From an uncultured virus (IMG/VR IMGVR_UViG_3300027970_000021) (lineage: Duplodnaviria; Heunggongvirae; Uroviricota; Caudoviricetes): a stretch of 20,000 bases of DNA. Where the stretch lies: positions 50,061 to 70,060 of IMG/VR virus record IMGVR_UViG_3300027970_000021; one strand, written 5' to 3'. Within the stretch, counting starts at the first letter, position 1. The number at the start of each line of letters is the position of its first letter. The notes below the pieces were generated by a model. It saw only the letters and a list, made by a program, of their open reading frames with translations. It was not told the DNA's origin and did not search any database. Positions 1 through 20,000 of the stretch are shown here, piece by piece. The position numbers were made by a program, and so were the translations under genes.

Positions 1-1
1 G

Positions 2-241
2 GGGGCTGCAGGCATTGGCGTGAATTTGGTTGAAGCCCCGTATTCTGTGTTTTTCTCCCGGAACTTTTCGCTTGAGCAAGATACTCAGGCCGAGGCACGC
101 AACTATCGCGGTGGATCTGAGATGCATACAAGTGTGACTCGCTATGATATTGTTGCGCGAAATAGTATTGACGAGTTAATCGCCGACGCGTTAGCAGGTA
201 AGCAGAAAATCGCAGATACCATTCTCGATTGGAAAATATAA
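2..241 (+). CDS. SNF2/SF2-type helicase, C-terminal fragment (gene starts before the window)
   Basis: The frame is open from base 2 and reads GAAGIGVNL (helicase motif V-like), QAEARNYR (motif VI-like) and a SIDE...KQ tail typical of phage SNF2-like helicases. Confidence 0.85.
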   Translation, partial: GAAGIGVNLVEAPYSVFFSRNFSLEQDTQAEARNYRGGSEMHTSVTRYDIVARNSIDELIADALAGKQKIADTILDWKI

Positions 242-250
242 GGAGCGGAC

Positions 251-721
251 ATGGCAAGTGAATTGGATTCCTGGGACGAAGCGACTCCCGTGATTGAGGT
301 CTCAACGCAAGAGCTAGATGCTCTCGTGCAGCGAATGGACACCCTCTGGGACGAGTCAGAGAAGGTAAAGAAGCTGGCAAGTGAGGCTCGCGCGGCCTAC
401 GATGAGGTCGAGGCACGCGTGCTCGCGATGCTGAAAGCCGCTGGAAAAAAGAGCTACATCGTTGATGGACTTGGCACCGTGTCGATCACCAACAAATACA
501 TGATTACAACGCCCAAGGGGATTGAGGAAAAGAAACGGCTCTTTGCCTACATCAACAAGGAGCACGGGGAAGAGGGGCTATATGGCTTACTCACGATCAA
601 TTCCCAGACGCTCAATAGCTTTGTGAACGCAGAGCTTGACCGCAAACCTGAAGTACAAATTCCCGGACTCGATGCACCGACTCACCGTGAGTCTCTTTCG
701 TTCCGGGCAAAAAAGAAGTGA
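251..721 (+). CDS. Hypothetical phage replication-module protein (156 aa, N-terminal coiled coil)
   Basis: AGGAG SD at 241-245. It lies between the helicase and SSB-like genes. No catalytic motif recognised. Confidence 0.75.
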   Translation: MASELDSWDEATPVIEVSTQELDALVQRMDTLWDESEKVKKLASEARAAYDEVEARVLAMLKAAGKKSYIVDGLGTVSITNKYMITTPKGIEEKKRLFAYINKEHGEEGLYGLLTINSQTLNSFVNAELDRKPEVQIPGLDAPTHRESLSFRAKKK

Positions 722-728
722 GGAAGAA

Positions 729-1517
729 ATGGCAACCAAGAAGTCCCCGAAATCAGATACCCCTGTGAGCCAAGCCCCGGCAGTCGTTGAAGTGAACGGG
801 GCGCTCGTATCGGCAGAGGAGCAGGCAGCCTGGGGCGCGAGTCCCTTCCTGTCGAGCCGTGACACGATCATCCCGAAGATTCTGCTCATGCAGCCGATGT
901 CAAAGAAAGTGCTGGCAGACGAGGCAGCCTTCGGTGAGCTCCGCGATTCGGTCACAAACGAGGTCTACGGGTCTGATAAGAAATCGATCGAGATCATCCC
1001 CTTCCACCTGCAAACGGTGTGGGTTGAGCACGAGAAGAACGTGGACCCTAAGACCGGCAAAGAGGACTTGAAGTACCTCCGCACGGTGCCGCTCTCTCCG
1101 CAGAACGACACGCTGCCCCTCGATGAGCCCAACTTAAAGCGCGTGCGCACGATGCAGTTCTACGTGCTGCGCCCGGAAGAGTTGGGATCCGGGATCCCTA
1201 AGGTGATCGCCTTTCGTATCACTTCAATCAAGGCCGGAAAGAAACTGGCAACACAAATGTATGTGACGAACCGGGCAGCCGGGCTTCCCCCTCCGGGCAG
1301 GGTGATGCGGCTTTCTGTCTCCCGCCAGACCAATGGCAAGGGCACGTTTGCGGTGATGGATGTCGAGCCTGTTCGCGCTGCCACCAGTGAGGAGCGCGCT
1401 TCTGCTCTTAAGTGGTTCAAGATTATCCAGACGGATGCGGCTGTTAAGGTCGATGATTCGGATGTGGCAGAGGTCGAGACTCCGGTCGAAGACTCGGGCA
1501 CTACCGGACAATTCTAA
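729..1517 (+). CDS. Putative single-stranded DNA-binding/annealing protein (262 aa)
   Basis: ATG at 729 follows GAGGAAG, and the ORF-track start at 636 overlaps the upstream gene. The acidic C-terminal tail ends in an aromatic residue (DDSDVAEVETPVEDSGTTGQF), as in phage SSBs. It sits between helicase and polymerase. Confidence 0.6.
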   Translation: MATKKSPKSDTPVSQAPAVVEVNGALVSAEEQAAWGASPFLSSRDTIIPKILLMQPMSKKVLADEAAFGELRDSVTNEVYGSDKKSIEIIPFHLQTVWVEHEKNVDPKTGKEDLKYLRTVPLSPQNDTLPLDEPNLKRVRTMQFYVLRPEELGSGIPKVIAFRITSIKAGKKLATQMYVTNRAAGLPPPGRVMRLSVSRQTNGKGTFAVMDVEPVRAATSEERASALKWFKIIQTDAAVKVDDSDVAEVETPVEDSGTTGQF

Positions 1518-1526
1518 GTAACGTTG

Positions 1527-1562
1527 GGGCCCCTGGGGGTAAGGGAACAGGGGCCCGTTTTT
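1527..1562 (+). terminator. Rho-independent terminator-like hairpin
   Basis: Perfect 9-bp stem GGGCCCCTG (1527-1535) / CAGGGGCCC (1548-1556), followed by GTTTTT, just after the SSB-like stop. Confidence 0.7.
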
Positions 1563-1578
1563 ACTAAAGAGGGCATGT

Positions 1579-2346
1579 ATGCGAGTGCTTTGCATTGACT
1601 TTGAGACGACACACAAGGACCCGCTACAAGCCCGCCCGTGGGAGTTTGCCGCGTGCGTGGCTACTAACAATTCGTGGGCATTTGCACAGGAGGGGCAATA
1701 TACTGGGCGCATGTGGGCAGCTGATTACCCTGAGTTGTCGCCCGAGATCCAACGTGTCTGCAAGCTGCCGAGTGAGCGTAAGAACTTTGTCGGCTCTCCC
1801 AGCACCAAAGAAGTTCTTGCGAATCTGCACTCCCTGGCAGGGCAGGCAGATTACCTGATGGCTTATAACGCCGAGTACGACCGGACGGTGTGGGAGCAGG
1901 AATGCATCCGGCAGAAGGTGCCCTTCCCTACCACCCCCTGGCTGTGCGCCTACTCTGATGTCCCGTACCCTGACTATTACCGCTGCCGGCAGCTCTCGCA
2001 TCTGGCGCTTGACCATGGGATCAAGGTCGATCCCGAGGCACTGCATGGAGCCCTGGGAGATGTGAGACTGATGGGCCAGCTACTCAGCCGAGGTGGATAC
2101 ACCCTGGAAAAAATCCTGGAATATAAGCAGGAGCCCTGGGTGTACATGAAGGCGGTGTTCAATGCGTTTGGCCCTGGAGGCCAGGAGCTCAAAGAAGCGG
2201 CAAAGGCAGACGGCTACGGCTGGCAGCAGTGCCGCGGAGATACGGTTACGTTCATGAAGACTTGGGTTAAGCGAGTGAAGCTATCCAAGTTTGAGGAAGA
2301 GAAGGCTCGCACGCTGCCGTTCAAGCGTGAAACTTTGGAGGCCTGA
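1579..2346 (+). CDS. DEDDh (DnaQ-like) 3'-5' exonuclease
   Basis: ExoI IDFETT, ExoII AYNAEYD and ExoIII HGALGD motifs; GAGGG SD upstream. Confidence 0.9.
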   Translation: MRVLCIDFETTHKDPLQARPWEFAACVATNNSWAFAQEGQYTGRMWAADYPELSPEIQRVCKLPSERKNFVGSPSTKEVLANLHSLAGQADYLMAYNAEYDRTVWEQECIRQKVPFPTTPWLCAYSDVPYPDYYRCRQLSHLALDHGIKVDPEALHGALGDVRLMGQLLSRGGYTLEKILEYKQEPWVYMKAVFNAFGPGGQELKEAAKADGYGWQQCRGDTVTFMKTWVKRVKLSKFEEEKARTLPFKRETLEA

Positions 2347-2552
2347 TGCATACGAAAAATCTGAAACAACAACCTGCCCGCAAGGGGAATACTCCCCGCC
2401 GCAAACCGCTAACGGTCCGTATCGATCGCACGCTACACGACTTTGTGACCCGCTCAGCACATGCCAAGGGCGAGTGCGTGGCCGTGACGGTCTCGCGCAT
2501 CTTAAAGTCCTACCAGCGGAGCGTCGGCCGCGCGAAGGCACTGCACGCGTGA
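2346..2552 (+). CDS. Ribbon-helix-helix (CopG/Arc-like) DNA-binding protein (68 aa)
   Basis: KPLTVRID alternating strand followed by two helices (RTLHDFVTRSAHAKG, VAVTVSRILKSY). It overlaps the upstream stop (TGATG) and the downstream start (GTGA). Confidence 0.65.
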   Translation: MHTKNLKQQPARKGNTPRRKPLTVRIDRTLHDFVTRSAHAKGECVAVTVSRILKSYQRSVGRAKALHA

Positions 2553-4381
2553 TTGTCACCGACTCCAATTTTGAAGAGGTCGTAGGCCTGCTCTCCCGCA
2601 GCGGGGAGTACGGCCTGGACTGCGAAACCACGGGGCTTGATTTCAAGGCTCGCTTGTTTTCGATCATCATTGCGAGTCGTGAACAGTCCTATTATTTCAA
2701 TTTCCACGACTACGGGGACGGGACGCCGGTACTTCCGCGCTCACGTATCCGGGCAATGCAGCCCGTCTTCCTCGGGCAATCGATTTTTTACATTTCGAAT
2801 GCGAAGTTTGATCTCCGAATGCTGCGGCACGAAGGGCTTGAGGTAGAGTCCCACGTTTTCTGCACAAACGCACTGGGCCGGGTGCTTAAGAACAATTACT
2901 TCGGGCCGAAGGCCTACTCGCTAGAATCCTGGGCTCAGCGGCTTGGCGACGCCAAGGACGATGCCGTCATGGACTACGTGGTTGAGCACAAGCTCTACTC
3001 GGTTGAGAATATTCCAGGGAAGAAAAAAGAATTTAAGCGGATGCGCTTTTGGGAAGTCCCCGCGAGCATCATGATTCCCTACGGGGAGAAGGATGCTGAG
3101 CTTCACTTGAAGGTCGGATCGCATATTGCAGCGGGGATTAAGTCGCTGAACGCTCCCGGATCTCCGGGAAATATTCAACGGCTGGCTGAGAACGAGGCGC
3201 AGCTAACAAAGGTCTGCTTTGACATGGAGTGGGCAGGCATCCGCATTGATCGTGATTACGTAAGGAAGGCACAGGCCTATGAAGAAGAGCAAATTTCCCG
3301 CTTCACCGAACGTTTCCGTGAGTTATCGGGTGAGACGTTCCGGGACTCGTCGAGTTTTCTGGCCGGTGTCTTCAAGCAAGCCGGCTACACCGACTTGCCC
3401 ACAACCGACAAAGGAAACCCAAGCTTCACCGACGACAACCTCGACGATCTCGGAGGAGACCTTGCTCAGAGCGTGCGAGATATTCGCTTTCATGCCAAGC
3501 GAGTCGGAACTTATTACTCCTCTTTTTTGCACTACGCCGACGGAGAGGACCGAATCCACCCAGACATGAAGCAATCGGGCACTGAGACGGGACGCTTCAG
3601 CTACGCTGATCCGAACCTACAGAACGTGCCGAAAGAGGAGAACACCACACATGCTACCACCCCTTCTATCGTACGCTGTAGTTTCGTGCCTGATCCTGGT
3701 GACGTGTTTGTTATGGTGGATTACTCACAGCAGGAGTTTCGACTCATGCTCGACTACGCCGGAGAAACCAAGCTCATCGATGCCATCAACCAGGGGGCAG
3801 ACGTTCACCAAGCCACTGCAGATATGTTGGGCATCTCGCGACAATATGCGAAGACAGTTAACTTTGCGCTTCTCTACGGAGCAGGACCGGCAAAGATGGC
3901 TCGAATGCTTTCGATACCTGAGTTCGAGGCACGGGATCTCCGCGCGCTTTACTTCGGAAGGCTTCCTCGAGTGCAGCGCTTTATCACGCAAGTCATCGAT
4001 CGTGGTCGAGCCCGCGGTTACGTGGTTAATTGGGCGGGTAGGCGTTGCCACATCGATTCACCCGACTACGCCTACATTCTCCCCAATCACCTGATCCAGG
4101 GAGGAGGCGCGGATGTCATCAAGTTCGCCATGGTGCAGATCCACGCGCTCTTGCAGGAGAAAACCGGCGGGCGGTCGAGCATGCGGCTGCAGGTCCATGA
4201 TGAGGTGGTCTTCCAATTTAACCCTCGCGATCTCGAGCTAGTTCCAGAAATCCGTCGTATCATGGAGGGGATCTATCGTCCCTTCAACGGGATGAAACTT
4301 ACCACGTCGTGTGACCACTCCTGGAAATCCTGGGGGGCACCCGACAAAGAGAAGGGGCTCCCTGGGGATGAGACGGCCTGA
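2549..4381 (+). CDS. polA: Phage family A DNA polymerase (3'-5' exonuclease plus polymerase, 610 aa)
   Basis: Exonuclease motifs LDCETTG, NAKFD and YGEKDA; TETGRFSYADPNLQN; motif A DYSQQEFR; motif B RQYAKTVNFALLYG; motif C QVHDE. Likely start is GTG 2549, coupled to the RHH stop. No 5'-3' exonuclease domain. Confidence 0.95.
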   Translation: MIVTDSNFEEVVGLLSRSGEYGLDCETTGLDFKARLFSIIIASREQSYYFNFHDYGDGTPVLPRSRIRAMQPVFLGQSIFYISNAKFDLRMLRHEGLEVESHVFCTNALGRVLKNNYFGPKAYSLESWAQRLGDAKDDAVMDYVVEHKLYSVENIPGKKKEFKRMRFWEVPASIMIPYGEKDAELHLKVGSHIAAGIKSLNAPGSPGNIQRLAENEAQLTKVCFDMEWAGIRIDRDYVRKAQAYEEEQISRFTERFRELSGETFRDSSSFLAGVFKQAGYTDLPTTDKGNPSFTDDNLDDLGGDLAQSVRDIRFHAKRVGTYYSSFLHYADGEDRIHPDMKQSGTETGRFSYADPNLQNVPKEENTTHATTPSIVRCSFVPDPGDVFVMVDYSQQEFRLMLDYAGETKLIDAINQGADVHQATADMLGISRQYAKTVNFALLYGAGPAKMARMLSIPEFEARDLRALYFGRLPRVQRFITQVIDRGRARGYVVNWAGRRCHIDSPDYAYILPNHLIQGGGADVIKFAMVQIHALLQEKTGGRSSMRLQVHDEVVFQFNPRDLELVPEIRRIMEGIYRPFNGMKLTTSCDHSWKSWGAPDKEKGLPGDETA

Positions 4382-4694
4382 GTCAGAGAAGGCGTTTGCA
4401 GCGAGGGTCAGAAAAGAAATCGAGGCGATGCCCCGTACGTGGTGCTTTAAGCCCTTCACCGGCTCGGTACGTGGGATCCCGGATCTCATTTGCTGTGTGT
4501 CCGGGTGGTTTGTGTCGCTTGAGTTCAAGAAAGCCGGCGCTGCCAAGGACTCATCGAGAGAGAGGCTGCAGGAATATGTGGCCTCAAAGATTCGGTTTGC
4601 GGGGGCGCCCATTGCTGAGCACCGTGTGACCCCGGCTTCCTGGCCTGCGATTCGCGAGCGGCTTGTGCAAATGGCGGGAGAGACTTTCTCTTAA
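4368..4694 (+). CDS. VRR-NUC / Holliday-junction-resolvase-like PD-(D/E)XK nuclease (108 aa)
   Basis: SEKAF...RGIPDL...SLEFKK...RLQ motif pattern; ATG 4368 overlaps the end of the polymerase gene. Confidence 0.85.
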   Translation: MRRPESEKAFAARVRKEIEAMPRTWCFKPFTGSVRGIPDLICCVSGWFVSLEFKKAGAAKDSSRERLQEYVASKIRFAGAPIAEHRVTPASWPAIRERLVQMAGETFS

Positions 4695-5119
4695 AGCCTG
4701 CGGTAATCGTAGTAGTCTTTTGAGAAGCACTTGATTCCGCTCATTTTCCAGATGTCGTCAACTCCGATGCGCTCCTCGACTTCGACCCGCTTGATACAGG
4801 CACCTAGGAAAGTGCGCATGCACTTGTACGTGTGGTGGAAAATGCAGGGAGCGTCCGCACAAAACAGGTAGCGCTTATCCGCAAACTTGCAGACGAAATC
4901 AGCACTGCGAAGCGTGCTACGCAGGAACGCGTCCTCTAGATCAAGCTTCCGGTACTCAAGCTTTAGGCAGTCGGTGCCTTTGACTTCCGAGCACCGGGTT
5001 GTGACAAGGCCCTTCTCGCTCTCGGATGCAATAAAGATTTGCCGCACGAGATCCGGGAACTGCGTGATGGATCTCTCGGTTGCACATGCGGTAAAGAAAA
5101 GGGCCAGCAGGTATTTCAT
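4691..5119 (-). CDS. Cys-rich lipoprotein at the end of the lysis cassette (spanin or exclusion candidate)
   Basis: Short signal peptide MKYLLALFFTA-C with a lipobox-like Cys12, and 8 further Cys residues. The start overlaps the upstream stop (ATGA). Confidence 0.6.
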   Translation of the reverse strand: MKYLLALFFTACATERSITQFPDLVRQIFIASESEKGLVTTRCSEVKGTDCLKLEYRKLDLEDAFLRSTLRSADFVCKFADKRYLFCADAPCIFHHTYKCMRTFLGACIKRVEVEERIGVDDIWKMSGIKCFSKDYYDYRRL

Positions 5120-5400
5120 TTCGTGAGCTCAAGCCCAGCCGAGAGGTACTTGTTGAGCGCTGCCTCTTCGACCTTCAGTAGATCGTAGAGCTCAGCGATC
5201 AGAGCCATGTCCTGCTTATCTTGTTTCTTTTCTTCCGCCAAAATGTCCATCTGCACTTTACGCCAGCGCTCGATCGGCTCACGCTTGAGCTTGACCAGCC
5301 CCTTCTCGGCAAAAATCTCGATGATCGAGAGCGCCGTGTTGAGTGCCGTCATGCCCGGGATGAGCGAATCCGTTGCTGGCAGGGGTACAACAATGTCCAT
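5116..5400 (-). CDS. Hypothetical protein (94 aa, helical) in the lysis cassette
   Basis: Fits tightly between the 46-aa ORF and the lipoprotein gene; no motif recognised. Confidence 0.65.
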   Translation of the reverse strand: MDIVVPLPATDSLIPGMTALNTALSIIEIFAEKGLVKLKREPIERWRKVQMDILAEEKKQDKQDMALIAELYDLLKVEEAALNKYLSAGLELTK

Positions 5401-5406
5401 GGCAGC

Positions 5407-5547
5407 TTAGGCTTTGCCGAGGAATTTCTTCAGGCCGTTGATGACAAGCTGAACAATGCTGTTTGACTTGAAGGCCGGGATCAAAGCAAGAGCTTCAGAC
5501 ACCGCGAGAAGCGCACCGAGAATGAGAGCGATCGTCGAATTTTCCAT
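5407..5547 (-). CDS. Small membrane protein, holin-like (46 aa; not in the ORF track)
   Basis: Manual translation gives MENSTIALILGALLAVSEALALIPAFKSNSIVQLVINGLKKFLGKA. It has a GGGGGA SD, a hydrophobic N-terminal helix and a basic amphipathic C-terminus, and directly follows the endolysin. Confidence 0.75.
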   Translation of the reverse strand: MENSTIALILGALLAVSEALALIPAFKSNSIVQLVINGLKKFLGKA

Positions 5548-5564
5548 TTTGTTCCCCCGAAACG

Positions 5565-6059
5565 CTAGGTTTTCCTAGCTACCCAAGGATCCAGGAACCC
5601 CACAATGGAGAACCTTGGAAACCCTTTTAAGTTACGCTTGACACGATAGACCCCATCGCCGTCCGAATCAAGGCCGGAAGGGTTTACATTTCCCTCGACC
5701 GTCAAAAAATTACCCTTGCGATCGGGCGAGGTCTCAACGATGCCGGCATGCCCGCGCCCTGAGTCATCCGTTCGCTTCCAAATGATGATGCGCCCGGGGC
5801 TGGCCTCTTTTCGCTGGTAAAGCTTGTTGCGATTCCAGAGGGTGAGGCAGTGCTCTGAAAATTGGATGTGATCCAGGCCCGACTGCTCGGCTACTTTCTG
5901 CAGGACAGTGCACACAAACGCTGCACACCAAGGCTCGCCCTGCGCCACGCCGTCTACCGTCTTCTGGAAGCCTTCAATGATGTCGCCGGCATTGGCGCCT
6001 GACTCGTGGACGCCGAGATAGATTCTAGCCATGTTCACGGTTGCTAGGTGCAGATCCAT
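5565..6059 (-). CDS. CHAP-domain endolysin (cysteine/histidine amidohydrolase-peptidase)
   Basis: PWCAAFV (catalytic Cys), GHAGIVE (catalytic His) and TVEGN motifs. Confidence 0.88.
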   Translation of the reverse strand: MDLHLATVNMARIYLGVHESGANAGDIIEGFQKTVDGVAQGEPWCAAFVCTVLQKVAEQSGLDHIQFSEHCLTLWNRNKLYQRKEASPGRIIIWKRTDDSGRGHAGIVETSPDRKGNFLTVEGNVNPSGLDSDGDGVYRVKRNLKGFPRFSIVGFLDPWVARKT

Positions 6060-6346
6060 TAGCGTATCCGCTTCAGCTCTCCGCTGATCTCGCCCAGCTT
6101 ACGATTCATGTCTTGGAGGGTTGCCTGCAACCGTTCCTCTTTATCATCTAGCCGGGTTTCGATCACGCCAAATCGAGTGACACTTGCGGCCTGCGCCTCG
6201 GCCTGGGCGTACTTCAGCGTGTTGATGTCGGCTCTAAGCATCGTAAACCAAATCGTACACGGGATCACGACGGCGCTTAGAAACCAAACCAGGCCTCGGA
6301 GCAGTTGCCCCGAAACCCCTGCGATCTTGTTGTGCCATTCGGCCAT
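6059..6346 (-). CDS. Single-TM coiled-coil membrane protein (holin or i-spanin-like candidate)
   Basis: Hydrophobic segment GLVWFLSAVVIPCTIWFTML followed by a heptad-rich C-terminus; coupled to the endolysin start by TAATG. Confidence 0.6.
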   Translation of the reverse strand: MAEWHNKIAGVSGQLLRGLVWFLSAVVIPCTIWFTMLRADINTLKYAQAEAQAASVTRFGVIETRLDDKEERLQATLQDMNRKLGEISGELKRIR

Positions 6347-6349
6347 GAG

Positions 6350-7093
6350 CTATCCCCCGCAGACAGCCATTCTAAACGGATTTTTCGGATCGCGGTAGTA
6401 GCCTTTGACCCAGTTTTCTCGTGGCCCGCGGTTTGTTTCATGCACTTTTATGCAGCCATCAATCCACGCTTTCCCCCACCAGGGGAGCTTCACTTTCCGT
6501 AGGAATTTGATGCGGAGATCAGCCAGCCCCCAGTTTTTTGAGAGCCGCAGCCCTAGCCCCAGCCAGAGAAGCGAGATCGGATCGGGCTCCTCACCTGCTG
6601 CCAGCTCAAGGATTGCCCAGTCACCAGGCTGAAGCATCTCAGTCCACGACCAACGTCCGGGATCGCGGGGGTTGTACTGAAACCAGTGCTTGCGCCCATA
6701 CTCGAGAATCGCCCAGGCATGCCCTGAATTGTAGTGGTGCGAGAGGATTGCAAGCGACACCACGTTGTCGTGCGACTGCCCGATGTCAAGCGGCACGAGG
6801 TCGCCTTCTGCATTCTCAAATCTGAGCTCGTGCCCAGGCCACCGCCCGTGGAGCCCCGGCTCAATCTCAGTCAGCTCCATGTGGCGCTTAAAAGCCAGGA
6901 ACCCTTCCACTGATCTCGCCTCCGGGTCAAGCTCAAGGAGCCCCTGCGCCAGCGCGTAGCTCGCGTTCTCGTTGGTTGAGCGCACAGGATATTTCGGACT
7001 CAACGGGGGAGCTAGGTTGCCCGGCTCATCTTCAAACAAACCCCCGCCATCGGGAGCAATGTAGCGCTCGACGAAGGCGGAGAGGTGGTCCAT
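6350..7093 (-). CDS. Hypothetical protein (247 aa, Trp-rich)
   Basis: Long ORF coupled by TAATG to the tail fiber stop; no family recognised. Confidence 0.7.
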   Translation of the reverse strand: MDHLSAFVERYIAPDGGGLFEDEPGNLAPPLSPKYPVRSTNENASYALAQGLLELDPEARSVEGFLAFKRHMELTEIEPGLHGRWPGHELRFENAEGDLVPLDIGQSHDNVVSLAILSHHYNSGHAWAILEYGRKHWFQYNPRDPGRWSWTEMLQPGDWAILELAAGEEPDPISLLWLGLGLRLSKNWGLADLRIKFLRKVKLPWWGKAWIDGCIKVHETNRGPRENWVKGYYRDPKNPFRMAVCGG

Positions 7094-9942
7094 TAGTTTC
7101 CGACCCTCTCGACGTTGAAATAAGTATTTGCAATAACTCCCGAAATTGTGAGTGTGCTTGCCGAGTTGTTTCCAAGGCCGTATAGGAAGATTTCAACGTA
7201 ATCCCCAGCATTCAACTGAAGCGTCGTGCTTCCATTGAACGCGTTGATTGTCGTTGCGGCAGATGTTCTGTACCCAAACAGACGAGCGGACGCTCCGTTT
7301 TTATATAGGTAAAGCCCGTAATCGGATGCGAGCACGTTCGCGGAGGCAAGTAGGACTGCAGCACTTACGCGATACTTACCTGACACCGGGGCCGTGAACC
7401 GACTATTGCCGGAGCTAAACGATCCAGTTGTATCGAAGACTGCGGAAGAGAAGGCCACCTTAACGAAACTATTGTTCGTTGCTACTCCTGTTTGGTTAGC
7501 CCCTCCAAGTGTTGCATCCATCGCGACTGTCTCACTGGCCGCGATCTGCGATGGGCCGGAGATTCGGGAGATGGAGAAGTAGTTGTCAGCAACACCTCCT
7601 CCGACGTTTAATGCTCCACCTGAGTTTTGGAAGACTTGAATCCCTACCGTGTCCCCTGCGTTAAACAAATATTCTGTTGCACCATTCAAAAACGTACCTG
7701 CAGAAGCCGTAGGGCCGAATATGTATGCCAGTGTCCGGATATTGCTTCCGTTTACACGCAGACGAACCTCACGACCGTTGGTCGAGCTTGCGGCAAAAGC
7801 TACTTGAGTCGTAATCCTATACCAGCCAGGGACTGGAATCGTATAGAGACTTGTACCGGTATTCCAAGCCCCGTGCGTGTCGCTGATTGCGGCGTCGAAA
7901 GCTACCAGTGTTCCGGTACTGTCTGGAATCGACTGAGTGGCTGCGCGGCCTGTAGTCATCGCTACGACGCGAGTGTCCGTCTCAGACGACATCTGCACTT
8001 GAGACGACCATCCGGTGATGGGGACGAGGAAAGATCCGCCAAAAACCGTGTTGTTGGCCCAAGCCGTCCCTAACGTGCCATTGAAATAATTATCTGCCTG
8101 TTGGCTAATGATTGCGACCGTTGTTGGAGAACCTGTGGCTACGAGAATATTGCCTGACCATGGGGTTTTAGATGCGGTAAGCGCCCCCACAACAGAGTTG
8201 TTTACGGCTCTAGTTATGTCCATAGAAAGGCCGCTTGGCAGCGAAATAGAAACTGGTGATCCAGAATTTGTTCCAGAAGTAACTGTAAACATGACTTCAA
8301 GAGAATCACCTACGCGCCGATACTTGGCGATAGATGCAGAAACAGTTCCTAGGCCGACAAATGTAGGAGTGTAGCTCTGCCAATCCGTAACAGGCGTTCC
8401 CTGCGTAATAATTTGAGGCCCGACAACAACATCATCAAATGCTAGTGTGTATGCACTAGTGGACACGCTGCTAACATGAAGAATTAAGCGATAGCTGGTG
8501 CTGTTTGAGGCAGTTTGGAAGGTTCCACGCCATTTACTGCCACCAATGAAATTTTCAATAGAACTTGGTGCTGGCTGAATGAGTGTTGCATTTGTAATAT
8601 CATAAATCCAAACAGTCATGTCGCTTGTAGCAAAGGTTCCGGAGACAACTTCGTAATCAAACGAAATGCTTTGTACTTGTGCTTTGTCAATGGAGGCGAT
8701 TGTGAAGTCATAAGAGACGCCTTGTCCTTGACGGTTCGCGGCATCCTTTACAAAATTAAAATCATAAGCTCCGCGAAGAGGCGTTGTGCTCGAAACGTCC
8801 CATGTTACGGTAGCAATGCCTCCAGTCCCATCAACGGGAGCTGTTCCTGGAGCGTTAGTATATGTGGTCCAGCCGGTAGTAAGGCCAGACTCAGCATCGC
8901 CTTCTAGAACATAATTAACTACTTGCGTCTTATCTAAACGATAAGGAGCAGCACTAGAAGCGTCGTTCTTAAAATAAGGGTGTCCATCAGATCCGGGATA
9001 GAAGCTTCCATAACCAGAAGCAACAGTAGGACCAGTGGTAGGAGTTGAAAGTTCTACCATACGAGCGGCGTCTTCTAAACTAATAAGACCCGTTCCGTTA
9101 GCGTTAATGCTAATATTCCCATTAGTATCCGTGCTAGAAATTTCATTACCATCAACGCGAATGTTATCGACATCTAGCTGCGTAATTCCTGACATGGCTC
9201 CGGCATCATTAAGAGCAACGGTACTACTTTGAATAAAGTTACCAGTCGTTCCATCCCAACGAGCAACGCGGTCATCAACAACAACACCAGAAGCCGCAAT
9301 GCCCCCAGAACCACCGACTACGCGCCATCGTGCGGTTGAATCGTCATATTTAAGAATGACAACACCGCCGTTTTTAAGGGAAATAGTCGAACCGTTTCCA
9401 GTAATAATACGGTTGGCGGCAGAAGGATTTGAATCTTCGTTTGGAATACTAATATCACTGCCGCTAGCATTGATGACATAAAGAACTTTATCTCCGGAAG
9501 CTGCAACAATACCGCGCAACGACGTGACAGCGCCGGTAAGGCGAATCGAACCATAAGTAGCGTTTACAAGAGCGTCAACGTTGCCAGTAGAGGCGTCGTT
9601 TTGGTCAGTGACTACAATACCATTACCGTCTAATAGAAGACCGGACGAGATTACCGTTCCAGAACCATTACGAGCAAGGATTTTATTAGCGTCACCAACT
9701 TCAGTTTTAAGTGAAGATAGTGCAAGATCTTGTACGGTGTTGCTGTCTCCGTCAATCGTTTTATTTGTAAGCGTGGCTGCGTGGGCTTCCGTTACAACCG
9801 GACTAGAAGATGTTCCATTATGATAATTAAGCTTTCCATCTCCGCTAGTGACATCCAAATCACCCTGGTCGTCGGCTGTGGAGGCGGATTCTGGACGAAG
9901 GTTTAAACCCTTCCAAATTTTAGTGAAAACATTGGCAGACAT
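7093..9942 (-). CDS. Tail fiber / receptor-binding protein with two tandem C-terminal C1q-like domains (949 aa)
   Basis: Gly/Ser/Thr-rich beta protein with fiber-type motifs TLTNKTID and LDVDNIRVDGNEISSTDTNGNI. C1q-like signatures occur twice: YTIPVPGWY...FNAGDTV and FTAPVSGKY...LNAGDYVEI. Confidence 0.8.
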   Translation of the reverse strand: MSANVFTKIWKGLNLRPESASTADDQGDLDVTSGDGKLNYHNGTSSSPVVTEAHAATLTNKTIDGDSNTVQDLALSSLKTEVGDANKILARNGSGTVISSGLLLDGNGIVVTDQNDASTGNVDALVNATYGSIRLTGAVTSLRGIVAASGDKVLYVINASGSDISIPNEDSNPSAANRIITGNGSTISLKNGGVVILKYDDSTARWRVVGGSGGIAASGVVVDDRVARWDGTTGNFIQSSTVALNDAGAMSGITQLDVDNIRVDGNEISSTDTNGNISINANGTGLISLEDAARMVELSTPTTGPTVASGYGSFYPGSDGHPYFKNDASSAAPYRLDKTQVVNYVLEGDAESGLTTGWTTYTNAPGTAPVDGTGGIATVTWDVSSTTPLRGAYDFNFVKDAANRQGQGVSYDFTIASIDKAQVQSISFDYEVVSGTFATSDMTVWIYDITNATLIQPAPSSIENFIGGSKWRGTFQTASNSTSYRLILHVSSVSTSAYTLAFDDVVVGPQIITQGTPVTDWQSYTPTFVGLGTVSASIAKYRRVGDSLEVMFTVTSGTNSGSPVSISLPSGLSMDITRAVNNSVVGALTASKTPWSGNILVATGSPTTVAIISQQADNYFNGTLGTAWANNTVFGGSFLVPITGWSSQVQMSSETDTRVVAMTTGRAATQSIPDSTGTLVAFDAAISDTHGAWNTGTSLYTIPVPGWYRITTQVAFAASSTNGREVRLRVNGSNIRTLAYIFGPTASAGTFLNGATEYLFNAGDTVGIQVFQNSGGALNVGGGVADNYFSISRISGPSQIAASETVAMDATLGGANQTGVATNNSFVKVAFSSAVFDTTGSFSSGNSRFTAPVSGKYRVSAAVLLASANVLASDYGLYLYKNGASARLFGYRTSAATTINAFNGSTTLQLNAGDYVEIFLYGLGNNSASTLTISGVIANTYFNVERVGN

Positions 9943-9952
9943 TTATACCCCT

Positions 9953-10447
9953 TTAATCTTGTTGAAGGATAGCTTTTGCGCTAAAAGAAATAGTGCCTGT
10001 ATGGTTGATAGTACCAACGGCAGTTGTAGTGAAAGAAACGGCTCCAGCATCGGAAACTGAAAATTCAATATTGGCTCCAGGGGCCGTGGCCATGCGTGTA
10101 ACCGACCATTTAGAGCCTGATGAATTGTCTGGGTCGTAAACGGCAGTAAACTCACCGGCCTCAGATAGGTGGGTAGTTGGTGAGTCCCCTTCACGATAAA
10201 CAGCATAAGTAACAGTGAAGGCCCGAACTAATAGTACCGGGAATTGTAGAGCCGTAATAGGCTGGTCAGTTACAACGTTATAAGCGTCAATATTAAGTAC
10301 CTGAGGAGGAACGTCATAGGGACCAACAATACCAGAAAGGGCCTGTTCGACTGCTTCGGCGAAAGCAATAATAGCCTCAGACCAATTTGGACTTTCCCCA
10401 GAATCCGGGAATGCGATAGGTGTACCTGAAATAGTAATAATTGGCAT
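9953..10447 (-). CDS. Putative virion structural protein (164 aa)
   Basis: Beta-rich ORF immediately upstream of the tail fiber; no SD seen; preceded by the TTAACAACTAA motif. Confidence 0.7.
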   Translation of the reverse strand: MPIITISGTPIAFPDSGESPNWSEAIIAFAEAVEQALSGIVGPYDVPPQVLNIDAYNVVTDQPITALQFPVLLVRAFTVTYAVYREGDSPTTHLSEAGEFTAVYDPDNSSGSKWSVTRMATAPGANIEFSVSDAGAVSFTTTAVGTINHTGTISFSAKAILQQD

Positions 10448-10451
10448 AACA

Positions 10452-10462
10452 TTAGTTGTTAA
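10452..10462 (-). promoter_or_regulatory. Candidate phage late-promoter motif TTAACAACTAA (copy 1)
   Basis: Exact 11-mer also at 15266-15276. Both copies lie on the - strand upstream of structural genes; this one ends 4 nt before the ATG at 10447. Confidence 0.5.
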
Positions 10463-10486
10463 CCGCCAACTATAAAAGTATAGGGC

Positions 10487-11872
10487 CTATAACGTTTTTA
10501 CATATTTAGCCTGACCGGCATCGTATATCTTATAAAGTCCTAACTCTTTAGCGTATTCTTTCTCGGAAAGCCCCCTGGCGTCCATATTAGCCTTACAATA
10601 CAGTCTATTAAAGGTCTTTACCCCATCTGTCCATTTCCACCCAAGAGTGGTCCCAGAGCGTTTAAATGCGTTCTTTTCTAAAGACTCTCCGGTGGCGTAG
10701 CGAAGGTCAACAAATGAGACGATTTCTCCACCAAAAGCCTCTAAAAACTTGCAGAGCTTAGAAAAGCCACCAATAATGGACGTATTAAGTTCATTTGAAT
10801 AACGAACAATCTCAGAGCCCGTTTTTGTTTCTTTAAAAGTCATGACAGAAACGAGTTTATTATCATAGAAAAGACCGAGGGCTCTGGAAGCTGGACCTTT
10901 CCCCATCAAGTGAGTCCTTTCTAGGAATTCTGAGGCTTCTTTAAACTCGATTTCTTGAAGAGAGCATTTTCGAGCAAAGATTCTTGTATTCGATTTCTTG
11001 ATATTACCAATCATGCTTTGAATAATAAGGGGGCGTTCTTTAATCTCGTCTTGTCGAAATTGTAGAAGCCGCAATCCAACATTTTCATAATCAATTCGTT
11101 TATTAATGTGATATTTATTATCTTTCTTGTATAAATCTGAATGGTAAATTAATCCATCAACGTCAATATATGTATCCTCTGATAGTTTAAAGTCCGGCTT
11201 GTATTTCAGATCATCGCAAATCTTTTTATTAAAAGATGGAAGATTTTCTATGGTCTTTTGGAATTGCGTTTCTAGGATTGATTTGTACGATTTATGATTC
11301 TCAATCCAATCTTCTGTGGCTTCAATTCCATGCTCTTTTAAATAACGATAAATAAGACAAACTGGGACATCCTTTTCTTTCGAAATTTCGTGCGCATTTT
11401 TGCCCGAAAACACCGGCCTTGCATTAATTTTGCCCGGATTATTAACTCCGTATTTCTTAAGAAGCCCGGCGCGTGCCTTTTCAGTCTGAACATGCTTCCA
11501 ATCAGCCCCATAACGGGACACATTTGTCTTCTTCACTTTATCACGAAGCTCAGGACTCTTTAAAGCGTTCTCAACACCATAACGCGACAGCATAGTGGAA
11601 CGAAACTTCTCTTTGTATTCCGGAAGTTGGGAATTATTAACTACTCCGTATTTAGAAAGCATCGTTTTGGTGCGGTTTTCGTTTTTCCTATCGGGATGCG
11701 TGCTTTGCGCCGCAATTTGAAGATATTTAAGGGAAGTTTCAAACTCACCGTACAAAATGTCAATGAATTTTTGTTTCTTAGTTTTTGGGGCTGAAAGATC
11801 TGTAGAAGAATGGACAATGACATTCTCGGGAAGCCAATCCCTAGGCTTTGATTTATCAATTTTATTTTTCAT
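10487..11872 (-). CDS. Free-standing Hef-like putative homing endonuclease (KYGV repeats, Vsr-like PD-(D/E)XK nuclease, GNAT-like C-terminal domain; 461 aa)
   Basis: Four (K/R)YG(V/A) repeats; YKPDF...IDVDGLIYHS...YHINK...LLQFRQDE nuclease motif; C-terminal RIFARKC...HLMG...VMTF...RY...GGFSKL...SFVDLRY...IYDAG block. AT-rich, with its own promoter. Confidence 0.75.
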   Translation of the reverse strand: MKNKIDKSKPRDWLPENVIVHSSTDLSAPKTKKQKFIDILYGEFETSLKYLQIAAQSTHPDRKNENRTKTMLSKYGVVNNSQLPEYKEKFRSTMLSRYGVENALKSPELRDKVKKTNVSRYGADWKHVQTEKARAGLLKKYGVNNPGKINARPVFSGKNAHEISKEKDVPVCLIYRYLKEHGIEATEDWIENHKSYKSILETQFQKTIENLPSFNKKICDDLKYKPDFKLSEDTYIDVDGLIYHSDLYKKDNKYHINKRIDYENVGLRLLQFRQDEIKERPLIIQSMIGNIKKSNTRIFARKCSLQEIEFKEASEFLERTHLMGKGPASRALGLFYDNKLVSVMTFKETKTGSEIVRYSNELNTSIIGGFSKLCKFLEAFGGEIVSFVDLRYATGESLEKNAFKRSGTTLGWKWTDGVKTFNRLYCKANMDARGLSEKEYAKELGLYKIYDAGQAKYVKTL

Positions 11873-11878
11873 AATGAA

Positions 11879-11908
11879 ATTATAACACAGAACACACTAT
11901 TCTGTCAA
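11879..11908 (-). promoter_or_regulatory. Consensus sigma70 promoter for the free-standing endonuclease, probably leaderless
   Basis: TTGACA (11908-11903), 18-nt spacer ending in TGT, TATAAT (11884-11879), then 6 nt to the ATG at 11872; no SD. Confidence 0.85.
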
Positions 11909-11923
11909 GCTCCATTTAAAGAC

Positions 11924-11958
11924 AAAAAGAAGGCCCGAGTATTTCTACCCAGGCCTCC
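11924..11958 (-). terminator. Rho-independent terminator of the major capsid gene
   Basis: GGAGGCCTGGGTA-GAAA-TACTCGGGCCTTC hairpin followed by TTTTT, about 20 nt after the capsid stop. Confidence 0.9.
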
Positions 11959-11980
11959 AAATCTAAACAGCTACGGCTGC

Positions 11981-13030
11981 TTATACGGGGTTAACAATTG
12001 CGTAGATGAGCGTGCTCTTACCAGGAGCGGAGCAGAAGAGGGCCTGATCGCTCCAAAGGCGAAGCTCAAATCCGGCGCTCTCAGAGAGATGGCGGAAGAA
12101 CTCGTCTTTTTGGCCGGGAAGAGTGAAGGTCATGTCAGAACTACCGACACGGCTCCAGTCATCGAGGCTTAGGAGGTAAGAGTAGCCTTCTTTGACATAG
12201 ATCGAGGGTTCGATTTCAATGTCACCATTCTGTGAATGGAAGAGGATGCTCTTGCTACCGTTCTCAACTTTAGCAGCGCTGTATGACGAATCATACTTAC
12301 GGAGAGCCGCTTGGTCGGAAAGGAGTGAACTCCAGGTACGGGGGTTGACGTAGCAAATTACTTTGCTGTCAAGGCCCTTTTCTACTGCACGAGCAACGGC
12401 GTTGTTAAGCTTGGGGAAGCTAAGAGCGCCAGAGCTAGCAGAGTATTCGTTACCCTTGAAGAGGTTGTAGGTAGCGGTGTCGATGTTGAACAACGTACCA
12501 GTTGAGGTTAGGATCTTATGTACGCCAGGGAATTCGTTACCGTAAGCGCCTTTGTGCCAGATTACGTCGGTGGCAACTACGCCAGCGGCACCAGCAGAGG
12601 TCTTAAGGGTAACTACGCGAGTGTCCATGTTGACGTTCTTAACAGAGAATTCTCCGCGAGAAACGGCACCAGAGGCATCACGAATTTCGATAGGCATGTT
12701 CTCAGCACCGGCCCAGATACCAGGAGCCCACTCGGCAGTGGTGATCGTGATATCAGCAGCAGAGACGCTAGCAACGGTGGCGTAACCAACTTGACCGTAG
12801 AACATTTCGATCTCTAGCTTTTTGGCTAGTGAACGGAGCATGTTCGCTACAAGATACTTGGTGGCGTCCATGAAGGCTTGAGCCGTACCTTGTGAAGCAC
12901 GCGAAGCGGCAGAATAACCAAGGACAGAACGCATGAGGATAGGGTTCCCACGGATCTGAGCGTCCTTGATTACGCCAGCGACGGCGGGGTTAAGGTTGAA
13001 CGCATCTTCGTCAGAAGCGGCGAAAGTAAC
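11981..13030 (-). CDS. Major capsid protein, exon 3 (349 aa; spliced gene = join of 14639-14574, 13670-13533, 13030-11981; 417 aa)
   Basis: Downstream of portal and scaffold, followed by a strong terminator, and capsid-like in size and sequence (LAKKLEIEMFYG, GVHKIL...LFNID). The ATG at 13033 is the last 3 nt of intron 2. Confidence 0.85.
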   Translation of the reverse strand, partial: VTFAASDEDAFNLNPAVAGVIKDAQIRGNPILMRSVLGYSAASRASQGTAQAFMDATKYLVANMLRSLAKKLEIEMFYGQVGYATVASVSAADITITTAEWAPGIWAGAENMPIEIRDASGAVSRGEFSVKNVNMDTRVVTLKTSAGAAGVVATDVIWHKGAYGNEFPGVHKILTSTGTLFNIDTATYNLFKGNEYSASSGALSFPKLNNAVARAVEKGLDSKVICYVNPRTWSSLLSDQAALRKYDSSYSAAKVENGSKSILFHSQNGDIEIEPSIYVKEGYSYLLSLDDWSRVGSSDMTFTLPGQKDEFFRHLSESAGFELRLWSDQALFCSAPGKSTLIYAIVNPV

Positions 13031-13139
13031 CATTTTGTTATCGTAAGGGCTCTTTATCCCCTACTTCTTATAGTTTCCTATAAGTTCAGACTATCTTTTC
13101 AGAAGCCATGAGCTTCTGTCGGTGACTCGTGGGAATATT

Positions 13140-13460
13140 CTATTCCGCTTTCGCGGGTTCAATTCCTAGTCGTTGCGCGTGTGAAGAACTTTTAAGTCCA
13201 ACACTTCCGCTCTGATTGGCATATTCAGATAGATAGAAAAACTTCCACCCTAAGCTACTTTTTCTCCTGCCTGTATTTTTACAGATTTCCTCAACAGTAA
13301 AGTTTTCTTTTCCATAGCTTCGGATAGCATTAGAAATATGACGATTACGTTTTTCTACACAATGAGAATTAAAGCGACGAGAAACTGAGCCAGTTGTTTG
13401 ACCAACATACTCTTTTCCGTTCACATTATTCTTAATTTTGTAGATTATTCCGTATCTCAT
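13140..13460 (-). pseudogene. Intron-encoded GIY-YIG homing endonuclease, internally deleted (106 aa)
   Basis: GIIY...YVGQT...RR...H motif is present, but after FTVEEI the ORF jumps to CKNTGRRKSSLGWKFFY (NUMOD1/HTH-end-like). The helix with the catalytic Glu and the GYN motif are missing. The 3' end overlaps the intron core. Confidence 0.75.
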
Positions 13461-13466
13461 ATATCT

Positions 13467-13495
13467 ATCCTATCACATCTAACTTAGCTTTCCAA
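13467..13495 (-). promoter_or_regulatory. Possible sigma70 promoter for the GIY-YIG ORF inside intron 2
   Basis: TTGGAA (13495-13490), 17-nt spacer ending in TGA, TAGGAT (13472-13467), then 6 nt to the ATG at 13460. The AGGA could alternatively be an SD. Confidence 0.45.
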
Positions 13496-13532
13496 GTTTT
13501 TTCACCAATTTATTAGCACGGCATTAAACTTT

Positions 13533-13670
13533 ACCGTGCTCCATCCCCAAAATAACTGGCTGATGGTACAAATTGCCAGGCATCTTGGATTTCTCCATGA
13601 ATGCCACGCGATTTACTAGCTTTACGCCATCCGGAATAAGTTCTTTAAGCTTATTCGCATAAGTTTCTTT
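13533..13670 (-). CDS. Major capsid protein, exon 2 (46 aa; not in the ORF track)
   Basis: 138 nt between the two introns reading KETYANKLKELIPDGVKLVNRVAFMEKSKMPGNLYHQPVILGMEHG; in frame with exons 1 and 3 at the predicted splice sites. Confidence 0.88.
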
Positions 13671-14573
13671 CGAACTGTTTGCTCCAATTACTTGGAGTGT
13701 CGGACTATATCATCTGGCTTATTGCCAGCCGCGCGCTGTAAAATTCTGAATTGATAAACTTGCTCAATATATCTAAATTTATGTTGCATACTTTTAAGTC
13801 CAAGAACCGTGTCTCGGATTGTATGCCATATCTTTAAGGAGTCTTTTTCCGTAAAGGCTAGGAATGGATAGGTTTTAGATGTCCTTTTATCATTCATAAA
13901 CCTAACTTTGGGCTTTACTCCAAGCTGTGTTTCAAACCATTTGATTAATACATCATAATCTGAAATAGATTCGCTATATGTAAAGATTCTAAACCTTGCA
14001 CTCTTCGTGGTCTTTACTCCATGGATCATTTGGAATCCACTAGTCTCAACATATCCGTCATCCATAAGCCACACTGCTGCGGCAAACTCCGGATGCTTTA
14101 AAAAAGGAAGGATTTTTATAATCTCCTTTTTTCCATTGGGATATGTAAACTTTCTCCATGCTCTGAGACGCTTCCAACAAACTTGGAATTGTACAGATTT
14201 CCCTTTATGTCCTTGTCTAACTTTAACGTTTCTACCAGTTATGGATGAAACGATTTGAGCTTTCCAGGCAACATAATCGGCTTGGGAAGTTCCGTGGTCA
14301 ATCGAAAGACCGCCATAGACTGATCCCGCATTTTTTATATAGTGCAGACATCCGTCTCCCAAAACCATGGATAGGATAAGACTTCTTTTATCTTTATTAA
14401 GCATTTTATTCTCCAACTCGCTATGCGATCAGGATTATTCTAAATTTTTAGTCTCTGGACCTTGCTCTTCTAGAGAGCCTTGGCTGCTGATTGTCCCGTA
14501 GGATTTCCAGCAATTCACGCAGTTTTACAAGCTTTCGCTTGTCGGGGGTTTACCCGACCTCTTCAAATTAACT
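13671..14573 (-). mobile_element. Group I self-splicing intron 1 in the major capsid gene (903 nt, IA-like)
   Basis: P1: exon CCTCTTT pairs with GAAGAGG, with U-G at the splice site. P3 CTGCGTG/CGCGCGG; P4/P5 AATTGCTGGAAA-TCCTACGGGA-CAATCAGCAGCC; P6a GCTCT/AGAGC; P7 GACTA/TAGTC; P8 CTGGC/GCCAG; P9 CTCCAA-GTAA-TTGGAG; terminal G at 13671. Removal restores NGLF|KETY. Confidence 0.93.
13688..14404 (-). CDS. Intron-encoded double-motif LAGLIDADG homing endonuclease (238 aa)
   Basis: Motifs LILSMVLGDG and AAAVWLMDDG, plus HGTSQADYVAWK (LAGLIDADG_2, I-SceI-like pattern). A GGAG SD precedes the ATG at 14404. The stop lies in the P9 loop of the intron. Confidence 0.88.
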   Translation of the reverse strand: MLNKDKRSLILSMVLGDGCLHYIKNAGSVYGGLSIDHGTSQADYVAWKAQIVSSITGRNVKVRQGHKGKSVQFQVCWKRLRAWRKFTYPNGKKEIIKILPFLKHPEFAAAVWLMDDGYVETSGFQMIHGVKTTKSARFRIFTYSESISDYDVLIKWFETQLGVKPKVRFMNDKRTSKTYPFLAFTEKDSLKIWHTIRDTVLGLKSMQHKFRYIEQVYQFRILQRAAGNKPDDIVRHSK

Positions 14574-14639
14574 AAAGAGGCCGTTAAGGTTGCCAACCGT
14601 ATTGTTTGGCGTACCAAAAGTATTAACTGAAGTAGACAT
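14574..14639 (-). CDS. Major capsid protein, exon 1 (22 aa; not in the ORF track)
   Basis: AGGAG SD (14654-14650), then ATG 14639, reading MSTSVNTFGTPNNTVGNLNGLF. An in-frame TAA follows one codon into the intron. Confidence 0.88.
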
Positions 14640-14668
14640 TTGTTATTTTCTCCTATTTATTAAGTTTA

Positions 14669-15145
14669 TTAAGCGTCTTCTGCAACAACGTACTCTAGCT
14701 CTAGGCAGAGTTGACGGGTTCCAGAGGTTAGAGCTAGGCCAGAATCGACGTTTAGTACAATCTTATCCAAAGCACCGCCAGCGACAATGCCGCTTGCTGG
14801 AGCTGAGGGAAGAGTGCATGTAACTAGGTCGGCAGAGCTAAGGCACGATACCTTAGCAGAGACAACCTTTTCGACTTGTTCTTGGATGCGGACGAGAACT
14901 GAGAAAATCCCAGTTGCGTCGGCAGCACTTGCTAGCGTAGGAACGGTGTCGTCAGAATTTAGGGCACCTGAGGCGACCGTAATATTGTCGATACCTTCTA
15001 CAGCCAAGAACAGGAGCGAGGGCTCGTCGCTAGTAAGAACTTTAGCGGCGGGGGTAGCACTACCAACGATCTGGAAAGGGATGGATACCTTCTGGACCTT
15101 TAGTTGGCGGCTGCGAACTTGTGAATCTTTTGATTCGTATGCCAT
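14669..15145 (-). CDS. Putative head decoration / minor capsid protein (158 aa)
   Basis: Ala/Ser/Val-rich ORF with an AAGGA SD, located between scaffold and capsid genes. Function inferred from position only. Confidence 0.55.
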   Translation of the reverse strand: MAYESKDSQVRSRQLKVQKVSIPFQIVGSATPAAKVLTSDEPSLLFLAVEGIDNITVASGALNSDDTVPTLASAADATGIFSVLVRIQEQVEKVVSAKVSCLSSADLVTCTLPSAPASGIVAGGALDKIVLNVDSGLALTSGTRQLCLELEYVVAEDA

Positions 15146-15189
15146 TTGTTTTTCCTTTTATATAATAATGTTGTGTTGTTGCTTTTTTC

Positions 15190-15262
15190 TTGACATGCCT
15201 CTAGATATTTGGTATTCTTTCGCCTAAGGGTAGAAAGAAGCCGCTTATTATAAGCCTATCAA
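15190..15262 (-). ncRNA. Candidate structured cis-regulatory RNA in the 5' leader of the decoration/capsid operon
   Basis: Outer stem TTGATAGGC/GCATGTCAA; inner perfect stem TTCTTTC/GAAAGAA; its loop CCTTAG can pair with downstream CTAGAGG (pseudoknot-like). Confidence 0.4.
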
Positions 15263-15265
15263 TAG

Positions 15266-15276
15266 TTAGTTGTTAA
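15266..15276 (-). promoter_or_regulatory. Candidate phage late-promoter motif TTAACAACTAA (copy 2)
   Basis: Exact repeat of 10452-10462; overlaps the scaffold stop codon and directly precedes the structured leader. Confidence 0.5.
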
Positions 15277-16271
15277 ATTTTGAAGAAATCTTTATAAGAA
15301 ACCTTCTTGTCTTCTTGATTTTCCTTTTGACCCGTTTTAGCCGTCTCCTTTACGGCACTTTTAAACGGCGTGGGGGGCATTTGGGCCTTTTTAGCCGCTA
15401 CAGTCTGTTTACGGATCTTATTAAGTGTATCTTTTCCGACAATGCCCTCAATAACTTCTAAAGGCATAGATCCAAACATAGCACGGGTATCGTTAATAAA
15501 CTCATCCCGTACCAAAGGAATTACTTCCTCAGGACTTACGTCGATATCGTTCTCAATAGCAAGCATCATCCAGTCAGCAATACGTTTAATAGTATACGGA
15601 GACTTAGGAATGTCTGATTTGGCTAGGGCCGCGTCAAGTTGTGAGTCGTAACGTTGGAAAGCCTGTTCTTCTAGCATTTCACGACGCTTAGCCTCACCAT
15701 CTTTCTTTTCTTTTTCACGTTCATCACGAAGAGCTTTAAGTTCTTGTTCAAGTTTTTCACGTTCTAGCTGTTCAGGTGACTTTTTGGCATTTTCAATTTC
15801 ACGTTCAATGACTTGTTGTGCAAGTTTCTTAATATCAATACCGAGAGAGGGGTCGCTTAGTACCTGCTCCGGATTATTACGAAGAACTTCTAGGAATTCA
15901 TTGACATCGCGCTCAAGTTTTGCGTGTTCTTGATATCTTTTATGCGAAGACTTTGACATTTGGAGCTGTTTACGCATATAATCCACAGATTTAGCGTCAT
16001 CAGGGATTTCAAATGGCAATTCTTCGTCATATTCAACACCATCTACCTTAATTTTAAGGGTTTTTAAGCGTTTGGCTTCGCTTTTAGTGAGCTTTTCTTT
16101 ACTTTCTAGCTTTTTAAGATCTTTTTCTTCGCTAGATGAAAGCGCTTGTTGCTCTTCACCACCAGGTTCGTTCTCTAGACCTTCATTTGAAAGCTCAGGA
16201 ACTTCAGTTTCCGATGGTTCTTGGCTATTTTGTGGTGCCGGGGCGGATTGTGTGGACATTTCGTCTGACAT
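15273..16271 (-). CDS. Capsid scaffolding protein (332 aa)
   Basis: Acidic disordered N-terminus, KIKVDGVEYDEE motif, long charged coiled coils and a basic C-terminus; AAGGAG SD; upstream of the capsid gene. Confidence 0.8.
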   Translation of the reverse strand: MSDEMSTQSAPAPQNSQEPSETEVPELSNEGLENEPGGEEQQALSSSEEKDLKKLESKEKLTKSEAKRLKTLKIKVDGVEYDEELPFEIPDDAKSVDYMRKQLQMSKSSHKRYQEHAKLERDVNEFLEVLRNNPEQVLSDPSLGIDIKKLAQQVIEREIENAKKSPEQLEREKLEQELKALRDEREKEKKDGEAKRREMLEEQAFQRYDSQLDAALAKSDIPKSPYTIKRIADWMMLAIENDIDVSPEEVIPLVRDEFINDTRAMFGSMPLEVIEGIVGKDTLNKIRKQTVAAKKAQMPPTPFKSAVKETAKTGQKENQEDKKVSYKDFFKI

Positions 16272-16345
16272 ATATTCTCCTTGTTGCGTCCCATTTGGGA
16301 TAGCTACGGTTAGCGAATGCGTAATTGCGTATCGCTTATATAATA

Positions 16346-16837
16346 TTATTTTTTAAGGGCTTTAAATTTACGACCACGGTCGCTTTTTTCTACTTTTTCC
16401 TTAGGCGGAACCTTATTATGTCCATATTGCCACATATAAGCTGCCTGCTCTTCTGTTGGCTTTTGTCTTTTAATCATCCGAAGTAGGTTTAAAGCCGATT
16501 CTTGCTCTAAATCTGGATTTTTCTTTACTTCTTCTAGTTGTTGATCTGCAGGTAGACCTTTAATACTGCGAAGTTCGGGTGAAGCAATGCCCATACGTGG
16601 TGAAACTTTGGTAATCTGCTCAATAGTATTGGGCATTAAACCAAAAGTTCCATATGCCGAGTCTCCGGAATGGATACTATTTGGGGATTGAATCTCGTCA
16701 TGAGCCATATCCTTCCCTCCACTAGATTCGAGCATTGCGATTTTATCTAAAAGTGCTTGTTCTTCGGGCGAAGCGTCATAATATTCTCGACGCTTCGGTC
16801 CAACGTCCTCTGGATTTTTCTTTAGTTTATTACCCAT
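16346..16837 (-). CDS. Lytic transglycosylase / lysozyme-like protein (163 aa)
   Basis: IAMLESSGG (catalytic Glu motif), SAYGTFGLMP and AYMWQYG match the three SLT motifs. Likely start is ATG 16837, overlapping the end of the upstream gene. Confidence 0.72.
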   Translation of the reverse strand: MGNKLKKNPEDVGPKRREYYDASPEEQALLDKIAMLESSGGKDMAHDEIQSPNSIHSGDSAYGTFGLMPNTIEQITKVSPRMGIASPELRSIKGLPADQQLEEVKKNPDLEQESALNLLRMIKRQKPTEEQAAYMWQYGHNKVPPKEKVEKSDRGRKFKALKK

Positions 16838-17018
16838 TACCTTTAACCTTATCAAAAATTGACCAAGAACGCGTCTGTTTACGAGCACCGTCCTGTGTTT
16901 TTTCTGCCTTATCAGAACGAAGGCCCATACCTTCTAAAGCTTTTCGACGAGCTTTACGTTTTTCTAGCTCTTCTTCGCTTACATATTTTTTAGACTCATC
17001 ATCCCAAACATCACTCAT
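16830..17018 (-). CDS. Small basic hypothetical protein (62 aa)
   Basis: AAGGA SD; fills the gap between the fiber-like gene and the transglycosylase gene. Confidence 0.65.
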   Translation of the reverse strand: MSDVWDDESKKYVSEEELEKRKARRKALEGMGLRSDKAEKTQDGARKQTRSWSIFDKVKGNG

Positions 17019-17036
17019 AAATAAATTCCTTTGAAA

Positions 17037-18239
17037 TTAAGTTATTGAAATAGTTTTCCATACGTAGTTATCTGACGCATCTTTTACGCAGATACTTAAA
17101 ACATCAGCAACGCCAGCTCCACCCTGCTCTAACCAAATTTTTCCACGTAAGTCGCTGGAAGCTGTTGGTCTAGTTCCCGTAGTTTGAATTGCAACATCGG
17201 CAACCGAACCGAATTTTAGGTTTGATCCCGAATCAATGACCATGGTTTGTCCAGAAGAACCTAACGTGTCCGGCCAGCGGAGCGTGTAATCTTGTGCTAG
17301 ATTGTTAGTCTCAAACAAGATGGCGTATCCGTTTCCTCTGAATTTTAACCCCCCGGTCCAGATAGTTCCAACTGGCTGGCTATAGTTACCGATAAAATAA
17401 CTGAATCCAGTGTCGAACGTGATGTCCTGGCCGAAAAGTATGGGAGCGGACGAGTCGGAGGTGTCAATCGTATAGGCCTCATTAGAGTCCCCGCCCGATG
17501 CTACGACGTTATCAATTTTAAGCCCCACGGCGCGGTGCAGACCGCCGCCGCCATCAGACCCGGTTGCGTGGGCACGGGAAATATACACACCGATAGCAGT
17601 TCTGATTTTACCAGAAGTCGATACGTTCCCAACATAAGCTTCTAATCCATAACCGCTCTGAATTAAACCGCTACTGGTATCGCCTGGAGCATTTTGGTCG
17701 TATAGCCTAGTTATAGCTCTGGCACCATAGGCCTCGGTGACAGTGCCATCTCCGTGCATTTCGCTTGTTAGATAGTTGCGCAATAAATCCACAGTTCCGG
17801 TATTATGTGCTCCGCGAGCAGAGGCATATAGAGCTTCTTGATAAGCTCCAGTTCCCGATGTCTGAACAACCACAGTAGACTCTACGTTTCTCCAGGTATC
17901 ATCACCATCTACGGCTTTATATGCAGACAATGAGTTATCGACCGGGCTAGAGTTGCCAATTCCTAATTGATTATTAGAATACGCAATTATACCACTTGAA
18001 CTTCCGATTGAATTTCCAGTGGTGTCAGTCCAAAAGGACAGGGAGTTTGTTGTTGAGCTAGATGGGCCAGTAACGTCACCAGAGCCCCCTCCACCACCAA
18101 TTTCATTCCAGCCAGAATCATCGGCAACATAGAACTTTCCGTCTCTAGTTGACGCCGCATTGCCGGGTTCTGGAAAAGTTGGGAGATTGGCGGCAGAATC
18201 ATAGACAGGGACATCTGCCCGTATATTAGTAAAGCTCAT
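17037..18239 (-). CDS. Fiber/spike-like virion protein (400 aa)
   Basis: GGGGGSGDVTGPSSST...WTDTTG linker, YTLRWPDTLGSSGQ motif and C-terminal GGAGVADVLSICVKDASDNYVWKTI, all typical of phage fiber proteins. Confidence 0.65.
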   Translation of the reverse strand: MSFTNIRADVPVYDSAANLPTFPEPGNAASTRDGKFYVADDSGWNEIGGGGGSGDVTGPSSSTTNSLSFWTDTTGNSIGSSSGIIAYSNNQLGIGNSSPVDNSLSAYKAVDGDDTWRNVESTVVVQTSGTGAYQEALYASARGAHNTGTVDLLRNYLTSEMHGDGTVTEAYGARAITRLYDQNAPGDTSSGLIQSGYGLEAYVGNVSTSGKIRTAIGVYISRAHATGSDGGGGLHRAVGLKIDNVVASGGDSNEAYTIDTSDSSAPILFGQDITFDTGFSYFIGNYSQPVGTIWTGGLKFRGNGYAILFETNNLAQDYTLRWPDTLGSSGQTMVIDSGSNLKFGSVADVAIQTTGTRPTASSDLRGKIWLEQGGAGVADVLSICVKDASDNYVWKTISIT

Positions 18240-18240
18240 A

Positions 18241-18591
18241 TTAAAGTGCCTTTACACAAAGATCAACATTAAGAGTTCCAGTTGTCTCGGAGTTTTTATC
18301 AAAAACCACTCGCATAAATTTATACATAGCCCTCTCAACGTTCAGTAAATTTGCACCAGAAGCCGCTCCAACCAAAACAGATGAGACGCTAACGAAATTG
18401 GTTCCATCATTAGATCCTTGGATAAGAACTAATGCATCAGTCGCACCGGCCCCAGACCAGCGAGTCTGCACCGAATAACCAATAGCATTTCTGATATCAA
18501 TAACTTCCGAAGACAGGTCGCCAGCAGTTGCCATGCTATAATTTGTGAAAAGACTTTTACCATTTACAAAAATATCGGCTGCGTAAGTCAT
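18241..18591 (-). CDS. Putative small virion protein (116 aa, beta-sandwich-like)
   Basis: AAGGA SD; IQGSNDGTNF and YKFMRV motifs; directly downstream of the portal. Confidence 0.65.
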   Translation of the reverse strand: MTYAADIFVNGKSLFTNYSMATAGDLSSEVIDIRNAIGYSVQTRWSGAGATDALVLIQGSNDGTNFVSVSSVLVGAASGANLLNVERAMYKFMRVVFDKNSETTGTLNVDLCVKAL

Positions 18592-18603
18592 ATGAATCCT
18601 TTA

Positions 18604-20000
18604 TTATTTTAAGTTGTTTAGACCGGCTTCTTGAAGCGCGGGATTTGGTAATAGTGATGGGTCTACTTTGGGAATATTAGGCATGTTTTCAGATCCACCT
18701 GGACCACTAACATTCTGACCAGCAACCTGAGGCCCACCAGCCGGAACTAATAGCTCATCAACGGATGTTGCGGGTTGGTTTGGTTGGGGAGCACCGCCAG
18801 GAGGCATTGATCCCGGAGGACCCATAGCCCCGGCAGGGGGTAGAGGCTGTTGGCCTAATAGGATAAGCAAGTCAGGATCAACAACACGCAGAGCATCAAG
18901 GTGGGCTTCTAGGTGATCCATTACAGTCTTAACAAGATCGACGTTCTTACGAAGGTCCGGGTCGGCTAATACAGCACGATGTTCTGAAATATGTAGACGG
19001 TGGTCGTCTGTTGGAGCAACAAGAACAACGTCACCATTCATGAGCCTTTCATTTTCAGACTTAATAAGAAGAAGTTCATTCACTTCTCCTTCAAACGTCA
19101 TATCAAGACGGCCAGTATTGATTACGTTAAAATATTGCTGAGGATTTTTAATTAGGCTCATCTGAGCAAGTTGCTCCGCCATCTGTACGCGACCAGCTAC
19201 GGTGCGCGATAAAGGATTTCCAACGTCAACAATAACGCGGTTTACGTCGGTAATATCATCGCCCGTAAATTCTTTTAGAAGAGGACGATTATTTTTACCA
19301 ACAAGCGCTACAATTTTAGGGGATTTCGCGTAGTCTTTAAGAATATTAATAAGACCAGTACCAACATCTTCAATCAGCTTTACATAGCTTTGTTGAAGGC
19401 CTGACATGAATTGTAAAGACATGCTCTGAACAAGCGCTAGAGCCGCACCAGACTCTAGACTGGCTTGAGGATTCCCACGGGACACAGAGTTAACTCCCGA
19501 AATGGTTTCGGCTGACTGAACTAACATGTCAACAAACTTAAAAATTTCGGCAGGAGTCTCTGTGAGATTCAGGGCCTCAGGTTTAATACTTGATTGGATA
19601 ATGTTCATACCACCTTCAAGCTGACCAGTAATGACATCGGAACCGTGAGGCATCCAGATGTTCTGTACGCCAAACGTGTTTTGGTTTGTCATGATGGTAC
19701 TAAACAATGAGTTAATACCTTCTTGAATTGGGAACACGTCAAACATTGAGGTATAAGCATAAGGAGTTCCAATAATCTCGGCAGCCGCAATACGAAAAAC
19801 GGGAACCGTGCGGTATGGGAGCTTCGTGTCTAATAGGATAATATCGTCAGCCAAGAACAGCATATACCGACCGTCAGGAAGGGCCTCGGACTTTTTATGG
19901 TAAAATTCATATACGGGGATATCGTCAGTTTCATCGTTAGACCAAAGCGCAAGACGGAAATTTGCGTATTGCGTTTTAGTTTGTAGTCCTTTGATCTTTT
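18604..20000 (-). CDS. Portal protein, C-terminal part (gene starts beyond the window)
   Basis: The frame is open from 19998 (DDIPVYEFYHKK...PDGRY) through QEGINSL...ETISGVNSVSRG...SGAALAL, resembling podovirus portals. It has a Pro/Gly/Gln-rich tail and lies upstream of scaffold and capsid. Confidence 0.85.
   Translation of the reverse strand, partial: KIKGLQTKTQYANFRLALWSNDETDDIPVYEFYHKKSEALPDGRYMLFLADDIILLDTKLPYRTVPVFRIAAAEIIGTPYAYTSMFDVFPIQEGINSLFSTIMTNQNTFGVQNIWMPHGSDVITGQLEGGMNIIQSSIKPEALNLTETPAEIFKFVDMLVQSAETISGVNSVSRGNPQASLESGAALALVQSMSLQFMSGLQQSYVKLIEDVGTGLINILKDYAKSPKIVALVGKNNRPLLKEFTGDDITDVNRVIVDVGNPLSRTVAGRVQMAEQLAQMSLIKNPQQYFNVINTGRLDMTFEGEVNELLLIKSENERLMNGDVVLVAPTDDHRLHISEHRAVLADPDLRKNVDLVKTVMDHLEAHLDALRVVDPDLLILLGQQPLPPAGAMGPPGSMPPGGAPQPNQPATSVDELLVPAGGPQVAGQNVSGPGGSENMPNIPKVDPSLLPNPALQEAGLNNLK

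Follow-up and report, generated by a model that had tools for sequence, protein, structure and literature searches.

Organization of the capsid locus

The window, a stretch of 20,000 nt from an uncultured lake phage, contains a major capsid gene that is interrupted by two group I introns and encodes 417 aa once spliced. All features of the capsid-endonuclease locus are located on the minus strand and are given here in the direction of the genes:

14574..14639, minus strand: capsid exon 1 (66 nt, 22 codons), with the ATG at 14639 and an AGGAG ribosome-binding site 10 nt upstream
13671..14573, minus strand: group I intron 1 (903 nt), between F and K codons (site F|K)
13688..14404, minus strand: LAGLIDADG homing endonuclease gene in intron 1, intact, with two motifs (238 aa from ATG)
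13533..13670, minus strand: capsid exon 2 (138 nt, 46 codons, KETYANKL...GMEHG), read from the sequence and contiguous with its flanks in intronless relatives
13031..13532, minus strand: group I intron 2 (502 nt), between G and V codons (site HG|V)
13140..13460, minus strand: GIY-YIG endonuclease remnant, an internally deleted ORF of 106 aa
11981..13030, minus strand: capsid exon 3 (349 codons and stop), matching PHROG major head protein with E 7e-10
11929..11958, minus strand: intrinsic terminator after the capsid stop codon, a 13-bp stem (7 G-C pairs) with TTTTTGTCTT behind it
11879..11908, minus strand: sigma-70 promoter of the free-standing endonuclease gene (TTGACA, 18-nt spacer, TATAAT; 12/12 consensus, TG before the -10 box)
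10487..11872, minus strand: free-standing Hef-type homing endonuclease gene (461 aa; domains by profile and structure comparison)
9953..10447, minus strand: conserved 164-aa gene, the downstream bound of a variable slot, with homologues 98 nt to 5.1 kb behind the capsid gene in relatives

Exon 1 joins exon 2 in frame, and excision of 14573-13671 and 13532-13031 yields the N-terminal sequence found in intronless relatives. Sequence reading placed the 5' splice sites of both introns after the U of a U.G pair in P1; both introns end in G. At 35-41 % GC, the introns and endonuclease genes are richer in AT than capsid exon 3 (51-53 % GC). The original prediction named three endonuclease genes at the capsid gene. 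All three were confirmed on the minus strand, the LAGLIDADG gene at 14404-13688, the GIY-YIG remnant at 13460-13140 and the free-standing gene at 11872-10487, as was the distance of 138 nt between the intron insertion sites.

Introns and intron-encoded endonucleases

In P1 of intron 1, CCUCUUU pairs with GAAGAGG, with the U.G pair at 14574. The last base, G at 13671, leads to the junction NGLF|KETYA, as in intronless relatives. P1 of intron 2 is formed by AGCACGGU and GCCGUGCU, with the U.G pair at 13533 and G at 13031 as last base. Compared with Rfam RF00028, intron 1 reached 43.1 bits (14348-14583) and 21.5 bits (13681-13966) and intron 2 reached 30.0 bits, so both fall below the gathering score of 50. 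L019 has an ORF-less homologue of intron 2 at HG|V, which scored 50.3 bits, at the gathering score, and the ribozyme core of intron 2 could be aligned to L019, L005 and L039.

The LAGLIDADG protein matched Pfam LAGLIDADG_2 with 47.1 bits (E 3.2e-12; cut-off 25 bits). Both motifs and the acidic residues (G16-D17-G18; D115-D116) are invariant in 5/5 aligned homologues. Site F|K also holds LAGLIDADG introns in L025, L135 and L176, with protein identities of 56 % (L025), 47 % (L176) and 41 % (L135). As judged by its sequence, the gene looks working, and an active enzyme is predicted. An alternative start, TTG at 14416, is present in the ORF list.

The GIY-YIG gene of intron 2 had been described as degenerate, and this was borne out. 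The remnant matches Pfam GIY-YIG with 28.8 bits at profile positions 2-54 of 78 only. Compared with the ORFs of homologous introns in L005 (218 aa) and L039 (219 aa), it has lost ~330 nt, corresponding to ~110 internal codons, and the intron's own endonuclease gene is defunct.

The free-standing gene downstream of the capsid gene

Terminator and promoter separate the gene for the 461-aa protein from the capsid stop codon. The ATG of this gene at 11872 is located 6 nt past the -10 box and is not preceded by a Shine-Dalgarno sequence, which suggests a leaderless or near-leaderless mRNA. One copy of the gene is present in the 70-kb genome.

The protein consists of N-terminal DUF7487 repeats, a Vsr-like EDxHD nuclease domain (~195-295) and a Mom-like GNAT domain (296-461). 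It matched PHROG phrog_3339 'homing endonuclease' with E 8e-52. The central domain, modelled alone (pLDDT 85), was most similar to the catalytic domain of I-Bth0305I (3r3p; Z 9.8, rmsd 3.4, 94 residues), followed by 3hrl and Vsr 1cw0 (Z 8.6); Foldseek likewise ranked 3r3p first (E 2.9e-3). For the C-terminal domain, the best Foldseek match was Mom of phage Mu (8bv8, E 3e-6). A tblastn search retrieved 404 phage records, and several among 45 sampled matches were annotated as 'hef' or 'Hef-like homing endonuclease'. The description as a free-standing Hef-like PD-(D/E)XK gene after the capsid terminator held for its place and its Hef type, and was refined to the Vsr-like 'EDxHD' branch of the fold with an additional GNAT domain.

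Introns and slot genes in related phages

For the survey of relatives, 46 IMG/VR and 53 JGI metagenome loci with capsid identities of 57-100 % were grouped into 78 clusters at at least 95 % nucleotide identity, 76 of them with a readable N-terminus. The capsid allele was interrupted in 14/76, each time by one to three introns. These occupy ~10 positions, every one inside the first ~95 of 417 codons, and contain LAGLIDADG, GIY-YIG or HNH ORFs; some are ORF-less. At least one intron with a full-length endonuclease gene was found in all 14 interrupted alleles, and none (0/14) had ORF-less introns only. For all seven ORF-less or degenerate introns (7/7), an intron that carries a full-length endonuclease gene lies 14-138 nt away.

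The slot that separates the capsid gene from the next conserved gene had a known content in 56 clusters. Hef-like genes were found in 6, EndoVII-type genes in 11, EndoVII together with Mom-like genes in 4 and GIY-YIG genes in 7. An unknown ORF of ~277 aa was present in 10, and nothing was recognised in the remaining 18, 12 of which have a spacer of at most 220 nt.

Three pairs of near-identical relatives are polymorphic for the presence or absence of introns or slot genes. L014 has two introns and L139 none (95-97 % identity). L040 carries an insert of 652 nt with an EndoVII-type gene where L164, 98 % identical upstream, has 14 nt. An insert of 695 nt in L044 corresponds to 69 nt in L042 (99.8 % identity).

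The three endonuclease elements had been proposed to act together, and their joint distribution among the relatives was surveyed. The trio occurred in one phage only, as the window, L004 and L129 represent the same phage (76 clusters surveyed). The LAGLIDADG intron at F|K is the sole intron detected in L176. The HG|V intron is found with an empty slot in L019/20, and a relative of it at +2 with a GIY-YIG gene in the slot in L039/45. Hef-like genes adjoin uninterrupted capsid genes in L033 and L142, and Hef-positive phages differ in their intron positions. These mixed combinations do not support an obligate three-way system. In a quick tree of the capsid, Hef-like genes and interrupted alleles are scattered, with 5 changes for 6 Hef rows, not fewer than in label shuffles.

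No capsid relatives at >79 % and <100 % identity were found among the IMG/VR and metagenome loci, and the history of the window's trio is therefore not readable. Exon similarity between the window and the relatives sharing its intron sites was not raised near these sites. No sign of a recent conversion tract common to them was thus seen, although at 57-73 % identity such a sign would be difficult to recognise.

Interpretation of the locus

The locus is best explained as a homing-endonuclease island of separately acquired, independent elements, in which intron 2 hitch-hikes by co-conversion. We assign this reading a probability of about 0.7. The locus is a clear example of an already known kind of selfish-gene cluster.

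Intronless capsid alleles are presumably cleaved by the LAGLIDADG enzyme at F|K or close by, and repair would copy intron 1 into them. Intron 2 must still splice, because the capsid protein requires its removal. By itself it can no longer move, and any spread would be passive. When the adjacent LAGLIDADG enzyme introduces a break and this genome serves as the repair template, intron 2 would be co-converted (trans homing); a break by the Hef-type enzyme is the less probable driver. The intact LAGLIDADG gene is 138 nt of exon away from intron 2 and the Hef-type gene ~1.1 kb, and both distances are covered by the co-conversion range of ~2 kb given for T4 (PMC2790892). The suggestion that intron 2 spreads by LAGLIDADG- or Hef-driven co-conversion is retained with regard to its dead gene, the intact genes in range, the neighbours in 7/7 cases and the post hoc enrichment of Hef-like genes at interrupted capsids, but not with regard to an obligate trio. 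The Hef-type cassette, self-contained, with its own consensus promoter and in a hypervariable slot, would behave as a free-standing 'intronless homing' element. For the idea of a phage-versus-phage weapon, a precedent is described in PMC11620839, and marker exclusion is a precedent according to PMC2988022.

Collaborative homing of the S-PM2 type was considered as an unlikely alternative. Here, the Hef-type enzyme would recognise the uninterrupted capsid sequence across an intron site, and the intron, by dividing that sequence, would protect this genome; a cut in intronless rivals would drive in the intron and, with a long tract, the Hef-type gene. The most plausible target would be HG|V, where the endonuclease gene of the intron is dead. 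The layout fits the precedent of an intron without working endonuclease gene in a gene adjoining a free-standing one, as far as described in PMC6083498 and PMC10448857. Furthermore, Hef-like genes are enriched beside interrupted capsids (4/6 vs 6/50, Fisher p = 0.007), on four separate branches of the capsid tree, although this statistic is post hoc, based on six carriers and ignores kinship. Of five carriers in the L027-type Hef subfamily, three (L014, L027, L133) are interrupted at H|Q or LG|L, and these sites are separated by 18 nt. The enrichment exceeds strict independence and leaves room for a functional link. However, identity between the Hef-type protein of the window and the five other Hef-like slot proteins is only 23-31 %, and the intron sites of the window differ from those of the other Hef-positive phages. 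Two of the six Hef-positive alleles are uninterrupted, and HG|V-type introns are also found in phages that have no Hef-like gene in the slot. A full-length endonuclease is encoded within an intron in every interrupted Hef-positive allele, and the introns of these alleles therefore have no need of the Hef-like enzyme.

It also appears improbable that the 461-aa protein is a one-gene modify-and-cut system, whose Mom-like domain would modify the phage's own adenines while its Vsr-like nuclease would attack host or co-infecting phage DNA that lacks the modification, the capsid neighbourhood being incidental. Using hhalign, R111, S124, D149 and R151 of Mu Mom, all important for Mom activity according to PMC13219725, were aligned to R357, S371, D389 and R391 of the window protein. 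These positions are kept in 40, 31, 40 and 39 of 40 family members, respectively. Such a function was also predicted for jumbo-phage Mom domains fused to restriction-fold nucleases (PMC7824862). But the hhalign probability was 3.8 % with a single-sequence template, and the Pfam Mom score of 17.8 bits is below the cut-off of 27.1. The gene is distributed like a homing gene: it turns up sporadically in a single slot, which in other relatives is empty or filled by other nuclease families, and two contigs of the IMG/VR scan carry two Hef-type copies each. The long repeat arm at the N-terminus points to DNA binding at specific sites, and cleavage of nrdB by Hef of phage U5, acting as a homing endonuclease, has been reported (PMC2988022).

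A chimeric metagenome contig joining introns or nuclease genes of different phages can practically be dismissed: the genome has two GC regimes (~56 % at 20 to 57 kb, ~42 % elsewhere) and the 3' tail of intron 2 (13031-13068), common to many other sequences in the same metagenomes, could mislead an assembler, but the independent records L004 and L129 show the same layout (capsid exons and Hef-type protein 100 %, intron ORFs at least 99 % protein identity), 10 of the 12 listed public runs contain at least half of the sampled words of 11900-14700 (8 of those at least 0.97), single contigs span 13039-13598 and 13582-14552, and the joined exons restore the conserved protein.

Comparison with known systems

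Read as a homing-endonuclease island, the locus resembles several known systems. For the T4 nrdB intron with defunct I-TevIII, homing in trans by the adjacent free-standing MobE was reported (Wilson and Edgell 2009, PMC2790892). As in that case, an intron with a broken endonuclease gene lies within co-conversion distance of intact genes, and persistence by linkage is expected. In contrast to MobE as described there, the intact endonuclease gene closest to the broken one belongs to a second intron of the same gene, 138 nt off, and the free-standing gene is further away (~1.1 kb).

Collaborative homing was described for the psbA intron and the free-standing F-CphI of cyanophage S-PM2 (Zeng et al. 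2009, cited in PMC6083498), and T3/T7-like examples are cited in PMC10448857. The adjoining of a free-standing endonuclease gene and an intron-bearing essential gene is common to S-PM2 and the window. F-CphI belongs to the Endo VII-motif family according to PMC6083498, unlike the Hef-type (EDxHD) enzyme of the window. The S-PM2 intron is described as ORF-less and the sole one, whereas the window contains two introns, of which one still has its endonuclease gene intact.

'HEG-islands' bracket essential phage genes, including capsid genes (Barth et al. 2023, PMC10448857). They share with the present locus endonuclease genes of several families on and around the capsid gene, split genes and a patchy distribution. 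That work, as reported, deals with T5orf172 and IPA-HNH genes of cultured phages; here, LAGLIDADG, GIY-YIG and Hef-type genes occur in an uncultured lake phage clade, with ~10 intron positions within ~95 codons.

With Hef/EDxHD enzymes and I-Bth0305I the window protein shares the Vsr-like fold and near-invariant acidic and histidine residues. Like Hef-type genes, its gene is free-standing between conserved genes, and annotated Hef-like proteins align as far as the C-terminus, at 23-37 % identity. I-Bth0305I differs as an intron-encoded protein with NUMOD repeats and is far shorter, with 266 residues in the numbering of Taylor et al. (2011, PMC3239194) compared with 461 aa in the window. The GNAT fold and conserved counterparts of four key residues are common to Mu Mom and the C-terminal domain, but the latter is shorter (166 vs 231 aa) and its Pfam Mom score is under the cut-off. 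To our knowledge, there is no Hef-type protein with known modification activity.

Several closely spaced group I introns in one late gene, separated by very short exons, are present in orf142 of Staphylococcus phage Twort. Unlike in Twort, the intron diversity described here is spread over a clade whose members each have their own set of sites.

Results

Intron structure and gene context

All three endonuclease families which the original prediction had located at the capsid gene were confirmed: a LAGLIDADG gene in intron 1, a GIY-YIG remnant in intron 2 and a free-standing Hef-type gene behind the capsid gene. The locus comprises the following features, arranged in the listed gene order.

18604-19863, minus strand: portal, first in the order
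15273-16271, minus strand: scaffold-like gene, after the portal
between the scaffold-like gene and the capsid gene, minus strand: conserved 158-aa ORF
14639, minus strand: ATG start codon of the capsid gene
14639-14574, minus strand: capsid exon 1 (66 nt)
14573-13671, minus strand: predicted group I intron 1 (903 nt), starting after the U of the P1 U.G pair and ending in G
13670-13533, minus strand: capsid exon 2 (138 nt)
13532-13031, minus strand: predicted group I intron 2 (502 nt), starting after the U of the P1 U.G pair and ending in G
13030-11981, minus strand: capsid exon 3
10487-11872, minus strand: Hef-type gene (461 aa)
9953-10447, minus strand: conserved 164-aa gene, after the 461-aa gene
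7093-9942, minus strand: 949-aa fibre-like protein with two C-terminal BclA_C / C1q-type domains, after the 164-aa gene

The P1 helices of both introns were read from the sequence. In intron 1 CCUCUUU pairs with GAAGAGG, with the U at 14574 and the last base G at 13671. In intron 2 AGCACGGU pairs with GCCGUGCU (U at 13533, last base G at 13031). Excision of both introns leads to a 417-aa product in frame, and the junctions NGLF/KETYA and MEHG/VTFA agree with intronless relatives. In these relatives the sequence ...LNG[LFM]F-KE[TAV]YA...GNLYHQPVILG[LM]EHG-[VI]TFA... is read without a break, and thus the exon boundaries of the capsid gene in the window are fixed. With the Rfam model RF00028, 43.1 bits were obtained for intron 1 (plus a 21.5-bit match to its 3' part) and 30.0 bits for intron 2. 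All these scores are below the gathering score of 50, which is expected, because long ORFs interrupt the model. In the related locus L019, the same site is occupied by a homologue of intron 2 without an ORF. This homologue reached 50.3 bits, and its core aligns closely with that of the window. These two introns were the only group I matches of Rfam in the genome. Judged from sequence, both capsid interruptions are group I introns, for which splicing is predicted.

The 3' end of intron 2 (13023-13099, core 13031-13068) matched unannotated stretches in Clostridioides, Staphylococcus and gut phage records with 89-95 % over 55-74 nt. A megablast of 9900-16400 against phage records gave only 55-74-nt matches, to this 3' core. 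In four lake metagenomes the contig depth of this segment was 10-73 vs 1-6 in the flanking sequence, and loose contig ends continue into other sequences. Apparently, the 3' segment of intron 2 is an intron module that is widely shared. At 14479-14518 in intron 1 the pattern is similar.

The LAGLIDADG ORF of intron 1 (14404-13688) was scored by Pfam with 47.1 bits (cut-off 25). Both of its motifs, including the acidic residues (GDG, DDG), were invariant in 5/5 aligned homologues. In 30-nt windows around the intron site, the relatives differ from this phage at 5-12 positions, from which no cleavage prediction follows. The GIY-YIG ORF of intron 2 (13460-13140, 106 aa) matched only positions 2-54 of the 78 positions of the Pfam profile. 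About 59 residues of its N-terminus are left, along with a tail overlapping the ribozyme core. In the related loci L005 and L039 the same ORF codes for 218-219 aa; about 330 nt (about 110 codons) from the middle are missing in the window. This gene can be regarded as a remnant and not as a member of the GIY-YIG family in working order. It had been predicted to be degenerate, which is borne out by the internal deletion.

The window covers bases 50061-70060 of a 70,060-bp IMG/VR record, which was rated with a CheckV completeness of 100 %. The same phage, with 100 % identical capsid and Hef-type genes, was also found in the contigs L129 (124,122 bp) and L051 (104,527 bp). Concatemers or chimeras would account for these 104- and 124-kb contigs; otherwise, the 70-kb record, in spite of its rating, is a partial genome. 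The GC content of the genome shows two regimes, with about 53-59 % between roughly 20 and 57 kb and about 38-47 % in the rest. Within the low-GC part, 52 % was calculated for capsid exon 3 vs 35-41 % for the introns and endonuclease genes. The 12 public sequencing runs listed for the stretch are all lake-water metagenome DNA, and none of those listed is recorded as RNA.

The free-standing endonuclease gene

Ahead of the 461-aa gene lie a strong terminator and a sigma-70 promoter matching the consensus at 12 of 12 positions; the -10 box is followed by the ATG after 6 nt. In the segment 11872-11908, this promoter is of the perfect extended -10 type, and no Shine-Dalgarno sequence was found before the ATG. 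The mRNA of the gene is probably leaderless.

The N-terminal arm of the protein contains DUF7487 repeats; no paper mentioning 'DUF7487' was found in a literature search. With the whole 461-aa protein no match was obtained in a sequence search of the PDB at E up to 10 or in NCBIfam, and with the nuclease domain alone no Pfam family was found at E up to 10. In Foldseek and VIA-align the GNAT domain was the only matched part of the whole-protein model. Hence, the nuclease domain was modelled separately. The model of this central domain aligned to I-Bth0305I (3r3p) with Z 9.8, an rmsd of 3.4 and 94/98 residues, and to Vsr (1cw0) with Z 8.6. 3r3p was also ranked first by Foldseek with the domain model (E 2.9e-3) and by a search of the family profile against PDB sequences (E 0.023). 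As modelled, the central domain has a Vsr-like fold, and both structural comparisons rank the EDxHD homing endonuclease I-Bth0305I first. Among 40 family members, E201 is conserved in 39, D227, D239 and H244 in 40 each, D275 in 36 and E276 in 39. By this conservation within the family they are candidate active-site residues; those of I-Bth0305I are E170, D196, H213 and D222.

In tblastn 404 phage records were matched by the 461-aa protein. Among the sampled matches, 'hef' or 'Hef-like homing endonuclease' was annotated for RaK2, Acj9, PC5, VP-1 and PAC2 with 23-37 % identity. The 461-aa protein can be aligned up to its last residues with proteins annotated as 'Hef-like' in cultured phages. According to Taylor et al. 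(PMC3239194), Hef-type endonucleases belong to the Vsr-like family. Based on this placement and the alignment, the predicted designation of the free-standing gene as Hef-like is right.

For the C-terminal GNAT domain the best Foldseek match was Mom of phage Mu (8bv8, E 3e-6), and GNAT structures were aligned with Z 13. Pfam Mom (PF25680) scored residues 296-461 with 17.8 bits, below the cut-off of 27.1. Hence, the domain is named Mom-like and not a Mom member. The residues R111, S124, D149 and R151 are described as important for Mom activity (PMC13219725). They were paired by hhalign with R357, S371, D389 and R391 of the window protein, although with a low hhalign probability of 3.8 %. The latter residues are kept in 40, 31, 40 and 39 of 40 relatives, respectively. 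Fusions of Mom domains to restriction-fold nucleases are described for jumbo phages (PMC7824862). The Mom-like domain could possibly provide a self-protecting DNA modification. Another nuclease and Mom arrangement is the 448-aa protein encoded behind the capsid gene in the related locus L007 (2972-4318), in which a strong N-terminal match to Mom (Pfam E 6e-33) occurs together with an EndoVII-like zinc module and a GIY-YIG domain.

Survey of related phages

With capsid exon 3 as query, 46 IMG/VR loci and 53 JGI metagenome loci were collected. They were collapsed at ≥95 % nucleotide identity to 78 clusters, in 76 of which the N-terminus was readable. The capsid allele was interrupted in 14 of these 76, each time by one to three introns. 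About 10 intron positions were identified: after NGLF, near KEA, after QPG, NLYH, HQP, ILG and EHG, two bases beyond EHG behind the GT of the Val codon (+2), and after DEDA and NAPVAG. Splice bases are exact for the window, L005, L019 and L039 only, the remaining positions being at codon resolution. All positions are inside the first about 95 codons, and none was found in the other about 320 codons of the 76 alleles. The introns contain LAGLIDADG, GIY-YIG or HNH-NUMOD ORFs, or no ORF. Seven introns are ORF-less or degenerate; each of them is separated by 14-138 nt of exon from one that carries a full-length endonuclease gene. In every one of the 14 interrupted alleles at least one intron contains an ORF.

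Three introns are present in L005 (4050-5997). The micro-exons between them measure 18 nt and about 14 nt, the latter made up of 12 nt for MEHG and the GT of the next codon; no ORF was recognisable in the first intron (832 nt). Homologous GIY-YIG introns were found 2 nt apart, namely after GGT (window 13533, L019:2694-2730) and after GT of the next codon (L005:5121-5160, L039:5125-5160). The internal guide sequences differ accordingly (GCCGUGC vs GCCCC). Intron sliding or independent insertion may have caused this offset.

Across the relatives, the slot between the capsid stop codon and the 164-aa gene has a length of 98 nt to 5.1 kb. In 56 readable clusters it contains a Hef-like gene (6), an EndoVII-type gene (11), an EndoVII-type gene fused to a Mom-like domain (4), a GIY-YIG gene (7), an ORF of about 277 aa (10) or nothing recognised (18), where the classes of the metagenome set are derived from tblastn to a query panel and not from Pfam. 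For 12 of the 18 slots without a recognised gene the spacer was ≤220 nt. For the conserved ORF of about 277 aa (L016:7177-8010, L017, L018, L024 and six metagenome clusters) neither Pfam nor PHROG gave a match; it is an unrecognised mobile gene or else a structural gene specific to a lineage. Optional between conserved genes in 6/56 slots and equipped with its own promoter, the Hef-type gene shows, by its arrangement, the pattern expected for free-standing homing.

Evidence of mobility was provided by three near-identical pairs, which differ only in one kind of element, intron or slot insert. L014 contains two introns and L139 none (95-97 % identity). At the position of a 652-nt insert with an EndoVII-type gene in L040, 14 nt are found in L164; likewise, a 695-nt insert in L044 corresponds to 69 nt in L042 (99.8 % identity). 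Beside the EndoVII-type insertion, L040 and L164 are 98.1 % identical upstream and 95.7 % downstream. On the downstream side, this drop may mark a tract of co-conversion.

In a capsid tree calculated with a quick method, the Hef-like genes are scattered, as are the interrupted alleles. The six Hef rows need five changes, no fewer than were obtained with shuffled labels. No capsid between 79 % and 100 % identity to that of the window was found in IMG/VR or the metagenome scan.

Discussion

Collaborative homing of the three elements was suggested as a possibility by the original prediction, with independent distribution among relatives named as one of the findings that would speak against it. 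Among the surveyed relatives the exact combination of intron 1, intron 2 and Hef-type gene occurs only in this phage (window, L004 and L129). The LAGLIDADG intron at F/K was also found in L025, L135 and L176, in the latter as sole detected intron; the contigs of all three end before the slot. In L019/20 the intron at HG/V contains no ORF and the slot is empty. Its +2 relative, present in L005 and L039/45, contains a full GIY-YIG gene; in L039/45 the slot, too, is filled by a GIY-YIG gene. Hef-like genes elsewhere are accompanied by introns at other sites (L014, L027, L133) or by none (L033, L142). Thus, the elements assort separately, each being also present without the others, which counts against a co-adapted system.

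Two observations point in the other direction. Interrupted capsids were found with 4/6 Hef-like slots vs 6/50 other slots (Fisher p = 0.007), a post hoc comparison with six carriers in which relatedness is ignored. For any recognised nuclease gene in the slot, the values were 6/28 vs 4/28 interrupted (p = 0.73). Furthermore, all seven ORF-less or degenerate introns are close to a full endonuclease gene. Together with the lack of alleles with ORF-less introns alone, this is what hitch-hiking by co-conversion predicts. In the window, the defunct intron 2 is separated by 138 nt of exon from the LAGLIDADG ORF and by about 1.1 kb from the Hef-type ORF, both less than about 2 kb. A trace of co-conversion could not be detected in the 111 nt after F/K and the 150 nt after HG/V, where identity was no higher in the relatives sharing an intron site (L025, L176, L135, L019) than in others. 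No plus/minus variant of this phage was found in IMG/VR, the metagenome scan or the reads of four lake runs. Reads of the runs X9-X12 at 88 % likeness gave short low-depth contigs only, none of which bridges an intron or the Hef-type gene. One joint from 13714 to 14014 was disregarded, as its shorter side covers only 20 nt.

Most likely, the elements were acquired independently and together form a homing-endonuclease island, where linkage to the LAGLIDADG intron allows the disabled intron 2 to persist. Collaboration of the S-PM2 kind by the Hef-type enzyme is possible but unsupported. It seems improbable that the first about 300 nt of the capsid gene in this clade are no passive landing strip but a battleground, where Hef-type enzymes encoded directly behind the capsid gene would cut in rivals, introns would shield by splitting recognition sites and intronless Hef-positive genomes would protect the site otherwise, possibly through adenine modification by their own Mom-like domain, even if about 10 intron positions in about 95 codons and the Hef-like genes with interrupted capsids (4/6 vs 6/50) would be explained.

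A dead, a live-looking and a free-standing endonuclease gene within 4 kb on an essential gene are a convenient substrate for the question how far linkage alone carries a non-autonomous intron, and the survey supplies near-isogenic plus/minus pairs. In general, the clade indicates a strong focus of selfish endonuclease genes on the capsid gene in uncultured freshwater phages: introns at about 10 positions interrupt 14/76 alleles, and four or more nuclease architectures occupy the slot. What is new is the map of intron sites and slot occupants across the clade, along with a modest association of Hef-like genes with introns.

The kind of system is already known from trans homing, collaborative homing, HEG-islands and Hef-type enzymes with Mom-like tails. 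Hence, its value is that of a well-documented example with testable substrates and not of a new principle. HEG-islands are described in PMC10448857. The trans homing of T4 MobE and I-TevIII is similar in that a defunct intron endonuclease gene has an intact one within about 2 kb; conversion tracts reaching about 2 kb are reported for this case (PMC2790892). F-CphI of S-PM2, the precedent named in the original prediction, is assigned to the Endo VII-motif family (PMC6083498), to which the EndoVII-type slot genes of the relatives correspond by PHROG name, whereas the enzyme of the window is of the Hef type and thus of a different family.

Follow-up and report, generated by a model that had tools for sequence, protein, structure and literature searches.

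In a 70-kb IMG/VR record of an uncultured phage, the sole major capsid gene (HK97-fold) of the head module is very probably split by two mobile group I introns. The gene lies on the minus strand of the window, the 20,000-nt stretch of DNA that was analysed, and comprises three exons and two group I introns (Table 1). When joined by coordinate with a script, the exons (66 + 138 + 1050 nt) were in phase 0 throughout and gave one open frame of 417 aa followed by a stop codon. This join and direct reading of the sequence reproduced the AGGAG motif, the start codon at 14639, the exon and intron bounds, the phase and the 417-aa frame that had been given in a preliminary description of this DNA. The ORF upstream of the capsid gene ended at 14669. 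In-frame TAA codons were located one codon into intron 1 (14570-14568) and two codons into intron 2 (13526-13524). The G+C contents of introns 1 and 2 were 0.395 and 0.371, respectively, versus 0.519 for exon 3 and 0.482 for the window.

Table 1. Positions in the window of the capsid exons, the two introns and their structural elements.
Feature	Position	Strand	Remarks
Shine-Dalgarno-like AGGAG	14650..14654	-	10 nt 5′ of true capsid start; sequence read directly
Capsid exon 1	14574..14639	-	ATG 14639, 22 codons, last base T 14574; translation
Intron 1	13671..14573	-	903 nt, group I
Capsid exon 2	13533..13670	-	46 codons, last base T 13533
Intron 2	13031..13532	-	502 nt, group I
Capsid exon 3	11981..13030	-	349 codons + stop
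Terminator-like hairpin	11929..11958	-	13 pairs (7 G-C), then T run; 22 nt past capsid stop
LAGLIDADG homing-endonuclease ORF, intron 1	13688..14404	-	ATG 14404 after GGAG, 238 aa
Remnant GIY-YIG endonuclease ORF, intron 2 P5 loop	13140..13460	-	106 aa
Intron 1 P1	14580-14574/14564-14558	-	U.G at splice site
Intron 1 P2	14557-14553/14546-14542	-	
Intron 1 P2.1 GAAA hairpin	14540-14529	-	
Intron 1 P3	14522-14516/13735-13729	-	
Intron 1 P4	14513-14507/14490-14484	-	
Intron 1 P5	14503-14501/14496-14494	-	
Intron 1 P6/P6a	14484-14459	-	
Intron 1 P7	14453-14449/13707-13703	-	
Intron 1 small hairpin	14428-14418	-	
Intron 1 P8	13728-13714	-	
Intron 1 P9	13697-13682	-	
Intron 2 P1	13539-13533/13522-13516	-	U.G
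Intron 2 P3	13508-13503/13124-13119	-	
Intron 2 P4	13495-13492/13215-13212	-	tentative; short, register not fixed
Intron 2 P5	13488-13487/13220-13219	-	tentative; short, register not fixed
Intron 2 stem closing ORF loop	13469-13462/13235-13228	-	8 bp
Intron 2 P6	about 13210-13177	-	
Intron 2 P7	13171-13167/13093-13089	-	
Intron 2 P7.1	13166-13162/13136-13132	-	
Intron 2 P7.2	13156-13145	-	
Intron 2 P8	13118-13100	-	
Intron 2 P9	13084-13067	-	
Intron 2 P9.1	13064-13043	-	

Group I features of the two inserts

The covariance model RF00028, when searched against 1.8 kb, matched the 5′ part of intron 1 with 43.1 bits (E 3.4e-9), its 3′ part with 21.5 bits, and intron 2 with 30.0 bits (E 2.7e-5). 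Over the whole 70-kb record, these introns (E 3.1e-11 for intron 1 and 2.5e-7 for intron 2) were the only matches. This check, proposed in the preliminary description, thereby placed matches within both inserts, at scores below the 50-bit cut-off; at the gathering threshold, Rfam gave no match across the window. The low scores were attributed to the ORFs of 0.3-0.7 kb that are inserted in both cores and penalised by the model. A homolog of intron 2 that lacks an ORF and occupies this site in contig L082 scored 50.3 bits, above the cut-off, and a capsid intron in contig L055 scored 77.6 bits. Since the RF00028 alignment of intron 2 placed the 5′ side of P1-P5 within the ORF, just its 3′ half was usable. 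RF00028 is a poor detector for introns of this capsid family: at the cut-off it recovered 2 of the 18 loci that carry introns, and at E ≤0.01, 3 of 19 mapped introns (8 loci).

At both inserts, the 5′ exon ends in a U that takes part in a U.G pair within P1 and the intron ends in G (13671 and 13031), as reported earlier and confirmed by reading the sequence. P1 pairs CCUCUUU with GAAGAGG in intron 1 and GCACGGU with GCCGUGC in intron 2, and the guide sequence varies together with the exon in homologous introns. The best-scoring join obeyed the rule of an exon-terminal T and an intron-terminal G at 36 of 37 mapped junctions in the family, with the script favouring rule-obeying joins among ties; all junctions with a single best join (9/9) also obeyed it.

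Helices were located by script, and each intron was compared with two homologous introns at the same site (L070 and L078 for intron 1, L081 and L082 for intron 2). The comparison did not rely on MAFFT columns, as MAFFT put the 5′ core of L082 in the wrong place and displaced P2 by one column. Among the three homologs available for each intron, from which covariation was drawn, compensatory changes occurred in P1, P3, P6a, P8, and P9 of intron 1 and in P1, P7.1, and P8 of intron 2. In the window, L070, and L078, respectively, P1 of intron 1 was CCUCUUU/GAAGAGG, GAUGUUU/GAACAUC, and AUUUUUU/AAAAAGU, and P3 was CUGCGUG/CGCGCGG, GAACGUG/CGCGUUC, and ACCUUGUG/CGCAAGGU. The observed P3 stem was reached by 27, 1, and 1 of 500 shuffles in these introns, and P6a, P8, and P9 were formed in all three from differing sequences. 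In some rows, P2 (276/500 and 266/500 shuffles) and P5 (170/500) of intron 1 did not stand out from shuffled sequences. P8 of intron 2 was CAGAAGC/GCUUCUG, CAACCUC/GAGGUUG, and CAAUCUC/GGGAUUG in the window, L081, and L082, respectively; its P7.1 was GGAAU/AUUCC versus GGAUU/AAUCC, and the first pair of its P1 was G-C, G.U or A-U among homologs. P4 and P7 were invariant among homologs and uninformative on covariation. Of the pairings P3, P4, P7, P8, and P9 previously assigned to both introns, all were recovered in intron 1 and all except P4, which is tentative, in intron 2.

P7.1/P7.2 hairpins that follow the 5′ strand of P7 and precede P3′ are a feature of subgroup IA. At this position, two nested hairpins (13166-13132) are present in intron 2; in intron 1, a single small hairpin that covaries is located there, together with the ORF. 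P2, P7.1, and P7.2 have been named as class features (Hausner et al., 2014, PMC3984707). Together, the RF00028 matches, splice-site rules, and helix covariation bear out the initial group I reading of both inserts. With an endonuclease ORF in each insert and a colinear joined protein, the group I signals are far beyond chance.

Endonuclease ORFs of two families, absent from the preliminary description, occupy peripheral loops of the introns. The ORF of intron 1, which an ORF lister begins at TTG 14416 (242 aa), matched PF03161 (residues 12-192, E 3.2e-12, 47.1 bits versus a cut-off of 25) and phrog_11023, and both LAGLIDADG-type motifs were present in its translation. Its 3′ end doubles as P3′, P8, J8/7, P7′, and P9, with the stop codon in the P9 loop. 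This two-motif LAGLIDADG gene is apparently intact, and intron 1 is probably still able to home. In intron 2, PF01541 matched residues 4-61 of the ORF only (28.8 bits versus a cut-off of 22.6; profile positions 2-54 of 78). By BLASTP, residues 2-59 corresponded to residues 3-60 of the 221-aa ORF of L081 (74%) and residues 43-106 matched its residues 158-221. The intron 2 ORF is an in-frame deletion derivative of this homolog and does not hold a complete GIY-YIG domain, with approximately 115 internal residues missing; ribozyme core sequence supplies its last third. In view of the loss of these internal codons, intron 2 probably cannot move without help in trans.

The deletion in the intron 2 endonuclease and the sub-threshold Rfam scores of both introns would also fit inserts of which one or both have decayed and no longer splice, with a dead capsid gene and a defective phage. 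This is improbable: all exons keep an open frame and the right phase and share 81-84% identity with an uninterrupted homolog, core strands P3, P7, J8/7, P8, and P9 are conserved or show compensatory changes when set against homologous introns, and the deletion is confined to the peripheral ORF loop. Moreover, the IMG/VR record is rated 100% complete and the same arrangement is repeated on a second contig.

Guanosine-initiated two-step splicing is the textbook route for group I introns. By this route, a late transcript would begin upstream of 14654 and end at the terminator near 11930, and each intron would fold into a group I core. Exogenous guanosine at P7 would attack the phosphate 3′ of the final U of the exon, held in P1 by its U.G wobble with the intron guide sequence. 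The freed 3′-OH of the exon would then attack past the terminal G of the intron, so that 14574 is joined to 13670 and 13533 to 13030. Translation of the spliced mRNA would yield the 417-aa capsid protein of about 45 kDa; on unspliced RNA, the early intronic stop codons would halt ribosomes. On the strength of these sequence features, both introns are predicted to self-splice. Ribozyme reactions would then be needed to make the most abundant virion protein of an uncultured aquatic phage lineage that is widespread. Existing knowledge of the group I intron mechanism is unchanged.

Identity and annotation of the capsid protein

The joined 417-aa frame aligned without gaps at both junctions with all 10 uninterrupted homologs compared, of which 37-55 of the N-terminal 68 residues were identical. 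The colinearity with intronless capsid proteins that had been anticipated was therefore observed at both junctions. The nearest uninterrupted homolog, P0002 (420 aa), shared 55 of these 68 residues. The exon 1 product matched the N-terminus of uninterrupted homologs in the alignment, exon 2 was 83% identical to residues 24-69 of P0002 by tblastn and colinear in the alignment of the joined protein, and the exon 3 protein was 84% identical to P0002.

The exon 3 protein alone matched no Pfam family. It did match the major head protein family phrog_14242 (E 7.1e-10; profile positions 106-249 versus residues 52-200), and Pfam SU10_MCP matched 14 of 69 family members. No solved structure was found by sequence with the capsid-family profile. 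An AlphaFold model of P0002, the 84%-identical homolog rather than the protein of the window itself, had a pLDDT of 90.2 and a pTM of 0.88. Foldseek returned 272 matches to this model at E ≤0.001; the top matches were capsids of phages SU10, SPO1, and A-1(L) (E 9e-11 to 7e-10), with SU10 capsid 7z45_C as the best (E 9.2e-11). The gene order was portal, scaffold-like gene, capsid gene. The P0002 model, phrog match, Pfam relatives, and head-module position identify the product as a predicted HK97-fold major capsid protein.

ORF callers see a 350-aa ORF starting at ATG 13033, a codon (13033-13031) that is intron 2 sequence and whose G is the last base of the intron. The mis-annotation foreseen in the preliminary description had indeed occurred: the protein collection already contains a protein identical to this ORF (P0001), from 9 contigs, so that gene callers record the capsid protein without its N-terminal arm. 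Among the 120 closest relatives, 13 were shorter than 390 aa, including the ORF of the window itself, and 7 of 14 family sequences among those listed started at or near a mapped intron site. The presence of an ATG and the recurrence of the gene callers' product are compatible with a genuine 350-aa capsid protein, exons 1 and 2 being leftovers. Such a reading is very unlikely, however: inspection of the sequence before ATG 13033 revealed no Shine-Dalgarno-like sequence, and the leftover exons would have to be open and conserved by chance. In addition, 135 of the best 150 capsid-family representatives include the N-terminal region of approximately 70 residues, aligning from query residue ≤22, which indicates that capsid homologs do not begin at the VTFAA region, the outcome that had been named as contrary to an intron-split gene. 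In the P0002 model, this region builds the N-terminal helix and one strand of the fold.

An equally slight probability was assigned to inserts that are endonuclease cassettes, with the gene split into separately translated pieces that assemble after translation. Non-spliced splits are known in phages; according to the CB7 paper (PMC7344957), NrdA of Aeromonas phage Aeh1 is split by an unspliced, HNH-carrying insert. In the capsid gene, however, the first two pieces would be just 22 and 46 aa, exon 2 has neither a start codon nor a ribosome site of its own, and group I core signals with covariation were found. The record is a metagenome assembly, but an assembly chimera is extremely unlikely, since contig L026, from another record, has the same arrangement (99.965% identity over 8670 nt, 3 mismatches) and homologous introns occupy both sites elsewhere (L070 and L078; L081 and L082). 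An intein was ruled out by the stop codons just past both 5′ junctions.

Known intron-bearing phage genes and the sites in this family

The T4 td, nrdB, and nrdD introns have P7.1/P7.2 hairpins, looped-out GIY-YIG-type ORFs, and in-frame stops just past the 5′ splice site. These traits recur in the window, whereas the T4 host genes belong to nucleotide metabolism. Landthaler and Shub are said to have described, in 1999, three group I introns in one gene, orf142, of Staphylococcus phage Twort, which would resemble the capsid gene in carrying several group I introns and differ from it in host gene and intron number. The three T4 introns are also named in Pope et al. (2013, PMC3706429), which describes group I introns in the capsid genes of lactococcal phage Tuc2009 and mycobacteriophage LittleE. 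Capsid-gene group I introns, with one capsid ORF in five fragments, are likewise described for crAss-like phages in Yutin et al. (2021, PMC7886860). The rarity implied by the contrast with classic intron host genes in the preliminary description was overstated.

The LittleE insert resembles those of the window in its position in the major capsid gene, its length of approximately 0.8 kb, the exon-terminal U and intron-terminal G, its LAGLIDADG-like ORF, and the requirement of the most abundant virion protein for splicing, which in LittleE was demonstrated by N-terminal sequencing of the protein through the junction (PMC3706429). LittleE has one intron with an ORF on the opposite strand, whereas the window, known from sequence alone, has two introns of different families whose sense-strand ORFs overlap the ribozyme core. 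The crAss-like Delta and Zeta phages are also metagenomic genomes with a capsid gene split by several group I introns, which were recognised via intron-type endonuclease domains (PMC7886860). Their capsid family and phage lineage are different ones, and in the window junctions were mapped to the base and backed by RNA covariation. Megablast of the region against phage records returned only a 55-77-nt piece from the 3′ end of intron 2, in five records. A tblastn search with P0002 as query, over 50,697 phage records, returned one distant record (26.6% identity), in line with a capsid family and lineage other than those of the crAss-like phages. These searches indicated that no cultured relative is known.

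An intron-split phage capsid gene is thus of an already known kind, and the clustering of intron sites is the added finding. Introns were present in 18 of 80 related contigs, at 12 distinct sites, all inside codons 23-89; none was found in the remaining 330 codons of the capsid gene in these 80 contigs. The loci confirmed by tblastn numbered 131, and the family introns 35 besides the two of the window. The shortest exons measured 14-18 nt, and related introns occupied differing sites, in one pair just 2 nt apart. An explanation of the 5′ location by highest conservation was unsupported: nucleotide-level scores, calculated for 53 of the 62 uninterrupted loci (the other 9 had no clean full CDS), were 0.74 for codons 51-80 versus 0.76 for codons 121-140 and 0.77 for codons 161-180. 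The site clustering, tiny exons, neighbouring related introns, and conservation at least as high elsewhere suggest local hopping between sites, combined with tolerance of introns only near the 5′ end of a gene with very high expression. The ribozyme may, for instance, have to fold ahead of the arrival of ribosomes. Codons 1-90 of the capsid gene in this family may, tentatively, be regarded as a landing zone for group I introns. The family forms a natural series in which the endonuclease gene of the same intron is complete, partly deleted or absent and in which related introns occupy adjacent sites; such a series could serve for studies of how introns are gained, decay, and shift site.

Structure and identity of the interrupted capsid gene

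The window covers bases 50061-70060 of a 70,060-bp IMG/VR virus record that is rated 100% complete, and the capsid gene forms part of a head module on its minus strand (see table). Joining the three coding stretches by coordinate with a script produced one uninterrupted 417-aa reading frame; both junctions are in phase 0. All coordinates of the preliminary description, which had proposed a capsid gene in three exons separated by two group I introns, were reproduced in this way.

Features of the window relevant to the interrupted capsid gene
Feature	Position	Strand	Context or evidence
Portal gene	18604-19863 and beyond	minus	head module
Scaffold-like ORF, Glu/Lys-rich	15273-16271	minus	head module
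158-aa ORF	between scaffold-like ORF and capsid gene	minus	head module
AGGAG of capsid gene	14654-14650	minus	5' end of capsid gene
Capsid exon 1	14639-14574	minus	ATG 14639; 22 codons
Intron 1	14573-13671	minus	903 nt
LAGLIDADG ORF	ATG 14404	minus	intron 1; own GGAG; PF03161, 3.2e-12
Capsid exon 2	13670-13533	minus	46 codons
Intron 2	13532-13031	minus	502 nt
GIY-YIG-type ORF, 106 aa	intron 2, P5 loop	minus	similarity to L081 protein
Capsid exon 3	13030-11981	minus	349 codons and stop (11981)
Terminator-like hairpin	11958-11929	minus	3' of capsid gene
Promoter-like site	11908-11879	minus	before endonuclease-like gene
Endonuclease-like gene, separate	10487-11872	minus	after hairpin
DNA polymerase exonuclease-like ORF	1579-2346	plus	
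DNA polymerase ORF	2291-4381	plus	

A search with exon 3 returned 2237 relatives, of which most of the best 120 measured 407-420 aa, exceeding the 350-aa ORF by about 60-70 aa. Alignment of the joined protein with 10 uninterrupted relatives required no gap at either junction, and 37-55 of its 68 N-terminal residues were identical in these proteins. An exhaustive phmmer search with P0002, the nearest uninterrupted homolog (84% identity to exon 3), retrieved 1440 representative clusters at E ≤ 0.001. Homologs starting at VTFAA and lacking exons 1 and 2, which had been named beforehand as counter-evidence, were not the pattern found, because in 135 of the 150 best clusters the alignment began no later than query residue 22. 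Of the remaining 15, six started at query residues 60, 66 (two), 71, 85, and 90, at or near mapped intron sites. The Phe at the first junction (F23) was invariant across the 10-sequence alignment, which fixed this junction to the base. A one-base shift of the second junction leaves the protein identical; only with intron 2 at 13532-13031 does the upstream exon end in U and the intron itself in G. The joined capsid gene with two introns is correct and well supported.

Exon 3 protein alone matched no Pfam family. It matched phrog_14242 (major head protein, 7.1e-10), the profile being offset as predicted for a protein lacking approximately 54 N-terminal residues, and Pfam SU10_MCP matched 14 of 69 capsid family members. 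An AlphaFold model (69-sequence alignment; pLDDT 90.2, pTM 0.88), made for homolog P0002 rather than for the window's own protein, gave 272 Foldseek matches at E ≤ 0.001, led by the SU10 capsid (7z45_C, E 9.2e-11), followed by SPO1 and cyanophage A-1(L), and also including encapsulins. The first intron site (23/24) maps to the N-terminal helix 16-27 of this model and the second (69/70) to a loop between strands 57-65 and 89-96, which, by analogy with HK97, may represent the E-loop.

Group I features and endonuclease ORFs of the two introns

At the Rfam cut-off, the window yielded no matches. With E-value reporting, the group I model RF00028 (cut-off 50 bits) matched the 5' part of intron 1 (43.1 bits, E 3.4e-9), its 3' part (21.5 bits), and the 3' two-thirds of intron 2 (30.0 bits, E 2.7e-5); the 43.1- and 30.0-bit matches were the sole ones in the whole record. 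This shortfall was attributed to the ORF that interrupts each intron core. Both introns contain an in-frame stop within two codons of their start and have a lower G+C content (0.395 and 0.371, respectively) than the exons (0.519 in exon 3). A second contig (L026) showed the same two-intron arrangement, with 3 mismatches over 8670 nt.

Homologs of intron 1 occurred at the identical site in contigs L070 and L078. In all three, the guide tracked the exon (CCUCUUU/GAAGAGG, GAUGUUU/GAACAUC, and AUUUUUU/AAAAAGU). P3 is formed by the strand before P4 and a strand after the ORF, directly before P8; both strands varied among the homologs with complementarity retained, and the observed stem was reached by 27, 1, and 1 of 500 shuffles. 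P2.1, P6a, P8, P9, and a small hairpin (14428-14418) formed in all three from differing sequences, P4 and P7 were invariant, and P2 and P5 did not exceed shuffles in some rows. The LAGLIDADG ORF lies between P3' and the small hairpin following P7. Its final ~50 nt also serve as P3', P8, J8/7, P7', and half of P9, with the stop codon in the P9 loop.

Intron 2 has homologs at the identical site in contigs L081 (847 nt, including a complete GIY-YIG ORF of 221 aa) and L082 (256 nt, without ORF); the ORF-less copy scored 50.3 bits, above the RF00028 cut-off. In a helix comparison with P4 and P5 placed tentatively, four of seven P8 pairs were altered relative to these homologs with pairing kept, P7.1 showed an A-U/U-A swap, and the outermost P1 pair was G-C, G.U, or A-U, tracking a synonymous exon change. 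In the 106-aa ORF, residues 1-59 correspond (74%) to the N-terminal GIY-YIG portion of the L081 protein and the final 47 residues to its C-terminus; ~115 internal residues of that counterpart are missing. Judged by these comparisons, intron 2 was taken to carry a dead endonuclease gene inside a predicted ribozyme that probably still works.

Distribution of introns across the capsid family

Among 80 related viral contigs found with a capsid profile (the best 80 of 131 confirmed loci), the capsid gene was uninterrupted in 62 and interrupted in 18. Local alignment and junction search, with ties resolved in favor of joins that leave a terminal T on the 5' exon and a terminal G on the intron, mapped 37 junctions (35 without duplicate L026). 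The best-scoring join obeyed this rule in 36 of 37, a count to which the preference of the script among equal joins contributes; all nine junctions with a single best join obeyed it. The exception, a 284-nt intron in L072 (2811-3094, site 55/56), ends in A at its best colinear junction and matched RF00028 with 37 bits.

All 12 insertion sites in the 18 interrupted loci fell within codons 23-89 (P0002 numbering: 23/24, 26/27, 36/37, 55/56, 56/57, 59/60, 61/62, 65/66, 69/70 in phase 0, 69/70 in phase 2, 79/80, and 88/89). Nucleotide conservation did not account for this 5' confinement, as codons 121-140 and 161-180 were at least as conserved as the intron-bearing stretch (53 of the 62 uninterrupted loci). 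Capsid genes carried up to three group I introns, with exons down to 14, 18, 24, and 30 nt (L045, L082, L064) and micro-exons of 14-43 nt in a multi-intron set (L045, L064, L067, L070, L071, L080, L082). Small introns at 59/60 and 65/66 adopted a group I fold with 16 compensated pairs each. Single-linkage blastn clustering placed 34 of 35 introns in one cluster. Introns of L081 (3160-4006) and L045 (3144-4008) share 75% identity across 823 nt, a stretch that includes the GIY-YIG gene of each. Their insertion points differ by 2 nt, one lying in phase 0 and the other in phase 2 at a single codon boundary, which suggests that the site of insertion shifted recently.

Neighboring genes and comparison with other phages

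The endonuclease-like gene directly after the capsid terminator encodes 461 aa (phrog_3339, 8.3e-52; Pfam DUF7487), resembles homing endonucleases, and is preceded by a 12/12 match to a sigma-70-type promoter with TG extension. Homologs (27-30% identical) lie immediately 3' of the capsid gene in intron-bearing L078, L056, L064, and L054, and partial matches occurred in five uninterrupted contigs. Elsewhere in the window, the two polymerase ORFs, which occupy different frames, share 56 nt; RF00028 had no match there (1579-4381), and the overlap could reflect a pair of genes, a frameshift, or a further interruption.

Capsid-gene group I introns were already in print before this phage. PMC3706429 describes them in Tuc2009 and LittleE, with protein sequencing across the junction confirming LittleE splicing, and PMC7886860 in crAss-like phages, including one capsid ORF in five fragments. 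For jumbo gut phages, PMC12880540 gives a mean of 18.5 group I introns per genome and metatranscriptomic splicing in 37 of 76 predicted introns. Since such introns have been published, the present two-intron gene is another case of a known kind; literature on introns in capsid genes yielded no report on this particular capsid family.

Clostridioides phage CD1801 (MW512570.1) contains 62 nt with 95% identity to the 3' end of intron 2, within a 784-nt unannotated gap (2496-3279) flanked on the same strand by a 900-nt 'portal protein' CDS and a 339-nt 'hypothetical protein' CDS. Its portal gene may be split by an intron related to intron 2. Short matches of this kind were also found in four further records, two of Staphylococcus phages and two of metagenomic phages.

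Follow-up and report, generated by a model that had tools for sequence, protein, structure and literature searches.

The DNA that we analysed, hereafter the window, comprises the final 20 kb of a virus record that is 70,060 bp long, comes from a lake-water phage and is rated complete by CheckV. On its minus strand, a gene with a weak portal match is followed by genes for a charged 332-aa protein and a 158-aa protein, by the capsid gene, and then by a 461-aa homing-endonuclease-like gene, a fibre gene with BclA_C and C1q domains and a gene for a CHAP lysin. After exon 1 the capsid frame meets a TAA two codons into non-coding sequence and resumes at 13670; intron 1, the subject of this work, thus splits the gene between codons 22 and 23 (Table 1). 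Intron 2 of the same gene holds a truncated GIY-YIG frame. No second capsid gene was seen within the window. A tblastn search of exon 3 against phage GenBank records returned one capsid relative (30% identity), and megablast and blastn searches of the region against such records found no relative, with matches only to short conserved pieces of the intron core. The same sequence is present in contigs of several lake-water DNA runs; the sequencing runs listed for the stretch include none of RNA. When contigs of four lake-water DNA runs were compared with positions 12800-14900, no contig connected exons 1 and 2 directly. A single 299-nt joint with 20-nt sides did appear in lake-water contigs and probably comes from other organisms.

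Table 1. Capsid exons, intron 1, its nuclease gene and the elements of its predicted ribozyme, in window coordinates.
Feature	Position	Strand	Details and basis
Capsid exon 1	14574..14639	-	ATG 14639, 22 codons; translation; abuts exon 2 in 41/46 related loci
Group I intron 1	13671..14573	-	903 nt, last base G13671; exon-match gap, RF00028 partial matches, covariation
P1	14558..14580	-	exon end 14580-14574 with guide 14564-14558; in-frame TAA 14570-14568 in loop; 87-88% paired; guide changes with exon in relatives
P2 and P2.1	14529..14557	-	P2 14557-14553/14546-14542; P2.1 hairpin, GAAA loop, 14540-14529; read from sequence alone
P3 5' strand CUGCGUG	14516..14522	-	partner 13735-13729; 98.3% paired; 5/7 pairs compensatory
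P4-P6 region	14459..14512	-	P4 14512-14507/14490-14485; P5, UACG loop, 14503-14494; P6 14484-14482/14461-14459; P6a 14478-14464
P7 5' strand GACUA	14449..14453	-	partner 13707-13703; 99.4% paired; invariant in 33 relatives
P7.1 5' strand	14437..14448	-	non-coding partner of codons 218-222; 11/12 pairs in window
P7.1 inner hairpin (P7.1a-like)	14412..14434	-	UCC 14434-14432/GGA 14414-14412; G14430/U14416; UCGC 14428-14425/GCGA 14421-14418
LAGLIDADG_2 homing endonuclease gene	13688..14404	-	ATG 14404, 238 codons and TAA; Pfam, 213 relatives, fold match
P7.1 3' strand	13740..13751	-	doubles as codons 218-222
P3' CGCGCGG	13729..13735	-	doubles as codons 224-226
P8 hairpin	13714..13728	-	doubles as codons 226-231; 92.7% paired; 5/5 pairs compensatory
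J8/7 and P7' (AUGAUAUAGUC)	13703..13713	-	J8/7 13713-13708, P7' UAGUC 13707-13703; encodes DDIV
P9 hairpin	13682..13697	-	GUAA loop 13691-13688; ORF stop TAA 13690-13688 in loop
Capsid exon 2	13533..13670	-	46 codons, then intron 2
Capsid last exon (exon 3)	13030..11981	-	350 codons; matches PHROG 'major head protein' family

To place the intron borders, we aligned the exon peptides of the window to 46 loci whose products are related to the last exon, most of them at 57-79% identity, and checked the weakly aligning cases individually. In 41 of these loci exon 1 runs straight into exon 2. An insert occupied the homologous site in two, L010, which is identical to the window, and L031; the remaining three were unusable, L020 and L037 being truncated and L055 having introns at other sites. 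Because the exons adjoin in relatives and the gap between the exon matches in the window is 903 nt, the borders fall exactly at 14573 and 13671. No copy of the intron lacking an ORF was found at this capsid site among the 46 loci. The patchy presence of the insert fits ongoing homing, and the 41 intron-free junctions provide candidate natural cleavage targets, the closest of which matches the exon flanks of the window at 30 of 36 bases.

We then compared intron 1 with related introns. Thirty-two metagenome and 19 viral loci gave a sample of 51, from which we dropped 12 duplicates, three loci cut by contig ends (L076, L084 and L087) and three in which a motif scan found no core motif (L070, L074 and L088), leaving 33 non-redundant relatives in alignment A2. 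In L070, L074 and L088 the motif scan found neither P7 nor J8/7-P7' despite a related protein, which counts against the explanation that we favour below. All 33 nuclease-bearing relatives have the intron at the homologous capsid codon. The 5' splice site lies directly after U14574, which forms a U-G pair with G14564 of the guide GAAGAGG (14564-14558). The exon ends in TTC in many intron-free alleles; it ends in T in 29 of the 31 intron-bearing relatives with the junction present, as the U-G pair at the splice site requires, and in G or C by alignment in the other two. At the 3' end, the terminal G of the window (G13671) aligns with G in 24 of the 33 relatives and in two more after a 1-nt shift. 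Seven of the 33 have A at the aligned last intron position, and re-registering nine sequences gave G in two and not in seven, which also counts against the best explanation.

Covariation across A2 supports P1, P3, P4-P6, P7.1, its inner hairpin and P8. For the whole structure, 87.9% of cells pair in the 33 relatives, compared with 69.8% in shuffles (none of 500 reached the observed value) and 35-45% with slid partners. P4, P5, P6 and P6a are paired in 98.0%, 93.8%, 100% and 95.7% of cases, respectively. In P7.1, where the strands 14448-14437 and 13751-13740 contain one G-U pair and one A/A mismatch in the window, all 11 pairs tested changed on both sides among relatives (81-94% paired), and covariation is seen both in this outer stem, with its 11 pairs, and in the 8 pairs of the inner hairpin. 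The P9 columns are misaligned in A2 (41-49% paired), and P9 checked singly folds in 31 of 33 relatives, 4-5 nt after P7'. The motif GATATAGTC is present in 45 of the 51 related loci, in one of them with one mismatch. By its extra pairings between P7 and P3', namely P7.1 and the inner hairpin, intron 1 falls on sequence grounds into subgroup IA of the group I introns. Rfam searched at gathering threshold gave no match in the window; RF00028 scored 43.1 bits with the 5' part and 21.5 bits with the 3' part, both below the gathering cut-off of 50, since the match is broken by the 717-nt ORF, which the model cannot bridge. Among introns sharing the core, all six ORF-less copies tested scored 78-95 bits and one ORF-bearing copy 51.8 bits.

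An earlier note on this DNA had proposed that the ORF is a LAGLIDADG gene, that it begins after the P7 5' strand GACTA in a loop closed by an imperfect stem, that its tail overprints P3', P8, J8/7, P7' and P9, and that its TAA lies in the P9 tetraloop. Each point was borne out. The gene scores well above the cut-off in the Pfam LAGLIDADG_2 profile search suggested there (below); the closing stem, 14448-14437 with 13751-13740, pairs at 11 of 12 positions and covaries; the codon map runs through P3', P8, J8/7, P7' and P9; and the stop, 13690-13688, falls within GUAA 13691-13688. Comparative folding, also suggested there, puts P3' and P7' downstream of the ORF rather than upstream, the placement that by the note would have refuted its reading. 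Within the internal loop of P7.1 the gene occupies the 3' side, with AAUAAA between the inner hairpin and the ATG. The last 21 of its codons also form the P7.1 3' strand, P3', P8, J8/7, P7' and half of P9, an overlap of 64 nt. Beyond the codon assignments in Table 1, codons 231-234 supply J8/7 and P7', and codons 236-238 with the stop supply the P9 5' strand and loop.

How usual is this arrangement? We collected sister introns, defined as viral-contig copies that share the P4/P5 core sequence, and obtained at least 81 core copies. Among the 81 listed, the spacing from P7 to P7' is 56-132 nt in 54, 168-199 nt in three and 425-946 nt in 15, with nine left unclassed. Among the matches listed, the capsid exon is absent from all 78 sister-intron loci. 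Many of the short sisters listed have, by eye, an outer stem around an inner hairpin after GACUA, followed by P3', which suggests that the ORF of the window sits in a pre-existing P7.1 internal loop. Eight of the 15 long-insert sisters listed contain LAGLIDADG_2 genes. In seven of these eight (L112, L117, L121, L128, L140, L159 and L163) the P3' motif lies by eye downstream of the ORF, which places the ORF in P7.1, and six of the seven ORFs also read through P3', again among the matches listed. Five of the 15 listed have an ORF in P8 (LAGLIDADG_1/3, HNH, GIY-YIG and two unnamed), and the other three have no clear ORF position, one of them, L148, carrying the eighth LAGLIDADG_2 gene.

To judge from these copies, both the LAGLIDADG_2 family and the P7.1 position are common in viral metagenomes. 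The earlier note had called both less usual. That description holds for the well-studied cases in PMC3984707 and in Table 1 of PMC3073962, and fails in viral metagenomes, where seven of the 15 long-insert sisters listed share the arrangement. PMC3984707 gives phage intron nucleases as mostly GIY-YIG, HNH, PD-(D/E)xK or EDxHD. In the literature searched, on ORFs in P7.1/P7.2 and on LAGLIDADG genes in phage capsid introns, we found no description of a nuclease gene in P7.1. The intron itself is uncatalogued; the kind of element is already known.

The overlap raises the question of how translation of the nuclease would affect splicing. A ribosome that reads the ORF to its end at 13688, which is only 17 nt short of the 3' splice site, would have to open P7.1, P3, P8, P7 and P9. 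The Shine-Dalgarno sequence GGAG (14414-14411) contributes GGA 14414-14412, three of its four bases, to pairing with UCC in the inner hairpin. In folded, splicing-competent RNA the Shine-Dalgarno bases would be paired and initiation disfavoured, and RNA under translation would be non-catalytic at that moment. In td/I-TevI, a hairpin at the ribosome-binding site delays translation, and deregulated translation lowers splicing (PMC3073962, in part). With this precedent, the earlier note's suggestion that translation and splicing may compete in intron 1 is a reasonable inference. We hypothesized further that folding gates a switch, such that each pre-mRNA would commit either to capsid mRNA, folded with the Shine-Dalgarno hidden, or to nuclease, unfolded with the core melted, and that the balance is under selection across the family. 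We advance this stronger form only tentatively. If it were true, the 33 relatives would be a natural graded series for the ribosome traffic that a ribozyme core tolerates.

The inner hairpin is well conserved, being 94.0% paired compared with 70.1% in shuffles, and its columns 298/319 contain CG in 20 relatives, UA in eight and AU in five. Folded alone, the same sequence forms the hairpin locally with a z of -1.32, and 21 of 200 shuffles were as stable, so that by energy it is not significant. ORF-less sister introns also have the inner hairpin. Since it is not specially stable and is present in sisters without an ORF, its conservation may serve only the ribozyme, and the Shine-Dalgarno may simply happen to lie within it. 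These observations favour an alternative in which no real competition occurs: nuclease would be made from excised intron RNA, or too rarely to affect capsid mRNA, and the pairing of the Shine-Dalgarno would be a by-product of where the gene landed. We also found no sigma-70-like promoter on the minus strand from 14573 to 14404, between the 5' splice site and the ATG, an absence that agrees with this alternative and is weak evidence either way. Set against it are the reduction of splicing by ribosomes in an overlapping ORF in td/I-TevI and the larger overlap here, 64 nt across five core elements compared with the 20 nt given for td (both from PMC3073962, in part). We consider this alternative possible but somewhat unlikely.

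The ORF encodes a protein of 238 aa that ends in QRAAGNKPDDIVRHSK. The ORF listing opens the frame at TTG 14416, and ATG 14404 is the start aligned in relatives. The protein matches Pfam LAGLIDADG_2 (PF03161) over residues 8-188 with an E of 3.1e-12 and 47.2 bits, where the cut-off is 25, and PHROG 11023 with an E of 1.5e-6. We aligned 46 of 213 relatives from a large protein collection (alignment A1). Two motifs stand out: LGDG (D17), which follows a helix at residues 3-15, and MDDG (D115 and D116), at the end of a helix at 105-116. D17, G18, D115, D116 and G117 are invariant in all 46 sequences, and we take D17 and D115/D116 to be catalytic, as in the family. An AlphaFold model (mean pLDDT 92) has two alpha-beta-beta-alpha-beta-beta-alpha halves, and the nearest folds are I-SceI (the best, E 2e-9, TM 0.60/0.63), I-WcaI, I-DmoI and I-AniI (1p8k). 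Searches of the PDB by sequence and by profile gave no match, and tblastn against phage GenBank records found no relative of the nuclease. In all 13 close pairs compared (codons 1-217; 72-99.9% nucleotide identity), dN/dS was 0.06-0.25, indicating that the protein is under purifying selection.

Purifying selection of this strength could also be expected if the protein were mainly, or additionally, a maturase that binds its own intron near the guanosine pocket, which P7.1 flanks, and aids folding. Maturases of the LAGLIDADG family exist, one of the fold matches is I-AniI, and the ORF is located at the core, not out in a distant peripheral loop. A Thermotoga intron protein named in PMC3984707 points the same way. 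The invariance of the acidic residues of both motifs in all 46 sequences, in contrast, fits a retained nuclease, and the occurrence of the insert in only two of 46 capsid loci fits ongoing homing. We consequently regard a maturase role as improbable and favour an active endonuclease.

We next asked where the ORF ends in the relatives. The stop lies beyond the P7.1 3' strand in all 33, and its position falls into nine classes: J7.1/3 in two, the P8 5' strand in one, L8 in eight, the P8 3' strand in five, J8/7 in five, P7' in three, the P9 5' strand in two, L9 in two and after P9 in five. The earliest stop lies 73 nt before the 3' splice site and the latest coincides with it, a spread of about 75 nt; in two relatives the intron itself ends in the stop codon TAG. 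The invariant GAUGAUAUAGUC reads as TGA in one frame, TAG in another and DDIV in the third, which accounts for three of the stop classes. It also accounts for the DDIV tails that unrelated nucleases encoded in sister introns carry, a GIY-YIG enzyme among them. In the modelled protein, the tail (residues 221-238) is of low confidence: the last two 10-residue blocks have mean pLDDT values of 63 and 56, and no secondary structure follows residue 222.

Edgell, Chalamcharla and Belfort describe the concept of 'core creep' together with predictions, the first of which is a 3' extension of variable length (PMC3073962, in part), and Table 1 of that paper gives ORF-core overlaps of 9-81 nt with one LAGLIDADG case among them. 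Hausner and colleagues note that ORFs sometimes extend into the core and that expression is then tightly controlled (PMC3984707, in part). Read from their sequences, the relatives of this one invasion have ORF extensions of variable length, as the first prediction holds. Given the wandering stop and the low-confidence tail, the overlap looks like published core creep and not like a selected dual code; it would arise because the frame stays open until it first meets a stop codon within the core.

A dual code would mean that tail residues 223-238 aid DNA binding or regulation and thereby keep the frame open. The frame is indeed open through P3' in 31 of 33 relatives, and Q223 is nearly invariant. 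However, the conserved residues QR and DDIV coincide with the invariant RNA ACAGCGC and GAUGAUAUAGUC, unrelated sister-intron nucleases such as the GIY-YIG enzyme have DDIV tails as well, the stop varies over its whole range, and the model has low confidence for the tail. We therefore give a dual code little credence. Judged by the relatives and the model, the tail overlap looks incidental, and on the model the protein probably does not need the tail.

Taken together, we put a probability of about 0.8 on intron 1 being an IA-type mobile group I intron, with a LAGLIDADG_2 gene in its P7.1 internal loop and a tail read from the ribozyme core, in the capsid gene of a lake phage. The ribozyme would restore the capsid mRNA; during mixed infection the endonuclease would cut intron-free capsid alleles at the junction of exon 1 and exon 2, and repair would copy the intron into the cut allele. 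A decaying, non-splicing insertion in a dead copy of the capsid gene, which the RF00028 scores below cut-off and the truncated GIY-YIG frame in intron 2 might suggest, is very improbable, since all helices are intact in the window and covary across relatives, the exons remain in frame, the same sequence recurs in contigs of several lake-water DNA runs, and the record is complete by CheckV with no second capsid gene seen in the window.

Intron 1 and its relatives show cleanly how a selfish nuclease gene and a ribozyme can share the same stretch of sequence within a phage gene that is essential and highly expressed. The literature that we found discusses the core-creep prediction only for single cases and fungal mitochondria; 33 natural variants of one invasion, with ORF ends in nine classes of core position, bear on it directly and agree with it. 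That P7.1-borne LAGLIDADG_2 genes appear common in metagenomic phage introns, though reviews list other families and loops, matters for the annotation of split capsid genes. The nuclease family, in turn, comprises compact, diverse I-SceI-like enzymes with candidate natural target sites.

One close parallel is the T4 td intron with I-TevI, also a phage intron of type IA, in which the 3' end of the nuclease ORF supplies bases of core helices, the ribosome-binding site lies in an RNA hairpin and splicing is reported to fall when the ORF is translated (PMC3073962, in part). I-TevI differs in being a GIY-YIG enzyme encoded in the P6 loop with a 20-nt overlap (P6a and P7), according to the same part of that source. 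Here, by comparison, a LAGLIDADG_2 gene lies in P7.1 with a 64-nt overlap, the hairpin that pairs the Shine-Dalgarno appears to be a ribozyme element and a promoter-like site was not seen. The intron in the LSU rDNA of Synechococcus lividus likewise has a LAGLIDADG ORF that overlaps the core extensively, by 81 nt (P6/P7/P3/P8/P9.0/P9; PMC3073962 and PMC1995217, both in part), but it lies in a bacterial rRNA gene rather than a phage protein-coding gene, and its single-motif enzyme is encoded in P8 (PMC3073962, in part).

In mycobacteriophage LittleE, the major capsid gene is also split by an intron with a LAGLIDADG-related nuclease, and splicing has been shown; there, however, the nuclease is encoded on the opposite strand, and the type of intron was left open (PMC3706429, in part). 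The tblastn search against phage records gave no sequence relation between LittleE and the nuclease family of the window. I-SceI and other monomeric two-motif enzymes (PDB 3oor and 1r7m; I-WcaI, 6x1j) resemble the nuclease as its best folds (E about 2e-9, TM 0.60-0.63) and through PF03161, but share 16-17% identity with it and reside in mitochondrial rRNA introns rather than in a phage intron. Finally, the type IA introns of Twort and Pf-WMP3 have extra pairings, P7.1/P7.2, between P7 and P3' as intron 1 does. The Pf-WMP3 ORF starts in P6a and crosses P7, P7.1 and P7.2 (PMC1995217 and PMC3428280, both in part), whereas that of intron 1 starts within P7.1 and exits through its 3' strand.

Inserts in the capsid gene are not limited to the site of intron 1. 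Across the 46 loci that encode relatives of the capsid protein's last exon (L010–L055), inserts occur at at least seven different codons, positioned after LNGxF, KEA, ELIP, PGE/NLYH, HQP, ILG and EHG, and the first ~70 codons of the gene are an intron hot spot. One of these loci, L055, carries three successive inserts in its capsid gene. A distant LAGLIDADG gene (L055:1090-2030) lies there in a capsid intron other than intron 1; as in intron 1, it starts directly after the P7 strand (GACUAG), and its TAA stop falls within J8/7.

Within the window, the capsid gene contains a second intron, which places an in-frame TAA two codons in. Beyond the part that matches the GIY-YIG family, the frame of this intron remains open through P3–P7 and reaches a TAG stop just past P7. 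It looks like a truncated nuclease gene whose overlap with the ribozyme core is even larger than that in intron 1. Immediately downstream of the capsid gene lies a free-standing homing-endonuclease-like gene, and the 949-aa protein encoded in the same window is probably a tail fibre.

Features of the capsid gene's second intron and of neighbouring genes in the window
Feature	Position	Strand	Remarks
Intron 2 of the capsid gene, group I, 502 nt	13031-13532	minus	P1 with U13533-G; last base G13031
GIY-YIG frame of intron 2, 106 codons	13460..13140	minus	Family match in residues 4-61 only
Free-standing homing-endonuclease-like gene, 461 aa	10487-11872	minus	PHROG 3339/559, DUF7487
949-aa protein	7093-9942	minus	BclA C-terminal and C1q domains

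Among the 33 non-redundant relatives of intron 1 at the homologous capsid codon, P7 is invariant, and the aligned last intron base is A instead of G in seven (L058, L059, L063, L068, L073, L082 and L101). A search of these seven for frame-keeping alternatives that combine a U-G pair at the 5' splice site with a terminal G found none. For two further relatives (L096 and L097), a 1-nt shift resolved the intron end.

An intron identical to intron 1 is present on a 124,122-base metagenome contig (L057), which is longer than the virus record (70,060 bases, rated complete).

Many other contigs from the lake-water runs contain two short pieces of intron core, 13031-13068 and 14479-14518, at depths far above the phage's own. 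Short matches are also present in records of Clostridioides, Staphylococcus and Vibrio phages. This distribution of sequence matches points to a class of introns that is very widespread.
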